From: Klebsormidium nitens
Lineage: Eukaryota > Plantae > Klebsormidiophyceae
Length of the DNA: 64,000 bases
Assembly (NCBI GenBank): GCA_000708835.1
Contig: DF237264.1
Location: 1-64,000 of the forward strand
Reading direction: 5' to 3'
Of this stretch, positions 1-64,000 are shown in pieces. The position numbers and the translations under genes are program-made. Under the pieces are notes generated by a model. That model saw nothing but the letters and a program-made list of their open reading frames with translations, ran no database searches and was not told where the DNA came from. Position 1 is the stretch's first letter, and each line of letters begins with the position of its first letter.

Positions 1-1833
1 GAAACAATTGGCCGCTGGACACCCTTTGTCTCCCCGAACTCCAATCTCTTAGAGAACTATCACTCAACAGCTATCTCCAGCTCGTGTATCGTCTCTCCAG
101 CCCGTATCTCTCTCACCCCGAGTCGATTCTGTTCAGCGCCGCTTCACGGTCTCCCCGACCGTTTCCATCGCCCTTGAAGCCGACAGCACCGAGTCCCCCC
201 AGATCTTCATCGACGCCTCCACGGGCCAGCAAACCGTCTTCATGACGTGGGCGACCACTGAGCCTTGCCCCGGGTACGCGGTCGCCAGCGAACCGGTCGG
301 TGACTTGAGCCCGGGTTCTTTCAACGTGGACGGAGCCCAGGTTGTGAACTTTAGAAGGGACGTTTCGGCGGGGGGGCCGCGAAGAAGGGCGCTTTTGCAG
401 GCGACGGCGCAGGGGGCAAACTCGTCCGGAGCGGTCGGATACAGCTTTCAGGTGGGAGTAAAAAATCTGATTGAGAGCGGGTTTTGGTCGTCCCGTAACG
501 CTTGGAGATCGGGAATGTCGCTTCTGCGACAGATTGAGCTGGGCATGATTTGTCGAGCGGCGCGAAGCTTTAATCGGCCCAATTGAGCCAGACGAGCACC
601 ATACTTTGGTGTTTTCAAAGCGATCTGTTCATTCCTCCAGCTCTCAAAATGAAATCGTGCTGAGACAAATTAGCTATTTGCGTCAGGATTGCCACCGGCT
701 TCCCATATTTTTGAACCCGATGGCGGATTTGACGCAACGCGGAGCTGTAAATATGTTGCGGTTTGTTACGGAGTCGGAATCAAATCATGCTCTAGGGATA
801 TAACGGGTTCTCAAAGTCACTCGATCAATTCTTTCTCAAGAAACTACCTTCCTGGATCCGAGAATCAGGTGCTCTAGGCTCGGATCGATTGTGAGCTGCT
901 TATAAGCTGCTTTTGCTTCAAGCTTTTACTTTAGCTGGAACAAGGCCGGAACAAAATCACCATGTCTTTTCCTCTATTTAATTGCGATTGCAATAGCCGC
1001 GTGGCTCTTACTTCTTCAAACCCATCGTTTTTGAAAAGGCGGGGCGACTTGCACTCGCCCGGGCCTACGCTAGCATGGCACCCGCCGGGTTGACACTTTC
1101 AGTGTCCCGACTCGGAGTACTTGGAGTCTACACATCATTTCCTGATGTTGCTCTGACTTTCAATTGAAGCACTAAAAGTGTTCAAAAATATGCGTTCAGA
1201 ATCGATGTCCCGGTTCTTCCAGGTAGTACCGACCGGTTCCGGACCACAGCTGTTGAGGATGGCGGTCAACCCAGGGAACGTTTTCGACCAGGCGGGGAGC
1301 CCTATCCGATTGACGTTGGAATCGTCATATGTCATTTACTACGGCAAGTACTTTTCTGCTCTCTTCTGGCATGCATTGATGGAGATTTGTGGGAATCGTT
1401 TCGGAAACTTGCCCGGAAGTACGAAAGAAAGAATCAGAGGAACGGGGCTTTCTCGAGGCTCGAGCAACGCGGCCCTCCTCGAAAGATTTCAGGAAAGAAA
1501 CCGTCTCTGAAATCCTCTCTCCATTTCGCTTTTCCAGACGTTCTGCCGAAGTATTCCAATATAACCGTTGTCAAATGCCATTAAGGCCCTGAACCTCGAC
1601 CCTCAGAAAATTTCTCGTTTCTCCTTTTCGAGAATATAAGGGCACGAGGGTGCCGAGTTGTGTACCTTCGGCGGGCGTCCCATGCTCCACAACTAATTTC
1701 TCGGGCCCCTTCGAAAGTCAGCTGAGGTGTTCGGGCGACAAGAAACGCTGCACGCGCGTGTCTCCGTCGCCGCTTCCGGCTGCGTCCTCTCACGTCATAC
1801 TCTGCTGATTACATCTGTACTCCACGTTTGCAG

Positions 1834-2060
1834 ACACTGTTCCCCCGAGCGCCCTCCTACAACTGGTGAACAAGGATCCCAGGGGTTTGGTGTCACTTAG
1901 CGGCGACAAGAAAGCATGCCTACGTGCTTTCCGGTCGCTGCATACCACTGATTTTCCACTTGCTCCATTACGGTGCAGACACTGTTCCCCCGAGCGCCCT
2001 CCTGCAATTGGTGAACAAGGATCTCAGTGCTGTGGTGACACTTAGCGGCGACGAGAAAAA
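1834..2060 (+). repeat. Two degenerate tandem copies of the acceptor + 5' end of the exon at 2132
   Basis: GCAG|ACACYGTTCCCCCGAGCGCCCTC..CAAYTGGT..AAGGAT starts at 1834, 1979 and 2132 (real exon); spacing 145 and 153 bp. Confidence 0.9.
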
Positions 2061-5000
2061 CCTGCATACGTGCTATTTGGGCGCCGCATATGGCTGCTTC
2101 CGCTGATTTATCTTTTGCTGCTTTCTTGCAGACACCGTTCCCCCGAGCGCCCTCTTGCAATTGGTAACCAAGGATCCGAACGGTGTGGTTTCGCTGTCAA
2201 GTGACCCGGGACTTTCCCCCGACCAGGTCGTAACGCTGATGGTGTCGTTCGACAAGCGCGTTTCTGGGTTCGATGGGAACACGATGGTTATCAGCAACGG
2301 CACGCTTATCAAGTAAGTGCAAAAGTGCAAATCCGGCGAATTGCAGTTGAGGATGATAGTCAGCATGTATTTATCTGGGGTATGACTTTGAAATTGTCCT
2401 GAAGAAGACCGCTGTCGGTGAAAAGACGCTTGAAAGATATACGAGATGATATAGTGGGATAAGCGCAGAAGAAGCGAAGAACTGGGTCTGCAGATTCCAC
2501 CAAGATTCCCCGGTTCTGGACAGGTTAAGCAGTCCGTGTGCCGATTCCGTCTTTTTCATGAGGAGCAGATGTCTCACTTAACCTCGAAAGATTTCCCACC
2601 CTTGTCAGAAATGATTCGGACTGTGCCTTGCTAATTGGAAATGTCAGCTTCAAATGTTACCCCAAGCAATCATTCTCGCAATGAGCCAATCTGAGCTGCG
2701 CTGGCCTTTAGGCGGACGACTTCTGCGTACACACTGATCGGCGCCCGGCTTCGATCGTTGCATCCTTGAAAGTATTTGCTTCTTTAACACTAGATCGAAG
2801 AATGCAAAAGTCGACGCTTAAACACAGCTTTACCGAGGCTTTCGTACGTCCGCGTTTTGCAGGGCCGGTCCGAATGCGGACGCCCCGGACGGCTTTTCGT
2901 ACGTCCTCACAGTGGCGATCGTTCCAAAGGCCAACCTCGTGATCCAAGCCCCCGCGAACATCGCTTACAGCATCGTCGGGCTCGGGAACACGGCGTCCAA
3001 TCAGCTGCAAGTGCTCAACTGTAAGCAAACTTTTTTTGCCGACCGGAGGGCGCCCTGGCCGCTTGTTTTCTGCTAGCAACTCTAATTCTTACGAAGGCGG
3101 CCTCCAAACAGAGCAAGTGCTCAGAACTGAGCATAAGTTTTCGCCCATGAGATAAACGCCACGTGTCCAAGTTTTTGCCGTCTCCGAGGTCACTGTTACC
3201 GGACCGCGCAGCAAAAATCTCTGCGGCAGGTCACACAGCTTGTATTGCGCTTTACTGCATGTATTGTTACAGAATGTTCCTTCACGTTACCTTTAAGGGC
3301 AGGGGGTAAAAGTAATTTAGTGCTTGAATTATAAGCTGGTGGCAAACGTATGCGCAGCTTGCCGCTTTACTCTCGTGCCTCAGAACGAGATTTCCTGTTT
3401 CATCCCTGTCCAACTGATTGACGTGTTGAATGGCAGCCATACATTTCAAAGAGCTCGTCAATCCTTGCAGACTTTCTGCAGAAGCTTCAAACTTCAGAAA
3501 TTGGGCAATCCACGTGTAGGCTGGAAAGTCAACAGCTTGACGTTGCTTGTCAGCAGGCTAACAGTCCCATACGTTCAACAGAACCTCACCTCTAAGTAGC
3601 TTGAAGTCAGCACGCCGTGTATGGGAACCTGTAGCAGGTTTCTCTTAAGTTCCAGGCTTCAGCCAGTCTCTCGTGAATATTTTCAAAAAGCCAGACCTTG
3701 TGGTTCTCTTTTTTGGCAACTGAGCTAGCTATTCTGCAGATGACGTCAATGAGAATATTCAAACGGGCGTACGGACAGCGGCGATCGCGTCTCTGGCGGT
3801 CGTGGCAACGGGCGCTATCCTGCAGACATCTTCGAGCTTATTCATTGTCAGTGAGCCCAGAAATTTGGAGCGGTGAATGTGAAGCCGGTGGAAAGCTCAT
3901 GCGCCGCTCTAGTGGGCGAGAGCCCAACTTGCCGTATACGTGTATTGGGGCGTCGAATTACCTGTGGAAAGGCAGAACACTTTGTACCTTTTCTCCAGAA
4001 GCTGCTGCTTACGGTCGCTCTTGACGGCGTGGACACGCCTGTGGAAAGACAGAACACATTATACCTATTCTTCAGAAGCGGCTGCTTACGGTTGCTCTTG
4101 ACTCATCTCCACTGCAAGAGCGAGTCGAGTCCATGAAGAGAGTCACCAATGCCATGTTATCGTTTTCAGAAATAGGAACCCCTGGAATAGCAGACTCCTC
4201 GATGTGGCGCAACCTACCAGACGTACTCTTGCACGCATCTCTGCGAGGTTCAGTGTGTGCCCTTTTGGAGATTTGGCGCAGACATGCCAGCCTGAAACTT
4301 TCCAATGATGATCCATACTAAATCTTCGATCAGTAACTAGAGGACTCATTATTAGCAATATATTGTGTCTCTCGAGCTCCCTGCATACCAAGTCTCCCTT
4401 CTGCTAAAACCGGCTCGCGAAAGACTCATGCAGAAGCTTGATTTCGACTTTAGCCAATTTGCTAGGTTAGAACTACAATATTGCACTCTCCCAAGGCATC
4501 AAAATTTGAAAACCATATTGGAGCGTCTCTGCAGAATGTCGCTTCCAGCCTTATCCTGTTTGCCGCGCGCCGGAGCCTCAACGCCCCGCTTCCGACCCCT
4601 TACATCGACGCCAGTTCCGCTCTCTCCTTCCCCCTGTTCCGCTGGCCATCCCCTTTCGACGGAATCACTCGCGACAGCCCCATCCCCTATACGGACCGCC
4701 CACAAGCGCTCATCTCTAGCATTCCGTCCGGCGGAACGAACGGAACGCTAGCCGCCACAAGCGAGCGGCTCGGCCGGCTGCTGCTCCAGGCGCAACCAGA
4801 AATTCAAATCAACGGAACGGCTACCAGCGGAACGCCGATTAACGGAACGTTGACCAGCGGAACCTCTGTATTTGTCCCTTTCAACGGATCCTTTCCGGCC
4901 GTTCCGGTCAATCCGACACCCATCAGCGGAACCATTCCGGCGAATACGTCGCTGATTAATCAGGCTCGTCCCGTGACCTTTAGAGATGGGAACATTTCGT

Positions 5001-8000
5001 ACGAGGCGCGCGCTGACGCGTACAGCCAAGAGCTGAGTGTGAATACGCTCAACCTGTTTCATACTTTGGGCCATAACGGGTGAGGGAAAAGATGCGACGG
5101 GCGATCGCACCTGTATTTGGCGCTCGTATAGTTGCAAGGCCGTTGAGAAGCTCAGCTATCTTAGATGATTCCCAGTTCCTTCGCACGCGTGCCTAATCCG
5201 ACTGCCCCATCAAAGCAAGTTGCCTCTAGAAAAGGATCTTGAGGTCCAAATCCGCAAATTGGGGGGTCTTGGTCAAGCCCTGTTTTGCAATTGTCCCCTC
5301 TTTCCAGCTTTCCGGATTGAGATATGTTCACACTCGCCAAAAAATGCTCCACTCTGCACGTCTGATTCTTTCCCGGAAGCAAAAGGATACCATACAATAC
5401 GTGCTGTGGCCAGTTTGTCAAGTTTCTGCATTAGAAATTATACTAAATGATACTTTAGATTGAAGCTAGTCGTTCCCATCTTTTGCAGGCTGCGCGGTCT
5501 TCTCCGGGCCGTGTTTTGGATCACCGTGACCCTGCTCTTCATCGGGTTTCTCCAGCTGTCCGCGAAACCGCTGGCGCGGCTCCTGAAACGAGAAACGGTC
5601 CCCTCGTTCCTGGTGTTTCCAGCCTTAGAGCTGACCTTTTTCTCCGTTGCTATCGTGGCGCTGACCTATGCCGCAATGGGAGCGCTCGTTGGTGAGCAAG
5701 GAAACATGTTATGGAATACGAAGTTCGAAAACTTGTCACTACCAAGTTTTAGAAGGGAACAGAACCGGTTGCCCGTGAGAGTGTCTTCAAATCACCAGGG
5801 GTAATCTTCAGAAAGCTACCAAAGAAGGCTTTTCCTGCGATCTCTTTCCAAGTGGAACCTAATCAGCGCTTCATCTCAAGAACACGATGAGATCTGGGAA
5901 TAGCTCTTACTTCTAGAGTTTTATCCGACACTAGGTCAATCAACATACTGCTCGTTTTGGGCTGGAGCTAAAGTCGAGTTGCTCATTTTCCGTGCAGGTA
6001 AATCGGCAGCGGGCATCGTGCTGGGCATGGCCGTTCTGCTCCTCATCCTAGTCTTTTTCTTGTTCGTGCTGTCAATCCTGTGGCGCCACGTGGTCATGGT
6101 GAGAGCTCTTGCCCCTGCACCCACTTCGTATGCTTCTCTATCCTTGAAGCTATGAATGGAATTGTAAACTTTGTTGAAGCAAAAACCTGGATCCAAAAGA
6201 GGAACCCTCTTCGAACTCCGAAGGTGTTGATTTACATAGGCTCGCTTGACAGTCGCTCTGACTCCGCTCTGTTTCCGGGCCATCAAAACATTCTGACGTC
6301 AGAACCGTGGAACCCGCTCGTTGTTTTTTTTACTTTGTAAAGGATAAAAAGGTGCTCCAGCCTTTGGTATCAAATCCCGCGAACAGCCTTTCGATCACCC
6401 TTCTTCGATTCCCACTCGCTCAACATCTTCACTGGCAGAACCCCATCGCGCTCTCTCCCTCTTAAAACAATTTCCATGTTTTCCTGAACCCAAACGGTTT
6501 CTTAGCCTACTCTGACAACATTCAGACACAGACTTCAGTCACCCGAATGTGTCCAGCTCATCTTTCAAAGTCGATGCCCAATCCGATCATTGTTAGACCT
6601 TCCGAGCCCCTTCCAGGGTCCAAAAGCTTAAATCTTTACGATTACAAGAAGGCCATACTAAAGTGTCACGCCCTCCTCTCTCCTCCAGAGCAAGTCGGTG
6701 CTTTCGTCTCCGAGCAACAACGTTCCGGCAGGGGGTCCCTCGGGGCCTGGTTCAGAGCCCCCTTCGTCGGTTCCTGGGAACCGGTAGACTCCGCAGAAGG
6801 CGACCTCTTCCGGGCGAAGTACGGGTACTTTTACGCCGACTACTCCGGTCGCCCCTCCGAACTGGTGAACATCGGCCCGCAGCTGATGCGGTCGCCGACC
6901 CGGAAGGGCGCCCCGACCACTCTGTCCTCCAGGACGCTCTCCCGAAGGAGCGGTTCGTGGTCCCCGGCCGTCGATGCTCTTTTGGAACCCAACCCGGAGG
7001 AAGGCTCCGCTGTTCCGCTCACCAGTGAGTCCGCCCGGGTTCCGCAAGCGGAAAAGGACGCCTCGATCACCGGACCCGCCGTCGTCGAGATTGAGGAGGA
7101 GGAGAAGCGCGTCGTCCAGTTCACACCGGCGGAGACGGATGACGTCACCTTCGCGTCAGCGGAGGAGCCCCTTGACAAGAGACCCACGTCAGCGAAGTGG
7201 GAGGCGCCGCTCGAGTCCGCGCCTGGGAAAGCGCCCGGGAAACTCGCCCGGGCGCAAAGCGTGCGGTCGGTTCACCGGGTCGGAAGAGTGGGACCCGCGG
7301 CGCACCTCCGGCCGGCGTGGAAACTCATGTACCTTCTGGTGGTCGTAAGTGGTTTGGTTTTTCAGTGTTTTAGGTCTTGATTGTAATATGAGTTTAGGTT
7401 ATGTTAAAGCAGGTTACTCCCCAAGGAACGGGCCGGATGCGGTTTTGAATGCTTCGGCGGGTGGAACTTGGCATACGTACGGGTGCGGAGCCTGTTTGCG
7501 TCTGGTTTGGATCCTATTTATTCAAAGCTCGGAGCATTAACCTGGCCCATTTAAAGGAAATTCAAAATGCGTGGTGGTGCGACGCCCGGGCGGGAAACGA
7601 GTCTGGGCTTGATATGTTTCGGTTCGTTTTATTATATGCCCACCAGTCCATTTTTCTGGAGACGGTTCGAAAACATTGTCCAGCTTCACAGGTCCGGTGA
7701 TCCGAAATACAGGTGCTTGAGCGACTTCAGAATCTTCGACCACATACTAGCCGTTCCGGATTCAAGATGCATGTATTTCTTGCACAGCTAGATTGGGAAG
7801 AAGTGCAGGCTCCAATGGCTGACACTAGAGTGCCGCCGGTTTGCTATTGTATCTCTTTTTTTTTGACCAAGTCCGTGCCCATAAACTTTCTGTGTTCGTG
7901 TCATCACCATAAGACAAACACTAGCCTTGTCCGATCTGGGAGGCAGCAATCGAAGAATCTCTTTTGAGTCAGAAGCAACCCAGCATCCTCAGCAATATCA

Positions 8001-9560
8001 TTGACTTTACCCCGATTGAACGGCTAATCCTAAATCGTCCCAATTTTGCCTGCAGGTTATCGAAGCGGCTCTGCTGGGCGCGACTCACGGCGTGCGCGCG
8101 TCTTACTGGCAGGTCTGCCTCATCGTCACCATGCGCGGCTTTCTCGTACGTCATCGTGCTTCTCTTCCTCAAGGTGACGTCACAACCGTCAACCCCGATC
8201 GCTTCGACATCCGATTTTATGTGCGATGAGCTCTCTGTCTGGGCAAGCGGCCATTTCTGACGGTTCCTCTTGCCGAGTCGTCAGTACCGTTGACTTCCAA
8301 CTTCTCTGCGATTGATTCGGAGAGTCCGGGGGACGAAGCTTTTATTTGATTCCCCTTTTCAAAGAACCGGTAGCTGTCAGCGTGATCCGTCGGGAATAGC
8401 TCAAGAATTACTGGTAGTCTTTTCTGCGGCCCGCCGAACTCCATCTAATCGAAATCACAGATAGCTTTTTAGGTGCTTCTCGTGCTAGTAGCCAGAGTGA
8501 AGCCTCTTGCTTAACTAACAAAGGTGTTTTTATACGAACCGAAAAAGCTGCGCAGAGAGCTTGACATCTGAAACTTGACTTCTGACTCTTAAGCTACTAG
8601 TACTCTCGAACGAGGGCCCCAGATCCTTGATCGATTCCCGCACCTTCAACTCTCGTGATCGAGCTTGATCTGGACACAGGGAATAGGAGCTCTCAACCTT
8701 CTGTTACGAAACCTCCTAAAATCAAAGAGTTTCGCCCCTGAAATCCGGCCCGTGCAGCCCGTCATCTACACGTCTTCCCGTGGCCCCAGCTAGCGAAATA
8801 CCTCTTTATACTGCACGAAGCACAATATTGTCAGGCTTGTGGCATGCTCTCGACTTCCAAAGCGGTTTTCAAGGCTGCCCAAAAGTCAGCCAACTGTTCT
8901 TCTACACAAATAAACATAGTGATATGGGCTGTAAAGAGTCCGTTCTCTCAATGGTCCGTGTGCTCAGTCACCGTTACGGCATTTTGAGTCTACTTGTCAC
9001 GTTGACATAGAGGAGACACAAGAGATCTCGACACTGTCGGACACACAAACAGAACATCTTCCGTCATTGCCGATTTCGCTCCCGCCGCAGCCATTCATTC
9101 GCGCACCACTCCAGCTGGCCGAGGTCTTCAGCACGGTGTCCGAGCTTGCTGTTGTCACGCTGGCGTTGGCGCTCGTGGTGAAGCAGGACGTCAGCCCGCA
9201 GGGGCAGCTGCGCAAAAACGAGGAAGCGCTGGGCTACACAATGATCGCGCTGCAGCTGCTGGCCATCTTCAGCGGCGTACTCAACGCGTGAGCGCGCGCG
9301 CGCACGCGCGCCCGCCTTCTTCCTTTCCCTATTTATATTCGTCGCATAACGAAAGTATTGTTCGCTCATACTTGCTGGTTACCCATCCTTGTTGGAAAGT
9401 CCCAAGAAGATCAATATTCTCCGCATATCCTCTGGGGCGTATGCAGGGCGTGAGCACGCGCGCGTGCGTTCCGCCTTTTACGTACGATTCTTGTCTTTCG
9501 TTTTTTCGGGGACGCTCTTCCTTTGAAATTAACGCTCGGGGCTGCTCCTGGGCGGCCACA

Positions 9561-9720
9561 GGAGCTTTTGGCCCTAAACCACAAATGGTTGTGGGCTAAT
9601 TATGGCTGGTCAGAGAATGGTTATATGTCCAATAACCAGACCTGGGCTTTAACCAGCCCCGGAACAAGGTCAAATCCGGGTTACTAGTCCAACAACCTGA
9701 GACTCAATCTGTTAATCAGC
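9561..9720. mobile_element. Dispersed about 150-bp MITE-like repeat, copy 1
   Basis: Aligns on the same strand with 52563-52720 (tttggccct..tggtt.tgggcta..tatggctggtca..aaccagac..ggaaca.ggt..caacctgaga). It lies in a non-homologous intron and has an internal inverted repeat ggctggtca/taaccagcc. Confidence 0.55.
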
Positions 9721-10684
9721 GTAATTGTCAGAAGCCAAAAAAGTTGCTGTGGGCATTGCATGCGCGGTCGCATAGACGCGCGATCAAGTTCGCGGGTTGG
9801 AGACATCTGTTTCACCAGCATACCAGAGAGGCATATCTACGCTTTGTAGTTGGAGCCACTTTTCGGCACGCTCAGTTCGGATCTGCTCGATATTTATTTC
9901 CGTTTGAAGGGTTCTTGATTACTGAAATAATGTCCAATTCCGCAGGACGGAAGTGGACTGTCTAACAGCGGATGCACTGGAGGGACGAAGGATTCAAAAC
10001 CACAGCTTCAGATGCGTTTCAGTACTCCGCTGACAGCTTAATCCGTTGTGACTGACAGAAACAATTTTCGTGCTTTATGCGCAGGCTCGTCTCCGTGACA
10101 CTGAGGCTCGTGGGGAACTTGTGGGGCAAGAAGGAAGCGCTTCCGGTGCACTTTTAGTCAGTCAGGGCGGTCCAACACTCGGCCAAAAGCTGGGCGCTTC
10201 AGTAGACGTAGAGTCGGTCTTGGAATCACTCATTGTGGCATGGTCTCGTTTGAGATACTCAAGTTAAGGGCTTGCACCTCTGGTATTTGGATTGGGATTG
10301 CATTTTGCAGTCAAATGGAAAGCTATCTGCAACAGAGAGTTTCCGAATACTGATGTTTGTAGGAGCGTAAGGTCACAATAACGTGGTGCCTCGCGTCTTT
10401 GTGTGAAATTGCCTGTGGAGCAATATCAGCACCCCGGGTAAGGAAACCGCCCTACGGGTGAGGGGAGAGTCATGTAGGCGGGTTCGTCGGGGTGCCTATA
10501 GCTAACAGGCGGGCCGAGCACAACACTGTTCTGAAAGTAACGGTGCTCTGTTATTAAGCTTGAAATTAGTTGACCCTCCAGAAAGGGATTGACAAGACGC
10601 CCGAATCTCAAAGCCCTTTTGGATCAATGAGCAAAGTCAGGGTGTATTAAGTAGTCGGCTTTGTAAGTGCTACTTGCACGTACT

Positions 10685-11340
10685 NNNNNNNNNNNNNNNN
10701 NNNNNNNNNNNNNNNNNNNNNNNNNNNNNNNNNNNNNNNNNNNNNNNNNNNNNNNNNNNNNNNNNNNNNNNNNNNNNNNNNNNNNNNNNNNNNNNNNNNN
10801 NNNNNNNNNNNNNNNNNNNNNNNNNNNNNNNNNNNNNNNNNNNNNNNNNNNNNNNNNNNNNNNNNNNNNNNNNNNNNNNNNNNNNNNNNNNNNNNNNNNN
10901 NNNNNNNNNNNNNNNNNNNNNNNNNNNNNNNNNNNNNNNNNNNNNNNNNNNNNNNNNNNNNNNNNNNNNNNNNNNNNNNNNNNNNNNNNNNNNNNNNNNN
11001 NNNNNNNNNNNNNNNNNNNNNNNNNNNNNNNNNNNNNNNNNNNNNNNNNNNNNNNNNNNNNNNNNNNNNNNNNNNNNNNNNNNNNNNNNNNNNNNNNNNN
11101 NNNNNNNNNNNNNNNNNNNNNNNNNNNNNNNNNNNNNNNNNNNNNNNNNNNNNNNNNNNNNNNNNNNNNNNNNNNNNNNNNNNNNNNNNNNNNNNNNNNN
11201 NNNNNNNNNNNNNNNNNNNNNNNNNNNNNNNNNNNNNNNNNNNNNNNNNNNNNNNNNNNNNNNNNNNNNNNNNNNNNNNNNNNNNNNNNNNNNNNNNNNN
11301 NNNNNNNNNNNNNNNNNNNNNNNNNNNNNNNNNNNNNNNN
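10685..11340. other. Assembly gap (run of N)
   Basis: 656 consecutive N. Confidence 0.99.
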
Positions 11341-12285
11341 TCCCCCTCTTCTCCCTCCCGGGAGGAGACGACCAATCCTCCCTGTGTGTGCAGGAAGTAC
11401 TTAACCCTGGTTGAAATGATTCTATACAGAAAGAGAGTCGCATATTGGGGCAGCCAGATATGCTTGTAATTATAGCTACTCCGTTTGTAAGGCTGCCAGG
11501 GACTACTTCATTGTCATTGTTGACTGAAGCACTCAGGATAGACGACGTGCCGGTGCGACGTCCTATCAAACTACTCTAGCACGAGTATTTTGGCATGACC
11601 GGACTCCGGACACCGGATATAAGATGTTCCGCGAATCTACTTCGCAAGCATAATGATGCGATTCCGACAAGCACGATTAGCCTTTGATTGCATCGTGCCT
11701 CATTTTCAAGGGCAGTCGTAACAATTGGGGCCACTTTCCTACGTGGGCGAAATCTCCACCTGCTTGGATAACATGCAAAAACCAACATGGTTTTCTGAGC
11801 TCTGTTCAGCAAACGTCGGCAAGGGCAATTCATCGCGGGCCGCATCAACGTATTGCTGGCTGCATCTGATCAAGTATACGTCGTGGCTGATCTGGCATAC
11901 GTCCAGTAAAGTCTTTTTATCCGACAGGCAATAATAATATGCTGACGTCCTTGATTGGTACTAATACATGCTCTATCAGTGATTCCAGCATGTGAATGGA
12001 AAGCGCTCAGAAATTATATGTAATCTCGGTAGTCGAAGCTTAATAGCCTATGTCCCAATGGACGGGCGTCTTACCCTATCGCGTACGTCAATAAGTAGCC
12101 AGTAAGCTGACAAGAGCTATCCTCCACACATGATTAAGCCGTTACTTTTAGAATGGTATTCAAATCCCCCCTGAAACCTCTCCGCATCAGATTTTCTCCT
12201 GTAGTCTACGGGATCAAGAGCCGCTATGCTTGAGTGGTCATATATCACAATCTTATGCATCGATACAAGCTGGCATTGTTGATCA

Positions 12286-14247
12286 CTACGGCTTGAAGAT
12301 GCTCGGGTTGAAGGCGGCGCGGTACAGCTGCCACAGCTTCTGGCCTCCGCTGACGTTATTCATGCGCCAGATGCTGTCATACTCGAGCACAAAGTTGAGC
12401 GTCTGCTCCTTGATGTGGACGAACACGCTCAGAGGGTCCCCGCCCAAGAAGCCGAAGCGAGAGACCTGGCAGGATTGAAAAAAAGGGCGGCATTCATTAC
12501 GAACAAGGCTGAGCGTAGTTCCTGGCATGACAGAAGAGAAGGGGTGAGCATTAGATGCCCAAAGCGAGGGACCATACACGGCAAAAGAGAAGCCGGCACA
12601 AGAACGCGTTGTTCAAAGGGAAAAACTCTTCTGATTCAGGCCCCGCTTTTGTTTCTAAATTTTGCTGTAAGAAGTTGGGAAACAGATCAAGGATGCAAAC
12701 GAAGCCGTCTTTCAGTCCGGCGGCTAAGGTCACCGTTATCAAAGCGGCTGGCCTTGGATGAAATGGCGAAGCATCCTCCCAGACTAAAAGAGTGTGAGGC
12801 AAGATGAAGGCAAAGGAAGCTTCTGCCCGATCTCGTCCACGCTTGCAGAAGCATGCCCATAGACCTAGCTCGTTTCATCTCGAAACACTTCAGGAATAGT
12901 AAGCTCAAGGAGTATTGAGATCACCAGCCTGGGACGGGTAGGGTTAATTAGTTTGGGGGTTAGGGTGGGTTCGGGTGCGGAGCGGGTTGTTTCTATAGGT
13001 TAGGATTCTAGTATTCGGTTTGAGCTTACTATTCCCTGAGCTCACTATTCCTGAAGTGTCGCGACATGCTCGAATTTCACATATGCATGTTGAGGAGGGG
13101 TTTGAATCTGGAAGGAAGCCAATGATAAACAATCTTGCCTGGTACGTTTAAGTAGGCAAAAGGATTCCTCTCATGATCAGCTTGCTCATTTCAGCAGATG
13201 AAGAAGACTCACGTCGATGTTTGCATTGACGTCGATGCCTGGCGCGAACTCGAACGGGCGGTTGAACGCCTCCAGAGCTGGGTCAAAGTTGGGAACGGTC
13301 TGCCCGGCACTGGGCGCACCGGGTGGCTGGACAAACGTCGCATCGTTCGCCACGTACTTGTCGAAGGTAGCAAAGTCCCTATTGACTGCTCCTATAGCCA
13401 AGGCGAGAGAGCTCTGGCCGACGCCGCGGAGCGCGCGTGCATTGGCGCCTGCTGCGTCGACCGTGAAGGTCTCAGCGCCTGCACTACAGGTGGCGTTAGG
13501 AATGTTGAGTATATTCTTGTATTGAGGTTTAAAAGGTCGAAAGCAGTGCGAGCTCAGACAGCCTAATCTTTTTGAAGGGACACAACTCATGAAGGCTTGG
13601 CTTGAGGGCTAAACTGCAAACTTATCTGAATATCTGTGCACGCAATTTTTATTGTCAGTACTTCAGACCAGGCTGAGCATGTACGGTGGGCACTGTCTAG
13701 AAGAGATCCATCAGGACAAGAAAAGCCGTTACTAATCGTTTGGTTGAAGGGCACTCCTTCGTCCAAGCCTGCTTGCAACTCGTGTGTAGTGAATAACGAG
13801 TTGGAGAGTTTTCTACAATGAACAGCTCCAGGATCTCCAAAGGGCTTTTCAAATAAGGCTGTTTAAGCGAGGCCACTGCTCAAGCTGCTCAAACTGTTAA
13901 TTGACGCGTCCTACATTAAGTTGACCTGCGGATATATAGCAGGGGACTGCCGCCTGTAGTGGACTCCAAAAATGCAACAAAAATTTTCTGGTGTGTACAG
14001 TTCGTTACTGAAGAAAGAGCTTCTTCAAGCATAGTAGAAATAAGCTCGATATACTGTCACCTTTCGTGCAGAAGAGCTGGCTCCCATCAGCGTTGAAGAC
14101 CGGACTGTAGCCCAGCTCGTAAGGGCACAAGGCGGGATCCGGGCTCGTTGCCAGCACACCGCAGACGTTAGTAACGGAAACCAGAACAAAGAGAAGGGTG
14201 CATGCCACGTGGAGGCTAGCATGGAAGGCCTTGGTGCGGCTGGCCAT
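12286..14247 (-). CDS. Secreted protein of about 210 aa, probable NTF2/SnoaL-like fold
   Basis: Exons 14247-14061, 13478-13213, 12465-12286 with canonical GT-AG sites and matching phases 1 and 0. N-terminal hydrophobic signal (LHVACTLLFVLVSVTNVCG). Segments DFATFDKYVANDATFVQP and YDSIWRMNNVSGGQKLWQLY resemble the NTF2-like pattern (fold call is inference). Confidence 0.75.
12885..13059. mobile_element. MITE-like element with terminal inverted repeats and a telomere-like G-rich core, copy 1
   Basis: acacttcaggaatagtaagctca (12885-12907) and tgagctcactattcctgaagtgt (13037-13059) are inverted repeats with 1 mismatch. Core cagcctgggacgggtagggttaattagtttgggggttagggtgggttcgggtgcggagcggg is shared with 54915-54972. 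Confidence 0.7.
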
Positions 14248-16264
14248 GGCGACCGTTCTGCTAAAGGAATTAGTTGCTCTGGCCGAACAGCAGTCCGTCA
14301 GCTGTTATGATGAAAGCAGATTGCTGTTTAGAAGCTTACGAAAGTTTCTGAGCGCGAGGAGCTCAACGTTAGCCGCGTTGCAGAAGCTTGGGTTCCGTAT
14401 GAACGTCCTGCAACGCCGGGACTCGACTGCGCCAATGGCACCTTCGCTACTGGTTTGACAAAGTGTCCGCAGAGAGTTGGCACCGTAACACCCGGTTGTC
14501 GGAAGCAAGGTACGGTATCCCGCAACGGCGCAGTTGCGTTAACATCGCTAGGCAGTGCATCTAGCCTTATTCTAAGGGCTGCTCTAGGTTAGGCTACCTG
14601 ATCGCTGGCAACGGAGTTGAACGGACGGGCATCGTCGGTCACGCAATAGGTAGCTATTCGGACGGCCCAAACTTCAAAGGCGGTGGCGGGCGGCGTCCGA
14701 TCCAGCCCAATCGTACGATACGGTGACGGCGGCGCTGGATGACGTCTTCGGACTTTCCAGGATGATCCCGCTCACTAAATGCGGTGCTTTACGAAGTGCA
14801 CCCTACTGCAGTACGGTGCCGTCCGATCGGAAGGCTCACCTCATCGGACGGCCGTATGGATCTGCGCAACAGAGGCGGCAGCTTCCAGCTGACGGAAGCA
14901 CCATCGCGGAAACAACTGAAGCTTGTGTTGACAGCATACGGTATATGGCGGAAGCTTGATCATGCTGAATGCTTGCCAAGCGTGTTTGCCCCGGATCAGT
15001 GCTTGAATAGCAGGGCGGAGAGCAGGCACGGCGCGCCACAAGCCCCTGCTGCTGATTCTGCCACTGGCAATATTGCGGGCGTGCGAATCGCCGTCATGCC
15101 GGGCAGCTTATTTTAAGGCTGCATTGAGGAAAGTGTAAACAGAAAGTGACGGAAGAGTTGCTTGTTGCTTTCCTGGTCGTCCCTGCATTCTTGGGGTGGA
15201 TGACGTTGAATGTGCTTGATCGTGGGGAAACATAATCCTGGGTGGTTTGGAGCAATTCCAGAGTCGGAGGCAGCACACGCGAAGGACCGCCCTCCGCGGA
15301 CGCTAGCAGGTGAGCAATGCACCACCGCACAGAAACTTCGCGAAGCTTGCCGACTTATATGAATTCCTGCTGGGATTTTTTGTTTCTACATCAACAGTTC
15401 AGTTGCTACATTGCATTAGCAACCTCAATTTCTTGTATGCTAGCTCGTCTGCTCAGATAAATGCATTCAACTGCTACACACCTGCAGATGTTCAGGCTTT
15501 AGAACGTAAGCTAACGCAATGCTTTTAGACAGCGCCAGAAAGTACCTGCATCAATCTCCATTTCTTTGAGCATAACACATGGGGCCTCGCCGGTGTGATC
15601 GTATTGGAAGATAGCAGCCTGCCAACTGTGCTTACAATCAGTCACTTTCGACCTGAAAAGAGATGGTGCCAGCTCAATCGAACTCAAACTTTGATTTGCT
15701 GGACTGTCTTTGCCTACTGCTGTGCACAAATATCTGCAAAAGCTGGCTACTTCTTTGTTCCATTGATGAGCTGGTTGTGCCCCATTTTATGAAGACTGCA
15801 GCAGTTTCCTACCCCTATAAACTGAGTGACTCTCCATTTCAAAAAGAGCATGACGCCAAAACCTCCTTTCATGCTGCCGGAGTCCCATGGACGGACTTTC
15901 TCAATATCAACAGCATTGTGCTCTCTTCATGTATTGAAGCATTGGACAATGCCCCTCTTGCAAGGGGCGATCGGATTTCGTTAATTCTTTGATCTCTCTT
16001 CTGAAGTCTCATTTTTCGATCTTCACTTTTGAAGTCTCAGCTGCAGGGCTGCGGCGATTATGAGACGGCCGGTAGGCCCGGTAAACTTAAAACCTCTGAT
16101 TTGCCTGCTTGGCGCTTCCAATGTTTATGGGGCTTATGGGTAGGGAGCACCTGAGAAAGTACAGTTCTTGAGAAATTCTGAAGGAGGCAGTACTGTATCT
16201 CGTTATTGTTCCGGATAATGTATCATTTGTGAAACAGGCTAACATGGTGCTCTCACTAACCCCT

Positions 16265-17705
16265 AGACGGGGGGTAAGACTGGGGCCCACAGGAGTCTGA
16301 GAGGCGCACCTTGAATGCACCGGCGCCCCCCTGATTTGCTTTGTCATCCCCCTGAATGCCTGAGCTCTATTAACTGTCAGTCTTCAGGCAAAAATCGCAC
16401 TTCGTCTCACATCGCACTTCGTCTCACTTTTATCCGGGGGGTCTGCTGATCGCCACCAAAGTTTAAGAAGCGCGCCTAAAAGCCCTAGGCACCGGCAGCC
16501 CCCTGAGTTGCCCTTTTTTTTACTTCCTCCCCCTCGATGCCTGACCTCTATCCAGTACTGTCACCTCCAGGCCGAGATGGTTCTTCCTTTCATCTTTATC
16601 CGGGGAGGTCAACTGATCGCAAGGTCCGCGGAGGCGCACCTGAAGGCGCTTGGTACAGGTCACCCCCTCGTTAAACCCCCTCTTATTCCCTTGACCACCT
16701 CTAGTTGTCGTCATTTTCCAGGCGAATATGGTTCTTCCCTTCATCTTCATCCGAGGGGGTCGTCTGATCGCGACCAAAGTCCGAGAGGCGCACCTGAAAG
16801 CGCTTGGCACGGGCAGCCCCCTGCGAATCATCAACGAAGATGGGAAACCCGGTCACAAGCAGTTCTACTTTGTTGAGGCGGACGAGGAGCATCAGGTGGG
16901 GGGTACTCCACCTTTCACTATCTGCTAGAGCCTTTCTGAGTCAATTGATTAACTCATTCTCGAGTTCACTTCGTTGGAGCAGACAACCTGGATCTTTAAC
17001 TATTGAGAGTAGACGCATAGACACTGGCGAGCAATTGACGAAGATGGGAAGTAGCTAGGTCACAAGCAGTTCTACTTTATCGAGGCCGATGAGGAGCATC
17101 AGGTGGGGGGTACTCCACCTCACATTTTCTGCTGATCCTTTGTGAGTTGGTTGTTTTCTCATTCTCGAGTTCACTTCGTTGGAACAAACAACCTTTGATT
17201 TCATCCTTATTGAGTTGGACGCATAGACACTACTGAGCAATTGACGAAGACGTTAAGCCCGGTCATAAGCAGTTCTACTTTGTCGAGGCGGACGTGGGGG
17301 GTACTCCACCATCCATTATCTGTTCGGCCTTTCTGGGTTGATTCTTCTCTCATTCTCCGGGTTTATTTTCTTAAAGCAGAGGACCTTCATTCTTTTCTTA
17401 TTGAGGCGGGCGCGTAGGCACTTGCGAGCAATTGACGAAGATGGAAAGCTCGGTCAAAAGCAGTTCTACTTTGTCGAGGCGGACGAGGAGCATCAGGTGG
17501 GGGGTACTCCGCCTTACATTGTCTGCTGATCCTTTGAGAGTTGGTTGTTTTGTCATTCTCCGGGTTTACTTGGAGCAGACAACTTTGCTTTTATTGTAAT
17601 TGAGGTGGACGCATAGACACCTGTCAGCAATTGACGAGCATGGAAAGCCCGGTCACAAGCAGTTCTACTTTGTTGGAGCATCAGGTAGGGGACAACTCCA
17701 GGTGT
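16265..17705 (+). repeat. Array of degenerate copies of both ends of the exon at 16722-16895 (3 upstream, 4 downstream)
   Basis: The 5' motif gaggcgcacctgaa..gcac.ggc..cccctg recurs at about 16265, 16425, 16571. The 3' motif cacaagcagttctactttgt.gaggcggac..caggtggggg.tactcc recurs at about 17030, 17235, 17425, 17625 with a period of about 200 bp. Confidence 0.9.
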
Positions 17706-18645
17706 CACTAAGTTTTGATTGAGCATCGATCTCTCGTGAGGGGATCACTCTTTTGAATTTCTAGGTCCGTTCTATTTGGAGTAGATTGAAAGAGGTTGCT
17801 GACCTGCCTTGTGTTTCGGTTCATCGGTCCCCTGTTTGGCAGCAACTTGTCTTTTTTGCGGGCGTCGACAAAGACTGTAAGGATTTGGTTTTGGGGGAGA
17901 CGCTCGTTGTCTTTTTCGTGCAGAATGGTGGCAGAATGTGCCGACAGTTTGATTTCCTTTTTGACGCTTTCGTTCGCTGGCATGCAAAAAGGGAAGGGCG
18001 GAGCAATGCAGCTGCAGTACGACTTCGATGAAATAATCTGAGAGGTGGACCAACTTTTAACTTTGAGCTCATGCTCGAGCATGAGCTCAACGCAAATGCT
18101 CTTTCTCCGAGTACGTTGACTCCATCAAGCATTCAATAATTATCTTCGGTTGAGACGAGCATCTCATTTGCGCTAAGAACATTCAAGGCGGTCCTTCCAG
18201 TATTAACAAAGAGTCTGTTTGGACCTCCCGCGCCTCACCTCGCAAGTCGTATGCATCTCAAAGATTGTTTTTTGTAATGTTCAAGTATTGGCTTGTGCGC
18301 ACCCAAGCATTTTTCGATATCAACTTTAGGGCCGTTTCCTCCTGCGAACTCCCACAGGTGTGGCTCTGCTGGAGGTCGGGCTTCATCCCGCGCAAGCACA
18401 GGATCCAGGTCCTGACGACGCCACGTGTCGAAGAGGCGAAGGACGAAGAGGAGCGCGCGCACATCATCATCAAAACCCCGGACGGTGACATGACCCTCGA
18501 GGCGCCCAAAGACAAGGAGTTGTTTGAGCTGTGGACACGTAAGCTGACGGAGTTGGTGGAAGACCAGGCGGCGCTACAGGCGGGCGCGCGCGCGAGCGAG
18601 AAACTAGAAGCGGGGGGCGCGGGGAAAAGCGCAGCAATAGCTTAA
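16722..18645 (+). CDS. Small PH-like domain protein (at least 150 aa; further upstream exons not excluded)
   Basis: Exons 16722-16895 (CAG|GCG AAT ATG..CAG|GT) and 18358-18645 (phase 0, TAA). The sequence GSPLRIINEDGKPGHKQFYF..VWLCWRSG..HIIIKTPDGDMTLEA..ELWTRKLTEL fits a PH fold with the conserved C-terminal helix Trp (inference). Confidence 0.7.
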
Positions 18646-18903
18646 GCTTACGTATTTTATGGAAGACCAGGCAAGCGGCGCTGCAGGCGGGCGCGCGCGA
18701 GAGCGAGGAACTAGAGGCGGGAGGCGCGGCCGCGGAGGGCGCAGGGAAGAGCGCAGCAGTAGCTTAAGCTGACAGAGTTGGTCGAAGACCAGGCGGCGCT
18801 ACAGGCGGGCGCGCGCGCGAGCGACAAACTAGAAGCGGGAGGCTGATCGAGGGTGCAGGAAAGAGCGCAGCAGTAGCTTAAGCTGACGGAGTTGGTCGAG
18901 GAA
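18541..18903 (+). repeat. Tandem triplication (plus a partial unit) of the last coding about 110 bp and stop of the PH-like gene
   Basis: Units aagctgac.gagttgg..gaagaccaggcggcgct.caggcgggcgcgcgcg..agcgcagca.tagcttaagct, joined at an AAGCT microhomology. Confidence 0.9.
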
Positions 18904-20209
18904 CGGCCGTGCCGCCCTACATAGAGGCGGGGGCCGGGTGGGCGCGGGCGCGAGGATGTGTTTTCAAAGCGTGCGGGACACCACTTAAGTCAGAAAGATT
19001 TGACGGTACGTCGAGGGTTGCGTCGATCCAAGGCGCGGATGTGGGTGCCGGGGCATCAGTGGGTGCGTACGTCAACTTTGATTCATGGCGCGCATTGTGA
19101 TCACTTTTCAAGTTCAAGTGAATATGATTGGATCACTCATCCCCCAACAGACATCACATGATCAGAATTGTTGTATATGATTATAATGAATGAAGCTTAA
19201 TTGGAAGACGCTTGGAACAAGCGTCTGACCTGTACTTAAGACAGTGACACCAACGCTGATTCTTGCTAATCTGGAAACCGCGAATAGTGAGAGTGCGTGC
19301 GGCTCTGCCATTCGAACTAATATCATTTGCATGATCGGATGGACTAACCGTACGTACGTAGCCGGCCTCTTGTGAATTAATTAGAGTCTTAAACAAAATT
19401 TCCCATGAAGCCTGTCACCGGGTGGCCCATGACCGTCTGTGTCGGGTTTGGTTGCACATGGCGTAACTTTGCAATTAAGACAACCCGATCATTTGTTGTA
19501 GATAGAGTCTGGCCAGTCCATATGATTGATACCATGACTATTATCACACAAACGCGTTTAACTTACCCGCGAATTGCATATGTATCCATATATGCGCGTA
19601 CATACCTACATGTATTAACCGTTGAGCATGTTCACACAGCATGCAGCGATTAGTGCGCCGGGTCCAGTGATTCACGAGTTCTGCCAGCCCGCATTCAAGC
19701 CGGGCTTAGATCTTATAATGATATATTGCATGCATCACACGGCATGCATGCCAGTGGGTTCTCGGTGCGAATCCGTTCACGTCAATTCAAGTACGGTAAA
19801 GGGTGACTCAGTGTGCAGCAGCAATCTGACTCGGAGAGCCATTATACGTGCATAATGTCAGCAGCAATCATATCCATGCACACCGCAGCCGCGCAGCGAT
19901 GAACCACTGGCATTCGATGATCCAGAATCTAAAACGTACATACGCAATCGTGCCGGGCACCGCCGGCCAAAGGTAAGAGCTGCAAGCTCTTGAAGAAAAG
20001 CACATTGTCATATCCAGATGAACATATTGATCATCGGATGGGGTAATTAGTGGAGATGGGTCGACTTCAACTGCCCGTCGGGGGATAAGGCGCTTTGCCT
20101 TTCCCCGCACGGATGCCTTCAAGTGCGAGCGGGATGGTAAGACGAACGCTTACATTTTACGACAAGGGCCGGAGTTCGACTCGGCTTGATACCTTTATGC
20201 CGAAAGGCC

Positions 20210-23200
20210 TCACAACCGGTGCATATTAAGCGAAGTGGGCAGCGGCGCCCCTCGATCCTGCGACCCCTGCTTGGTCGACATGATCGCTACGGCCGCCCCT
20301 AACAGCGGCAGGACTAGAACCCACTTAATAATCCGGTAGAAGTACATGTTGAAAAGCACCGCAAACTCGTCGCTGTAGTAAAGCTTGTGTTCGTCCTCCA
20401 TTTCCAGAACGACGTGGGCGTGCGTGCGAACGGGGGGGACGGGAAGCCGGACGGTGTATACCCCGGGCATGGAGTAGGTTTGTCGAACTTGGTGCGTTTT
20501 GTGACCGGGGGCCATTAAAGAGACCTGTAGAAAGGGTACACCAAAACAAGGTTAGTGTGGGACGTCAGCAGGGTGGAGATGCGGGAATGGTGTGCCACCT
20601 CTGAATTCCTAAAAGATCAACTTGACGTCATTGCAGTAACAGGTACCGTCTGGATGGTGCCACGTGGTCATGGGACTGCCGATGTCGGAGATGATGCAGA
20701 ATCAACAATTGTACCCCGCGTTATTCTGACCAATTGTGCCCTTATCGTGGCAAGCACACACGGATTCTTCGGCTGCACACCACTTAACCTCCCTGCACTT
20801 GGGAGGTCGCTTTCAATCCCTTTCATTCCTTGTGTTTTGCTCCGCATGGCGAAACGTGGTAACGCCGCTACCTGGCAAAGACTCCAAAAAACCGGCCGTC
20901 CAACGAACAGCGTTGAAACCGTTTGTAATGTAGCAGAAGCCCTAAAACGCACAAATGCCGACAAGCTCAGAAGGAACAAGGCCCAATACTTTCTCGTAGC
21001 AGCCTCACCGTGACAGTGTAATTGGTCCCCATTGGCCCCAGATCGAGCACCTCAAATTGCACGGGGAAGCTTTCCCCGCCCATGTCCCGGAGTTGCCGCG
21101 AAGATGGCAGTGCGGATACGCCCTTGGTTTGCCGGGGAAAGGCTGCGTTACGGTGGTGGTTTTGGGCGGGCCATGCCTGCAACAGATCAAAAATAAATCT
21201 GGGCTCTCAGAAAAGTGCTTTGGTACCGACTGGCATTCATATCCGCGCCAAAACGTCTCATTAGTGTTGCAGTAATCGACGCACCTTATGGGACTGCCCG
21301 TTTAGAAGCAGGTTAACGCTTGAGTTTATCAATGCCACCAGCAGGAACATTTTTGGGGGCCACATTCACACAAGTGATCGCAGGACCAAAGCCCTAGGAA
21401 CGAAACTCAGGAAGAAGCCTGAAAGGGGTATTACCAGATCCCTGAAAAAGCCTGAAAGGGGTATTACCAGATCCCCCTTCAGGCTTCTTTCTGAGGGGGC
21501 AGTGAGGAACCTCCCTCTGTAAGCAGTAAGCGATCCCGTTCATCGGGTACGCAAAGAAGTCACTCTCTTCCAGATTCACTGTTGACAACAATGACTCAAG
21601 GACAACTCACCAAGAGGCTACAGAATTGGAAACTTAGGAAATCTGTGTGATCACCGCCCCTTAAGCAAATGATAGAGGACCTCCGTCTGGAAGCAGTCCA
21701 CGTTCCCATTCACCGTCTTCAAAAACATTTCTCTTCTCTTACACGAAGTCTGTAGAAGATACGAACCAATATACTGCCGAAAAGTTGAGCAATCAAACTC
21801 CGAACACATCCAAGAGATCAATTCACCTTGAGAGGATGAAAGAGGACCTCTGTCTGGAAGCAGTACACGTTCCCATTCATGGTCGCCACCAGCAGGTCCA
21901 TCTCCGGCCCCCCGTGCACGTTCTCCGCGAGCACCATGCTATACGCCGTCTCCCCGACGTCGATGACGTCAGCGCACCCGGTCTCGCCCTCGATCATGTA
22001 CACGAACCCGTCGAATGACGTCACCACGAGGTCCAGCCCGGCGCCCCGCGGCCGCGAGCGCTTGAGGTTGACCAGCAGGACGGGAGCCATCACGCGGCCG
22101 TGCGTGCGGAACGGGAACGGCGCGACGTCGAGGCCGGTGTCGCCGCGGACCGCATACACGTGGCCGGACGTCGTGCCGAAGACGACCTCGGCGTGGCCGT
22201 CGCCGTCAACATCGCCGACCGATACGCCCTGAAGAGAAAACGAGAAACTGATGTTTCAATGTCAGGGACTTTCGAATCCAGGTTTGGACTCAGTTTGCAA
22301 GAGATTGTATTGCTGCGAATCGCGTACATGCGGTCGGACGTCGTGCCAAAAACGACCTCGGCCACGTAATATTGACTTTCAGGGGTTCAGGGAGACACCG
22401 CAATGCGGGGTGGGCAGATCTGGGATAGAAGGCGCGCATTGTGAAGCCAAGAACAGCGTACACGTGCTCGATCGTCGTTGCTTAAAACGACCTTAGAATG
22501 GCCGTTCCTTTCATTGTCGCCGGGCCTTGGTTTTCCAACCAAGACAGACTCTCATTCCTCGCATGCGAAACTTTCGACCTCCAAACACATCCATCTATTT
22601 CCCGCAGCCGATCGATCTTGCCCCACATGTGTCAAGATCGACTTGATCCGTCGATATGACAAAGAGTGCCCGGGAAACGTGGCCAGTACAAATCAATAAC
22701 TGCAGCCTAATGTGGGGCCAACTGGAAGCACTCCGACAACTCAGCCGATGGGGGATACAATTCACACATGCTTTGCCAAATGACGGTCCGGCGTTCTGCG
22801 TATTGGGACAAGAGCTTCAACATTCCTAATATGAGAACCTGAACAAATGAGCACAATGTGACGGCGCGGCCGTGACGCGTACAGTGACCACGAGCGGCCA
22901 AACGACACGCCTTGCAAGAAGCGCGACCTAACGAGAACTGGAAGAGCTTTGAGAAACTTTGATCTGGAAATGAAGGCTATTCCTTTGTAACAGATGACTT
23001 GATTGATGGCTCGTCTCGCTGAAGAACTGGAACAACTAGATGGGTGACACCTTCATCAGGGTCGGTCTTTCGTCCCTGCCGATATAAGGGACTGCCTGAA
23101 AGCGCAGAGTCAAGAAACCAAGCAACTCGCCGTCAACGGGTGGAAATTATCTGGGACGAGGAGTCCTCGAGATGTAGAAACGGCCGGCGATTGGGGCCTC

Positions 23201-26200
23201 GCACCAGTAAAAGTCCACCTTTTCCTCGGTTTCCCCCCCCCTTACAAAGGCTGACTACCGGTTTCCGCATTGGGCTCGGTACAAAAGCTAGACAGCTCGC
23301 ATGCAGCAGAATCAGAGTGAAGGAGCATCGCCAACCAACTCGCCTGCGAGATCATGGATGCCACGTGGCGCTCCCACAGCTCCCGGCCCCGCCAATCAAA
23401 GGCCGCCACGTTGCCCCGGGTGTCCACTCCAACGATCTCTAAGAACCCGTCGCCGTTGATGTCTGCTGCGACCACCTGACCCTGAATCTCGCCCATCTGA
23501 ATCGGGAAGTTCTCCCGGGGGTAGCCTGAAAAAACGGAAGATGGGCACTTCGCTTCAGTGAACTCAATGACCTTGGCATTTGCATTTTAATTGTGCTCGC
23601 GTTCTGGCTCAGGGATCCCAAATCAACGCCTTGATCTCGCCATTTGGATCGGGAAGTTCTCCCGGGGGTAGCCTGAAAAAGCAGAAGATGGGCGCTGTAC
23701 TTTCAGTGAACTCAATTAGAGTTGCTCTGCGTTTTTTTAGTTCTGCTCCTAGTGTTCTGGCTTTGGGATCCTCAGTTGACCCTGGATCTCGCCCACGTGG
23801 ATTAGAAAGTTCTCTCAGGAGTAGCTTGAACAAGCAAACGGTGGGCAGATTCCAGTCAGTGTCAGATAGCCTTGTAACCTATCTTGTTTTTTTTGGCCTA
23901 GCTTCTTGATATGAGAATCGTGACAGCGTTGCTCGGAGATTCCTGAGTCGGGACTTTAGATTTCTTTTGGGGATAGCCTGGAAATAGCAGAAGACAGGGA
24001 CGTTCAAAACTTACAGACCGGTCATCTCGTTTCTTATCTAGGTTCAGCTCTGGAACCCGTGTTTGCGTGTGTTGGGAAATCACTAAGCCACCCTGGATCT
24101 CGCGCACATTTCATTGGAAAGTCCTTCCGCGGGTAGCTATATGAAGCGGATACTGGGATAGTTTTCGCATCAATCTGGTATTCTTTGTTTCTGTGCGGCA
24201 TCCTGGGCTGGGAACCCGTGTAAGCGGGTGTTGGGGACTTCCAAGTAGCCTAGATATCGCCATTGCAACCAAATGCTCTTCGTCTGCGGACCCCCGACAA
24301 GTAGCCCAATCAAACAAGAGCAGCGTTTGGTTACGGAGCGCTCGACTGATATTTTCAACCTCAGCAGAACCGAGCACTTACCGACGTGGCTTAGGCAGTA
24401 AAGGAAGCCCTCGCTGGTGCCCACTAGGATCTCCATGTAGCCGTCTCGATCCAGGTCGACAACCGTGGGGTGAGAGTAGATGTAGGCTCGGTATTGGGTT
24501 GCATCGGTGGACAAATCTAGGTGGACGCTCCACTTGACGCGCATGTCCTGCAGATGATGGAGAAACTGGGGTTAGAGACCGGAGTTACGGGCTTGACTCA
24601 AGGGATTGAAGACTGGGAAGTATGGTCTCAGACTCTGTTTTGGGGTCTAGGAATCAATCGAACTGAATTTGGCATGATCCGACTCTAGTCATCACTGGAC
24701 GCCAAGGACGGGTCCAAGTTCACCTTGACGCGCATGTCCTAGAGATGTTGAGAGAAAGGCTTGAAGAGGGCGTCTACGTGACGTCATCACTGGGCCTTTT
24801 AAAGCAGGCCAGGCTTAAGTCATCGGGCCCAGACGCTAGTATTGATTGTTGGCGACAGGCTACCGGAAAGCCGTCCTCTAATATCCCAAGTGACGTTAGG
24901 GACTACGGATCCCAAATCCTTCTCGTTGAGGACTTGAGTATAGGTCAGACGGGACGAACCTATCTACAGTTAATGCATGACAATGTGCATTCTGACTGCC
25001 TTCAGCGATTCTTGCGAATCTTTTTCAAAGAAGAGCTTGTCGATAAGGAGGGAGACCTGAACACTGTAGTCGTCAGGCTTCTTCCTGAAACCCACGATAT
25101 CTCAGGTGATGTTCTCGGAAGAGTCAACATTGATAGTTACTGGAACCCACAACTCGAAGCCTGAAGCAACAAATGCCAAAAGCCCACACTTACAACAAGG
25201 TCGAACGCAACGATCCCGCCCGCAATGTACTTGTGCAAGTCGATGCCCTCCGGCAACTCCTTGGCATGCGCAGGGTCCTCGTAATACTCCACGTCGAAAA
25301 AGTACGACGCCGCAACAACGAGCTCGTCGCGCCCATCGCTATCAATGTCCGCAACCACCTGGTGAGAAGAAGCAAAAATATTACCACTCTAGTTTTCGTT
25401 GTTGGTGTAAAGAAGTAGAGCTTACGCCCGTTATATTTTCCGTTTTTAATGTGAAGAAGTGGGATCGCCCGACCTGGGTTCTTGACTTCCTTCAGTCCAG
25501 TGTAGTTTCGCTTGCAAGAGTTCGTTCAAAGAATGGCAGCCGTGACAACTAACTCGCCGCCTCCATCGCTGTCAATGTCGGCGACCACCTGCTGTGAAGA
25601 GGCCAAGAGTTAACCCACTCTGGTTTCAAAAGCAGAGGATTCTTCTACTCTATTTTTCTTGGTGAAACTTCCGTCAAGAGAAAAGGCGCTTGGACGGCCT
25701 CTTCGCCTTGCCCATTGCCCAACTCAAGTTCCACTCTCCGCTGCTCAAGGGGGAACGCAGACTGTGCGCATGCACAAGTACAAAATTCTCCCTAGCGTTG
25801 CCGCCAATCCTCAGCACTTGTGAAACATGTGCTATCTGTGACAGCACATTTTCATCCCCAAACCTGCAGGCAGCTGCATGCTTCCAAAGGCTCCCGTCTC
25901 TTAAGAGGCGAGCATTGATTGTGTGCACACACACAGAGTCCTTTCTACCGCGGGTGCGCCTTCTCACCAGTCTCAGCATTCCAACTTTGTCACTCGTCCC
26001 AGAAACGCAATCGTCATCCCCAAAACCTTGGTAGAAGTAGTGCCCAATTTCGCCGCCACTTACCGGCGAGCACAGAATGTGTGCGTCCACAAACACAAAG
26101 TCCTTCTCCATCTCGCGTGCGCCTTCCCGCCACTCCTCGTCCGCCCACATCTCCTCCGCATGCTCAAAGTCAAAGTCGTCAAAGTCCCACTCAGGATCGT

Positions 26201-29200
26201 CCTGCGTGTCTGCGCCGCCATCCTTATCAAAGATGTTAAACGTTTCCGCCGCTTCGGGGTCCAGTTTTCCCTCCGTTTCCGCCGTCGCGACCCCCTGGGT
26301 TTGGTCCTCGGCCAATAACCGCCGCCGGGTTACCTTTAACCCCTCGTTGAGTAGGTCCGCTTTGAGCGCACCGCCATGCAAATTTCCGTCCTCCCCCCCA
26401 CTTTCACTTTCCTCGCTGTTCGACACCCCCTCGTTAGACCAAAGCAGCCTTCGCCTCTGAGTAACAGCCGCCGCCACGCCCCCAGCTTCCCCTTCCTTCG
26501 CAGTACCCTCTGCCGTTTGCCCCGTCTCCGCAGTACCCTCACCCGTCTTCTCCGTTTCGGGGGTCTGCACGTGCCCGGTCGCCGGGCACCCATCGTCGTC
26601 GCACGGCGCAACAGTCCCCCCCGGTGCGGCGTCACCGCCAGAAATCGCTCCCCCCTCGGAAGCCACTTCCCCTTCCAACACCCGCGCATCCGCTGCCGCG
26701 CCCGCCTCTCCCAACCGGTTCGCCAGCCCGGTTTCGACCTCGTCGCCGTCCCCCGTATTGCTGTCTCCCTCCGGAACCTTCTTTTCCTCTGCGGCACCCC
26801 CCCCTCCTTCTCCATTTTCTTTTCCCGTCTCTTTCGTTTCCACCCCTTCGTTTACCCCCGTTTCGGTACCCACCTCAGCAGCCCCTCCCTCCCCCTCTTC
26901 CCCCCCGTCCCTTCCCTGGATCAAGAACCCCCCCGCAACGTGTAGCGCCCCCGCGCCGTCATCTTCCCCCCCGCTGCTGCCGCTTTCTTCCCCAGGCCCC
27001 CTAGGCTTCACCGCGTGCTCCGCCGCATGTGCGTGATCGGCCTCTTCGTCGCCGTCGATTGTGGAAGGAGATTGGATGGTCAAATCTTGGTCGCCGACGT
27101 CTGGTTTGCTGTGGTCTACCGGGTCTGGGTCGAGGCCGACGTACCAGTCTTTGTGGACTTTGAGGCGGGGGACCACTAGCTTGCTTGGTAGAAGCTCACC
27201 GCTTGGCCTGTGGGAGACGAGCAACTCAACGGTATCAACTTCCAATTTGGCACATGATGATGACAGCGCGGGCACCAATGAACGTCATGTTCAAAGGACG
27301 TTGGCGGACGACGCAGATGGTTCGCTTCCGGAGGTGTCGAAATGTAAGCTTTGTATGGCAGATGTGTTGGAAGCGGAAGTCTAGAGTGGACAGCCAAAGG
27401 GACAGGCCAGAATTAAAACATGATCGAAGGGCTTGAGGCGGCGAAACCGGACAGGTCGCAAAGTCTCTGATCGCTTAACATGTTGATCGGGTAGCAATGG
27501 ATCAGGAGTAGATGGAGGAGAAGGACGCAAGCAGAACGGATACGAAGGCAACAATTAAGCAGTGGCAGTGTCTTTCCAAGCGCAAAACACAAGCCGCAGA
27601 ACTCAATGAGGCCACATTTTCCAATGCAAGGACTCGTTCAAGATTGCGCGAACAGGCTGCAAACAAACTCTTTGAATCAATGGTTATGCTTGAGGAGAGT
27701 GGAACATATTCCCGAGCTGAAGCCTCTTTTTTCAGGACACAACCCCAGCCCTTTGGAAACGAACAGCAAAAACTTCCCAAACATCCTGGACGACTGATAG
27801 TGCTACACAAGGACTACAAATCTTGCAAGAATATTTCGAACGCAGTTTCTGCATTCCCATATTTTTGCAGTTCACCTGAAGAATAGGATCTCGCCGTTGT
27901 AGGTGGCCAACCCAACCTCTCTGACGCCGTCCTTATCCACATCGTACAGAAAGGGGCTGCTGTGGACGCTAGACTTGTGGAAGGCCGGCCAGCCTGCGTA
28001 GAGGGGAACTCACATTTTAGCATGTGAGATTCTCCATTTTTCTATCCACAACAAGGCTGTGTCTGATTGCAAGGTGGACAGAAAAGGGCTGCGTCGTGTT
28101 GAAAAGTCAGCAAGGGGGGGCATCGTTGAAAGGCCTTGCCATGCGCAACGAGAATGCCACAATAAAAAGGGACCAGATCTGCAGATACGCTCACTTCCGA
28201 GTAGCAACTTCTGGAAGGGCAAAGTACGAGGCGTATCGAAAAGCCTTCTCTTGGCTAAACGTGATCTAGAAAAGCTGACTGTTATAACCATTGCTGAAAG
28301 CAGTGACCTACATGGTCGGCACAGAGAAACCATTGGTATCATGTCCCTGACCAGGCGCTGATACCGTACTCCCGACGTGTAACTCGGAACGATTCTTTAC
28401 GAGATCATCTTCAAATCCGACAGGTGAAAGGGAATTGTCTATGCTGTTTCCGATCCAAATCCGACTGCCTTATGTTTTCACCTGAAAAGCAGTTTTGAGG
28501 CTAACCTTGGCTGGACTTCTTTCCCCTTTCCAATGGCCCATTCTGATTACATTAGCCCTTCTGGATCTGCCGGAACACAAAAGCGAAACATCTAGCTTTC
28601 TAAACGCAGATTATTGATTAGTTTTTTGAATCATAACGTTGGATTACGGTGAGTCGTTCCACTCGTGATGCATGAGAAAGCACGTTGAACCTGACCTGGC
28701 AGCTTCTCTCCGTCGGTGCCCTCCAAGACGTCCAGGTAGTGGATGAAAGAGGGCACAATCACCTCGGACCTGCCGTCACTGCAAATGCACGAGAAGCCTA
28801 TGCAATAAGCACCAAAGACATGTTGTTGCGGATTGTTTTCCGCGGCATGTGCTGCTCCACTTTGATTCCTGTACTTTACAGCCAGAATTTTTTTCCTTCA
28901 GGAGGTAGTGATGCTCCGGAGTGCGCTGGACTGGTACAGAGATTCATGTAGAACACCGGTGGAACTGTTCAACTGGGAAAGTGCACAGTTGGAGGTAAAA
29001 GAGTATTACACACTGCACACTTGACAGGAACACAAAGGGCCAAATGACAAGGTGCTGGTCCGATGAAAAGTCAGATTTGGGGCTTGACTCGTCCGGGCCA
29101 AAGAGACAAGATGCAACCTGCACGTATAGAAACACAACCCACACGCTGTGAAAGATGTAGATTGCCCGGAGCAACTTGAAGATTGCATTGGGCCCCACCT

Positions 29201-30267
29201 GTTGATGTCTGCAACTAGAGGCGTGGAGTAGATGCTGGCGCTAACTTCCGACATCCACCGCAGCTCCACGTTTTTGGGGCACTGCGTGTTGCCAGCCGAG
29301 GGCTCCTCATCCCTGCAAGCAATAGGGCGAAAAAGAACGTCTCTGTAACACGTTGCTCCCGCACTCGTTACGATTTTCCTCTTTCCGAAGGTGCCCTGAG
29401 CAGCTCACGCACTAGTCGAACGAAATCTGAAGATCTGTCAGGAATGTCCCCGTTGTGACTCCACAAACATCAGGCCATTGATCCAGAATGAGGGCATGCC
29501 AAACAACTGTGTACATCGAGCAAACCCCGGGGGGGGTTTTTTCAGATTACGAAGGCATAAGTATAGAGCTCTGCAAGGACTGTCAGCTTGAAAGCCTACG
29601 GGCCCAACTATTCCAAGAAGGATTAGTCTCGAAGGCCCGTTCGTTTGAAGTGGGAATGCAGAATTTTAAAAAGCAGAACCATGTACCAAGGAGGTTCTTA
29701 AAATAAGGAACCTGTCGACATTACAAAGGGAGGGCCTAACTGCTTCATCCTTCTTGCACACCACCATTTAATGGCTCCTCAAAAGGATTTGAAACAATAA
29801 CCATATCATCCCGAAAATGAGCTCCTACCGTCGACCGTTTTTCTAGGTTCATTCTGCACTAGCTGCTTAAATGAACCAAAGTATTGCCAAGTGCCAACAT
29901 ACTGACTGATGAGACTATAAGTGAGGTCACACAGCACGTGCAACGTTAGAGAAGATGCACTCCATCACCAGAACCTGTTTGACAATCATAAGCTTCCGCA
30001 GCATTCTCTCGATGAATCGGGTCGAAATTGGCATGCTTGATTCTCCACTCACTGAGAAGCAGGTGCCGATCCATCCTTGCTCGCCTCCCGCTGCAAGAAC
30101 TTGTTTTGTGCACTGTTTGCCAGATTGTCGTCGTGAGCGATCGGATCAGAAAGCTGTCCGCAGATTGGCCCCACAAAGGCATCCAAGACAAGCAGCACGA
30201 CCAGAAAGTAGGCTTGGCCTCGGGCGTGCTCTCGAACGCCCCGCTCAATGCGATGCGACCAGGCCAT
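20210..30267 (-). CDS. DEX1: DEFECTIVE IN EXINE FORMATION 1 homolog (FG-GAP repeat membrane protein), about 1020 aa
   Basis: 11 phase-consistent exons: 30267-30053, 29312-29199, 28778-28696, 27993-27876, 27207-26064, 25358-25194, 24547-24382, 23525-23344 (GC donor), 22228-21827, 21176-21009, 20524-20210. Hallmark motifs: [78 protein letters not shown]. Confidence 0.95.
21406..21495. repeat. 90-bp intronic element with 18-bp inverted ends and an internal 27-bp direct repeat
   Basis: ctcaggaagaagcctgaa ... ttcaggcttctttctgag (17/18 inverted match) enclosing two copies of aagcctgaaaggggtattaccagatcc. Confidence 0.75.
23600..24250 (-). repeat. At least four progressively degenerate copies of the acceptor + 5' end of DEX1 exon 8
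   Basis: The plus-strand motif atctcgccc..atc.ggaagttctcc.gggggtagcctgaaaaa recurs at about 23635, 23785, 23955 and 24095; period about 150 bp. Confidence 0.85.
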
Positions 30268-30977
30268 GATACCGTCTGATTGCCGAGAGTGAAAGGCACC
30301 AATCCGGACCCCGGTTCAACGCTAAAACTCCAATGGAACGCCACAATGCATCAGACTTCAGTTGCACCACTGCATAATCCTGTTCGTATCCCCCTTGATG
30401 AGAGCCACCGTGATACTGTTCAAACCTCGCAGAAGCCGGCCATCAAGAGCACCTCCTTGGCAGATCTCCTCGTAGCCCCAGGCAAGGCTCTTCCTTCAAA
30501 CCCTAAAACCCTAAGATGCAAATCTGCAAATTCTAATACCAGCACTTGAAACCCTAATAGGCCTGCTCCATGCAGACGTGGCAGCGCCTGAGACAGCAGA
30601 TCGCAGCTCGCTCTGGTGCTGCCACTGCTGGTTTCATGGCGTCGCAATCCGTGAAGCAAAGATCCAGCAGACAGCGCAGGGACTGGCTGTCGGGGAGACG
30701 GGCGCCTAAGCACATCAGGACGCAGGTTTACAAGCTGGCCGACTTATTCCTCTACCTTCGTTATTTCACAAGTGAAAGAGGTATCTGAGGGAGTCGCCAA
30801 TGCATCAAATTGAAAGATCTATCAACACTTTGCAGACACGTCCTAAAGCTTTGCACTAAAAAAGGGGAACTTCCTGTTTTGGTGGTTGGTTCCTTGGAGA
30901 GCTTCATCTCTGACTGGCGCTGATTGTGCATTTGTCAGCAGACCATCAGTGTTGAAAAGAAGATCTGAGCAGACAGG

Positions 30978-38724
<7,747 letters not shown>

Positions 38725-40407
38725 CGTGGATGTGTCGTGCAAATGTACTCTGATTAAATAAAAAACGCACACAAGGTATTGCAGCAGATCGTCCATGAGG
38801 AAGACAGGTGAAGTTCTGAAGTGGAACGCTACCTTGAAAGATATCGAATTTGGATGTTCGATATTCCATTCATGCATCTGAGTACGTATACCGTTGGCCG
38901 CAGATCGTTGAGGGCAGTACCGTACGTCGATCTACATGCACAATTGATCAACTGGCAAACCGTGTCCATACCATGTTGATTGGTCGGACTCGACCTTCCT
39001 TCAAAGCCACTAGTTTGAGTCGAGCCAGCTAATTGAGCTATCGAGCTGTCGGCCGGCGATCATTGATTGTTCAAACAACTGCAATCTAATACCTGTCTGT
39101 CCGATTCAATGGTTCTTAAGTAGAACTCGAGTCCGCAATGGTGACTCGGACGCGCGATCGACCCGGCCCGACTCATGCGGTTGCAGGAGAATGCAACTTA
39201 TTTGCCGCCGGCCGGCCTTAAATATGAACTCTCCGACATGCAATTAATTTTGGCCTAGCAGCTTAGTGGCATGTTCACGTCGGACGCACTGGTAAACTTA
39301 TGTACTCAATCAATTACACCGCATGATGCGCAATCATATAAGTTGGATTCAACGATTGACCCCGGCCGGGCGGAAGTAAATCAAGCAAGCTTTCAGTTTT
39401 GGACATTTTTACGATATAGATTGCCCGTCCAACCGTCGGCCGGTTTAGATCCGATTATAGGCCGCCTGGCGGCCACAAGCGCTCATCACGTATACTGGGC
39501 CGGCCACCATGTCCGGACGGTGGCCCCCGCCCTTCAGTACAGTATTAGTATCCGACTAGATGCTGGCATATTTGATCGCATGAAGTGAATCGAACGTGTG
39601 CCAGTGAACCTGGCTTAATTGCGCCGGCGCCGGCGCCAGGCCGCGGGCCAGTCGCGTAATTCAATGGTCTGGGAGGGCGCGCATAGCTGAACCCGATCGA
39701 CCGTCCGCGCGGTCGGGCGTGAGAGAAACAGAGGCGGGCGGCCTGCCGGGTTGTGGCCCGCCACGCAATTGCTGTTGGTAACCTGCTTTTAAGAAGTTCG
39801 CTGACAACCCGTTTGAGTCGGAAGCAAGTAGCATGCCGCACACCCTAACACCGTGATCATTTGACTTTATCAGTAGATTGTAACAGCTTGAAGGTGATGT
39901 ACGAAATATGAACCACTCTAGCTGATTGAGCGCTTTGGACGCCAACTATGATGCAAGCCGACTCAATATGCTTAGCGCGCGGCGCTTGGACGAAGAAAAG
40001 TCTTCCGTCGAATGGGAAGGTGACTCAAGTAGTCCTGAAACGAACTGCCGGAGTTTGAACCCAGCCTCTCACTAATCCTCTATCTGGTCTGGTTACACCT
40101 GGTCGACTTTGATTCCGCTTCTTTTGACTGCTTAGTAAGTTGCTGACTTCTGCACCGTCCTTTACGTCAGTACGAGCCTAGCTTCAGCGTTCTGCTTTAA
40201 TGAGTGACTGGTCGTCACTCGGAGGGGATCAATATGCTGACGTTGTACTTGTACAATTGTATGCTGACCAGAGTCTCTGTAAACTGATGCACGGAGCCTA
40301 AGTTTGCACGCCGGCAAGACGTGTTTGCCGCCACTGTTCTTTCGTATTTATAAGAGCACCGCTTTGAGTACTACTTTATCCACACGGATGCTTTGGGTGT
40401 AACGAAA

Positions 40408-43400
40408 TTAATCCACTTTTGCTTCGCAGTTCGCCTCCCACATAGTGTAATTGCTAAAATGCGTCTGCTCTGCCACTTCATCCGGCACCAAAACGCACCC
40501 TTCCGCAAACGTCACCCTTTCGGGGAACCAATCGCACTCCGCGCGAACTACGTGGCCCTGCTCCACCCTCATCTCGCACTGCGGTGGTTTTCTCCCGATC
40601 CTAGTTCGTCTCTCCGCCAACCTTTCCCCGCTACTTTTCCCCTCCGGAATCTCCGCACTCCCCACCACCCCTAAGCGGAAGTTCTCCGCCATTATCCCCT
40701 CGTAAACGTTAAAAAGCCGCTGAGCGTCCCAGATATTTACCATGTGTCCGTAGTGCCCCCCCCTCCGCTGGTCGCTGACGTGGGACGACCAGAACCGGTC
40801 CAGAAAGTGCAGGCGCGTCGATGCTCCGGCGACCTGCGCGCGCATGATGCGGGCGATGTGTCGCCACTGCATGAGCGCGAACCGGGAGTGGTACAGCACG
40901 TTCTGGAAGCCGACGTTGCTCGTCAGCGTTCCCCAGACGCACACCTGCGGGGCGAGGAAAAACATTGTAAGCCGTCACCGTCGTCCCCTCGATCTCGCTT
41001 GTATGAGAAGTTCAGGACGCATATGCAGTCCGGTTCTTGCATTTAGAGTCTTACAGATTGACAGCGTCGTGTGGGTTTTGCGAGAGATCTGTGCAAGTCT
41101 AAGGTCGCTGGTCATGAGCGTTCCCCGTACGCAGTTTGGAAGCAGTATCTGTTCGCATGTCTTCAAAACACAACTGCCAGATTTAGGCCGCTGCCAAGGT
41201 AGCTTGCATTGAGTATGTTTGATATCCGGCCTGCTTTTTGTCGGATCGACTATAAGCGGAAGGAACTTTATTAGCGGGCGATACGAAGATGCACATGCAA
41301 CCAAAAGCTTACAAAGGAGCCCCTGCCCAACACACGAAGGCTGTTGGCGCACTAAGGGAGAGGAAAAGGCGCCGACGACATTTTCAGGACTGGAAAGATT
41401 TGAGAAAAGGTCCCCTTGATATAACGAGATGTATGATAGATCGACTGTAATGTCTGTGAAAGACGGGACCTCCGATAAACCTGCGAAACTTCGTACGAAC
41501 CCGTGACAGCCGTTCGTAACGATCCGGGTGCTTGCTTGATTGAATCACTCAGTTCAGCGGTTTTGGATCTGATTGTCGGACGTTAAACGGCAAAGTGAAG
41601 CCTTCGCGCATAAAAGTCCAGCCTGCCTATCCATTGCAACTCCGTATTCCAGCTTGGAAAACCGAACTTCAGGGAATGACAATTCTCCATATGAATGTGA
41701 AACCAACAGGCTTTCTCAAGAGGGCCCTTTGCATGTTTCTGGCTATGGGGTACTGACTTGCTGACGTCACTTTCCACTAACTAGACCCGACACTTTTCGG
41801 CGACTCGCATGCAGACGTCTTACTTAACAGGTTGCCAGATCCACGCTCATTTCTAAACCACCCGCCTCACCTGTCGCTGGGGATCACACGTAGACGCGAT
41901 ATGGTCCATCAGAACGCCATACATTCTGTCCGTTTCCGTCCAGTTCCGTTTCCGCTGGTCCTGGAAAAAGGCGTCCCAGCTGCCGCTGTTGAAGTAGAGC
42001 AAGTCCGGCTGCCAGTCCTTCTCCCCGATTGTCTCTGGAATCTTTTGGAGCACGTTCCCAACGTCCTGCGAAGATCGGGAATCAAGTAAGTGCCGCAGAG
42101 TCGTCGGGAACCAAGCGAGGCTTGTCTTTGGGCGTGCAGGGTTCGGCCCGGTTTGGAAGTACTAAGATTGTTGACGGGTCCTTGCGACTTTGCTCAGGAG
42201 ATGCATGTTGAGATCGAAAAATTCAGAGACTGAATCCGTGCTCAAATGTAGGATTAATTTAGGCGGCAAAGAAACATTACGAGGTTGGCAGATTGGGTAA
42301 TTCGGTGTAACCCTCTGCCCGAATGTTTGATTGGAGGAACTTGGAAGAGCTTTGAGCATCCTGAAAGAGACGGATTTACAATTGTGCCTGTCACTTCTCT
42401 TGTGTGCTTCCGAAAACCGGAGACAAGATACGGAAGTATTGTCGGAGGAACAGGGTTTGAGAAACTGATGTGAGTCCTTCTGTAGCTTTCGATGCTTGGA
42501 AAGGCATGGTGCCAACTTTACAAGTAGGTTGCCTGGAGGTTCGACATATAATAGGCCGGCATGGCTCTATTTGAGGAAGAAGAAAGACACTGAGCATGGC
42601 AACAGAGAAGCAAAGTACGACAAGGTGCAATCACCAACTCGAAAGATCTCTTTACATCACCCTTGTTTGGGTGTGGCAGCTGATGATTGATATGTTAAGC
42701 TCAGATGGAGCCTGCGTTGTTTGATTTCGGTGCGTTCTGTATTTTGTTAGATTGTCACTTCCAAGAAACAATTCTAACCACCAAACATACTCATAAGCTG
42801 AAGGCACTCACCTCCCGCATCCGATAGCTTATGCGCACGCTGTATGGCTCCGTTGGCAGCTTATCCGGGTTCAGAATGTCTCGTGCGGTCTTGAACAGAA
42901 TGCTCCCGTCCCCCCTGAAAAAATAGTCCACGATCGCAATGTGGGGAAACTCGTCCCACTCCCCCGTGCCATTGAACCAGAGCGTGTCGCTGTACGGCTG
43001 GTTATGGGTGGGATCTAGAATGGTAAGGAGTCCCAAGCACAAGGCCCTCGTGTTTGAGTCGCCGATGAAGAACACCCATTTCCCCGCAAAGAGGCGGAGA
43101 ATGTCTTCCTTCGAGTAAAAATGGTAGAAGCAGGGGGGCTGAAAATGAAGCTGCCCATCAGAGCGCTCTGTTAGATTCTCTACAAGGTCAGGGAATGCGT
43201 CGAGAACGGACCCAAAGTCATCTCCCTCATACTCCAAACCCGCGGTGCGCTCCGGGGAAAGGGATCCCTCCGCTTCGTCAAGAAAGACTTGCATGGCGTC
43301 ATATGGAAGCGGGACGAAAGAAGAGTTGCGCCAGGAGCCTAGTAACGTTCCTGACGTGCATTGCCTCAGCCCTCCTTTTTGAGCTTCCAAAGCCTGCCCC

Positions 43401-43906
43401 GCTAAACCTGACTGCATTGGGAGCTCATTCTCTCCAGCTGCTCTTGCAGCCAGCTCATCGGCAGCCAGCTCACCGTCTTTGTCTAGCTCCTCTAATGACA
43501 TGTCAGAAAGAGAATCCTTCTTCGATCCAGTCTGATATGTCCCTCCCTGCCCTCTGAAACTAGCAAAGAACGCCCCCCAGGTTTGGTTCAAGCCGTCTAC
43601 CGCTGCCCGAGTCCCCACTTGATCGGTTCTAAGCCTCTCCATGTCTTTGCGCATGTCGGACATCTCAGACCTGATCGCATCAAGCCGCGCATCCTCCCTG
43701 CCAAACCCCACCTTGTCCGAAAGGCTTTGGAAGAATGCTGACACATTGCTGACGTCGGCGGAGGATCCTTCAGATGTCGTGTCAAGCGGGTTGTGATTTG
43801 CGACGAGGGTGGCGTAGAGTGAGAACAAGAGGAGAACTGTGAGAGCCACAATGGCAGCCAGTCTGATCCCAAGCACTCTCTTCTGTAGTATACCCTGGGG
43901 CGCCAT
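40408..43906 (-). CDS. Type II membrane PC-esterase / SGNH-like protein (probable glycan O-acyl transferase or esterase), about 608 aa
   Basis: Exons 43906-42812, 42065-41871, 40944-40408 (phase 0, 0). N-terminal transmembrane segment (LAAIVALTVLLLFSLYATLV), GKWVFFIGDSNTR block, PDLLYFNSGSWD block and a C-terminal GGHY histidine motif. Confidence 0.85.
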
Positions 43907-44589
43907 GCTGCTATTGGCATTGACAACGACCTAAGCCCTCCACTTGCAGCTCAAAGTATTCCGGCAGAACATGACGGAAGCAAAAGACGCCGGTAGCAAG
44001 CAAGGTGCAGAAACCTGATTTAGCTTCCTGTGGAGGGCCTGATGGGGTTGCTTTGCTACTTTCCCAACTGCAGGGGCTGTGCCAATACCGTCGCAGACTC
44101 AGAGGAGCTGAGCTAGGGGTTACGATTTCTACACATCCTAGCTGAATCACATTAGAAGGAAACGCTGGCGCCTGTACCTCAAATTCAGTTCTTAGGATCA
44201 TCTGAGTCACACAGGAGATACAGAGGAGACATCCAAGAAACTGCAGGCTGCTGCTCTTTCACAATGATTGTTGCAGGCGCACTAGGACAAGATGTCAAAG
44301 CCCTGCGCGCTTGATGGAAAGTGACTTCCGCATTGCGTCCTCGATTTGAGAGTCGACTCAAACTTCAAAGAGTGGACAACTCTGCAAATTGATTTTGTCA
44401 TGTGCTCATCAGCCTCTAGGTATAATAATGTCATATTTGGTGAACGGTAGGCACTTGTGCAATTATTGGAATAATCTCTCATTGGTCAGAATCTAGAATG
44501 TTTTGACAGAAAACTGTTACATGAGCCCCGAGCACATCTGTTATTAATTTAAGCACCAACCCAAAAATCTACGCCGCTACGCGCTTCTT

Positions 44590-44640
44590 TCCCCGCACAT
44601 ACCTACCCTAACCTCCAGCTAACCCTAACCGTTCCCCGGG
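44590..44640 (-). repeat. Third, diverged copy of the telomere-like G-rich core
   Basis: The reverse complement gggaacggttagggttagctggaggttagggtaggtatgtgcgggg resembles the cores at about 12930 and 54920. Confidence 0.55.
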
Positions 44641-45327
44641 TGCATACCCTCGAAACAATTGGCCCTAGCGAATCGCACGTACATATTAGTGACAGACTCA
44701 GTGACTGAGCTGGCGCTTCCAACAGTCAGTACGCACGCTCTTGGACCCGCTAGAAAAAGTTTGGAACCGTCGATCGATGGGGGCAGCCCCCAACTTTGAC
44801 CCTCTGGATCGTTCGATGGGGTTAGCATTAAATGCTCTCTGGCAACCGCAAATGTGGACCCTAAAGTTTGCTGGCGACGCCCTCCGGTAATTAGAGTGAG
44901 GGCGTCGCCGCGTTCCCGAACTTTCGTCTTGACACAGCCTGCCAATTGGGCACAGAAAAGGTTGGTGGTGTCAAAGCCCCAGAAGCGTGCGTACTGACTG
45001 CCAAGGGCTCGTGAGCAATTGCAAGCCGTACGTTGTGGCCACGTGGTATACCTGGGACCCCATCTTGGAAGCCTCGGCACCGTCGATAAACTAACCGTAA
45101 GGTTGAACGGGCGCGAACTTCATTATCATACCGTCTACGGTACAGTATTAAAAGCCACACAGATGGGAGGAAGGGAGTGATGGACACTTCTCTTATAATA
45201 GTTATATAGCCCGAGCGCACGATCGAAGGCATGGGGGGGACATTCGGACATGGTAATCTGTACTTGCAGTACTTGGGACAATTGACATTCCAAGCGCCAC
45301 ACGGAGGTAACAGAGCACCGCACTCAA

Positions 45328-45612
45328 GAGGCCTATCCTGGACCCGGAGGTCGCAGAGTCGCGGTGAAGGTCGCGGACGAAAGTCGCGGAAAGTCGCGAA
45401 AAGTCGCGGAACGTCGCGGAGCATTGCAAGCATATAAACATAAAAGTTGCTTCAAAACATGCTTTTCAAAGATTGATAAAGTCGCGGTCAGTGAAGGTTG
45501 CGAAGTTCGCGGAACAAAGTCGCGGACTCAGTCGCGTAAAGTCGCGCAGAATCGCGGAAAGTCGCGCAACGTCGCGGGCAACTCTGGCAACCTCCGGGCC
45601 CAGGATAAGCCA
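45328..45612. mobile_element. MITE-like element with 25-bp inverted ends and an internal GTCGCG array
   Basis: ggcctatcctggacccggaggtcgc and gcaacctccgggcccaggataagcc match at 22/25 as inverted repeats. More than ten co-oriented (AAA)GTCGCG(G)-type motifs lie inside. Confidence 0.7.
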
Positions 45613-47133
45613 ATTAGGAGCAATTGCAGTACGGTATTCCTACGGTAAGTACTATTCACCGTTGTGTACACTCGACGTTCAACTGAGCGTCACGCCTTCT
45701 GACCCCTGAAGATCATCTGCGGCCATACACTAGTACAACAGACGCTCATATTGTCAGAGCACAACTCGTAGAGACTCGCGGCACTGCATTGCTAGCGCTG
45801 AACGCCGTTTGGAACTTCATTAAATCGCATGATTAGCAGATGCCTTGTATTGTCGTCAATAGAGGAGAGAAACCTAAGTCGCGCAACAGTATAAATAGAA
45901 CTGGAGCGTTGCCGAAACAGGTGTCACACCCGCCATTTGAACGGGTACGTACTCTCCGGAAGCAGCTTATGCTAATCCCGAACTTCTGACAGGCAGTCAG
46001 TAAGGACGTCAAATTGTAGCGGCATATCATATGATATAGTCGCCGATTGCGCACTGAGATTTTGACAACTTTAATCAAACGCACCTCATTGTCAACACTG
46101 GACGCAGCCCCGAACATGCAGTCCTAACAAACGTTTTGCTATATCAGCATCCATCTGCGGCCCAACACGTGACTCCGGCAGATCCTCTCAAAAAGAGATC
46201 TGGCATGTGCACTATATTCATGTGTAACTTAACGTCACTTCGCGACTGCTACTTAGTACAGCCCGACGTCGACTGCTTCCACACCTCACTATATCTTGAA
46301 GATGGCTCTCGTTTTCGGGTCGCCATATATGTGAATCCCTTTCCGGAATTACAAACTTGGGGCTTAACAACAGGGCAACGGTGCCTGCATGAGGCTCAAA
46401 TTCGAGTTGCTCGGACCGCCTGCATGTCAATATGAGGCTATGCGACCTAACTTAGATTTCGTCCCTCTAGCGTAAATATCTTGTGGCAGCTGTCCGAACT
46501 GGTGGCACTAGTTCCACTTCAGTCGTAAGCAGTGACTGTTGCATGCACTTTGGACAATCTAGACATTACAAATTACCCGGAGCCTAGATTACTCTAGACA
46601 ACTGAATGCCTGATCACTGTCTCACTGTACTTTTTCCTGACCCGTAGGCTTAGAAGTTACCACTATGAAACCTCAACCGCGTCTCAGGCAATCCAATGAA
46701 GTTCGGGAAAACTTCCAATCATCGATTAGACGCCGTGCCTTCAGTGTAGACATCAGGCTTGGTTTTTGGACTCGACACACTTTTCTAGTGTTTTGAGTCT
46801 AGTCATGCAGTACGAAACGGGGTCTTGTTCGATCAACGTACGTAAAAGCAGATGATTACAGAACACTGCCAGTGTCAGTACGTTGATGCTCCCATTGGTA
46901 TACACGACACTGTTTTCAAACAACTTTCAATTTATTGTTCAAACCACGTCCAATTTATTGTCCGCATGGCGAATCACACCGCGTTGAAACTTGTGCAAGC
47001 CTTTCGATTGCACTTTTACGAGTATCGTTCTACACATTGCTACGTAACGTTACAGAAGTGCTCCTGAAACCGTCATTGAAGGGCGCAGAGTCGCTCTGCT
47101 TTCCGCCAGATCGATGTTAGTGGACCGGAACGG

Positions 47134-50100
47134 CTAGAAGTGCACCGGAAGCGCTGTCTTCTTGCCGCACAAGTTCTCCACAAGTCTCAGTGTCATGGAA
47201 ACGAGCCTGCACGTGAAGCAACGACGCCGTTATTTCAGTCCAAGATTTCGAGCCGACTCTCTGGGGCGGAGACCCACACGCATCTAGTGAAGCTGGAGTA
47301 ACTTCACCAGTTACTTTTTGCATGGTAAGTCCTTTCTCTGTTTCAAGATATTAGAGAGACAAATATGAACGGGTATGAGGTGGGCGTAGGGGTACCGTTA
47401 AGTGACTTATCTTCAAAATAGTAAAGCCTTATACCGGATTCGATTTTGATTGACGTCTTTACCAGATGCCGGAAGGGGAACGACCGCTTGCATTCGACTC
47501 TTGCTGCAGAAGAAAATACCTGATTCAGACCGAAAAACGCGTATTCTCAAGGACAAAAGCTGACAAACCGCTAACTCAAGTCTTTCAAAATGCGCGCACA
47601 GACTCCGACTCGAGGAATGAAGGGTGATATACGTACTGTGCGTCGCCGATGCGTTAACGGGCGCTTGCCGACTCCAGCGATCTTGCAGATCTCGAGATTT
47701 ACAAGAATAGTTCAAAAAGACCTGGAGTACAGAAACCTAACCAAGTGAAGACCTTAAACAGAAGGTGCCCACAAGCGATTTTGAAAACAAGATGCGAACA
47801 GGCTGTCGGATGCTGGTAGCACATAGGTTACAATTCCGAGCAACGATCGCGCGTCTTAAAGTTTACATGCGCTAAAGATACCCTGCAGGTTGAAAGCGTT
47901 GGTGACGTCAGCAGCACCGAGCCTTGAGCCTTTCGTCGGGAACCTTCCCCCAGTGAGAAGACGGACAAAAACAAAGAAACGTAACATGGGGCTTGCGCGC
48001 GCGCGGTCGCGCGTTGAAGACCGCCGCTCAAGATGGCCAGCAGCTTGGACTTACTGCGACTGGAAAGGAATATGAGCTCTGGGCTATCAACCAAGAAAAT
48101 AATCATTAAACTAAAAAGTGACGGGCGCGCGCGCGCTCACGCGTTGACTACGCCGCTGAAGATGGACAGCAGCTGCAGCGCAATCATGGTGTAGCCCAGC
48201 GCCTCCTCGTTCCTGCGCAGCTGCCCCTTCGAGTTGACGTCCTGCTTCACCACGAGCGCCAACGCCAGCGTGACGACAGCAAGCTCGCACACGGTGCTGA
48301 AAATCTCGGCCAGCTGGAGGGGCGCGCGGATGAAGGGCTGCGGCGACACAGAGTTTGGCGATTCAATCACAGTTCTCCGAACCAACCCCGTGCGAGATTC
48401 TACGGGACGGGTCTCTCGTTGGAAGCCTCTTGTGGATCTGTTTCGGGTCACTTTGACGTCAGTGAAATTGGCAAAACGTACAGCGGCCGAACAGCAGCTC
48501 GGCCCGCACGGGCGGACGAAGGATTGCGGCGGAAGGGGTTTCAATTGAAAAGCAAAACGCAACTGACATGTTTAATTGAGCAATTTCAACCGTTCAGATC
48601 GAAGCCTCGAGAAATTGAGTGTGTGAAGAAAGCAAAGACGATGAAGACGAGTTCGGAGGAAGGGGCCCGTTTGAGGGTTTGTGGCCTCACCTTAAGGAGG
48701 ACCAGCACAATGACGAAAAGTCCGCGCATGGAGACGATAAGGCAGACCTGCCAGTACGACGAGCGCACGCCGTGCGTGGCGCCCAGCAGAGCCGCTTCAA
48801 TGGCCTGCATTCGGGGGCACTTGACTTTTGAGAAGAAGATAGTAACGGGTGGATGACTTGGGTAGTCAGGTCGTGATCATAAGGCTCAGGTCCTGAACCC
48901 CAAAGGTCAAGATGCAAGTAACCGGTGAGTCTTAGCCAGCAGAGCCGCTTCCATCTCTTGGATCGTAGGGAGAGTTGGCTTGTGATTAACGATGAGAACG
49001 GCGAGGTTTACTTCGAACATCGGTGATTACGATTTGCGAGATGCAGGTCTCAACAGAGATGTAAGCACTCGCACACCGTAAAATGCAAGCACACGTGAAT
49101 GCATGTGAAAGCAAAGACTTGACTCAACGCCTGCTGGACCATTTTCTCTCCCAAGTGGTGAAAACCCTACGATCCCCAAAGGCCGTAGAACCCGGGCGCC
49201 ATCTACTCATCACAAATGATACATCGTCTTGAAATAACAGAAACATTGAAACTCTAGTTCTAAGACCTTGGAACTCTACGATTCTAAGAACCCAAATCAC
49301 GTAATTGGGGCCCCGCCTTACTTACCACCACCAGCACTGGGTACATCATTTCCGACCCCAATTTCTCAAACCTCCTTAAAACCTTCAGATTCTACGATTC
49401 TAAGAATCCAATCACGTCATCGGGCCCCCGCCCTACTTACCACCACCAGCAGGTACATCATTTTCCACCCCGGCCGGAAGTGCGTCGCGAAGCCCACTCT
49501 TCCGACCCGATGAACCGACCGCACGTTTTGCAACCGGGAGAGTTTCCCGGACGCTTTGCCGGGCGCCGCCTCGAGCGGCGCCTCCCACTTGACCGACGTG
49601 GGTCTTGCGCCAACTTTTTCTTCCGCGGGTGTGACGTGGACGACGTGCTTCCCCTCCTCCTCTTGGACTTCAATGACGTCAGCAAGTGGCCCGCTCCTGA
49701 CCTCTGGCAATGAGTCGCTATTCTTCTCGGTAGACAAGTCCTCGCCCACTTCCGGTGCCGCGCCGGAACGACTGGTGAGCGGAACGGAAAAGTCTTCTAC
49801 GAAATCCTCCTCTCGGGCGCCAGAAACGATGGAATCGACGGCCGGAGACCATGAATCGCTTCTTCGGGAGCGCGTCTTTAAGGACAGAGTGGTCGGGGCG
49901 CCCTTACGGGTCGCCGAGCGCATCAGCGACCCGGCGATGTTCACCAGTTCGGAGGGGCGACCGGAGTAGTCGGCGTAAAAGTACCCGTACTTCGCACGGA
50001 AGAGGTCGCCTTCTTCGGAGTCTACCGGCTCCCACGAACCGACGAAGGGGGCTCTGAACCAAGCCGTGGAGGCCCCCCTGCGTCGTTGCTCGGAGACGAA

Positions 50101-53100
50101 AGCGACCGACTTGCTCTGGGGGAGAAGAAAAGCCGCAACTTCTCGAAACCTCTCTTTTTCTTGATATTAGTGAATGGGCTTCTTCCCTTTGAAGGTGTCT
50201 CGAACTTCAAGCCGGAGCGGGCAATTTATTTTATACTAGGAATCTGCATCTCATTGCGAGTCAGGCACACTCTAAGCAGGTGAACGCATCGATCCGCTAA
50301 AACATACAAATCAAAAGGTCTGGGTTTACCCGAGACTTCAGAGCGGAAGTGTGACCAAGTCAGAAGAGAGCAAAAAAGGGAGGTCAAATTGTCAGGGGGG
50401 TACTGAGCATTTAGAGATTGGAAAGGGCGATCTAAAGGCTTCTAAACAGCTGAGAGCACGGAGTCAAAAGGGAATGTTTGGTACAGCGGGCTCTGATCGT
50501 CACCGGAAGAGAGAAAATCGGAGGCAGCAGTAAAAGCAGCACTTCGCTCAAGCACCAAAAACACGGATGTGGTTGATTTACACTCGTATGTAAGGGTTGC
50601 AAAGACTCCCAAAGATTTTGATGTAGCGAAGGTGGAAAGCGCATACGTGGCGGAAGGATGAGAGCTCTCACCATGTGCACGTGGCGCCACAGGATTGACA
50701 GCACGAACAAGAAGAAAACGAGGATGAGGAGCAGAACGGCCAGGCCCAGTACTATGCCCGCTGGCGATTTACCTGCGCGGAAGAGTCAGCACATTCTCAA
50801 CATGGTGTACACGAAAAACTCGAAGAAGAACGAATCAGTGCGGCCTAGCGTGGTAGAGTGACTTGGAACCCGAGCATGCTCTAGAAACGAGAACGAAAAC
50901 AGATTCTACTGAGAGAGTGCGGGACAGAACTACGTTTTTTTGTCTTGACGGGGACCACATGTGATGTAGAGCTTTGCACAGACAAGTCTTCCGGTATTCA
51001 TGGCCCCTTCTCTACAAGATTCATTAGCGCATCTTTGCACGACACGTGTCACCACTCACCCACGATCGCTCCCAGCGCGACGTAAGCGAGCGCCACGATT
51101 GCGACGGAGAAGAAGGTCAGCTCTAGGGCGGGGAACACCAGGAACGAGGGGACCGCTTCTCGTTTGAGGAGTCGCGCCAGAGGTTTCGAGGCCAGCTGGA
51201 GAAGTCCGATACAAATCAGGATCATGGTGATCCAAAACACCGCCCGGAGAAAGCCGCGCAGCCTGCAGATTATGTGGCAGAGAGTGATTTCGAAAGTGAG
51301 TATATCCTCGTAAGTACCCAAATCAATCGTTTAAGTCCGAGGGTTTAGGGAAGTAAGCACAGTCACCGTCTTCTCGTAGAAAAGAGAGCTTCATTAAGAT
51401 TGCCAGAGTGCGGAAGACAGGCGGAGTTGGTCTGGATAATCAGGATATTCCCACGAACAAAGCTGCGCGAGCGTCAAACACAGGCCGGTTCAAAGACCCG
51501 TCGCATCTATTTCCTCACCCGTTATGGCCCACCGTATGGAACAGGTTGAGCGTATTCACACTCAGCTCTTGGCTGTAGATTTCGGCGCGCGCCTCGTAGG
51601 AGATGTTTCCTTCGCTGAAGGTCACGGGACGACCCTGGTTGATCAGCGACGCGTTAGCCGGAATGAAACGGTTCGTCGTTGACAGATTAAACGGAACGGG
51701 CGGAATTGTCCCGTCGAAAGGACCGGGCACCGCGGTTCCGTTGGTAGACGTTCTGCTGTTAGCCGTTCCGTTGATTACTGTTCCGTTCCCCAGCTGGGCC
51801 TGGAGCAGCCGCCGGCCGAGCCGCTCCCTCGTAGCCGCTAGCGTTCCGTTCGTTCCGCCGGACGGAACGCCGGAACTTAGCCCCTGTGGGCGGTCCGTAT
51901 AGGGGATGGGGCTGTCGCGCGTGATTCTGTCGAATGGCGACGGCCAGCGCATCAGGGAGAAGGAGAGAGCGGAACTGGCGTCGATATAGGGCGTCGGCAA
52001 CGGGGCGTTGAGGCTCTGGCGGGCGGCAAACAGGCTCAAGCTGGAAGCCACGTTCTGCGGAAACAACCAGAGGTTTTAGGATTTCCAAATACTGATGGAA
52101 GTTTGAGATCGGAAAGCAAAAAACCTTCGCGGAGGATTAGACGACAGTTTGAAGACAATTCAAGAAACAATTCTTGAAAACTACGTGGACTCTCCGTGAG
52201 ATCTTTCAGGACATGCAGTTCATCGGCCGGAGCTTTTGGCACTGAAAAGGCGCTTGAGAAGATTCTGAGTCCGGCTGATCAGAGCCTCCTTATGAATCTT
52301 GCGGAAGCCCTCTGGGTAGCGGCAAACGAGAGGACTGAGAAGCTGGCGAAAGCGAACAGACATGTAGAAAGCCGAAGGTCTGACGTCAGCATTCACGATG
52401 GTGCCCGTCATGATTTCTCGTGTACCAAGAATCAAATCCTGGACACGGTGCAGCGGAAGAATATAACATGGGAAACCAAACAGGTAGGAATGCTGAACCC
52501 AAGAGGAACAAAATTGAAGACGCACGACCTGACTCCTCGTGTAACCAAGAGACAAACGGTAGGGGAGTCTTTGGCCCTCAATCATGTTTGGTTATGGGCT
52601 AGCTATGGGCTGGTCACAAAAGGCTTAACTGTCGAGGAACCAGACTTGCGCGATGATAATTTGGAACAGGGTTAACATCAACCTGAGAATCGATTCTGAT
52701 GAACAGCCTGGTTAACAGCCAAGATCTCCCCTGAAAGCAAAAAGAGCTGAAGCTCTGCAGGCTGCGCTCAAGATGATCAAGCTCGAAGACGCAAAACCGT
52801 GTACCCAGAAACGAAAAATGGGGGAGGGAAGCAAGAACTAAAGTCGAAGCTATGCAGTTTGCACTTACGATTAACGAGCTTGAGGACGAAAGAATTGCAT
52901 TCTCGTGTATCAATGTGACTGAAGATTGGAAAGAAAGTGAAAGAGTCGAAGCTTTTCCTTCTGCACTGACAATGAACAAGCTCGACAACGCCTGGAAGAC
53001 TCATATGATCGTGCACAAAGAAACGAAAGATTCGAAATGATAGCCAATAAAGGCCGGAACTCTGTCGTCTGCACTCACAATGAACAAGCTCGACGACGCC

Positions 53101-56100
53101 TGGATGAAGAAAGTTCCCGCCGCCATTACCCCCAGCGACGCGATCGCGGCCGCGCGCACGCCCGTCTGGAGCCTTTGGTCAACGTTGTCTACGAGGGTTT
53201 AAAGGTTTCAGGGTGTTAGGAGACGCTAGTTAGAGCCGCTGTTCACTTCTACATTCGAGGAAACCCTATTTTGAGCTTCTTAGATTGTGTTCCGATTGCG
53301 TTCATGGGGGTTTGTCCAGTGATTGAAGCACGCTGAAGGCAGGAGTGTCGTTACGCAAAGCCCTAACGGCATCAAAGATGCTCGCTTTCAAAGTAATAGC
53401 GGCTTTGGATGTATGTAAGCTCATTACGCCTGGATGATTTTTGGGCGAAAGCAGACTGTTTGCAGACCTGGCTTATGGGTTCACGAGAGGGATGGAGCCT
53501 CAGGCGGCGATACAATCCCATTTTTCAGCCTCCAAATCAATCTGCCGGTACTCTAGTTTGCATGCAGCAGAATTTTGAAAGCATTGAACGGTAGGTCCAG
53601 ATTGAAATGCCTCGCGGCGACTTACTTTGGGGGCTTGGAAGCTTCAACTTTATCGTTAGAACGGTTTCATACTAGACGGCGCTTTCCGCCTTCGCAGAAG
53701 TCTTCGAAACCCCGGACGAGCAAGCGCCCAACACGCGGGGGGGGGAAAACAAGTGCCGAGAGAGCAAGCGGCCACGTGGCGCACTGCGAGTGGCGAGAAT
53801 GGTCGCTTACAGTTGAGCACTTGCAGCTGATTGGACGCCGTGTTCCCGATCCCCACGATGCTGTAAGCGCTGTCCGCGGGGGCTTGGATCACGAGGTTAG
53901 CGTTCGGGTCAATGACCACGGTTAAGACGTACGAAAAGCCGTCTGCGGTGGCGGCATTCGGACCGGCCCTGCAGCGGACAGAAAATTGGTTCCAACCGTA
54001 ACCGAGAACGTGTTACGAGAGGATTCAGGGCTGGGTTGTGAATGTGAGCCAGTGCTTATGGCTTTTGTGCCTGCCAAGGCCGCTATAAGCGGAGTGGGGA
54101 CGGTATTAAAACGACTTCAACAACGCTTTCGGCGGGCTCTCGGGCGGAGAACTTTGCAGTGAATCATTACCTATGTCAGCAGGAAACACCGGAATCCGAG
54201 ATCTTAAAGCATTTAGTCGGGGACGGGTCAAAATTACCGCAGAAAGCCGATGACACGTAAGAACGATCAGTAAGTAAGAAAAGTTCTGTGTTAAAAGTTG
54301 ACAAAGCTCTCCGCATCAACCATGACGAAACCCAGGAAGCTCTTTCCAAGCCTGAAGTTGCAAGCCTCTGGCGAGCCCTGCAACCACCAAAATCTTCTAA
54401 GTCAGAAAGTATCCGGCACTCACTTACCGAAGTTTTATCGTGTTGTTGAGGTTACAAAATGTAAAGTTTGACTCACTCGATCAGCGTCCCGTTTTGGATG
54501 ATCATCGAAGTCGCGTCGAACCCCAGAACTCGCTTGTCGAACGACAGCACGACGGTCACGACGCGGTCGGGGGAAACCCCCGGGTCCGGCGAGAGTGACA
54601 CGACGCCATTCGGATCCTTATTCACCAGTTGCAGGAGGGCGCTGGGGGGAACAGTGTCTGCACGGAATTAACGGAGCAACGTATGGGTGTGATTCCTTGT
54701 TGCATTCGTAAATGAGCCGTCACTACAGCCGTTGGGCAAAAGCGCCGCGAGCAATGCTGGGGTGTTCGAGGAAAGCCGCGTTCAAAATCCAACTAGTTAA
54801 ATCTTCAGATTGCAGCGGGTTGTGGAGTGGTTCCAGTCAGAGCGTAGGTACAACCGGATGAATAAGATTCTTCAATTTAGCAATAGTAAGCTTCAGCAAT
54901 AGTAAGGTAACTGGCAGCCTGGGACGGGTAGGGTTAGTTTGGGGGTTAGGGTGGGTTCGGGTGCGGAGCGGGTGATTATGTGGTTTAGGTTTTTAGTGTT
55001 AGTGCAGAAGCTTAATATTGCTAGCTCTTACTATTCCTAAATTCAAGAGACATCGGATGAATGCGAAGGAGAGCAGTACAGTACTGACCGTAGTATATGA
55101 CGTAGGCAGCCTCCGACGTCACTTGGATGGGGTTCCCCGCCTGGTCGAAAATGTTCCCGGGATTAACCGCAACTCTCAGCAGCTGTGGGCCGGAGCCAGC
55201 CGGGACTACCTGGAGCAATCAGGGCATTTTTCTGATCAGAAGAGTACATCCATTTCGTGAACGTTTACTCACGTGGGCGCTTTTTGAATATAGAAAAGCT
55301 ACCAACAAAAGATAGAAGAGCCACCGCCCCCTTCTCTCTATGCCTTCGCTTAGAGCTTTTGTTGTATAGAATTCTCAAACACTGATAGTTTGACAAAAAA
55401 AGGTATTTTGCTGTAGGTTGTAAAGATCCATCCAAATCTTATGTTTCAGGTTTGGAACACCCATGGAACAAATCGGCCTGGGTCCTTTCAGAATCAGCGC
55501 CTCAAAGACTGGGCTCCAAATGATGGTAGTCCTCTCGAGGTGTTCGAAGATGACGCAACTCCTGTTTAAATTTTTTTAGTTGACAGCAAGTTTATCTTGA
55601 TTTACTGTGTGTCTTGTTGCAATCGGAAGAGGGGCTTCCAGATGAAGACGAAGAGCATCGAATTGTGGAAAGCTACAAAGCATTCTTATACGCCGCTCGA
55701 GCGCTCGCCTGAAAGCTGTAGGCGACCGTTCCGGACGAGTTCCCCCCCAGCGCGGTCGCCTGCAAAAGCGCCCTTCTCCGCGCCCTTCCAGTTGGATCTT
55801 CTTTCTTTACGTTCACAATCTGGGCTCCCTCCAGGTTGAAGGAGTCGGGGCTCAGATCGCCGATCGGTTCGCTGGCAACCGCGTAACCCGGGAAAGGCTG
55901 GATCGTCGCCCAGGTTATGAAGACGGTTTGCTGGCCCGTGGAGGCGTCGATGAAGACCTGGGGGGACTCGGTGCTGTCTGCTTCGAGGGCGATCGAAATG
56001 GTCGGGGAGACCGTATCTGCAAACAAGTCAAGTTAACGAGAATCATCTTCTTTGTCTTCAATCCAGAGGTGAAATTGTTACACGGAGGGTAGGGCGATCA

Positions 56101-59100
56101 AATCGGTAGGTGCGCCCATTTAAGCGGACAAGACGTTGCGACTCATAGTCGTTTCACAAGAGACGACATGATTAGGGCTCAATAGAGGGAGCGGCTCTCC
56201 TTGTCGAAAGTCTTCGTCACATGTTTGGGGAAGTTCGCAGACGACACTGACAAAGCGAGAAGAGAACATCTGGCCGAGGGTGTCTGCAGAAGCGGGTGCC
56301 GCTCAGGTGGCCCAAACCGCAAAAGTGTTTCAGTTTTGACTTGGGAACACAACGTGGAAGACGCTAAGGTGACGTCAGTTGAAGCTGAGATGGCGTTGGC
56401 ACGAAAGGCGCAGTGGCCTAGAGGAGTATAAACAAGTCTCCAGCTTCCGTTAGCACGTGCAGACGCTGCCCGTCTGCTGCTGAACGAAACTCAACGTTCA
56501 GAAAATTACAGATTACCCGCAGTCATCTCTGGAGCGACACATCCCCATATTTGCCGGTCAAGCTGCTCAAGAGCACACTCACCTCCGTAACTCAAGCCAT
56601 GATAAATCGAAGTGATTTGCGTGATTTGAACAGATTGTTTGTTTCATACATAAAAGAGTCGCGAAACGCCCTGTACTCACCAACGGTGAAGAAGGTGCTG
56701 AGTAATGCGACAGGGGCAGGCGCTTCCGGGGCGGGGTAAAAGGCGACCGTCACCCTGTGGTAGCCGTCTGACAGGTCGCCCGGCTGGGAAACCGCCTGGG
56801 TGCCTCCGCACGCCTCGGGGGTTCCGTCGTCGATCTTGGAAAAAGATGCAATCAACGAGAATTTGAGACGGGTCAAGGCCACACAAAAAGTGAGAACGAT
56901 GCACGCGCAATCAGTCTCGTTCTCGATCAGCGCGTCGCGGTAACGGATTGAGCTTGCGCTTTTATATTTGAGCGAAGGCTAGATCACCCCCTGCGCTGTA
57001 CGATGTCTCGATTCCGTGTCAGGACATTTGTTGCACAAGCACAAATTGCATCCTCCGTTTCTGCAATTGTACGCGCAAACCGCACCCTCCGGTGCTCCAA
57101 AACGTACGCCATTTTCTGTCACCATTCCATCGTTCAGAGAGTGGAATCTCCTTTGCCCGCTACGTTCGCACTAAAAGGTTACCACGTGCCATCGCCTCAC
57201 CTGGCACAGAGCCGTGCACGTGGGCCCGCAGAGGTCTGCCGTAGCTCCGGTGAGCTGATAGGGTATGGTCACCTTGGCATCGTTCGTAAAGTCCTTCGCT
57301 TTAGGCACCTGCAAAGGTCGAAGAGTAAACACGAAAGCGGAACTTCATGCTTCGCGACTTTGCATCCTTGCAAGCATTCAAACGGTCGTGAGAAGAGCAC
57401 TTCCGTTTCAAAGGATCGCAGAGGAGATTTGAGTGAGCTGGATAGAAGGGCTTTTTATTGTGAATCGAATGAAAGCTCGTCCACATCTTCTTCTCAGATT
57501 CTCGCTCTTAAAGCGCTGAACGACGGCAGAGACCTGTAGGATCGTTTTTCCGTTGCACAGATTCGCGGTCTGACGAGACTGTGCAAGAATTAGTGACTGA
57601 GCCTCGAGCCCGTCTCTACACTACGGAGCCCACATCAAGTTCTCACCTGAAGAACGCCACCAAAGTTCTGGGGCGTCGGACTGTTAAACTCGGCCGCAAA
57701 CTCGGCAGAACCGGGTATGGACTCCAGGTATTTCACCGTCCTCAAAAGCTGGGAGGATTCGGCCGGTTGGAACTCTCCGGGCAGACCCGGAACGCTTATC
57801 GTGTTCGTGGTGCTCGGGCTGACGACGTTCGAAGCGGGGACCTCGGTCGGAACGACGACCGGGGGCTGCGTGACGACGTCAGCCGGGGTGGGCACGGGCG
57901 TCAAGGGTGACGTCAGCAAGGCGACGGTGGGCTTGGGAGTAGAAACCGGGGCGGGGGTAACTAGAGTGGGGGACGGCGTCTTGGGCGAGACCGTCACGGT
58001 GGGAATCGGCGAGAGCGAGGGAACCGGAGAGATCGAAGTGACTGGAGTGCTGGTAGGGCTCGTAGACAGAGTAGTAACCGGGGTTTCGGTAACCAGGACC
58101 GACTGAGAGCTCATCGGGGTTTGGGTGGTTTCAGGAACCTCGGTCGTGACCGGGGTTTGCGTCGTAAGTGGAGGCTGACTAGTTTCTGGGGTTTCTGTTG
58201 TTGATGGGGTCTGCGTTGTGACCGGAGATTGGGTTGTCTCCGGGGACTCCGTAACGAGCGGGGTTTGGGTTGTAACCGGCAACTGGGTTGGGGCTGCGGT
58301 TACGACTGGGTTCTCAGTTCCCAGCGGGGTTTGGGTGTTAACCGGAGGATCGGTCGTGGTTAGGGTCTGGGTTGTGACCGGGGTCTGCGTGAAGACTGGG
58401 GATTGGGTTGTAACCAACGTCTGGGTTGCTTCCGGAGGTTGCGTAACAACCACTGGCAGGGTTTGCGTTGTAACCGGCACCGGGGTTGAGATTGGGGTTG
58501 CGGTTTCAACCGGGGACTGGGATCCAAGCGGGGTTTGACTGATAACGGGGGTTTGGGTTGTGACCGGCGCTTGGGTTGAGATCGGGGCTTGAGACCCAGT
58601 CGGGGTTTGGGTTAAAGCCGGGGTTTGGGTTGTTTCTGGGGCTTGCGTAACCGTCATTTGAGATGATACCGGCCCTTGGGTTAAGATCGGGGCTGGGGTT
58701 AAGACTGGGGGCTGAGACCCAGTCGGGGTTTGGGTTAAATCCGGAGTTTGAGTTGTTTCTGGGGCTTGAGTAACCGTCGATTGGGATGAGACCGGAAGTG
58801 GGGTTTCTATCGGGGCCGAGGTTGCGAATGGGGGCTGAGATCCGACCGCGGTTTGGGTGTTAACCGGGGGCTGGGTTATGGTCAGCGTTTGGTCGAAAAC
58901 TGGGCCCTGCGTCGTGCCTACTCCCGTCGGGACTGGAACTGCAGCTGTTTGCCCCGGTTCAGGGGTCCCAACCGGTGCTGACGTCACTTGGGTAGTCATG
59001 CCCGGAGCGGTCCCCACCGGTGCTGACGTCACCTGGGCAGGAGCACCGGTGCTTTCAATCGGCGAGCTGGGAGCGGGCGTCGCATCGACCGTAACAAGAG

Positions 59101-62100
59101 TCCCGTCAGAAGGGGGGCCCCCCATCAGCTGGACAACATCTGTTGGCCGGTTAGTACTTATAACGACCGGAATGTCCGGGTTTTGCGGGGGGGTGGTTGG
59201 AAGACCGGTGACAGCGCCCGCAGGGAGAGAAGATGCGGTCGGCGGAAGAGTGGTTTCGGTTAGAGGAAGAGTAGTCGGGTTAGGGGTAAGCGACTCGGTT
59301 GTGACCGGGAGCGAGCCGGTTGGGACCGGGGCGGTGTTTGCTGAACCTGGGGCAGTTGTACCGGGCTCGACGTCAGAAGAGACCGAGGGAACGGTTGGGG
59401 GGTTGGGGGACGTGGTTTCAACCGGGGGCTGCGTGGTGACGTCAGCCAGGGTGGGAACCGGGAGTTGCGTGGCCACGTTTGACGTCAGCAGGAAGGCGGT
59501 GGGCTTGGGCATGGGCGCCGGCGCCGGCGCCGGGGCTGTATCTAGAGTGGGCGAGGAAATGGGGAAACAGCGTCTTAGGCGAGGCCTTCATGGATGAACT
59601 GGGTGGAAGCGAGGCGATTGGGGAGACAGAATTGCTGACCGGGGCACGTGTGGGGCTTTGATCGGAAGATACTGGATTCACCATCTTTGCTTTCGTCAGG
59701 CAATAATACTGCGTCTTGGTGATTTTAATGTATGCTTCTTTGCGTCGTGGATGCTCCCTGTCTGGGATACCACTGATTAGAACAAGCAGGCCGCACTCGT
59801 TTGGGGACGAGTCCGAAGAAGAGAACAGGAGCACGAGCTTTCGAGAAGGATTCAGATCACCGGTGAAACAGCTAGAAGTGCGGGGCTGAGACACGCTCTT
59901 GATCAAGATTATTTACAGTGAGCGGAGTGTTAAACCAACTGCCTAGGAAACCCTTTCTTCAGTTTGAGCATACGGTTAATCAATCATTTTCGGCGACCAC
60001 AAGGCGCGGGCTGCCTCACCGTTGGCCTGGAGCAGCTTTCTCGCAGTCGCCAGACTGACGGAAGTGAATTCGTCCTCGGAGGCGCGTTTCAGGGTATAAT
60101 CCACGGCAGCCTGGAGTTGCGCAAATGTTTCCTCGAAAGCGGAGAACGGATCGGGAGCAACGATAACGTCAGCACCAGTGAGGTCAAGGCAGGAGACGGG
60201 CTCGCCGTTGATCGTGGCGGGGGGGAGCGGGACTGCGGTGAACCTGGGGGAGGGAAAGTGGAGTCCTGTTATGAGATCAAGAAGGTACGAGGCTGCTTCG
60301 TGAAAACCAAGGCTCGCAGGAAGGTATCGAAGTGTGATCGTTTGAATGGTTCTCGTCTGCAAGTTGGCATTTGGAAATGATTGACGCAACAAGTGGAAAA
60401 GCTCGGGCGAATCTTGCAGCCGACAGGATGCAAAGTATATGTACGAAGCATGCCATCGCAACGAACGAATGCTTCACCTCTTTGGAAAGGTGAAACCAGT
60501 AAATCCGAAGAACACCTTCTGAAACGCTCTGTAGATTTGAGGCCCAAGGGGAAAAAAGGGAAGAGAAAATAGCATTTGAGAAATAGGTCAAAATTGAGTG
60601 CGTCAATCATCCTGGAATAGTTTTTGTCTTTCGATCCATCTCACGCTACAGCTCAAAGTTAGACATAGAACCGGGCCCGAAGATTGTCCAGGAAGCTGAC
60701 CCACGGACACGTGGCTCACCCCTTGCCAGCTGGCACCGATTTCATTGTCTGCCACGTGACGGCCGCCCCGTGCTTGAGCGAGTTGTGGTGCAGAAACAGC
60801 GGCGCCCCGTCGGGGTCGTGCTGCACCATGGTGTGCCCGCAGAATCCGCCGGAATCCGTTTCCGCGCCCGCGGCGGCCACCGGCGTCCCGACCATGGCGA
60901 ACGGCGTTCCGGTCGCTCGGAACGCCAGGCGGAACGCCTCCTTGTCGCCGTTGACCAGCTTCTGGAACGGGGGATCCTTCGCGAGGAAAAACGCCAGGTT
61001 GAGAGCCCCCCAGGCGCGGCGTTTATCTACGAGGATCTGCCCCGATTCCTGCTCTTGCCCCCCGGGGGACACCCCCAGGATCGACCAGATCGGGTTTGCG
61101 GTGGCGGTCTGCCAGAAGTCCGGCCAGAAGAGTGCGCCGGAGGTCTGGTACTGGGCGGAACGGAAGAGGGCAGCGGGGTTGGCCACGGGAATGTTGTCGG
61201 CGTCTAGGAAGAGGACCTCCTCGAACGCCGAATGCAGGATTGCAAGAGGTTTCACCTGCAAAAGAAAGGGGAGAGTCTCAATAGGAAAGTTCTTTAGGTT
61301 TTTTGTTTTTTTAAAGAACTAACTTGCATGTGTTTAGGTACTTTTCAAATATCTTGTATGTAAGGGTGTATCAAAAGAGAAAGATGCAGCTGTCAACTTT
61401 GGCTGGAGACTTTGGTTACGATGCACAAGCGGGCCGCAATTGAAGCTCAAGAAAAAATGTGGTCAGGGTTTTAGATCAGAGTGTAAAAATGGTAGTTTAA
61501 GAAGGTCGAAAGAGCAAGATTGCAAAGGGCAAAAGGCTATCCCACCTGGAATGCGCGCTCCCCTTGGCTTGTGACCATGCTCCGAAGATCGTCGTCAGAG
61601 GCATAGTTGGCCACGTTTTTGACTACAAGCTTGACGTACGTGGCCAACAGGGAGCTCACGATGTCAGAAGTGACCTCACCAGGGTACCATAACTGCAGGA
61701 AGGTGCAAGCAGAGCAGGATTGTGGACTCCAACGCAAGGGGCCGATACAACGATCTCTGAGGGAAGGGGGAGGATAAATGAGGTTCTAGAGTGGGGAGAA
61801 TATGTCAGATCCCCCAAGGCAAGGGGTTGATTCAAGTGATCCGTGAAAGACGGCTGAGGACACACATCACATAGAAAGGGAGGAAGGATGATGGATCTCG
61901 AAGTCTGTGGGGGCACAAGAGATCTGTGAGATCGAGGAAAAGGGAAACACCAGAGGCCTTCCAGTAGAGAGAACGGACTGGTATTTCCCAAAGGGAGCCC
62001 AGAAGAGTACAGCTTCCAAAGACGCCCAGAGGGGGGAGAGGATGGAAGGTAGTTTTAAAAAGAAAGGTTTCCAAGACGAAGCTGGCTCGGGGGCGTGTAA

Positions 62101-62619
62101 AAGAGGAACAGCTGCAAAGACGGCCGCACTTTTCATCCTTGAAACATGTGTGCGTAGAATCATGCATTGGGTTATAATAACAAGCTAGTCTTCAGGTGCT
62201 CCCAAGTCGAGAGGCGCAGGGATCGGAGGTTCATAAATATGCAAGAAAGGGAACATATATATTCGAGAATGAAAGCAAAAACGCACCTCCACAGGCAGCG
62301 TAAACCCTTGTGACTGGAGCGTCGTCAGCAGCACCGGCACGTTTACCAGATCCAGCTTGGTCGCCGTAATCACCAGTCCCCGCCCTGCAAACCGTTCCGA
62401 GGGGTACTCTGGAGTCTGGGCGACGGCGGCCTTCCAGGCTGCTGTGAGGGCTGCCGACTCGCTGGAAAGTGCAGCCCAGTGGGGGGAGGAAAGAGCGTGG
62501 AAGTTGCAGTCGATATACTGTTCGCTGGGAATGCAGAGAGCGGTGCTGTGGCGGGGTGCAAAGGCAATGCACAGAAGCGCCAGGGAAAAGGAGGCAAATC
62601 GCGCCAGAGATGCAGCCAT
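47134..62619 (-). CDS. About 2057-aa fusion: signal peptide - GT71 alpha-mannosyltransferase - Pro/Thr mucin-like stalk - Ig-like domains - multipass TRP/Pkd2-like membrane domain
   Basis: 19 exons: 62619-62287, 61692-61546, 61255-60720, 60243-60020, 59541-57647, 57308-57201, 56834-56681, 56016-55709 (GC donor), 55209-55089, 54657-54477, 53968-53811, 53188-53079, 52054-51519, 51262-51060, 50772-50672, 50115-49441, 48804-48691, 48337-48141, 47206-47134. Total 6174 nt; every junction is phase-compatible and there is no internal stop. Confidence 0.8.
52563..52720. mobile_element. Dispersed about 150-bp MITE-like repeat, copy 2
   Basis: Homologous to 9561-9720; located in intron 12 of the fusion gene. 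Confidence 0.55.
54870..55046. mobile_element. MITE-like element with terminal inverted repeats and a telomere-like G-rich core, copy 2
   Basis: tcttcaatttagcaatagtaag ... cttactattcctaaattcaaga form inverted repeats (20/22). The core is near-identical to copy 1, and cttcagcaatagtaag matches the copy 1 arm at 15/16. Confidence 0.7.
57647..59541 (-). CDS. Single 1895-nt exon encoding a Pro/Thr/Gln/Val-rich mucin-like stalk
   Basis: TAG|AT ACA GCC acceptor (phase 1) and CAG|GTGAG donor (phase 0). Iterated TTQTPV and TQAP units, with an internal duplication of VTQAPETTQTP.LTQTPTGSQ at about 58560-58800. Confidence 0.9.
60020..62619 (-). CDS. GT71 (MNN2-like, Mannosyl_trans3) domain exons 1-4 of the fusion gene
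   Basis: GRGLVITA..LPVE|LWY, VKPLAILHSAFEEVLFLDADNIP (DxD), GALFWPDFW, EQESGQILVDK..W..L, GDKEAF.LAF, GHTMVQHDPDG.PLFLHHN are characteristic GT71 motifs. Confidence 0.93.
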
Positions 62620-64000
62620 CACCTGCGAAAGTAGTGGAAGCTTTCTGGGGCCTTGGGGTGATAAATTTTCTTGATCACGGTTTGTGAGGCGAAGTAGACC
62701 GTCGCTTGCAGGCCGGGAGGCTAACTCGAACAGATTGCTTCTCAGCCATTCAAGCATGAACACGCTTTTGATCGATTTGAACTTCCATTGAAGAATCTCT
62801 CAAAGTTCATTGTTTTTTCTTGCAAGAGACGCCAGAGTCTGCATTTGGACGATCAGTTCAAAACCAAAGAGGACCTTTTTCAGCTCGGCGGTCCAAGACT
62901 TGGCAGCCCACCAGATCACAAAGTCGAAACTGGTCGAAGTTATTTTCTGCCCACCCGAGAGCCTGCTTCGAGTCGACTTATGTATGAGCTATCTCTTGCT
63001 AAGATAGCCAAATTCTTCCGTCCCTTGATCTCGCCTCACAAAGGGACAATCTGTGTTGACCGAACACATTTGTGAGGGTAGTTCAAACACGATGGAACAT
63101 GGGTTTTCATAAATGCCCGTGATGCAGCCACATGACACGAGAAAATTACAAACAGTCACTTCCAGGTTTGTGGGCCAGAACTGCGCCTTGATTCAAGGGA
63201 TCCCAGTTACGTGATTAGACCGTGCCCACCTTGTCAAGCAATGCTTTGACTATCATCTACTCAATGAGAGCGACTGGAGTCCGCTTAGGCGGACCTGCTT
63301 TTGTGAAAGCAGCATGATTGGTCCTCTTCTTGACTCCGAGAACTCTATATCTCGATTTGCGTTCTCTGAGACTCCTCTTCTTGACTTTTGGAAGATAAAT
63401 GCACACAAGTAGTCAAAAAGGATCTACAGGCAGGGCTTTTTTGGGCGTGTCTGGGCGTTCAAGAGCTTTTCTTGTAGCTTTCATCCCCAAGAAATCCTCT
63501 GGTCGAACAAAGTCTTCAATATTGCGGGCCCAAGAAGAAGCCCCACAGTGAGTTTGATGAAGCAACTGTGATGGTGTGAGAATCTTCACAGCCACCGAAC
63601 GGTCTGTAGCCCGCCCCCATTGATATCGAGCAGACCTGTAGGATTTGTGCTTGAAGAAAGCACAAAAATGATTGCAGTATCTGTTTCTCAGATCACAAAA
63701 CCAAACCCATGCTTCACCTGCATAATAACTTTGATATGTGCCAGAGAAAGTTCCTCTTGTACTTGGTCTCTTGAACATTTGTGCAAAACGTTTGGCTATC
63801 CGATCAGACTTGCGGGCTTCTGTTCTATATAGAAACAGCTGAAATAAGCAAGTATCTTCACAAAAGATGCTGAAAGGAAAGGAATGTTGTCAGGGATCCC
63901 CCCTCACAGCATCAATTAATCTTGACGTTTGAGTCGCAAGGCGAAGAGATGAAAAGTTCTTTGTTGACGATTCAACGTATTTTTTAGGATCTTGCTCCAC

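Follow-up and report, generated by a model that had tools for sequence, protein, structure and literature searches.

The gene described here lies on the minus strand of a 64,000-nucleotide stretch of Klebsormidium nitens DNA (contig DF237264.1, positions 1 to 64,000; here called the window), where it runs from 62619 to 47134. Klebsormidium, a streptophyte alga that lives on land and diverged early, is used to study the origins of plant cell walls and stress sensing. When the exon chain was rebuilt from the raw sequence, the coordinates given in an earlier note on this DNA (i.e., 19 in-frame exons encoding about 2057 amino acids [aa], with ends at 47134 and 62619) were reproduced exactly. The joined exons remain open over a coding sequence of 6174 nt (2057 aa plus a stop codon), with zero internal stops or frameshifts, and all introns are GT-AG save intron 8 (donor gcgagc; GC-AG). 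The junctions that join the enzyme to the stalk (60020/59541) and the stalk to the following domains (57647/57308) are in phase 1 and phase 0, respectively, as the earlier note had claimed. In-frame joining is weak evidence when taken alone; the chain goes beyond chance because related loci agree with it and because it is nearly identical to a public gene model.

That public model (KFL_003150070, here also P0010; GAQ86842.1; UniRef100_A0A1Y1IA59, "Glycosyltransferase family 71 protein"; 1980 aa) represents the same gene, with exons identical to those of the window, and is already predicted as a fusion. The combined architecture, which had been put forward as unfamiliar, was thus in the databases, where the only domain recorded for it is PF11051. 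A literature search by gene identifiers returned no paper that mentions the gene, and none of the papers containing both "GT71" and "Klebsormidium" treats KFL_003150070. Compared with the rebuilt chain, the public model carries an extra, nonconserved mini-exon of 51 nt (60528-60478; 17 aa), places the acceptor of exon 5 6 nt downstream, removes part of the stalk as an "intron," and uses another donor for exon 8, which is shortened to avoid the GC donor. The rebuilt chain corrects several public gene models.

The first four exons encode the enzyme. Exon 1 (62619-62287) opens with the conserved start codon (ATG 62619) and encodes a hydrophobic N-terminal segment (residues 2 to 20; signal peptide or anchor) and the beginning of the GT71 domain. 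The hydrophobic core of this segment is short (approximately 14 residues) and is followed by a small-residue motif, so that it resembles a cleavable signal peptide. An upstream ATG (62757) was rejected as the start, since the similarity to a K. nitens paralogue (L003; KFL_007310050) begins just 10 nt before ATG 62619. Exon 2 (61692-61546) encodes a further part of the domain and is conserved in L003, exon 3 (61255-60720) encodes its core, where the DxD motif (FLDADN) and the HHN region lie, and exon 4 (60243-60020) completes the enzyme module at its C terminus, ending in ARKLLQAN at a phase-1 donor (G/GTGAGG). The Pfam family PF11051 (Mannosyl_trans3) matched P0010 at 133.5 bits (cutoff, 22; E = 1.2e-38) and exon 3 alone at E = 5.6e-31, and FLDADN aligns with LMDSDT of Mnt2 (PDB 7xjv). 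The claimed identity as a GT71 mannosyltransferase is thus solid, and the head is probably an active enzyme, as judged from its sequence. Approximately 1640 residues lie beyond the GT71 domain; the stand-alone type II layout of Golgi enzymes is absent here, which is a matter of architecture rather than of the domain. In dinoflagellate-type sequences (P0013 and P0014), GT71 is predicted to be fused to another multipass protein, DPY19.

Exon 5 (59541-57647; 631 aa) is rich in Thr (22.5%), Pro (19.2%), Val (11.4%), Ser (9.4%), and Gln. It encodes a stalk of approximately 560 aa with an internal 123-nt repeat, followed by a conserved module of approximately 60 aa (VPGLPGEFQP...GGVLQ). The stalk appears mucin-like, i.e., a long Pro/Thr/Ser-rich low-complexity region that would face the lumen or the outside and is predicted to be glycosylated. 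Exons 6 and 7 (57308-57201 and 56834-56681) encode a Cys-containing, beta-rich domain (CGPTC..C..C), which is the best part of the AlphaFold model (pLDDT, 65 to 90; all beta). Exons 8 to 11 (56016-55709, 55209-55089, 54657-54477, and 53968-53811; GC donor after 55709) encode candidate Ig-like domains with a "D(Q/R)AGNP" motif. Searches of single exons against Pfam yielded nothing real besides GT71; a "Cementoin" match was discarded as spurious and due to low complexity.

The Ig-like assignment, which the earlier note had made for this half of the protein, is consistent among methods and lies below the Pfam threshold. In each of the three paralogues tested, the top match was the family Big_12 (PF19078), at one and the same domain, with scores of 16 to 18.4 bits against a cutoff of 27. 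The AlphaFold model of the Ig part is poor (mean pLDDT, 45; 55 to 90 in beta-rich stretches); with this model, the top Foldseek match in the AlphaFold DB was a "Bacterial Ig-like domain-containing protein" (E = 4.4e-7; TM, <=0.2), followed by several more at 1e-4 to 1e-3, and nothing significant was found in the PDB. A shape search of the Atlas returned many Big_12 clusters (TM, 0.23 to 0.46).

The C-terminal part is a membrane domain. Exons 12 and 13 (53188-53079 and 52054-51519) encode the initial membrane helix (or helices) along with a loop of approximately 185 aa, in which there are seven N-x-S/T sequons and a second copy of the R-R-L-L-Q motif. Helices 2 to 4 (by hydropathy) are encoded by exons 14 and 15 (51262-51060 and 50772-50672). 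In exon 16 (50115-49441), a conserved juxtamembrane motif (WFRAPF..WEPVD..GD.F.AKYGYFYADY) is accompanied by a low-complexity acidic loop and the first part of helix 5; exons 17 and 18 (48804-48691 and 48337-48141) encode helices 5 to 8; and exon 19 (47206-47134) encodes the conserved C-terminal tail (GKKTALPVHF), which is followed by the stop codon. Both of the motifs on which the earlier note had relied (i.e., F.AKYGYFYADY and LKPFIRAP) are present in the spliced protein, and its count of 8 to 9 helices agrees with hydropathy, which gives 8 clear helices, and with the AlphaFold model (pLDDT, 35.8), which adds a possible extra one after helix 1. By the positive-inside pattern, the N terminus would be outside and the C terminus inside.

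The proposed likeness of this domain to the TRP-like domain of Pkd2/FLC proteins fared much as the Ig-like assignment did. PF06011 (TRP) was the top match on the last 150 aa in three of the four paralogues, always at profile positions 295 to 397 of 426, within the portion encoded by exons 17 and 18; its scores (13.2 to 16.5 bits) are below the Pfam cutoff of 28.5. The UniRef name of P0001 is "TRP C-terminal domain-containing protein," and the protein-language-model neighbors of the membrane domain are DGF-1_C and PF06011 clusters (0.88 to 0.92; PF06011 at 0.88); a Streptophyta cluster (approximately 1046 aa) with Big_12 is also among its feature neighbors. PF14558 (TRP_N, ML-like) gave no match in any paralogue at E values up to 10. 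A PDB profile search with the alignment of the membrane part found nothing, and exon 16 alone, when searched against the Atlas, returned only chance matches to phages. The AlphaFold model of the membrane part, made from four sequences, reached a pLDDT of 36 and was left out of the fold search.

Whether the enzyme and the stalk belong to one gene depends on the junction across intron 4 (60019-59542). The order GT71, stalk, Ig-like region, and membrane part is found at three loci, namely, the window, L003, and a contig of a different strain or species (L005), which differ from one another by a dS of approximately 0.4 to 0.55. All three have a phase-1 donor and acceptor in common ("N|DT"; donor, AAYG/GTGAG; acceptor, TCTAG/ATAC). 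Among them, exon 4 (224 nt) is 80 to 85% identical with zero indels, intron 4 is 60 to 66% identical with numerous indels of lengths not divisible by 3, and the start of exon 5 shows in-frame indels only (24, 18, 6, and 3 nt; two 7-nt gaps lie at the arbitrary cutoff of the alignment). Across the GT71, Ig-like, and membrane parts, dN/dS is 0.15 to 0.42, i.e., all of them are under purifying selection.

A stop codon occurs 11 to 14 codons past the exon-4 donor at each of the three loci (in the window, after 13 further codons, at TAA 59978), so retention of intron 4 would yield a stand-alone, soluble GT71 protein. The same stop is what would be expected if gene prediction had merged two genes, i.e., a stand-alone GT71 gene ending at TAA 59978 and an independent stalk-Ig-membrane gene. 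Merged models do exist among the public K. nitens genes (e.g., piggyBac and GT71 in KFL_007310050), and RNA contigs from four runs covered parts of the stalk exon only, at a depth of 2 to 4 and with no joints, neither 60020/59541 nor 57647/57308 being seen spanned. However, the comparison of the three loci revealed no conserved ATG and no signal peptide in the stalk exon, whereas the head-less relatives described below have their own signal peptide immediately before the stalk. The one ATG considered as an independent start (59512) was rejected, because it is ACC in L003, because exon 5 of L005 lacks any in-frame ATG, and because no signal peptide follows it; no open reading frame with a signal peptide was found in intron 4 either. 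The donor, acceptor, and phase have been kept at three loci despite their divergence, while the read-through tail that would end a stand-alone enzyme is shifted out of frame by a 4-nt indel in L005. We consider a merger distinctly unlikely on these grounds.

As the RNA contigs lack the junctions, the fusion rests on the comparison between loci: the earlier claim is well supported by a junction that is conserved at three loci, and no transcript spanning it was found among the contigs of the four runs. On balance, the sequence evidence makes it reasonably probable that the locus is one gene, transcribed as a unit, whose single 2057-aa precursor would comprise a signal peptide or anchor, GT71, an R-K-L-L motif, a mucin-like stalk, a small module, a Cys-rich beta domain, Ig-like domains, and a membrane domain of 8 to 9 helices, and that it belongs to a family with a constant body and a variable head. 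Taken as a whole, the earlier reading was right about the exon chain, the phases, and the enzyme; its Ig-like and TRP-like halves stay below the thresholds, and the architecture was already on record.

The expression of the window copy looks low. Besides the shallow coverage of the stalk, no RNA contig matched the GT exons at an identity of at least 99%. A 485-nt contig of depth 100 that matches GT exon 3 is only 95.7% identical and was assigned to another strain or copy rather than to this locus. The donor of intron 8, after "AYSFQ," reads GT[AG]AG in five related loci and GC in the window copy only. Together, low RNA depth and a donor unique to this copy might be read as signs of a decaying, barely expressed gene (i.e., a pseudogene in the making). 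GC-AG introns can work, however, and 6174 nt with no stops or frameshifts, combined with a dN/dS of 0.15 to 0.42, make such decay very improbable.

The family is small, and all members found so far come from Klebsormidium or Klebsormidium-like DNA. With exon 16 as the query, an exhaustive HMMER search retrieved four true relatives, all of the Klebsormidium type (matches P0005 to P0009 were dismissed as unrelated repeat proteins), and word-based searches, with the Ig-like and membrane parts together or with the membrane part alone, found four K. nitens paralogues only. Given that no sequence relatives were found outside such DNA, functions cannot be transferred from studied proteins. The common body (i.e., stalk, Ig-like region, and membrane domain) bears a GT71 head at three loci and nothing but a signal peptide at two; the third head type, at one locus (L002), is probably a NIDO domain with a PKD-like domain, whose exon joins the Pro/Thr-rich frame through a phase-1 intron. 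The head-to-stalk junction is readable at two loci (GT71 and NIDO), and at both a phase-1 intron leads into the stalk exon, as expected from exon shuffling. The length of the stalk varies as well, from approximately 560 aa in the window to approximately 35 aa in L003 and L005.

These features suggest a stalked protein of the cell surface or the secretory pathway. The signal peptide would place the head, stalk, and Ig-like domains on the lumenal or outer side, with the multipass domain as an anchor. GT71 enzymes require GDP-mannose, which is present in the Golgi lumen, and the head would use this donor only during Golgi passage or residence, where it may mannosylate glycans, possibly those of its own stalk. 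A GT71 enzyme at the cell surface would be without its sugar donor, which counts against this reading. If the protein reaches the surface, its glycosylated stalk would keep the head within the cell wall and link it to a membrane domain of the Pkd2/Flc kind, a possible sensor of stress in the wall or membrane.

The protein could instead be a Golgi-resident enzyme, never a surface sensor or channel, in which the multipass domain replaces the type II anchor. The availability of GDP-mannose in the Golgi lumen agrees with this alternative, as do the predicted GT71-DPY19 fusions and the N-terminal segment, since an enzyme behind a cleavable signal peptide would be unanchored unless fused. A stalk of approximately 560 aa and four beta domains would be superfluous for anchoring, however, and the relatives that bear no head, or a matrix-type NIDO head, on the same body better fit a surface protein; permanent Golgi residence thus seems to us rather unlikely.

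About equally doubtful is a fused precursor that is later cut, in which an S1P-type Golgi subtilase would cut the enzyme from the stalk at R-K-L-L, with two other R-R-x-L-L-Q sites as possible further targets, so that GT71 would leave the membrane protein in soluble form. Three conserved positions (P0010 residues 424, 1142, and 1429) carry the motif R[RKH]xLLQ, which recurs right behind the signal peptide in the head-less relatives (GSRKLLQLPSPPP). RRLL and RKLL are documented cleavage motifs of plant type-1 pectin methylesterases, which lose their pro-region and are targets of a subtilisin-like processing protease in the Golgi (PMC4008260). The argument is one of motif resemblance, and two of the sites speak against it: one lies within an insertion of the Ig-like domain and another in a loop of the membrane domain, where cuts would fragment the protein.

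The more ambitious interpretation, to which we give only a small chance, is that the glycosylated stalk, Ig-like domains, and TRP-like domain form the fixed chassis of wall-coupled, Pkd2-like stress sensors, onto which heads are shuffled via phase-1 introns. In the window, the head would be an active mannosyltransferase acting on its own stalk or on neighboring wall glycoproteins en route to the surface, with its release perhaps regulated by a subtilase that cuts at RKLL. If true, a glycosyltransferase tied by a mucin stalk to a TRP-like domain in a head-swapping family would be a clear natural case of exon shuffling building surface proteins, and it would offer a concrete candidate for tethered glycosylation or for the sensing of wall integrity in the Klebsormidium lineage. 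If the protein is merely a membrane-tethered enzyme, it would be a curiosity of one genus.

Several known systems resemble parts of this protein. With the fungal GT71 enzymes (Mnn1, Mnn2, Mnn5, and Mnt2), the head has in common a PF11051 match far over the threshold and the position of the DxD motif, although it resembles Mnt2 (7xjv) only weakly (E = 0.01); each fungal enzyme stands alone as a type II protein of the Golgi, whereas the K. nitens domain sits behind a signal-peptide-like segment and in front of the long remainder of the precursor. The yeast wall-integrity sensors Wsc1 and Mid2 have a like layout, with a head, a heavily O-glycosylated Ser/Thr-rich rod, and a membrane anchor, but the anchor is single-pass and their sequences are unrelated to the K. 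nitens protein; the analogy extends to function only. The best structural matches to the Ig-like region are the "Bacterial Ig-like domain-containing proteins" of the AlphaFold DB and Streptophyta Big_12 clusters, with low TM values and a poor model; sequence searches missed them, and no GT71 head is recorded for them. The nearest language-model neighbors of the membrane domain are trypanosomatid DGF-1 and unnamed euglenozoan/oomycete clusters (0.92; 198 to 200 shared features), a lead only, with no alignment or E value; these, too, are very large surface proteins with a C-terminal multipass domain, and their ectodomains are unrelated to those of the K. nitens protein. Finally, Schizosaccharomyces pombe Pkd2 and Saccharomyces cerevisiae Flc1 to Flc3 likewise combine a signal peptide with a large N-terminal part outside the cell and a multipass domain of approximately 9 helices, and PF06011 is the best match, below the threshold, for helices 5 to 8 of the K. 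nitens protein. Unlike them, the latter has no ML-like/TRP_N domain, its ectodomain consisting of GT71, stalk, and Ig-like parts, and it has a cytosolic acidic loop of approximately 225 aa and a short C-terminal tail with no coiled coil. Pkd2, which consists of a signal peptide, an extracellular domain, and a TRP-like membrane domain, is tied to cell-wall integrity (PMC6727746), and its calcium permeability is reported to be stretch-activated (PMC9727806).

The gene under study lies on the minus strand, where sequence reading and scripted exon chaining yielded 19 exons extending from an ATG at position 62619 to a TAG at position 47134. The coding sequence (6174 nt; 2057 amino acids [aa]) contains no internal stops and is interrupted by introns of 256 to 1024 nt, 17 of 18 of which have GT donors (GTGAG in twelve). 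The rebuilt chain is open throughout, so the 19-exon, 2057-aa in-frame chain described in the earlier note is correct; the phases given there for the enzyme-to-stalk junction (60020/59541; phase 1) and the stalk-to-Ig junction (57647/57308; phase 0) agree with it. The remaining donor, that of intron 8, reads gcgagc (window 55703-55708), while five related loci carry GT[AG]AG at this site, after the conserved peptide AYSFQ. These donors show intron 8 to be a GC-AG intron in the window copy and the longer exon 8 initially proposed to be right. The introns also hold degenerate tandem "echoes" of the neighboring exon end and splice site, with four copies at ~100-nt spacing after exon 12 (window 52748-53107) and single copies after exon 16 (49261-49471), after exon 18 (47982-48147), and before exon 17 (48783-48963).

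The fusion of the GT71, stalk, and Ig/membrane parts claimed in the earlier note is well supported by a comparison of three loci, and this comparative evidence settles most of the question, whereas transcripts do not provide proof. Scaffold DF237680.1 ends in the K. nitens paralogue locus L003, whose GT71 part shares 80% identity with that of the window and runs on as "...ARKLLQAN/DTTPEP..." into a stalk of ~35 aa and then into the same pre-Ig and Ig exons up to the contig end. The public model of L003 (P0012, KFL_007310050; L003 10001-24319, DF237680.1) wrongly combines this GT71-headed paralogue with a piggyBac transposase (PF13843) lying upstream; the actual gene probably begins with MAATFLSHLA... 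and continues beyond the contig. The third locus, L005, is a 14.8-kb contig of run SRR23617307 from another strain or species. Since its exons are only 80 to 88% identical to the K. nitens copies, it represents a different locus; it extends from within GT exon 3 through exon 4, a short stalk, and all Ig and membrane exons to the final ...LPVHF exon.

The donor AAYG/GTGAG and the acceptor TCTAG/ATAC, both in phase 1 and joined as "N/DT," are kept at all three loci. Exon 4, the enzyme end, is exactly 224 nt long in each, with no indels (80 to 85% identity); intron 4 measures 478, 370, and 382 nt in the window, L003, and L005, respectively (60 to 66% identity), with many indels whose lengths are not divisible by three. 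At the start of exon 5, the stalk exon, the indels are in frame (24, 18, 6, and 3 nt), with two further 7-nt gaps where the comparison was arbitrarily cut off. Reading through intron 4 gives the peptide GEAARALWSPKMID followed by a stop, but a 4-nt indel shifts this frame in L005 despite similar surrounding nucleotides, and the read-through tail is therefore without coding constraint. Near its start, the window's stalk exon has a single in-frame ATG (59512), for which L003 has ACC; no in-frame ATG occurs in exon 5 of L005, and no signal-peptide ORF was found within intron 4. The GT71, Ig, and membrane parts have dN/dS ratios of 0.15 to 0.42 against relatives, and the dS of ~0.4 for the GT71 part (window versus L003 or L005) means that the GT71-stalk-Ig-membrane arrangement has long been kept. 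Since a stop lies 11 to 14 codons past the exon 4 donor in each of the three loci, a stand-alone GT71 isoform that retains the intron could be made in addition. From the sequence comparison, we consider it quite likely that the window locus is a single gene.

The check for junction-spanning RNA suggested in the earlier note returned short Logan contigs (depth, 2 to 4), all within the stalk exon (~57717-59038), and none of the splice joints of the window gene in the Logan contigs of RNA runs holding any of the stretch. A 485-nt contig of RNA run X2 (depth, ~100) lies on GT exon 3 (window 60774-61258) with 95.7% identity, which points to an origin in another strain or copy; X2 is probably another strain with a well expressed GT71 copy. 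Two smaller X2 contigs likewise differ from the window.

The matches of a protein search were K. nitens proteins of assembly GCA_000708835.1. One of them, P0010 (KFL_003150070; GAQ86842.1; UniRef100_A0A1Y1IA59; 1980 aa; named "Glycosyltransferase family 71 protein"), matches the exons of the window exactly, so a public model of the fusion already exists. Compared with the 2057-aa model, it carries an extra 17-aa mini-exon (51 nt in frame; window 60528-60478; AFQKVFFGFTGFTFPKR) inside the GT71 domain, uses an exon 5 acceptor 6 nt further downstream, lacks a segment taken out of the stalk, and uses another, nonconserved donor in exon 8 that bypasses the GC donor. Neither L003 nor L005 conserves the mini-exon, which is either a misprediction or a copy-specific cassette exon. 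No paper mentioning KFL_003150070 was found in the literature; the GT71-stalk-Ig-membrane architecture is public as a predicted protein yet undescribed in the literature.

The GT71 assignment is secure (PF11051 on P0010, 133.5 bits), and the DxD motif FLDADN aligns with LMDSDT of Mnt2 (7xjv), a GT71 enzyme of solved structure. The stalk is rich in Thr (22.5%) and Pro (19%) and has an internal repeat of 123 nt; a Pfam "Cementoin" match on it was rejected as a low-complexity artifact. The Ig-like and TRP-like labels of the earlier note are both reasonable but rest below threshold. Big_12 (PF19078) was the best Pfam match on the Ig region in all three paralogues tested, the same domain each time (16 to 18 bits; cutoff, 27). 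The AlphaFold model of this region is poor overall (pLDDT, 45; beta-rich stretches, 55 to 90); a Foldseek search with it against AlphaFold DB clusters ranked a "Bacterial Ig-like domain-containing protein" of 882 aa first (E = 4.4e-7), ahead of several others like it, and gave no significant match in the PDB. The membrane part contains eight clear helices by hydropathy and a possible extra one after helix 1 in an AlphaFold model that is itself unusable (pLDDT, 36). Seven N-x-S/T sequons lie in the loop after helix 1, and the loop after helix 4 (~225 aa; acidic) opens with the conserved WFRAPF...AKYGYFYADY. For the last 150 aa, PF06011 (TRP) was the top Pfam match in three of the four paralogues, each time at profile positions 295 to 397 of 426 (13 to 16.5 bits; cutoff, 28.5), and the relative P0001 is named "TRP C-terminal domain-containing protein" in UniRef. 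Language-model neighbors of the membrane part were euglenozoan clusters including DGF-1_C (0.92; 198 to 200 shared features) as well as 40 clusters from the PF06011 set (0.88). An exhaustive HMMER search with exon 16 over 1.84 billion representatives found four true relatives only, all K. nitens or Klebsormidium-like contigs. Predicted fusions of GT71 with DPY19 (PF10034), a multipass C-mannosyltransferase family, occur in the dinoflagellate-type P0013 (Logan; 1152 aa) and in P0014 (Symbiodinium; 1838 aa); therefore, GT71 joined to a multipass protein is not unique to the window gene.

What is new is the head-swapping family around the window gene, which at the sequence level is confined to the Klebsormidium lineage. 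Three loci carry a GT71 head, two lack a head, and one probably has a NIDO head. In the headless relatives (P0011, KFL_000930340, and the metagenome contig L006), a separate signal peptide directly precedes "...GSRKLLQLPSPPP..." and the stalk; the body is therefore secreted or ecto-oriented and requires an N-terminal signal, which in the window is provided only by GT71 exon 1. At the locus L002, the 999-aa model of P0003 (KFL_007240025) has an artificial start, placed at the end of a Pro/Thr-rich ORF of 710 aa; upstream of this ORF are an assembly gap (7258-7719) and a separately called same-strand gene with a NIDO domain. The last exon of this gene, PKD-like by eye, ends in "YINVTG/GTGAGA" in phase 1, with a read-through stop six codons on, and a phase-1 acceptor (ttgcag/CCGCTCCA) opens the Pro/Thr-rich frame. 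The NIDO model lacks a signal peptide; one is encoded by an ORF further upstream, ahead of "RQILQ" and Pro/Thr-rich sequence. L002 (1063-19281; DF237673.1) is therefore probably one much longer gene, of which KFL_007240025 is merely the C-terminal part, with a signal peptide, Pro/Thr-rich sequence, NIDO and PKD-like domains, a Pro/Thr stalk of >1000 aa, Ig, and a membrane domain. The public annotation divides this stretch into several genes, one of them a doubtful minus-strand gene over Pro/Thr-rich sequence. The stalk of P0001 (KFL_007310020; 87% identical) is truncated by the contig start, so any head would lie outside the contig. The head joins the stalk exon via a phase-1 intron at the GT71 and NIDO loci, a pattern expected from exon shuffling.

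The N-terminal hydrophobic stretch of the window protein (a ~14-residue core, then small residues) resembles a cleavable signal peptide more than a type II anchor. With such an N terminus, the GT71 domain alone would be soluble, and the fused enzyme would be tethered to the membrane through the C-terminal multipass domain. The donor of GT71 enzymes, GDP-mannose, is present in the Golgi lumen; any catalysis by the head must therefore occur there, possibly on its own stalk or on cotraveling glycoproteins. All paralogues share the motif R[RKH]xLLQ at three conserved positions (P0010 residues 424, 1142, and 1429; P0011 residues 110, 422, and 708). It is found at the enzyme-stalk boundary (ARKLLQ), in an Ig-domain insertion, and in the first membrane loop, and, in the headless relatives, directly past the signal peptide. 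Plant type-1 pectin methylesterases are processed at RKLL/RRLL in the Golgi by a subtilisin-like protease (PMC4008260). Given the likeness of the family motif to these subtilase sites, the GT71 head may, by analogy, be freed by cleavage at ARKLLQ, which is a testable possibility. The headless and matrix-type NIDO-headed relatives argue for a surface body, with the stalk pushing the head into the cell wall. Such a layout would resemble that of the yeast wall sensors, which have a head-rod-anchor design. It also resembles that of Pkd2, which is linked to wall integrity and combines a signal peptide, an extracellular domain, and a TRP-like membrane domain (PMC6727746).
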